A DNA stretch of 13,500 nt, taken from positions 151,000 through 164,499 of IMG/VR virus record IMGVR_UViG_3300032293_000813, one strand, 5' to 3'. The translations under genes were made by a program, and so were the position numbers. Source of the stretch: a virus (Duplodnaviria; Heunggongvirae; Uroviricota; Caudoviricetes). The notes under the pieces were generated by a model. That model ran no database searches. It was given only the letters and a program-made list of their open reading frames with translations, and was not told the DNA's origin. Positions 1 to 13,500 of this stretch are shown one piece after another (the stretch's first letter is position 1; every line of letters begins with the position of its first letter).

Positions 1-1190
<1,190 letters not shown>

Positions 1191-1195
1191 TTAGT

Positions 1196-1471
1196 TTAAA
1201 TAATTGCAAAAATATCACTTTCTTTTAATAAAAGAAATTTATCACCATCTAATTCAATTTCAGTACCTCCGTATTTTCCGAATAGAACTATATCACCAAC
1301 TTTAACTGTCATTGATTCATCTTTTCTACCATTACCTACGGCTACTACTTCTCCTTGTTGTGGTTTGTCTTGTGCAGTGTCAGGAATAATAATTCCACCT
1401 GCAGTTTTTTCAGCTTTCTCTGCTGGTTTCACGATAACTCTGTCGTGCAAAGGTGTTACGTTTACGCTCAT
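1196..1471 (-). CDS. groES: Co-chaperonin GroES (Cpn10)
   Basis: [49 protein letters not shown] motifs; directly upstream of groEL. Confidence 0.98.
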
Positions 1472-1531
1472 AATTTTTATTTGTTTTTGTTTAATATATT
1501 ATATTCAATTACCATACCATCGTATCTATGA

Positions 1532-1544
1532 TGACAGATTGTCA
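1532..1544. promoter_or_regulatory. Palindromic operator-like site TGACA-GAT-TGTCA in the groES leader
   Basis: Perfect 5-3-5 inverted repeat just downstream of the predicted groES promoter; function inferred only. Confidence 0.45.
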
Positions 1545-1555
1545 GTATATTTGTA

Positions 1556-1587
1556 CAAAGATACGAAAAGTTTTTTAATTATCCAAA
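1556..1587 (-). promoter_or_regulatory. Bacteroidota-type primary-sigma promoter for groES-groEL
   Basis: Minus strand TTTG (1587-1584), 20-nt spacer, TATCTTTG (1563-1556); matches the established -33 TTTG / -7 TAnnTTTG consensus. Confidence 0.75.
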
Positions 1588-1588
1588 T

Positions 1589-2131
1589 TTATATCAATCT
1601 ATTAATACTATCTTTCTTAAAATCAACTATCATATGAATTCGCTCCACATTTGAATCATTGATAACTCCATGCTTTTCACCACCATTGTTTATCTCCCAT
1701 ATCTCCCCAACCTTTAGGTGTTTACTCTCTCCACCAACCGTAAATATACACCCTTCATTAGTCTGTAATGGTATATGTGTTCTATTGTGTGTTTCCAATG
1801 AGCCTCCATAATCAATATGCGTAGGAACTTTACTGAAAGGTGGCATACTAACTATTTCTATTCGTATGATATTACCCACTCCTAATATACTATTATATAA
1901 TATGTTTAATTCATCAACATCAGTTTCAAATATATTATAGAACTTAGACCTATTTCCTATAAATGCTGAATACTCTTCATCATATAATATGGGTATAGTT
2001 TTAGTCTTTCTATGCACTTCATATGTATCTTGTCTAAATGTATAAGCATTCCAATCCTCATCGGTTAGAGTGTTTAACTTATTCATCCAATGTTCTATGT
2101 TATAGTTTCCTAAAAATATAAAGTTATCCAT
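1589..2131 (-). CDS. Aspartyl/asparaginyl beta-hydroxylase-like 2OG-Fe(II) oxygenase (cupin fold)
   Basis: H-x-D motif (THIDYG), RTHIPLQTN, distal His in KHGVIN, RIHMIVD; pattern typical of this family. Confidence 0.75.
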   Translation of the reverse strand: MDNFIFLGNYNIEHWMNKLNTLTDEDWNAYTFRQDTYEVHRKTKTIPILYDEEYSAFIGNRSKFYNIFETDVDELNILYNSILGVGNIIRIEIVSMPPFSKVPTHIDYGGSLETHNRTHIPLQTNEGCIFTVGGESKHLKVGEIWEINNGGEKHGVINDSNVERIHMIVDFKKDSINRLI

Positions 2132-3332
2132 CGATATCTTTTCTAAAAGGTTTTGACCATTTTGGTTTAATTAATTTCCAAATGATATCATCATGTGGTT
2201 TCTTATCCCACATTGAAAATAATATAGGTCGTAATACATCCTGTTGCTTCATAACAAATTCAGCAAACTCTTTCTTAGTTGGCTCCGGGTCTACATCACC
2301 ATACTTACCATATCGGAATCCATCATGCAACTTACCGGCTCTTTCGCTGATATGAAAGAAACTATATCTCAAATTCATAGCAACCCGCTTTACCCAATCA
2401 TCAAACTCATCGGGTACTCTTTCTAAGAACTCATTCATATCACCTTTGGTTCTTAACACCTCCCATATATCAGTAGTTGAAAAGTTGGTAAGGATTCTAT
2501 GTAATCGAACATACTCATCACCTTTGATTTTCATTCTCATTCCATTTCTGAAACGGATAACATATCCTTCTTTGGCATTTGATATCTCCCTTTTCAATAC
2601 ATCAAATCCTTCACCAAAAGTATTGTATTTCGTAACCAAAGGAATACCTGTTACTTCTGATTCATTACACATTGTAACATAATCCAATTCCTCTCCGCTA
2701 TCAGTTCTAATAATACCTAACAATACTAATTTTTCATCACTACCATAATCTAATACTATACGATTTTCAGGATAAATGATTTCAAATAAGTAAGTATAAT
2801 TTTCCATCAACTGAGTAACATTATATGTATTCAATAACTCTCTAGCCTTTACAGATTGCTCTGATGTAAACGAACCTCTAGTTGCTACATGCCATTCTCC
2901 TTTTGTTGTCGGAGTTGGATGAAAATATGGGTCATCAAAGTCCGGAACAATATCTTCATAATATTCCATACCGGTTTCATAGTTACCATTGAACCATAAT
3001 CTATACCTTTCACTATATGTTAATTCTCTCTCATAATAAAAGCATATACCTAACGAACCATCCATTTTCTCATACACATCAAAGTACTCATTTGGAATTT
3101 CATCCGCAGTATGCTCTTCGTAGTTAAAGAATTTAGGGAATGGTTTAGCGATTACATTACCTTCGTTATCTAATACCAACCCTCTACAATTTAAGGTAAT
3201 ATCATCCCACATCTCGCCATATTGACAAGAACGTGAATAGTTGTAGATTGATAAAGGCAAAGTTGGGTGAACTTGCTTTATTACCAATCCTCTTTCTATG
3301 TAATCATTCAATATGTTTAAATCGTATTTCAT
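2124..3332 (-). CDS. T4 Rnl1-like ATP-dependent RNA ligase
   Basis: CRGLVLD, PFPKFFNYEE, motif I EKMDGSLG, ATRGSF, TYLFEII, EGYVIRF, MKIKGDEY. Start placed at ATG 3332 (MKYDL) rather than 3380 because a small upstream ORF ends at 3337. Confidence 0.88.
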   Translation of the reverse strand: MKYDLNILNDYIERGLVIKQVHPTLPLSIYNYSRSCQYGEMWDDITLNCRGLVLDNEGNVIAKPFPKFFNYEEHTADEIPNEYFDVYEKMDGSLGICFYYERELTYSERYRLWFNGNYETGMEYYEDIVPDFDDPYFHPTPTTKGEWHVATRGSFTSEQSVKARELLNTYNVTQLMENYTYLFEIIYPENRIVLDYGSDEKLVLLGIIRTDSGEELDYVTMCNESEVTGIPLVTKYNTFGEGFDVLKREISNAKEGYVIRFRNGMRMKIKGDEYVRLHRILTNFSTTDIWEVLRTKGDMNEFLERVPDEFDDWVKRVAMNLRYSFFHISERAGKLHDGFRYGKYGDVDPEPTKKEFAEFVMKQQDVLRPILFSMWDKKPHDDIIWKLIKPKWSKPFRKDIDG

Positions 3333-3336
3333 TTTT

Positions 3337-3432
3337 TTAAAATTTACCCCATTGGGATTTATCTCTATTTTGTTCTGCAATCTTAAATCCTAATAGGATA
3401 TCATTAAAGAATTGCTTGATTTTTTTTATCAT
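3337..3432 (-). CDS. Small 31-aa hypothetical protein MIKKIKQFFNDILLGFKIAEQNRDKSQWGKF
   Basis: ATG overlaps the kinase stop (ATGA overlap at 3429-3432); its TAA ends 4 nt before the ligase ATG; exactly fills the gap. Confidence 0.5.
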   Translation of the reverse strand: MIKKIKQFFNDILLGFKIAEQNRDKSQWGKF

Positions 3433-3845
3433 AATTTTATATTAAATCTATTTTTCATTTGTTCTAACTTATCAGCAGGAACTCCATGTTGATTTACTCC
3501 ACCATGTCTATTCTCTACAATAATAGTGAATATCATATAACCATATTTTTCTGCTAACTTAAAATATTCTTCCATCTCCCACTCTTGAGTAAATGTATTT
3601 GATACTACAATCTCTGGATAGAATTGTGGATTGACTTCGTTATCTTTCATTCTGATTTCCACTTGTTCTTTACACCACTTATGTGCATCTTTTATTTTAG
3701 AACCATCAAAATTATAGTTCCCTTCTTTATCATAAAAGAATTTATCTGCTTCACAAATTGCGTAATCGTTCCAAATGAAACCTGCTAATGTTGATTTACC
3801 ACTTCCTGGCAATCCTCTTACTAATGTTAATACTTTTGGTATCAT
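3429..3845 (-). CDS. P-loop kinase (AAA_33 / polynucleotide 5'-kinase-like)
   Basis: Walker A RGLPGSGKST, EADKFF, VVSNTF, HGVP..KL..M..RF C-terminal motif. Start placed at ATG 3845 (MIPKV) to avoid overlap with the upstream gene. Confidence 0.8.
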   Translation of the reverse strand: MIPKVLTLVRGLPGSGKSTLAGFIWNDYAICEADKFFYDKEGNYNFDGSKIKDAHKWCKEQVEIRMKDNEVNPQFYPEIVVSNTFTQEWEMEEYFKLAEKYGYMIFTIIVENRHGGVNQHGVPADKLEQMKNRFNIKL

Positions 3846-3858
3846 AACTTTTATTTTT

Positions 3859-4170
3859 TTATAATTGACCTCCCAATAATGCTTCATTCATATTCTTAGC
3901 ATCATATTCTTTTACTAATTTATTTATTTTTTCTTCTATACCATTTGAAATTATAGTTTCTAATGAGTTAGGCATATCAGTATTGAAATAAAATCTAGAC
4001 ATATTAAATTTCAATTTTATTTGAGAATATTTAAAACCAGGAATAGTTACCAATCCTTTATCAAATATACTATCTAAGTATTCTGTTACTGATGGGATGT
4101 TTATATCCAATCCGTAATGTCCTTCTTCTAAATAATCTTTATACTTTTTGTTGAATTCTTGTGTTGTCAT
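3859..4170 (-). CDS. Hypothetical protein (103 aa)
   Basis: Tightly packed ORF; SQIKLKFNMSRFY resembles a QIKEKF..LRFY-type motif I associate with phage hypothetical proteins. Confidence 0.65.
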   Translation of the reverse strand: MTTQEFNKKYKDYLEEGHYGLDINIPSVTEYLDSIFDKGLVTIPGFKYSQIKLKFNMSRFYFNTDMPNSLETIISNGIEEKINKLVKEYDAKNMNEALLGGQL

Positions 4171-4176
4171 CTATCT

Positions 4177-4428
4177 TTATTTATTTAAAAACCATTTTCC
4201 AAATGTAAATATTGTTTTCCAACTACCCAATATTAATAACATAGGTATTATAATCGGCCAAAATATAGAGAATGCAGTAAATGCTTGTTCATTGCTATCC
4301 CAGTCATCCCAACCATGTAGTTCATTTTCTTTTTTATTATAATTAAATCCAATTTTCACTCCAAAGTATTTGAAAAATGTTAGTGTTAAGAAAAATCCTA
4401 TTATGTATATTGTTATTATTGTTATCAT
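4177..4428 (-). CDS. Small membrane protein (two hydrophobic segments)
   Basis: Hydrophobic N-terminus and FTAFSIFWPIIIPMLLILG segment; ATGA overlap with the upstream ORF. Confidence 0.65.
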   Translation of the reverse strand: MITIITIYIIGFFLTLTFFKYFGVKIGFNYNKKENELHGWDDWDSNEQAFTAFSIFWPIIIPMLLILGSWKTIFTFGKWFLNK

Positions 4429-4637
4429 ATATTATTCCATTTATTTGCAAAGGTGATATCAGTTTTAAGTAGATAATCAAACTCTTCTATTTTTAATATT
4501 CTATATTTTCCGGTAGAGTCTTCCACCAACCAATTATCATAAAGCCAATCATCTAAATCACCTACATCTGATTTTCTCCATAGTTCGTCCATTCCGTTAC
4601 CATAGTTATCATATAGTGTTTCTAATGCTGTTTTCAT
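4425..4637 (-). CDS. Hypothetical protein (70 aa, acidic)
   Basis: ORF packed between neighbours, with a 4-nt overlap at 4425-4428. Confidence 0.6.
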   Translation of the reverse strand: MKTALETLYDNYGNGMDELWRKSDVGDLDDWLYDNWLVEDSTGKYRILKIEEFDYLLKTDITFANKWNNI

Positions 4638-4642
4638 GTATT

Positions 4643-5296
4643 TTATTTATAATTTTCGGTTATTTCGTGATGGTCTTTACTGAATAAACTTTTTACAGGT
4701 CTATCCCTCATAATAGATAATATCTCACTCATATCAATTGGATACAAATCATTACCTTCACATCCCACATCCATCATCTTACCTTCTTGCAATCTCATTG
4801 ATGGGTCAAAGTGAACGTGCCCATGCAAATGTATTGCACCTCTTGCCATATTATCCCAACTTGCTATTGGAAAGTGCATTAGAGCAAATCTTACATCACC
4901 TTGCAATGGAGTACCAACATTATACTTTACAACCAAATCTAAATATTTGTTTACTGAACTGAATAAAGATTGAACTCCATCTTTGTTGTTACCAATATGA
5001 TGGTCGTGATTACCTAGTATTAAGTGAATGTTTTTACATACCAATTGGTCTCTGAACTTTTGTATAGATTCAAAGCCACCAAAACTCCAATCACCTAAAT
5101 GAAATAAGATGTCATCTTGTCCAACTTTCTCATTGATATTACATACCAATGTGTTGTTCATATGCTCCAACGATTTGAAATCCCTTAATGTTACAGGGTT
5201 AGTCCACTTTGTTGTAGATGAACAAATGTTATCGTGGTTATAGTGTGTATCACTAGTGAACCACAATCTTTGACCTTTATTTAAGTTTATTTTCAT
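4643..5296 (-). CDS. Calcineurin-like metallophosphoesterase
   Basis: All five metal motifs: SDTH, LGD, GNHD, MHFP, HGHVH. Confidence 0.9.
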   Translation of the reverse strand: MKINLNKGQRLWFTSDTHYNHDNICSSTTKWTNPVTLRDFKSLEHMNNTLVCNINEKVGQDDILFHLGDWSFGGFESIQKFRDQLVCKNIHLILGNHDHHIGNNKDGVQSLFSSVNKYLDLVVKYNVGTPLQGDVRFALMHFPIASWDNMARGAIHLHGHVHFDPSMRLQEGKMMDVGCEGNDLYPIDMSEILSIMRDRPVKSLFSKDHHEITENYK

Positions 5297-6402
5297 TATT
5301 CGTATTCTTCTCTGTTAATATTAATTACATATGGGAAACGAGGAATACCATCCGGTGTTAAATTGAAGTACTGAATAGTAGCAGATTTACCAATTAACTT
5401 ACTCTTACTTTTTAGTATCTCTGCTCCTTCTTCCCAACTACACTTAACGTTTGATTTAAACCTCTTGCCTTCGATTTCAAACACCATATAACCCACCTGG
5501 CCGGTCTTATTACCTTCACCCTCACATATATCTAAGATGGGAAATTCACTATCCTGAAACGATTTATGCTTCAATAGGAACTTACTTCTCTTATTTTCAT
5601 AAAGACCGTTTAGTCGTAAGATTTGCCCCTCATATCCCTTCTCTACATATCCTTCATACAACTCCATTACTTCTTTCTCACTTCTACACACATCAGTATC
5701 AACATTTATACAATGTGAATTAAAGTAACTCCATTCTGTAAATAGATTATATAGAGATTGACTTCTGATTTCAAATGTATCATCTACGCTTGGTAAATCA
5801 TATATCCAATACTGAATATTCTTTTTACTTTCCGCCAAATCTTCCGCAGTTGGCTTAGTTCGTTTTACTAATGATACAATCTTATTAAAATCATTAGCAA
5901 ACTTATCAGCATATAACTCACCATCAAATATCAATTGAGGATTAGTTTCAAATAGGGGTTTCAATGAATTAAAGATGTGTGGTGCTGAAATGATTACTTT
6001 ACCATTACGACTAAACATTCCTTCACTTGTCACAATACATCTAATACCATCTAATTTTGGTTGTGAGAATATTGGGTAAGCAATCTTATCTTTACTATCT
6101 TCCCACTTACTCGCCAACATTGGTTCAAAGTATTGTTGTTCGTTGATGTTATTTATATCTTCGAAGTAACCACTTTCTAACTTCTTAGTTCTTTTTGCTA
6201 CCGCTTCCGCTAATGCCTGTTCTTCATCAGTAGTTGAATTTGCTCTACCTACATTCTTACCAAAACAAACTGTCCATTCATTGGTAGATATTACACCACC
6301 AACTTGTCCACTATGTGTTCGGTATTTATTACCTTCAACTTCGATACTCCACTCCTGCGTAGCACCTGTTTTTGTTTTCTTATATATTGTTTGTAACTTC
6401 AT
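5296..6402 (-). CDS. ATP-dependent DNA ligase with N-terminal extension
   Basis: Motif I QPKLDGIRC, FDGELY, YWIYDLP, GYEGQILR, LLKHK, C-terminal OB-fold motif TIQYFNLTPDGIPRFP. Confidence 0.92.
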   Translation of the reverse strand: MKLQTIYKKTKTGATQEWSIEVEGNKYRTHSGQVGGVISTNEWTVCFGKNVGRANSTTDEEQALAEAVAKRTKKLESGYFEDINNINEQQYFEPMLASKWEDSKDKIAYPIFSQPKLDGIRCIVTSEGMFSRNGKVIISAPHIFNSLKPLFETNPQLIFDGELYADKFANDFNKIVSLVKRTKPTAEDLAESKKNIQYWIYDLPSVDDTFEIRSQSLYNLFTEWSYFNSHCINVDTDVCRSEKEVMELYEGYVEKGYEGQILRLNGLYENKRSKFLLKHKSFQDSEFPILDICEGEGNKTGQVGYMVFEIEGKRFKSNVKCSWEEGAEILKSKSKLIGKSATIQYFNLTPDGIPRFPYVININREEYE

Positions 6403-6408
6403 ATTAAT

Positions 6409-6708
6409 TTAAATTGTATCAATGTATATAGGTGTACCATCCCATTGTAAATTATTCAGATACCAAACTCCTTTACTTTGTCTAATATTTACACCAGGTA
6501 ATTCATTTAATCTTTCCTTTGTAGTCTTACTATCCCACCCCGCATTTGATATCCACATTTTACCATCACTCTCTAATGCCGCTATCTTATTACCAAATAG
6601 TTTTAAATAGTATATACTTTCTTCTTTAACTACTTCCGTATTATCTTTCTTAAATGGTGTTCTATCTAAAAACTTTCGTACTGATTGTTGTGTTATTTTC
6701 TTACTCAT
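6409..6708 (-). CDS. Hypothetical phage protein
   Basis: LKLFGNKIA...GWDSKTTKERLN pattern. Start placed at ATG 6708 (MSKKIT), just after the upstream stop at 6710. Confidence 0.65.
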   Translation of the reverse strand: MSKKITQQSVRKFLDRTPFKKDNTEVVKEESIYYLKLFGNKIAALESDGKMWISNAGWDSKTTKERLNELPGVNIRQSKGVWYLNNLQWDGTPIYIDTI

Positions 6709-6709
6709 A

Positions 6710-7033
6710 TTATTTACTAATTTTAGGGTATTCAATAAAACGATTCATAACGAGTAACAATACATTAATATAATGAAGGTATTGTTTACCCTTAATATCA
6801 TCAATCATTTTGATAGTAAAAATGTGTTCATACTCACCATCATTCGGTTCACAAATATCAAACGGAACTTCACCATCATTTACAAAGTTTGGTGTGGCGT
6901 AAATAGTGATATCTCTATCCTTATCATACCATTCTAATGTACCACTAAGGTTATCATAGTATCCTACGAAAGACCCAATTACTTTAATTTCATCTAAAAT
7001 TTCCAAAGGAGAAATCCATTTACTATTACTCAT
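6710..7033 (-). CDS. Hypothetical protein (107 aa)
   Basis: ORF directly downstream of the predicted promoter at 7056-7086. Confidence 0.7.
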   Translation of the reverse strand: MSNSKWISPLEILDEIKVIGSFVGYYDNLSGTLEWYDKDRDITIYATPNFVNDGEVPFDICEPNDGEYEHIFTIKMIDDIKGKQYLHYINVLLLVMNRFIEYPKISK

Positions 7034-7055
7034 ATCTTTATCTTTTGTTACATAG

Positions 7056-7086
7056 TAAAGATACGAAATAACGTGGAACTGGCAAG
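7056..7086 (-). promoter_or_regulatory. Bacteroidota-type promoter, variant -7 box TATCTTTA
   Basis: Minus strand CTTG (7086-7083), 19-nt spacer, TATCTTTA (7063-7056); TTCGTATCTTT is shared with the promoters at 1556 and 12168. Confidence 0.65.
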
Positions 7087-7149
7087 TCTTTTACCAATTA
7101 TTTTTCAAAAAAGTGAAATATTTTTCATTGAGAATCAATGAGTTATGTA

Positions 7150-7605
7150 TTACAATTTAACCAAATGGTCTGCCGCATAGGTTGCAATAGGGCCTAAACT
7201 CTTATACCTAACAGAATAACCCATTCCTTCCACCATACCCACTGCCTGTCTGAACACTTCGTTAGATTTGTATTTAGGGTCAGGGTTAATATCAATATCA
7301 ATCCACTTAACCTTTGGTATATCGGCTTCTCTGAACTTCTCAGCTACTTCTATCGCATACCATACTTCTTGTAATAATCTAACTGAACGAACGTGCTCCC
7401 TTTGTGTTGTCCATTTATTGAATAGAACGTGTGCACCTTTACCTTTATGATATAATGCTACAACGATTGCATATATTGTTTTGTTTCCAAAGTTTTGTGA
7501 ATCACATCCAATTAGTATCTCTACATCATTGTGTGTTTCCATATACTCTTTTACATACTCTATTACATCTACTTTCTCACCGCTATATAATTTTTTATAT
7601 ATCAT
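7150..7605 (-). CDS. RNase H-like YkuK / DUF458 family protein
   Basis: IGCDSQ, RLLQEVWYAIEVA, IDINPDPKYKSN, ATYAADH; acidic residue pattern typical of this family. Confidence 0.8.
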   Translation of the reverse strand: MIYKKLYSGEKVDVIEYVKEYMETHNDVEILIGCDSQNFGNKTIYAIVVALYHKGKGAHVLFNKWTTQREHVRSVRLLQEVWYAIEVAEKFREADIPKVKWIDIDINPDPKYKSNEVFRQAVGMVEGMGYSVRYKSLGPIATYAADHLVKL

Positions 7606-7652
7606 AGCATTTGTTTTTAATGTTTCATAATTAAAACATTATGGGAAAGTCT

Positions 7653-8174
7653 TTAATATTGGATTAGAGATACTACATCTTTTCCACCAATCTTTATTTC
7701 TTTATGTAGAAATGTTAAATCAATCAATACAATAGCACCAACTACGTTATATCCTGCTGCGTTTAATAGATGCTCGGTTGCAGTTAATGTACCACCTGTT
7801 GCTAATACATCATCTACTATTATAATATCTTCATAGGTTTTTTCATTTTCCTTTACCTCTAATATATCAGTTCCATATTCTTTAGTAGCATATGTTGCAA
7901 CTTTAGGGTGTGGTAACTTTCCTTCTTTACGAATTGGAATAAATCCTAAACTATTCAATCCTGCAATTGGTGCTCCTAATAGGAATCCTCTTGCCTCTAT
8001 TCCTGCTATTAAATTAACTTCCGGAAAACTATCTGATATTAATATAGATAATTCATCTAACGCATATCCAAATGCCTTTGGGCTTGCTAATAGTGGAGTT
8101 ATATCTTTAAACCCTATTCCCTTAGATGGAAAATCCTGAACCTCTTTGATGTAATCCTTTAGATTAATTTGCAT
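7653..8174 (-). CDS. apt: Adenine phosphoribosyltransferase
   Basis: FKDITPLL, GIEARGF, RKEGKLP, EYGTD, PRPP-binding IIVDDVLATGGT. Confidence 0.92.
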   Translation of the reverse strand: MQINLKDYIKEVQDFPSKGIGFKDITPLLASPKAFGYALDELSILISDSFPEVNLIAGIEARGFLLGAPIAGLNSLGFIPIRKEGKLPHPKVATYATKEYGTDILEVKENEKTYEDIIIVDDVLATGGTLTATEHLLNAAGYNVVGAIVLIDLTFLHKEIKIGGKDVVSLIQY

Positions 8175-8177
8175 TTA

Positions 8178-8732
8178 TTATAATTTGAATGTTGGTAATA
8201 CTTTATCTTTATGTGATACTTTCATTTCTATTTCTCTCACTCCCCAATCTATATTAAGCGTTGGGTCATTATATACAATACCACCTTCTGATTCTTTGTT
8301 ATAATAGTTATCCACTTTGTAATTGAATAACGCTACTTTTGATAAAACTGAGAATCCATGCCCACATCCTTTCGGCACAAATACCATCTTACCATTCTTA
8401 TCACTTAAATCAACGGTGATATGTTTACCATAAGTTTCCGAATCATGCCTTAAATCTACAATCACATCTCTAACTAAACCATACGAACATCTAACTAACT
8501 TTGATTGTGCCCATTCTCCTTGCTGAAAATGAATACCTCTTACAACTCCATAATTAGAAAATGATTCGTTATCCTGCACAAAGGTAACGTTATGACCTAA
8601 TGTAAGTTTTAATACATCTTCAAACACATCTTTAACATAAGGTGTTGAAAAGTATCCCCTCTCATCTTTATAGATTTCAGGCTTTACAATGAAACAATCT
8701 TTGATTTTGGTTTTCTCTAATTTGTATTCCAT
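8178..8732 (-). CDS. rmlC: dTDP-4-dehydrorhamnose 3,5-epimerase
   Basis: DERGYF, FVQDNESFS..GVVRGIHFQ, KLVRC, DVIVDLR, VPKGCGHGF, YKVDNYY, YNDPTLNIDW, S.KD. Confidence 0.93.
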   Translation of the reverse strand: MEYKLEKTKIKDCFIVKPEIYKDERGYFSTPYVKDVFEDVLKLTLGHNVTFVQDNESFSNYGVVRGIHFQQGEWAQSKLVRCSYGLVRDVIVDLRHDSETYGKHITVDLSDKNGKMVFVPKGCGHGFSVLSKVALFNYKVDNYYNKESEGGIVYNDPTLNIDWGVREIEMKVSHKDKVLPTFKL

Positions 8733-8748
8733 AACTATTTTTAATTTG

Positions 8749-8896
8749 CTGTAAGAGATGGATTCGAACCACCACGATGCGATTCAGTAAGTAACACTTT
8801 GCCGGCCGGCTGGTGGTCTACCCCATATTACTTACCTATTTCGTGCTCATCACCCCCGAGACAGGAGGGCTTGTCTGCCAATTTCAACACCTTACA
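8749..8896 (-). ncRNA. tRNA-like RNA with GUC anticodon and 79-nt branched variable arm
   Basis: Acceptor TGTAAGG/TCTTACA + G73; class II-type D arm TTG-AAATTGGCAGA-CAA; anticodon arm CCCTC-CTGTCTC-GGGGG; T arm GGTGG-TTCGAAT-CCATC; insert 8774-8852. Confidence 0.75.
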
Positions 8897-8901
8897 CTTT
8901 G

Positions 8902-8986
8902 CGGAGAAACAGGGATTCGAACCCCAGATACCTTTCAGTATGCCGGTTTTCAAGACCGGTGCATTCAACCACTCTGCCATTTCTCC
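8902..8986 (-). tRNA. tRNA-Ser(TGA)
   Basis: GGAGAAA/TTTCTCC acceptor, CCGGT-CTTGAAA-ACCGG, long variable arm, TTCGAAT loop, G73. Confidence 0.95.
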
Positions 8987-9001
8987 TAATATCGTTAGAT
9001 A

Positions 9002-9574
9002 TTATTTTATTCTAAAGTTATATCCAAATGTTAAAAAAGGTGTTGGAGGTGCGTAATCAGTTCTCATTGTTACTCCTACTCCTATTTGATAAATATCACT
9101 TTTTTTACTCTTAATCAACAAATTAGCACCATACCAATCAACAATTTGTTTTGAATTAGCTTTAAGATTATACCCCACATAGTATTCGGTTTGTGGTGGA
9201 ATAGGTGTTGGTAATTCAACGTATTCGGTTCTTACCTTTACAATTGGTTTGGCTTCAACTATCTGTGGTTTTACAATCGTATCATGTACTATAATCGTAT
9301 CATGCATACTTGCTACTTCCAATAATTGAGCAATCTTATCAAACTCAATTTTAGCAGGTATTTGCTTTTCTCTAGTGATGTATTTAGTCTTGTAAATAGT
9401 ATCCAATTGGGTAACTATTTTTTCAAGATAAACCGTATCCGTTGCTGGCTCACTAATAACCGCCGCAGGGATGTTCGTATTGGACTCCTTAACTTTATTG
9501 CTAAGATTACCACACTTTAATACTAATAGCACTCCCACTATTAATATTACCACAAATATAACCACTTTTTTCAT
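9002..9574 (-). CDS. Hypothetical membrane-anchored or secreted protein
   Basis: MKK + hydrophobic stretch + Cys; DTV/DTI repeats ([11 protein letters not shown]); beta-rich C-terminus. ATG 9574 preferred over the track start at 9580. Confidence 0.7.
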
Positions 9575-9594
9575 TTTCACCCATAGATAGAATC

Positions 9595-9852
9595 TTAGTA
9601 GATATTATCATCCTCATCTATCTTAAAATCTATTATCATTTGTCTTCTTCTAGCTTCTTCAGCTTCTCTATACCATCGAATCCAAGTTAAGGATACATCG
9701 ATAGGTGCAAGAATCCACGCCATCACCACCACCATAATAGTATCCATTTCAGGAGAACCACCTGTAGGGTCATTACTATATCTTTTATTTAGATTTTTAA
9801 ATAACTGATAGAAACAATAGATAACACAAATTACATAATAACTAATAAACAT
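9595..9852 (-). CDS. Small membrane protein (85 aa)
   Basis: Two hydrophobic segments; first gene after the promoter at 9872-9903. Confidence 0.7.
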   Translation of the reverse strand: MFISYYVICVIYCFYQLFKNLNKRYSNDPTGGSPEMDTIMVVVMAWILAPIDVSLTWIRWYREAEEARRRQMIIDFKIDEDDNIY

Positions 9853-9871
9853 AACTTCTTTTTAATTTAAA

Positions 9872-9903
9872 CAAATATACGAAATTTATTTCAAACTTGC
9901 AAA
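9872..9903 (-). promoter_or_regulatory. Bacteroidota-type promoter
   Basis: TTTG (9903-9900), 20-nt spacer, TATATTTG (9879-9872). Confidence 0.75.
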
Positions 9904-9911
9904 TATTTTTG

Positions 9912-9982
9912 TTATTCGGGCTGGATTCGAACCAGAACTAATTGTACCAAAAACAATTGTGCTACCGTTACACCACCGAACA
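9912..9982 (-). tRNA. tRNA-Gln(TTG)
   Basis: TGTTCGG/CCGAATA acceptor, ATTGT-TTTTGGT-ACAAT, TTCGAAT; one T-stem mismatch. Confidence 0.9.
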
Positions 9983-9987
9983 ATAAT

Positions 9988-10058
9988 CTCAAGCATTCTA
10001 CTTCTCGCAACAGAAATTGTATCTTACTTAGCCCTGCTGTGCGATACGGGTACTTGAG
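9988..10058 (-). ncRNA. Candidate structured spacer RNA (closing stem + pseudoknot + hairpin)
   Basis: CTCAAGTA/TGCTTGAG closing stem; crossing CCC/GGG and GTATC/GATAC; TTTCT-GTTGCG-AGAAG hairpin. Confidence 0.4.
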
Positions 10059-10062
10059 TTTG

Positions 10063-10134
10063 AGCAGATGAGAGGAATCGAACCTCCGTCTCCTACTTGG
10101 AAGGAAGGAGTAATGGCCATTATACGACATCTGC
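10063..10134 (-). tRNA. tRNA-Gly(TCC)
   Basis: GCAGATG/CATCTGC acceptor, loop CTTCCAA, U73. Confidence 0.93.
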
Positions 10135-10143
10135 TTAAAAAAT

Positions 10144-10190
10144 GGTGGATAGAAAACATCTATCTTCCTTTCGGCACTCCACCGGATGCC
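10144..10190 (-). ncRNA. Candidate pseudoknot RNA, copy A
   Basis: GGCAT-CC-GGTGG-A-GTGCC...GAAG-ATAGA-TGTTT-TCTAT-CCACC; same architecture as 13393-13437. Confidence 0.5.
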
Positions 10191-10195
10191 CACTG

Positions 10196-10269
10196 TGGAC
10201 CAGATAGGAATCGAACCTATTACCTTCGCATTATGAGTGCGCTGCTCTAACCGAATGAGCTACAAGTCC
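10196..10269 (-). tRNA. tRNA with CAT anticodon, probably Ile2 (lysidine type)
   Basis: GGACTTG/CTGGTCC acceptor, A73, GCGCA-CTCATAA-TGCGA; body resembles bacterial tRNA-Ile2; Met not excluded. Confidence 0.85.
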
Positions 10270-10270
10270 A

Positions 10271-10318
10271 TATCGTTTAATCTAACGATAAAATCTGATA
10301 TCGTTTCTTTCAACGATA
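10271..10318. repeat. Tandem inverted repeats TATCGTT-N6-AACGATA (x2)
   Basis: 10271-10290 and 10299-10318; identical 7-bp arms, different 6-nt centres. Confidence 0.8.
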
Positions 10319-10325
10319 AATAAGG

Positions 10326-10445
10326 TGCCGGAGGAGAGATTGGTTACTCACACGATGTCCACTTAGGATACACCACCTTTCTAGAATTACGGTACGTCTA
10401 ATAGTTCTTATTCGAAACTCAAACTATTCTTTCCGCCACTCCGGC
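10326..10445 (-). ncRNA. tRNA-Leu-derived tRNA-like RNA with D-loop hairpin insertion and remodelled T-loop
   Basis: Perfect GCCGGAG/CTCCGGC acceptor + A73-CC; D stem GCG/CGT; inserted AATAGTT/AACTATT hairpin; 17-nt weakly paired anticodon arm; long variable arm; T loop TAACCAAT. Confidence 0.65.
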
Positions 10446-10451
10446 ATATTG

Positions 10452-10525
10452 TGGAGGTGATAGGAGTCGAACCTACTACCCTCTGCGTGCAAGGCAGATG
10501 CTCTAGCCAAATGAGCTACACCCCC
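10452..10525 (-). tRNA. tRNA-Ala(TGC)
   Basis: GGGGGTG/CACCTCC with G3:U70, TCTGC-CTTGCAC-GCAGA. Confidence 0.96.
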
Positions 10526-10637
10526 AATTAATGTAATGTCTGTACGGTTTGTGTCTTATCCACACTTTTATTGTGCTTCATTAGTTTCCATTTCATACTT
10601 AGCGTCCGTTCCGTCATTCTTTCGAATCATTACACCG

Positions 10638-10723
10638 TACCAGAGGTGGGAGTCGAACCCACACGAGCGATTTATGCTCAACAGATTTTAAGTCTGTCAT
10701 GTCTACCATTCCATCACTCCGGC
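10638..10723 (-). tRNA. tRNA-Leu(TAA)
   Basis: GCCGGAG/CTCTGGT, ACAGA-CTTAAAA-TCTGT, long variable arm, A73. Confidence 0.95.
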
Positions 10724-10739
10724 ATCTATTCTAATTATT

Positions 10740-11174
10740 CTAATTTAATTTACTTAATATTACTCCTCTAAGTTTAGTATGATTGTCATCTGGATTAATT
10801 AAGATGTCAATTTTATTTTTCCATCGTGGATTCATTAAATCCCTAACGTAATAAACTCCATTGTATTTTCCAGCATTTGATACTCTTACTTTTTCACCAA
10901 ATTTAAATTTCTTTTTTATATCTCTACTTACCGCAATCACTCTATCTTTTTTAGGATTGTCTTCATCCAATTCAAACCCACTCGCAGTTTCTAATGGAGT
11001 ATCATCAGTTTGTAAAGGGTCAATTGTATATGTAGTCATCGTAACAACAAATTTCTTAACTTCCTTAACAACTTCTTCCTTTACCATAGTTTCAATTGCA
11101 AATGGATTAAGTGTTTTTAAGTTTGTCGGTACAACTATACCAACAATCATTAATACTAATATTAATCTTTTCAT
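10740..11174 (-). CDS. 3D-domain (RlpA-like double-psi barrel) protein with N-terminal signal; putative peptidoglycan-acting enzyme
   Basis: VTMTTY...QTDDTP.ETASG, IAVSRD, FGEKVRV, YYVRD, KIDIL pattern. Confidence 0.75.
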   Translation of the reverse strand: MKRLILVLMIVGIVVPTNLKTLNPFAIETMVKEEVVKEVKKFVVTMTTYTIDPLQTDDTPLETASGFELDEDNPKKDRVIAVSRDIKKKFKFGEKVRVSNAGKYNGVYYVRDLMNPRWKNKIDILINPDDNHTKLRGVILSKLN

Positions 11175-11213
11175 AGTTTATGTTTATGGTTACTAATAAT
11201 TATAACACTTCTG

Positions 11214-11287
<74 letters not shown>

Positions 11288-11292
11288 AAATC

Positions 11293-11457
11293 GTTGTTTC
11301 AACTTGCAAGTTTACTCTTAACATCTCTTTCTCTACAACGTCTGAATCTAATCAACATTTGTAGTCCGAATGTAGCTTTTGGGTAATTACTCCAGCGCTT
11401 CTATGTAACTCTATGTGCCTTACTTTGTTACTAAGTGTGTTAAGTGTATGAAACAAC
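11293..11457 (-). ncRNA. Candidate 165-nt multibranched structured RNA between tRNA-Asp and tRNA-Arg
   Basis: Perfect 9-bp closing stem GTTGTTTCA/TGAAACAAC, nested CTTAACA/TGTTAAG, internal CTACAA(A)TGTT/GACGTTGTAG stem, AACTTGCAAGTT palindrome. Confidence 0.5.
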
Positions 11458-11460
11458 TTG

Positions 11461-11534
11461 CGGAATGTATGGGACTCGAACCCATGACCTCATCCGTGAC
11501 AGGGATGCATTCTAACCAACTGAACTAACACTCC
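11461..11534 (-). tRNA. tRNA-Asp(GTC)
   Basis: GGAGTGT/ACATTCC, CATCC-CTGTCAC-GGATG, G73. Confidence 0.96.
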
Positions 11535-11539
11535 AACTG

Positions 11540-11613
11540 AGCCTCCTGTCGGATTCGAACCAACGACCACCTGATTACAAATCAGGAGCTCTGGCCAACT
11601 GAGCTAAGGAGGC
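11540..11613 (-). tRNA. tRNA-Thr(TGT)
   Basis: GCCTCCT/AGGAGGC, CCTGA-TTTGTAA-TCAGG. Confidence 0.96.
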
Positions 11614-11618
11614 AATTT

Positions 11619-11682
11619 ATAGGTGGGGCTTAATTATTTAACTCTGTACCGCCATTAAGTCTTTAATGCTTTAGACACCTAT
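11619..11682 (-). ncRNA. Candidate 64-nt structured spacer RNA
   Basis: ATAGGTG/CACCTAT closing stem, CATTAA-AGAC-TTAATG hairpin whose loop could pair with upstream GTCT. Confidence 0.3.
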
Positions 11683-11684
11683 TG

Positions 11685-11756
11685 TACTCAGTACGGGATT
11701 CGAACCCGTATTACATCCGTGAAAGGGATGTGACCTAACCCTTAGTCGAACTGAGC
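11685..11756 (-). tRNA. tRNA-Glu(TTC)
   Basis: GCTCAGT/ACTGAGT, CATCC-CTTTCAC-GGATG. Confidence 0.95.
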
Positions 11757-11761
11757 GTTTG

Positions 11762-12160
11762 TTAAAAAGGTAAACTTATAGAACTACTATTAAATGTAGC
11801 TTTATGTTTTATCTTTTGTATTTCCGCCACTAATTTCAAATAACTATCAACCATACTATTCTTATGTAACTCTTCACATACTTGCCTAAGAAACTGATTC
11901 ATATCCCACATATCTTTTCTACGAAATATCCTTTTGATATTCGGAGTAATCTGAGTAGGAACTACATAAGCAGTCATCCAAAACTCTGTATCCTTTGCTT
12001 CTAATGTTACTCTCAATAATGTGTCTCCGATGTTATCAGAATTATCCATTTCTAATACATAGAAATCATCCTTATCCGTATAAGTAGAGGATATGGATAG
12101 CCCTGCCCCACTTATGAATACACTCCTATACCTTAACTTATCCCATCCTTTTATTATCAT
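11762..12160 (-). CDS. Hypothetical protein (132 aa)
   Basis: ORF with its own promoter at 12168; no recognised family. Confidence 0.7.
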   Translation of the reverse strand: MIIKGWDKLRYRSVFISGAGLSISSTYTDKDDFYVLEMDNSDNIGDTLLRVTLEAKDTEFWMTAYVVPTQITPNIKRIFRRKDMWDMNQFLRQVCEELHKNSMVDSYLKLVAEIQKIKHKATFNSSSISLPF

Positions 12161-12167
12161 AACTTTA

Positions 12168-12199
12168 CAAAGATACGAAAAAACATCGATATAACCTAA
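12168..12199 (-). promoter_or_regulatory. Bacteroidota-type promoter
   Basis: TATCTTTG at 12175-12168 within TTTTCGTATCTTTGT; degenerate -33 (TTAG) 20 nt upstream. Confidence 0.7.
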
Positions 12200-12219
12200 T
12201 ATTTCTTCATTTATTTCCG

Positions 12220-12305
12220 CAGAGAGTGAGGGGCTCGAACCCTCGCGGCTTTAACACCCTAACGATTTAGCAAACCGTCCCCTTCACCAACTTGGGTAAC
12301 TCTCT
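12220..12305 (-). tRNA. tRNA-Ser(GCT)
   Basis: AGAGAGT/ACTCTCT, ACGGT-TTGCTAA-ATCGT, long variable arm, G73. Confidence 0.95.
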
Positions 12306-12307
12306 AT

Positions 12308-12384
12308 TGGGGTGTCTAATGAGGTTCGAACTCATTCTATCAGTACCACAAACTGACGTGCTAACCGTTAACACTATAAACACC
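12308..12384 (-). tRNA. tRNA-His(GTG) with encoded G-1 and CCA
   Basis: G-1:C73 pair, TCAGT-TTGTGGT-ACTGA, 3' CCA. Confidence 0.95.
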
Positions 12385-12393
12385 ATTTTAATT

Positions 12394-12660
12394 CTATTCT
12401 TTGGCCGCTTCAGCCCAATTCTCATTAACCATTGACCAATAGTTTTTGTTTAAGTAGATAATATCATATCCACTATCGTTTCTATCTATGAAGATGATTC
12501 CTTTCTTAACCAATGAACCCAACGCTCCTCTGATTGTCTTTGTTGGGATGCCCATTTCTTCACTCAAATCGTTTACATCCACATCTGAATAACCAGGTTC
12601 CGCATATAAACAACTGATGAAAGTACTTAACGTTTTGTCTTCTAACCATGTAATGTTCAT
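12394..12660 (-). CDS. Putative winged helix-turn-helix DNA-binding protein
   Basis: DVNDLSEEMGIPTKTIRGALGSLVKKGIIFIDR: HTH followed by a beta wing. Confidence 0.7.
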   Translation of the reverse strand: MNITWLEDKTLSTFISCLYAEPGYSDVDVNDLSEEMGIPTKTIRGALGSLVKKGIIFIDRNDSGYDIIYLNKNYWSMVNENWAEAAKE

Positions 12661-12679
12661 AACTTTTATATTTTAAGGT

Positions 12680-12919
12680 TTAATAATTATTTCTCTTTGC
12701 ACCGAATGGTAATCTATCATCACACTTAGGTCGTAACATCTTTCGGCCTAGCAACTCCCACTTAGCTCTCTCATATCTCTCCATACTAATAGCACCCATC
12801 TCAATGTGATACTCCATATTCAACTCATAAGGGTCAACACCCGTATAAAGAGCAGTGCTCTCTAAGAAATCAACATACTCAACAACACTCATCAAAGCCA
12901 AATTGGGTAAATTAGTCAT
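12680..12919 (-). CDS. Hypothetical protein (79 aa)
   Basis: First ORF after the promoter at 12955-12986. Confidence 0.65.
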   Translation of the reverse strand: MTNLPNLALMSVVEYVDFLESTALYTGVDPYELNMEYHIEMGAISMERYERAKWELLGRKMLRPKCDDRLPFGAKRNNY

Positions 12920-12954
12920 ATCTTTTATCTTTATGTTTAACTCTTATTACATAG

Positions 12955-12986
12955 TAAAGGTAATACATTTTGTATTAAAAGTCAAG
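12955..12986 (-). promoter_or_regulatory. Bacteroidota-type promoter, variant -7 box TACCTTTA
   Basis: CTTG (12986-12983), 20-nt spacer containing the palindrome AATACA-N3-TGTATT, TACCTTTA; downstream CTTTACTATGTAA identical to the 7056 promoter. Confidence 0.65.
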
Positions 12987-13006
12987 CTTTATTTCATTTA
13001 TTTTTG

Positions 13007-13076
13007 TCGCATGTATGAGGTTCGAACTCATTTGGTCATCCTTATGAGAGATAACTCTTTTCCACTAAGCCATGCA
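13007..13076 (-). tRNA. Degenerate CAT-anticodon tRNA (Met-like; possible pseudogene)
   Basis: Intact T arm ATGAG-TTCGAAC-CTCAT and CTCATAA loop; acceptor TGCATG/CATGCG; about 3 nt missing between acceptor and D arm. Confidence 0.55.
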
Positions 13077-13081
13077 GTTTG

Positions 13082-13152
13082 AGGTGAATATTGGATTTGA
13101 ACCAATGTGAATGGTTTTGCAGACCACCTCCTCGCCTCTCGGACAATTCACC
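13082..13152 (-). tRNA. tRNA-Cys(GCA)
   Basis: GGTGAAT/ATTCACC, GTGGT-CTGCAAA-ACCAT, U73. Confidence 0.94.
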
Positions 13153-13158
13153 CTATTG

Positions 13159-13230
13159 TAGCCCCTAAAGGATTCGAACCCTTACTAAAACATCCGTAGT
13201 GTTTCGTGCTATCCGTTACACCAAAGAGCC
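13159..13230 (-). tRNA. tRNA-Arg(ACG)
   Basis: GGCTCTT/AGGGGCT, AAACA-CTACGGA-TGTTT. Confidence 0.93.
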
Positions 13231-13236
13231 AAATTG

Positions 13237-13307
13237 CACCCCCTGAAAGATTCGAACTTTCATCTGCGGTTTTGGAGACCGATATGCTACCATTGCACCA
13301 AAGAGAT
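13237..13307 (-). tRNA. tRNA-Trp(CCA)
   Basis: ATCTCTT/AGGGGGT with three G:U pairs, TCGGT-CTCCAAA-ACCGC, G73. Confidence 0.92.
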
Positions 13308-13312
13308 GTGTG

Positions 13313-13386
13313 TTGGAATAGATGGACTCGAACCATCGACATTCACCGTATCAGGATGACACTCTAACCAACTGAGTTATATTCCA
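13313..13386 (-). tRNA. tRNA-Ile(GAT)
   Basis: TGGAATA/TATTCCA, TCATC-CTGATAC-GGTGA. Confidence 0.95.
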
Positions 13387-13392
13387 ATAAGT

Positions 13393-13437
13393 GGTGGATG
13401 TATGCTCATCACATACTTCATTGGCTTCCACCGAGCC
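13393..13437 (-). ncRNA. Candidate pseudoknot RNA, copy B
   Basis: GGCT-C-GGTGG-A-AGCC-AATGAA-GTATG-TGATGAG-CATAC-AT-CCACC; same architecture as 10144-10190. Confidence 0.5.
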
Positions 13438-13439
13438 TA

Positions 13440-13500
13440 TGGTCGGAATAGCAGGATTCGAACCTGCGTGCTCCACATCCCAAATGTGGCGAGATAGACC
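13440..13500 (-). tRNA. tRNA-Pro(TGG), 5' end outside the window
   Basis: CCACA-TTTGGGA-TGTGG, GCAGG-TTCGAAT-CCTGC, A73-CCA. Confidence 0.9.

Follow-up and report, generated by a model that had tools for sequence, protein, structure and literature searches.

A tRNA-shaped RNA with an Asp-type anticodon loop and a large branched variable arm, common to freshwater phages and Cytophagales: a candidate non-decoding tRNA mimic

Results

The phage locus

The DNA analyzed in this study (the window; 13,500 nucleotides) covers positions 151,000 to 164,499 of the IMG/VR record IMGVR_UViG_3300032293_000813, from a virus of the Caudoviricetes, and encodes a 148-nt tRNA-shaped RNA (Table 1). The element is the final RNA gene of a cluster of at least 17 tRNAs, the next ORF follows 16 nt on, and from the gene arrangement it is predicted to be co-transcribed with the preceding tRNA-Ser(UGA) gene. 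The pair formed by tRNA-Ser and the tRNA-like element recurs in many phage loci. Of 65 phage-type loci, 40 have a homologue of an 85-residue membrane protein upstream in the same orientation (a linkage by synteny only); a PHROG search with this protein gave no match. Genes for an Rnl1-like RNA ligase and a phosphoesterase are located about 3.5-6.8 kb downstream of the element. The neighboring proteins have only distant phage relatives (<60% identity), and the phage record, about 83% complete, encodes neither a PF00152 enzyme nor a PF01743 CCA enzyme.

Table 1. Features of the tRNA-like element and of its surroundings (positions in the window)
Feature	Position	Strand	Remarks
Whole tRNA-shaped RNA, 148 nt	8749..8896	-	5' end at 8896, G73 at 8749; cloverleaf read by hand
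Acceptor stem, 7 bp	UGUAAGG 8896-8890 with UCUUACA 8756-8750	-	Last pair G-U
D arm	8887-8871	-	3-bp stem UUG/CAA; loop with A14 and G18G19; class II, tRNA-Leu-like
Anticodon arm, CCCUC / CUGUCUC / GGGGG	8869-8853	-	Loop 8858-8864; GUC 8860-8862; U37, C38
Variable arm, 79 nt, branched	8852-8774	-	P1, internal loop, P2, P3, P4
P1, UGAUG/CAUCG	8848-8852 with 8775-8779	-
Internal loop of the variable arm	8836-8847 and 8780-8786	-
P2, about 10-11 bp	8836-8826 with 8796-8786	-	10-bp version: 8826-8835 with 8787-8796
P3 hairpin, UGGGG-UAGA-CCACCA	8825-8811	-	Contains the conserved GACCAC
P4, perfect palindrome, decamer GCCGGCCGGC	8810-8801	-	Unique in the phage genome
T arm, GGUGG / UUCGAAU / CCAUC	8773-8757	-
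tRNA-Ser(UGA)	8901..8986	-	4-5 nt upstream of the element; ARAGORN and Rfam
Small two-helix membrane protein, 85 aa	9595..9852	-	Synteny partner of the tRNA-Ser/element pair
Normal tRNA-Asp(GTC) of the phage	11460-11534

Cloverleaf, detection and folding of the element

A first-pass annotation of the window had described a 7-bp acceptor stem, G73, a D loop with GG, the T loop TTCGAAT and the anticodon loop CTGTCTC, together with a branched variable arm of 79 nt made of P1, P2, a hairpin and a self-complementary decamer; all of these were found where it had placed them, on the minus strand, and the separate, normal tRNA-Asp(GTC) that it mentioned is present as well. The core of the L-shape is complete, with U8, A14, G18G19, the T loop UUCGAAU, the 7-bp acceptor stem and the 5-bp T stem as invariant alignment columns, and the discriminator G73 is directly followed by C74 (8748). 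The D-loop sequence AGACA is complementary to UGUCU of the anticodon loop; a pairing between the two was noted and set aside, as the competing stem is much stronger and the contact is sterically implausible in an L-shape.

The element was not called by ARAGORN, with or without the intron search, and Rfam 15 reported it neither at the gathering threshold nor as a tRNA at E<=10; no described class was matched. The bacterial relatives described below are likewise missed by tRNA detection (ARAGORN and the Rfam tRNA model). A weak match to Rfam sX4 (31.5 bits; gathering score 70) spans tRNA-Ser and part of the element; its score is driven by the tRNA-like part, and it was discarded. The arm also contains a hammerhead or box C/D look-alike (UGAUGAG...GAAA, CUGA), for which Rfam gave no ribozyme or snoRNA match; this candidate was discarded because UGAUG forms the 5' side of P1, where it covaries (UGGUG, UGAGG, UGGGG). 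A MITE or other repeat was also rejected, the insert occurring only once in the phage genome of 164.5 kb.

The minimum free energy of the single sequence is -43.4 kcal/mol (z = -0.69), a stability no greater than that of shuffled sequences, and the corresponding structure fails to reproduce the D arm. The case against chance is a comparative one and lies in 84 distinct relatives that form the same helices with compensatory changes.

Members of the family and covariation

With blastn, the segment 8600-9100 matched the 50,697 phage records searched in its tRNA-Ser part only. Exact-pattern scans retrieved relatives at 38 loci in IMG/VR and at at least 120 loci each in metagenomes and in genomes; filtering of the matches left 132 unique sequences. 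Family model R1 scores the element, a single copy in the 164.5-kb phage genome, at 172.7 bits, and it detected further bacterial members at 83-135 bits. Altogether, 84 or more distinct relatives come from IMG/VR phage contigs, freshwater metagenomes and bacterial chromosomes (Cytophagales). The first-pass annotation had not foreseen that the family is also cellular, that its D arm is specifically tRNA-Leu-like, or that its variable arm extends from 20 to about 100 nt.

In the phage alignment (20 members), 95.9% of the cells assigned to helices are paired and 21 pairs show double changes, a value as high being reached in 0 of 500 shuffles. For 84 members, the figures are 95.2% and 35 of 42 pairs (again 0/500 shuffles), and slid-alignment controls gave 48-58% paired. 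All helices covary, including those of the variable-arm insert. The seven acceptor pairs are formed in every member, with double changes at six of them, and the anticodon stem occurs in 10 variants. Both sides change in three of the five pairs of P1 and in all 10 pairs of P2, and the 73-85 pair of P3 alternates between G-C and U-A. The T loop and G53-C61 are invariant among the members; the T stem has a bulged U in many relatives, and some have an extra hairpin within the D loop. The length of the variable arm covers its range continuously. The smallest member (L118, 90 nt) has an ordinary class II arm of 20 nt and was the only one of seven IMG/VR-derived members that ARAGORN called, as tRNA-Asp.

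By these comparisons, the element is one member of a family that is conserved, covaries and falls into no Rfam or tRNA class; the family, common to freshwater phages and Cytophagales, is apparently undescribed.

RNA-library contigs and the 3' end

Contigs of 139-186 nt that span family members were found in four freshwater RNA-library runs. In these contigs the insert runs unspliced into its flanks on both sides, and no splice joint was seen; transcription, RNA ends and CCA addition are beyond their reach. Together with the covariation and the position of the family outside the Rfam and tRNA classes, this bears out the earlier suggestion of a tRNA-scaffolded non-coding RNA. C74 follows G73 in 134 of 135 members, and the same holds for a host tRNA-Asp gene.

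Conserved nucleotides

The conserved positions at the acceptor end are G2-C71 (84/84), G73 (83/84) and U1-A72 (81/84), and those of the anticodon loop are G34 (80/84), U35, C36 and a pyrimidine at 37 (84/84 each) and C38 (83/84). Position 34 is A or U in the remaining four members, which show no other change; position 33 is variable, with C, G or A in several members; and position 10 is U (A in 14 members). Asp identity in tRNA-Asp is set for the E. coli aspartyl-tRNA synthetase (AspRS) by G73, G2-C71, G10, G34, U35, C36 and C38. The conserved positions given above, apart from U1-A72 and pyrimidine 37, fall within this set, of which six of seven nucleotides are present and G10 is missing.

The family differs from tRNA-Asp in its class II body, U10, U1-A72 (for G1-C72) and pyrimidine 37 (for A37); in the host, tRNA-Asp carries G10 together with a variable loop of 5 nt, whereas the element has U10 and the 79-nt arm. 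A canonical class I tRNA-Asp coexists with the family RNA in the phage and in the five Cytophagales genomes checked (5/5). A canonical decoding tRNA would have U33 and a purine at 37; in the family, the former is not kept by all members and the latter by none. As a class II tRNA (Leu, Ser or Tyr) the element would also be anomalous, with 79 nt in place of about 10-25 nt in the arm, anticodon GUC and G73.

The closest resemblance of the body is to bacterial and phage tRNA-Leu. The two share the 7/5 acceptor/T geometry, a variable arm placed directly after the anticodon stem, and a 3-bp D stem with a loop of the type UGUUGRAA...GGCAGACAAG, and a search with the D-arm pattern brings up ordinary phage tRNA-Leu genes as well. 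With model R1, tRNA-Leu was second-best overall (36-56 bits), and tRNA-Leu(UAA) was the runner-up in the phage's own genome (43.5 bits). Unlike tRNA-Leu, the family has G73 (not A73), U1-A72, an Asp-type anticodon loop with pyrimidine 37, and a variable arm that has a junction of its own and reaches about 100 nt, and it is missed by tRNA finders.

The variable arm and the phage palindrome

The internal loop of the arm contains conserved motifs, GAAAUAG/UGAAUC in phage and GAUAAAC/GCUAAC in bacteria, and phage members share a conserved GGG(G)U(A/U)GACCAC with those of bacterial class B. Of 40 distinct phage-type segments, 36 have a perfect palindrome of 8-10 nt at the tip, and its sequence takes at least 10 different forms, which suggests self-pairing of the RNA; a homodimer is predicted to gain about -19 kcal/mol over two monomers. 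Palindromes are not above chance in bacterial class B, and dimerization therefore cannot be the mechanism of the whole family. The first-pass proposal of a dimerizing RNA is favored, indirectly, by the phage tips. As the palindromes are perfect in Watson-Crick terms, a role at the DNA level is also possible.

The RNAs of phi29 (pRNA) and of HIV-1 (DIS) self-associate through complementary or palindromic loops. Like them, the phage members have a short self-complementary element that varies in sequence between relatives while self-complementarity is kept; the scaffold and the biological context are unrelated, and the dimer is here a prediction.

The bacterial genes

The RNA is present in 13 of 151 sampled Bacteroidota genomes, with 1-5 copies per Cytophagales genome; cultivable carriers include Algoriphagus, Echinicola and Mariniradius. 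The bacterial copies are solitary, each with a terminator-like hairpin downstream (read by eye), and lie in two conserved chromosomal contexts. Their neighbors encode an RluD-type pseudouridine synthase, an acyl-CoA synthetase, Lrp/AsnC, SufBCD, a Schlafen AlbA_2-domain protein (about 2 kb from class A copies, 20 loci) and a protein of 1449 aa that Pfam and NCBIfam left unmatched. This neighborhood looks like family-level synteny more than a functional link. The Cytophagales genomes encode exactly three PF00152 enzymes (Asp, Lys and Asn), with no additional AspRS-family paralogue.

Comparison with known RNAs

The T4 species 1 (rnaC) and species 2 (rnaD) RNAs are stable and about 120-140 nt long, and their genes lie distally in a phage tRNA cluster; their function has been obscure for decades. 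The element resembles them in position, as a non-tRNA RNA gene that closes such a cluster. T4 rnaC carries a tRNA-type T arm and lacks the cloverleaf with D and anticodon arms; the blastn search of the phage records showed no homology to rnaC or rnaD, and model R1 scored the 3' half of rnaC at 15 bits, the level of unrelated class I tRNAs.

Another group of RNAs built on a tRNA-Leu scaffold (AGUCAGG...CCUGACU-A) occurs in the same kinds of phages and sometimes on the same contigs (L107, L117 and L029). These RNAs also have a Leu-like acceptor, D and T frame that bears extra structure. In them, the anticodon arm is replaced by unrelated inserts and position 73 is A, whereas the giant-armed family has a strict anticodon arm, G73, its cargo in the variable arm and bacterial chromosomal members.

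tmRNA carries a tag ORF and pseudoknots, and YrlA (a Y RNA) has a Ro-binding stem formed from the RNA ends. For the element, Rfam returned only noise (a 6-bit tmRNA fragment), ARAGORN made no tmRNA call, and the ends form a plain acceptor stem.

The family may correspond to the catalogued, uncharacterized structured RNA "DNAVirus_1850" (Fremin et al., 2023; PMC10690425). That RNA is reported 27 times in IMG/VR and overlaps an ARAGORN tRNA-Asp at one site only, which resembles the single tRNA-Asp call among seven members obtained here. In that article it is represented by a consensus diagram only, and bacterial members, an identity-element analysis and a function are not given (PMC10690425).

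Discussion

The element almost certainly takes no part in codon reading. The pyrimidine at 37, the variable position 33, the bulged T stems of many relatives and the huge variable arm argue that the family is kept from ordinary decoding. We propose that it is a non-decoding tRNA mimic that matures like a tRNA and is read by a tRNA-binding protein, most plausibly AspRS, and we give this reading a probability of about 0.5. The RNA would be made as part of the transcript of the phage tRNA cluster; RNase P and 3' trimming would most likely free it, and CCA would then be added. Its body would derive from a class II tRNA-Leu. Because the nucleotides frozen in the family (G2-C71, G73, G34-U35-C36 and C38) are those that AspRS recognizes, the host AspRS is the likeliest reader, and it may either charge the RNA or merely bind it. 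The variable arm would be a second functional module, made up of the internal loop and the GACCAC hairpin, to which phages alone add a self-complementary tip by which two molecules may pair as a homodimer. The phages, presumably of Cytophagales hosts, have elaborated copies, which probably serve to provide the same function of the cell, or to gain control of it, in the course of infection.

Several observations speak against reading by AspRS. G10 is replaced by U and G1-C72 by U1-A72, and the synthetase mimic proposed in the first-pass annotation is favored by the largely matching identity set, which is indirect evidence, and weakened by the missing G10. AspRS is a class II enzyme that approaches the tRNA from the side of the variable loop, and a 79-nt arm could clash with it. 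A34 or U34 occurs in 4 of 84 members, and a dedicated synthetase partner was not found in hosts or phage. The Leu-like body, G73 and the long arm equally suggest the seryl-tRNA synthetase (SerRS), which reads G73 and the long variable arm and ignores the anticodon. A class II tRNA-like carrier, charged with serine or otherwise by SerRS or another enzyme, could supply a reaction away from the ribosome or a tRNA-dependent conversion of its amino acid, and the Leu-type D arm, G2-C71, the regular 5-6-bp P1 helix placed directly after the anticodon stem as in tRNA-Ser, and the 90-nt member with its ordinary class II arm would fit such a carrier. It would leave the invariant U35-C36-Y37-C38 unexplained, because SerRS ignores the anticodon, and no candidate transferase or conversion enzyme was found linked to the RNA in bacterial or phage contexts; its probability is small. 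A decoy or sponge for a tRNA-directed nuclease or toxin, such as an anticodon nuclease or an endonuclease specific for type II tRNAs, is possible though not likely. Such a decoy would offer the enzyme an anticodon loop of the tRNA-Asp type, or a class II body, and so titrate or inhibit it; it would shield tRNAs during infection or regulate an endogenous tRNase, and is consistent with a phage tRNA cluster close to a tRNA-repair-type gene set (the RNA ligase and the phosphoesterase), with an anticodon loop conserved far beyond the needs of decoding, and with the Schlafen-domain gene near class A copies, eukaryotic Schlafens being known to cut type II tRNAs. The Schlafen linkage may, however, be plain family-level synteny; this gene is the nearest nuclease-like one and the direct flanks hold no toxin gene. 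The family RNA is moreover a vertically inherited, syntenic Cytophagales chromosomal gene with housekeeping neighbors, and the conservation of G2-C71 and G73 is unaccounted for by a decoy of the anticodon loop.

That the element is a genuine decoding tRNA-Asp isoacceptor which tolerates a large variable arm is quite improbable. The full cloverleaf with GUC, G73 and C38 and the ARAGORN call of the 90-nt relative agree with it, whereas the pyrimidine at 37 in all 84 members, the replacement of U33 and the changes of position 34 to A or U, the bulged T stems, the canonical tRNA-Asp already present in the phage and in the host genomes checked, and the failure of tRNA models to detect the element disagree. 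We consider it highly improbable that a tRNA gene has been interrupted by an intron or a mobile insertion, whether removed by cleavage and ligation or left in a decaying pseudogene. The ligase and phosphoesterase genes downstream and the delimitation of the insert by P1 could be read in this way, and the first-pass annotation had listed a ligase-dependent excision among its options. However, the insert covaries and has conserved loops in phages and bacteria, the latter with no ligase gene next to their copies; arm length is continuous; the insert is single-copy in the phage genome; and the RNA-library contigs keep the insert. No intron family of Rfam matches, and the insert sits in the variable region. 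The non-decoding mimic, most plausibly read by AspRS, remains the preferred reading. A bolder form of it, which we hold to be doubtful, is that Cytophagales and their phages share a tRNA-Asp look-alike that is charged by AspRS and barred from the ribosome, and that serves as a non-ribosomal aspartyl carrier or as a sensor of AspRS or Asp status, the phage versions being RNA-only homodimers formed through a variable self-complementary "address".

Non-decoding tRNA-shaped RNAs are represented by tmRNA, the Y RNAs, the T4 species 1 RNA and the newly described mimics of the skipping-rope type; to our knowledge, most of them still have no known function. The present family is set apart by the retention of the entire cloverleaf, by the freezing of exactly those nucleotides that a synthetase reads, by its large and conserved variable-arm module, and by its occurrence in two settings, cultivable bacteria, where it is a core gene of the chromosome, and many large freshwater phages. 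The bacterial chromosomal members make the role of non-tRNA RNAs in phage tRNA clusters tractable to experiment, by host genetics and biochemistry. The phage palindrome, with its ever-changing sequence, is a simple and testable candidate for natural RNA-RNA dimerization. If true, the reading of the phage RNA as an AspRS-charged homodimer would represent a new kind of aminoacyl-RNA and a new piece of the biology of RNA quaternary structure.

Genomic context of the element

The window forms the final 13.5 kb of a 164.5-kb freshwater phage record (32.7% GC); within it, at least 17 tRNA genes are clustered on the minus strand (ARAGORN, Rfam). The GUC-type mimic, a tRNA-shaped RNA with a GUC anticodon, lies 5 bases downstream of tRNA-Ser(UGA), and an RmlC-like epimerase ORF begins 16 bases further on. 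The coordinates assigned to it by the first-pass annotation were all reproduced when the sequence was read by hand. ARAGORN, intron search included, and Rfam 15 (gathering threshold; E ≤ 10), both proposed there as checks, did not call the mimic and matched it to no described class; phage and bacterial copies also had no match in Rfam 15. The fold energy of the mimic was no better than that of shuffled sequences (single sequence, z = −0.69), and the functional case therefore depends on comparison with relatives.

The cluster extends past the end of the window and contig, since a further tRNA (13443-13500; Rfam tRNA, 32.9 bits) is 5'-truncated by the record end. Directly downstream of the cluster, the RNA ligase, phosphoesterase and DNA ligase genes form a tRNA-repair-type set. 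Of 65 phage-type loci, 40 have the gene for an 85-aa protein, for which no PHROG family was matched, directly upstream of the tRNA-Ser and mimic module; in the window an additional 192-aa ORF (9002-9580) separates the two. Outside the window, ARAGORN called a putative tmRNA with a 24-residue tag peptide in the same phage genome (G000:C1:99188-99556, minus strand).

Features of the window and of related loci (L-numbers denote phage or bacterial loci; P1 to P4 are elements of the variable arm)
Feature	Coordinates	Strand	Description
GUC-type mimic	8896-8749	-	read by hand; full cloverleaf
Acceptor stem, 7 bp	8896-8890 with 8756-8750	-	by hand; discriminator G73
D arm		-	3-bp stem, 11-nt loop with A14 and G18G19
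Anticodon arm		-	CCCUC-CUGUCUC-GGGGG
T arm		-	GGUGG-UUCGAAU-CCAUC
Variable region, 79 nt	8852-8774	-	P1, internal loop, P2, P3, P4
P2	within 8852-8774	-	10-11-bp helix
P3	within 8852-8774	-	hairpin UGGGG-UAGA-CCACCA
P4	within 8852-8774	-	decamer GCCGGCCGGC
Rnl1-like RNA ligase	2124-3380	-	PHROG match
Phosphoesterase	4643-5296	-	PHROG match
ATP-dependent DNA ligase	5296-6402	-	PHROG match
85-aa protein	9595-9852	-	by eye two hydrophobic, membrane-like segments
Class A bacterial members			123-152 nt; often two copies ~540 nt apart; between RluD-type pseudouridine synthase and 1449-aa protein
Class B bacterial members			~147 nt; between acyl-CoA synthetase and Lrp/AsnC-SufBCD
Leu-scaffold cargo RNAs	L117:1583-1678, 1773-1892, 3043-3145		
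Leu-scaffold cargo RNAs	L029:1326-1428, 3357-3472; L107:5274-5435		

Family and covariation

The epimerase neighbour gene led to two IMG/VR relatives with compensatory changes in the acceptor stem, the anticodon stem, P1 and P2. Exact-pattern scans gave at least 120 loci each from metagenomes and from bacterial genomes; filtering for a T loop together with an acceptor stem perfectly paired over 7 bp reduced the set to 132 unique sequences. A covariance model (R1) built on 20 phage members recovered additional bacterial members at 83-135 bits; its next-best matches were tRNA-Leu every time. The family D arm is of the tRNA-Leu type, and its pattern also pulls out ordinary tRNA-Leu genes.

Pairing covered 95.9% of cells in the 20-member phage set, with both-side changes in 21 pairs; for 84 distinct members the values were 95.2% and 35 of 42 pairs, and in neither set did any of 500 shuffles score as high. 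When partners were slid, pairing in the 84 members was only 48-58%. The alignment fitted to R1 (A3) carries some bias toward structure; a MAFFT alignment (A2) agrees. The insert helices P1 and P2 covary in the 84-member alignment and rank among the best-supported helices; covariation was one of the checks proposed in the first-pass annotation. One phage contig holds tandem members (L107:3961-4107 and 4115-4271) with loops UUGUCUA and UUGUCUC and differing variable arms.

The acceptor end was nearly constant (U1-A72 in 81/84, G2-C71 in 84/84, G73 in 83/84), and the T loop and core tertiary nucleotides were likewise invariant or nearly so. U35, C36 and a pyrimidine at 37 were present in all 84 members, C38 in 83 and G34 in 80 (A34 in two, U34 in two). 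Because the anticodon stem covaries (ten variants) while the loop stays, selection acts on the loop sequence as such. U33 was not universal. In many phage members a U bulges from the T stem, and some family members carry an extra hairpin within the variable D-loop segment. C74 followed G73 in 134 of 135 genes, CCA being encoded in just 11; the G73-C74 context was seen likewise in a host tRNA-Asp gene. Variable arms ranged from a 20-nt plain hairpin, through 116-137-nt forms of the RNA, to arms of ~100 nt.

Bacterial members

Chromosomal matches were found in Cytophagales (Algoriphagus, Echinicola, Mariniradius, Cecembia, Aquiflexum, Ohtaekwangia, Flammeovirgaceae and Roseivirgaceae) and occupied two conserved contexts, class A and class B. 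Of 151 Bacteroidota genomes sampled evenly, 13 had the RNA. Bacterial genomes with the gene hold 1-5 copies. The genes stand alone, apart from tRNA genes, with a terminator-like hairpin downstream (by eye). Class B and phage RNAs share a GAUAAAC/GCUAAC-type internal loop and a GGGUUGACCAC hairpin. All five Cytophagales genomes tested had 1-3 canonical class I tRNA-Asp genes, and the class IIb synthetases in the genomes tested were exactly the usual three.

The 1449-aa protein flanking class A had no recognisable domain; in Cyclobacteriaceae a conserved ~1440-aa protein directly beside class A genes (L264:567-4913, L273:1617-5927) had no Pfam or NCBIfam match. Paralogues of 115-118 nt adjoin a long class B copy (L291:4017-4134, L305:3537-3654, L322:5161-5275); their loop is CGAUCUC versus CUGUCUC, with 33-34 changed and U35-C36-U37-C38 kept. 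A Schlafen AlbA_2-domain gene (L328:1405-2040 and homologues) lies ~2 kb from class A genes at 20 loci. Type II tRNAs are cut by eukaryotic Schlafens, but here the proximity of the genes may reflect nothing more than synteny.

Palindromic tip

Among 40 distinct phage-type sequences, 36 had a perfect 8-10-nt palindrome following GACCAC. At least 10 distinct palindromes were found, including GCCGGCCGGC, UCCUGCAGGA, GGCGGCCGCC, GCUUGCAAGC, UCCGGCCGGA, UCUUGCAAGA, GUUGCAAC, UGCCGGCA, UGCAUGCA and CAAAAUUUUG, and the palindrome can be almost the sole difference between near-identical phage RNAs. A 3-bp hairpin does not need a self-complementary tetraloop and some P4 variants are incapable of hairpin formation; self-complementarity is thus the conserved property. 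By nearest-neighbour energies a P4-P4 homodimer is favoured over two monomers by ~19 kcal/mol, and we infer that phage RNAs may dimerise via P4; the palindrome might also act at the DNA level. No palindrome above chance was found in class B. Many class A members had GAGCUC (29/50) or a CCGG-centred motif in the tip region.

Expression signals

Freshwater and lake metagenomes of 17 studies contained the phage region, and six RNA libraries contained part of it; four of these libraries were compared with the region at contig level. In contigs covering the mimic, the insert is continuous with the adjoining sequence (8746-8870 and 8772-8880, plus 8757-8989 from a relative, which reaches into tRNA-Ser), and no joints were seen in these contigs of the four runs. 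Many contigs of 139-186 nt, some at high word depth, matched the D and anticodon arms and then diverged into other family members, bacterial types included. These contigs support expression without proving it, as RNA ends are unreadable from contigs and DNA was possibly present.

Interpretation

From the comparative evidence, the GUC-type RNA is considered a tRNA mimic and not a decoding tRNA. The shortest-arm member (90 nt) is called tRNA-Asp by ARAGORN; a true tRNA-Asp isoacceptor is disfavoured because pyrimidine 37 occurs in all members, position 33 varies, T stems are bulged, the arm is huge and the mimic always coexists with a normal tRNA-Asp. The reading as an intron-containing or disrupted tRNA gene, or a pseudogene, was rejected, the insert being conserved and covarying in phages and bacteria, graded in size and unspliced in RNA libraries. 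The first-pass reading thus stands in part: the tRNA-scaffolded, covarying RNA family is retained, and ligase-dependent excision of the insert is disfavoured on the same grounds. The RNA would be matured like a tRNA, by RNase P, 3' processing and CCA addition, since all processing features are kept and its gene is part of a tRNA transcription unit.

In synthetase identity sets, conservation typically falls on the acceptor end, the discriminator and the anticodon loop; the seven elements of E. coli tRNA-Asp include G73, G2-C71, G10, G34, U35, C36 and C38. Six of these (all except G10) are frozen in the family, and from this match host AspRS is taken as the likeliest reader, which would either charge the mimic or just bind it. 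Against this, U10 is found where G10 is expected, and a class II synthetase comes in from the variable-arm side. A SerRS-charged carrier is a rival, SerRS being equally compatible with the class II body, and a nuclease decoy is another. The variable arm would form a second module, serving a different partner and, in phage RNAs, self-association as well.

Comparison with known RNAs

T4 rnaC and rnaD are positional analogues without homology to the mimic. Three bacterial tRNA-mimic families described in a 2026 preprint (skipping-rope, DUF2693-FD and salivarius-1) all lack the anticodon arm, which the GUC-type mimic has. Several tRNA-Leu-scaffold cargo RNAs per locus, from phages in which the GUC-type mimic is present too, share an identical frame (AGUCAGG...acceptor, D and T arms...CCUGACU-A) around unrelated middles of 96-162 nt; this family is related to that of the mimic.

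DNAVirus_1850 in a 2023 catalogue of viral candidate structured RNAs (PMC10690425), with 27 IMG/VR instances, one called tRNA-Asp by ARAGORN, may be the same family, compared by description only; if so, the motif was catalogued already, yet unanalysed. The RNAs are taken to be a new tRNA-mimic family with cellular and viral members, strong comparative support and signs of expression, and the proposal that AspRS would be their reader is a mechanistic hypothesis open to test.

Follow-up and report, generated by a model that had tools for sequence, protein, structure and literature searches.

Conserved structured RNAs packed between the tRNA genes of a large Bacteroidota phage

The tRNA array of a large Bacteroidota phage interleaves 18 tRNA genes with nine non-decoding structured elements of about eight families, whose conserved secondary structures are almost certainly real at the RNA level. 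The array lies in a stretch of 13,500 nt (hereafter the window) that forms the end of a 164-kb freshwater phage contig, itself 83% complete. We lean towards reading it as an operon for stable RNAs, comparable to those of T4 and T5, in which the spacers would be small-RNA genes acting in trans.

The elements, designated E1 to E10, and the tRNA genes all lie on the minus strand. ARAGORN called 16 tRNA genes, and the count of 18 given by the first-pass annotation is reached with a tRNA-Pro truncated where the contig stops (13443-13500) and a D-armless CAU tRNA with an extended anticodon stem (E9; 13007..13076), which is conserved in 11 distinct sequences; a relaxed ARAGORN run on the window returned noise only. 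Besides E9, which is counted among the 18, the genes (8901..13500) are those for tRNA-Ser(UGA), Gln, Gly, Met/Ile2, Ala, Leu, Arg(UCU), Asp, Thr, Glu, Ser(GCU), His, Cys, Arg(ACG), Trp, Ile and Pro, and only tRNA-His and tRNA-Pro have an encoded CCA. Plain tRNA-tRNA gaps measure 2-5 nt, in keeping with the 2-6 nt previously given for all remaining gaps, except that protein ORFs occupy four gaps of 462-924 nt. Both rebuilt tRNA-like RNAs noticed earlier (8749-8896 and 10326-10445) and all five spacers named with them are present, and two further structured spacers had been overlooked (10531-10635 and 10271-10318). The ends of the spacers had been described as self-paired throughout. This holds for 9988-10058, 11293-11457 and 11619-11682, whose closing stems of 8, 9 and 7 bp respectively start 1-3 nt past the upstream tRNA and stop about 5 nt before the next; 10142-10191 and 13393-13437 are not simple end-paired rods, since they are H-type pseudoknots in which the 5' end pairs internally. 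The five fold only modestly better than shuffled sequences (z -0.5 to -2.4), and the main support for the spacer structures is comparative rather than from single-sequence folding. The Bacteroidota -7 promoter consensus is TAnnTTTG; one such motif lies within the array at 12168..12175 (minus strand) and a second, accompanied by a -33 element, at 9872-9879, while scans for sigma-70 promoters and terminators were uninformative.

Homologues from about 300 related loci revealed compensatory pairing in the elements at 8749, 9988, 10142, 10326, 10531 and 11293. The top-ranked pairs in tree-aware covariation tests are almost all Watson-Crick and fall in predicted helices, and 93-99% of alignment cells are paired in the predicted helices versus 25-64% in slid controls. 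Distinct gaps in the related arrays have a bimodal length distribution, with 326 of at most 12 nt, 40 of 13-39 nt and 299 of 40-200 nt. Across the 153 spacer clusters, an end stem of at least 7 bp is found in 55, against 19.5 expected from shuffles; the end-pairing of spacers is not due to chance. The next unit is at most 15 nt away upstream in 11 of 12 copies of E2, 13/16 of E3, 30/36 of E6 and 6/9 of E7. A lack of conservation, which the first-pass annotation had named as fatal to its proposal, is therefore not what is seen: the spacers are conserved, covary and show tRNA-like spacing.

The elements also come and go independently and swap their tRNA neighbours. In 57 non-redundant arrays we recovered E1 39 times, E2 15, E3 27, E5 40, E6 25 and E7 16 times, the frequencies of E1, E5 and E6 being inflated because the loci were partly collected with the patterns of these three. 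These arrays display 29 different combinations of elements, and the tRNA genes on either side form 11 different pairs for E3 and 13 for E6.

Two of the spacers are compact folds with loop pairing. E2 (9988..10058; 71 nt) is a three-way junction: a stem of 8 bp closes it, its two hairpins pair loop to loop, and its unpaired linker is conserved. Two-sided changes affect 9 of its 22 pairs, the loop-loop helix included, and the tree-aware test is suggestive only (best E 0.14; no pair at E 0.05 in the enlarged set). E3 (10142..10191; 50 nt) is an H-type pseudoknot whose loop 3 contains an additional hairpin; two-sided changes are seen in 7/12 pairs, and the tree-aware E is 0.038 with 15 sequences and 0.115 with 29, so that the enlarged set misses E 0.05. 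The second-best match of the E3 model within the window (E 0.09) is E10 (13393..13437), a probable second pseudoknot of the E3 family and probably a paralogue of E3. E10 has few homologues, one of which, in locus L402, shows a compensatory change in stem 1; an exact match in L361 was set aside as a chance coding match. Readings of E2 and E3 as hammerhead or theta ribozymes were rejected because the core nucleotides do not fit. Theta ribozymes, which are HDV-like, are likewise small and pseudoknotted and follow immediately 3' of tRNAs without CCA in Bacteroidota phages (PMC10879173). The nested double pseudoknot, P3 and invariant catalytic C opening J4/2 that mark the theta/HDV fold were not found; in contrast to theta, E3 and E10 are single H-type pseudoknots, without P3, P1.1 or an invariant catalytic C, and E2 is a three-way junction.

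The remaining spacers are more heterogeneous. E6 (10531..10635; 105 nt) is a multi-stem RNA with a near-invariant unpaired core, two-sided changes in 11 of 16 pairs and three pairs at E 0.015 or better in the tree-aware test. This core might have some resemblance to interdigitated T-loops like those of the RNase P S-domain. A small ORF inside E6 was rejected, as the length steps between homologues are not divisible by three and conservation tracks the pairing. E7 (11293..11457; 165 nt) is multibranched, with a 9-bp closing stem, a probable loop pseudoknot and two pairs at E 0.025; its 3' bulge (11301-11312) is palindromic over at least 8 nt in 20/21 sequences. For E8 (11619..11682; 64 nt), which combines a 7-bp closing stem with an invariant hairpin, six distinct copies occur across four different tRNA slots, and support is weaker in that a single compensatory change is seen. 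Ahead of tRNA-Met/Ile2, E4 (10271..10318) is a predicted long irregular hairpin (z -3.6) whose homologues show an altered inner stem.

The tRNA-like RNA E1 (8749..8896; 148 nt) has a GUC anticodon, U37, C38, G73, G2-C71 and U1-A72, along with a class II D arm, a canonical elbow and a variable arm of about 79 nt. It is a phage copy of a Bacteroidota chromosomal family of tRNA-Asp-like RNAs adjoining asnC, with an AsnC-like gene divergent from it at 85 of 120 host loci. Compared with a canonical decoding tRNA (7-nt loop, U33, a purine at 37, canonical elbow and arm sizes), E1 departs through U37 and its giant variable arm, and neither ARAGORN nor Rfam calls it; an Asp anticodon combined with U37 and a variable arm of 30-120 nt across the family makes decoding unlikely. 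It carries the AspRS/GatCAB identity set (GUC, C38, G73, G2-C71, U1-A72), the anticodon loop being partly fixed by the query. U1-A72 is an amidotransferase determinant (PMC9976931), and E1 shares it and G73 with the tRNA-Asn of tRNA-dependent asparagine synthesis by AspRS and GatCAB. The genomic context is similar too, comprising gatB-positive genomes and the AsnC-like neighbour gene; E1 differs from tRNA-Asn in its Asp anticodon, U37 and 30-120 nt variable arm. All E1-positive genomes have gatB (27/27 in a phylum sample and 17/17 in a class sample, uncorrected for relatedness), which is common regardless: the class-level tallies over 121 genomes, including the unpublished G327, on which no conclusion depends by itself, give 93 with gatB, 76 of them without an E1 pattern match. 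These features suggest that E1 may be a carrier of host origin that is probably charged with aspartate and might be amidated by GatCAB away from the ribosome; the literature searched yielded no description of such a dedicated carrier RNA.

A second rebuilt tRNA, E5 (10326..10445), is derived from tRNA-Leu and keeps the acceptor, D stem, variable arm, A73 and a genomic CC. Its elbow has been rebuilt, with a hairpin replacing G18G19 and a non-canonical T loop, and a palindrome stands in place of the anticodon loop (10379-10386). With a palindromic loop of 9-14 nt, no G18G19 and no TpsiC loop it departs from decoding tRNAs, and it is called by neither ARAGORN nor Rfam. An amber-suppressor reading was rejected, since the CUA sits in a palindrome that other palindromes replace. 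E1 likewise bears a 10-nt palindrome at the tip of its variable arm (8801..8810, minus strand), a candidate kissing loop; the tip is palindromic in 60 of 63 distinct segments against 12.1 expected, and in 79/91 phage copies versus 2/76 host copies. In E5 a palindrome of at least 6 nt is kept in 45/51 sequences with six different cores. In E1, E5 and E7, then, palindromy is kept while the sequence varies, which suggests RNA-RNA dimers.

The system had been put forward as possibly undescribed. As an architecture it is not, because T4 rnaC and rnaD (species 1 and 2 RNAs; NC_000866) and eight stable RNAs of T5 (rna1, rna2, rna3, rnaI, rnaIII, rnaIV, rna2H and rnaX, some annotated as tRNA-like; AY543070) are already known from tRNA arrays in which 0-6 nt separate the units; rnaC has been detected by Northern blot (PMC9697503). 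There, as here, the RNAs measure 70-170 nt, are either non-tRNA or rebuilt tRNA-like, adjoin the tRNAs back to back and mostly have a terminal closing stem. The present array differs in its greater number of families, their independent assortment and the conservation of palindromes in three of them. Profiles of E2, E3, E5, E6 and E7 recovered nothing in the T4/T5 regions, E1 matched generic tRNA arms only, and searches of cultured phages likewise returned tRNA arms and no phage with the elements. Rfam 15 covariance models found only tRNA genes in the window at gathering scores and no credible spacer match up to E 10; 6S, YrlA and permuted-tmRNA identities were rejected. GOLLD and ROOL, two phage ncRNAs located at tRNA islands, assemble into homo-oligomers (bioRxiv 10.1101/2024.12.08.627333); they are far larger than the 45-165 nt elements of the window, which do not match them. 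GOLLD (RF02032) is present in 7/7 relatives' arrays scanned, and tmRNA also occurs in relatives' arrays; the corresponding GOLLD position for the window's array lies beyond the contig end. The openly accessible literature searched does not describe these RNA families; the study of Fremin et al. (PMC10690425) predicted 8,495 candidate structured RNAs, tRNA-like ones included, from IMG/VR, the same database as the window, and may already list them. One of its candidates sometimes overlaps a tRNA-Asp call.

We propose that each spacer is a separate small-RNA gene packed like an extra tRNA and that tRNA processing probably releases the spacers as discrete RNAs. RNase P would cut the precursor at every downstream tRNA. 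Release requires an endonuclease directly after each upstream tRNA, since 3' exonucleolytic trimming would destroy the spacer; this would most likely be RNase Z, given that array tRNAs lack CCA. Five Bacteroidota genomes with E1 contain RNase Z-like genes, which at E about 1e-85 fall slightly short of the curated cut-off. The freed spacer would carry short A/U tails and be protected by its closing stem or pseudoknot. Such RNAs might bind proteins in trans near the translation machinery, serving as accessory decoys or scaffolds, a role to which we give an even chance: E1, E5 and E9 would display identity elements of the synthetase type on bodies that are altered or do not decode, and palindromic loops could drive dimerisation or oligomerisation of E1, E5 and E7. 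The elements would then constitute a mix-and-match set rather than one machine, probably swapped by recombination through flanking tRNA genes. More speculatively, and in our view improbably, the tRNA array of large Bacteroidota phages could serve as a plug-in rack for an entire class of small RNAs that assemble themselves: tRNA scaffolds and other folds would carry palindromic kissing loops, grafted even onto E1 with its host origin, and would join into dimers or polymers whose multivalent hold on host synthetases, GatCAB or defence nucleases would rewire translation or asparagine supply in infection.

Alternatively, the spacers might act in cis to process or protect the tRNA precursor, perhaps as new self-cleaving ribozymes or as knots that block nucleases, and be discarded once it has been cut or stabilised. 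Theta ribozymes act in this manner on phage tRNAs in gut Bacteroidota phages (PMC10879173), the compact pseudoknots E2 and E3/E10 have conserved unpaired cores and start 1-5 nt after a tRNA, and by inspection the three-stem topology of E2 is hammerhead-III-like. We consider this unlikely, as relatives without an element keep the same tRNA pairs 2-6 nt apart, so that processing does not need it; moreover, no Rfam ribozyme model matches, E3 is without P3 and the invariant J4/2 cytosine, and the tRNA shapes of E1 and E5 and the host family of E1 are left unexplained. Still less probable is that the elements are passenger RNAs spreading between arrays by recombination and folded only to spare processing: the patchy presence, shifting slots and many unrelated families (153 spacer clusters) would fit, but invariant unpaired nucleotides, loop-loop covariation and kept palindromes exceed the needs of a closing stem, and none of the elements comes with a mobility gene. 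That the spacers are tRNA pseudogenes in decay, or neutral DNA whose ends pair by chance, as the weak single-sequence z-scores and the clear tRNA derivation of E5 and E9 might suggest, is largely refuted by covariation: compensatory changes occur in non-tRNA topologies, cells are paired far above slid controls, and conservation spans dozens of phages.

The first-pass annotation had also tied the array to an adjacent RNA-repair operon, and one could envisage array and operon as a single coordinated anti-defence system, with RNAs that serve as anticodon-nuclease decoys alongside the neighbouring enzymes. Genes of repair type indeed lie 2.4-6.6 kb downstream on the minus strand, encoding an Rnl1-type RNA ligase (2124-3380), an AAA_33 kinase (3429-3887), a metallophosphoesterase (4643-5296) and an ATP-dependent ligase (5296-6402), and the tRNA set looks made for replacing host tRNAs. 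In the fetched flanks of 49 relatives, which are of limited reach, the kinase (13) and phosphoesterase (14) occur near about a quarter of the arrays, some with another ligase family, but the Rnl1-type ligase in only one. The independent assortment of the RNA elements also speaks against such a system, as do the lack in E5 of an anticodon loop that could be bait and the fact that E1 is an RNA of the host chromosome. As to a Y RNA/Ro60 system, there is no YrlA model match and no Ro60/TROVE gene in the contig, an absence that is not final at 83% completeness. Neither coupling to the repair operon as one system nor a link of the array RNAs to RNA repair or anti-defence is supported, and we regard the coordinated system as quite improbable.

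The stable RNAs of the T4/T5 tRNA clusters are still annotated as of 'unknown function', and the roughly 150 spacer clusters of this phage group, several of them deeply aligned, make structures, invariant residues and presence or absence readable and testable. Screens for ribozymes or ligands could start from the covarying compact pseudoknots E2 and E3. In three RNAs it is the symmetry of the palindrome, not its sequence, that is conserved, which points to natural RNA oligomers far below the size of GOLLD and ROOL. Finally, E1 connects the phage with a family of host RNAs beside asnC, which suggests that asparagine synthesis may take place off the ribosome.

ARAGORN identified 16 tRNA genes in the window, and with a truncated tRNA-Pro and a D-armless CAU tRNA the total comes to the 18 claimed by the first-pass annotation. 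All genes discussed here are on the minus strand, where the contig end cuts through tRNA-Pro and interrupts the array; only the tRNA-His and tRNA-Pro genes encode CCA. The D-armless tRNA (E9, 13007-13076) has a 7-bp anticodon stem and is kept in 11 distinct sequences, and in other relatives its slot is occupied by a normal tRNA-Met. The annotated tRNA-like RNAs, E1 (tRNA-Asp-like, 8749-8896) and E5 (tRNA-Leu-derived, 10326-10445), and the five spacers E2 (9988-10058), E3 (10142-10191), E7 (11293-11457), E8 (11619-11682) and E10 (13393-13437) were all found, together with two overlooked structured elements, E4 (10271-10318) and E6 (10531-10635). The first-pass annotation gave 2-6 nt for the other gaps: the plain gaps are indeed 2-5 nt, but four contain ORFs, and structured elements occupy all that remain. 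The ORFs at 9002-9580, 10740-11174 and 11762-12160 belong to no Pfam family. The window also contains promoter motifs of Bacteroidota type and phage-encoded GroEL/GroES-like, APRT and RmlC genes (3-1471, 7653-8732), and a tmRNA lies elsewhere on the viral contig, of which the window forms the final 13.5 kb.

Using neighboring proteins and motif patterns we gathered about 300 related loci; the window's relatives are large phage contigs from IMG/VR that reach ~290 kb. These yielded distinct homologues of E1 (119), E5 (51), E6 (51), E3 (29), E7 (21), E2 (14-19), E9 (11), E8 (6) and, besides the window copy, E10 (2). Rfam 15 returned no match for any window element, and matches in cultured phages were confined to tRNA arms. 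In MAFFT alignments built without structure information, 93-99% of cells in the named helices were paired versus 25-64% in slid controls. The proposed covariation check in related phages showed two-sided changes at helix pairs of E6 (11/16), E3 (7/12), E5 (11/24), E2 (9/22), E1 (10/25) and E7 (5/32). With our own R-scape-like, tree-aware null, Watson-Crick pairs in E1, E5, E6 and E7 reached E < 0.05; the best pair had E = 0.038 (small set) or 0.115 (larger set) in E3 and 0.14 in E2. Folding energies gave modest z-scores against dinucleotide shuffles (-0.5 to -3.6). E2 displays loop-loop pairing between its two hairpins, and E3 folds as an H-type pseudoknot with a hairpin within loop 3. E10 shares all three E3 helices and is the second-best window match of the E3 model (E = 0.09), with a compensatory change in stem 1 of its L402 homologue. 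The first hairpin loop of E7 is predicted to pair with a downstream segment (one compensatory change). A short hairpin motif within E7, GGRGUAAUUR (11381-11393), recurs in unrelated spacer RNAs, lies within 200 nt of a tRNA in 19 of 44 distinct contexts, and is possibly a shared protein-binding or tertiary motif.

Across related arrays gap sizes are bimodal, closing stems of at least 7 bp occur in 55 of 153 spacer clusters (19.5 expected), and the next unit usually lies within 15 nt of each element. In 57 non-redundant arrays every element occurs in only a subset, giving 29 combinations, with the frequencies of E1, E5 and E6 inflated because their patterns served to collect loci; E3, E6 and E8 occupy 11, 13 and 4 different tRNA slots. 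Where an element is missing, the same two tRNAs are separated by a few bases; hence, the elements behave like optional genes rather than required processing signals. E2 and E3 are possibly cis-acting ribozymes or processing aids, but this optionality speaks against an indispensable role in processing. RNase P cleavage before each tRNA would set the 3' end of a spacer. To form the 5' end, an endonuclease would have to cut after the upstream tRNA's discriminator, because an exonuclease could trim back to it only by digesting the spacer; five tested Bacteroidota genomes carry RNase Z-like genes. We infer that tRNA processing would release discrete spacers, probably protected by the closing stem or pseudoknot. 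An RNase H-like (PF04308) gene (7150-7605), which most relatives carry inside their tRNA array or next to it (in part an ascertainment effect), codes for a candidate processing nuclease.

In E1, the tip of the variable arm forms a palindrome of 6-12 nt in 60 of 63 distinct segments (12.1 expected; 4/90 in a control stretch), with at least 10 different cores. A palindrome likewise replaces the anticodon loop in 45 of 51 E5 copies (six cores) and occurs in 20 of 21 E7 copies, versus 13 of 302 canonical anticodon regions. As symmetry is maintained while the sequence changes, these loops would probably serve intermolecular pairing rather than act as a DNA-binding site. Related large phage RNAs form homo-oligomers (bioRxiv 10.1101/2024.12.08.627333). 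Palindromes of 8 nt also occur in T5 rnaIII (L443:3285-3390), where it is identical to that of E5, and T4 rnaC (L442:409-547), though as single sequences these may reflect chance. In many phage E1 copies (L008, L017, L025), the D loop bears an additional hairpin whose insertion point matches that in E5.

E1 patterns also match at least 120 Bacteroidota chromosomal loci; at 85 of them the neighboring, divergently oriented gene encodes an AsnC-like regulator, and tRNA genes are close to only 2. Two to five copies occur in L253, L262, L299, L317 and Persicobacter (L303), the last with five in tandem at 172-nt spacing. Phage and host copies share U1-A72 (91/94 and 116/120) and G73 (94/95 and 119/129), whereas the palindrome is found in 79/91 phage versus 2/76 host copies. 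U1-A72 specifies aspartyl-tRNA amidation (PMC9976931). Every sampled E1-positive genome has gatB (27/27 in a phylum sample, 17/17 in a class sample); the latter 17 have no asnA or canonical asnB above cut-off, and AsnRS is also present in five E1-positive genomes checked. E1 might thus be an off-ribosome asparagine carrier, a hypothesis to which we give slightly less than even weight because gatB is frequent overall (93/121 genomes), many gatB-positive genomes have no E1 match, and kinship is uncorrected.

Downstream of the array lie genes for an Rnl1-type ligase, a kinase, a phosphoesterase and an ATP-dependent ligase. The suggested tie to an RNA repair operon is supported as common proximity but not as coupling to the RNA elements: among 49 relatives for which 5 kb or more of (limited) flank was available, these genes were found in 1, 13, 14 and 0, respectively, and another RNA ligase family occurs in some. 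No Ro60 gene was found in the 83%-complete contig of 164,499 bases. Relatives' arrays extend upstream with further tRNAs, GOLLD (7/7 scanned) and frequently tmRNA. GOLLD (L001:2300-3200; equivalents in L007, L008, L013, L015, L020, L024, L027) lies downstream of tmRNA and between the genes for initiator tRNA-Met and tRNA-Asn, a position beyond the window's contig end.

Non-tRNA structured RNAs in a tRNA-punctuated array are thus conserved, covarying and optional, but the architecture was already known: T4 rnaC and rnaD, of unknown function (PMC9697503), adjoin tRNA-Arg, and T5 has eight stable RNAs inside its tRNA array, three annotated as tRNA-like. The window families are not homologous to these, are absent from Rfam 15, and a theta ribozyme reading was rejected, though some may overlap the unnamed candidates of PMC10690425. 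The role we favor for the spacer RNAs is to act in trans, some of them as oligomers, as decoys or scaffolds for translation-related proteins. Inter-tRNA gaps of phage loci L004-L441 yield ~150 spacer clusters, 33 with at least three members and many unrelated to the window's elements, which constitute an unexplored set of RNA families.
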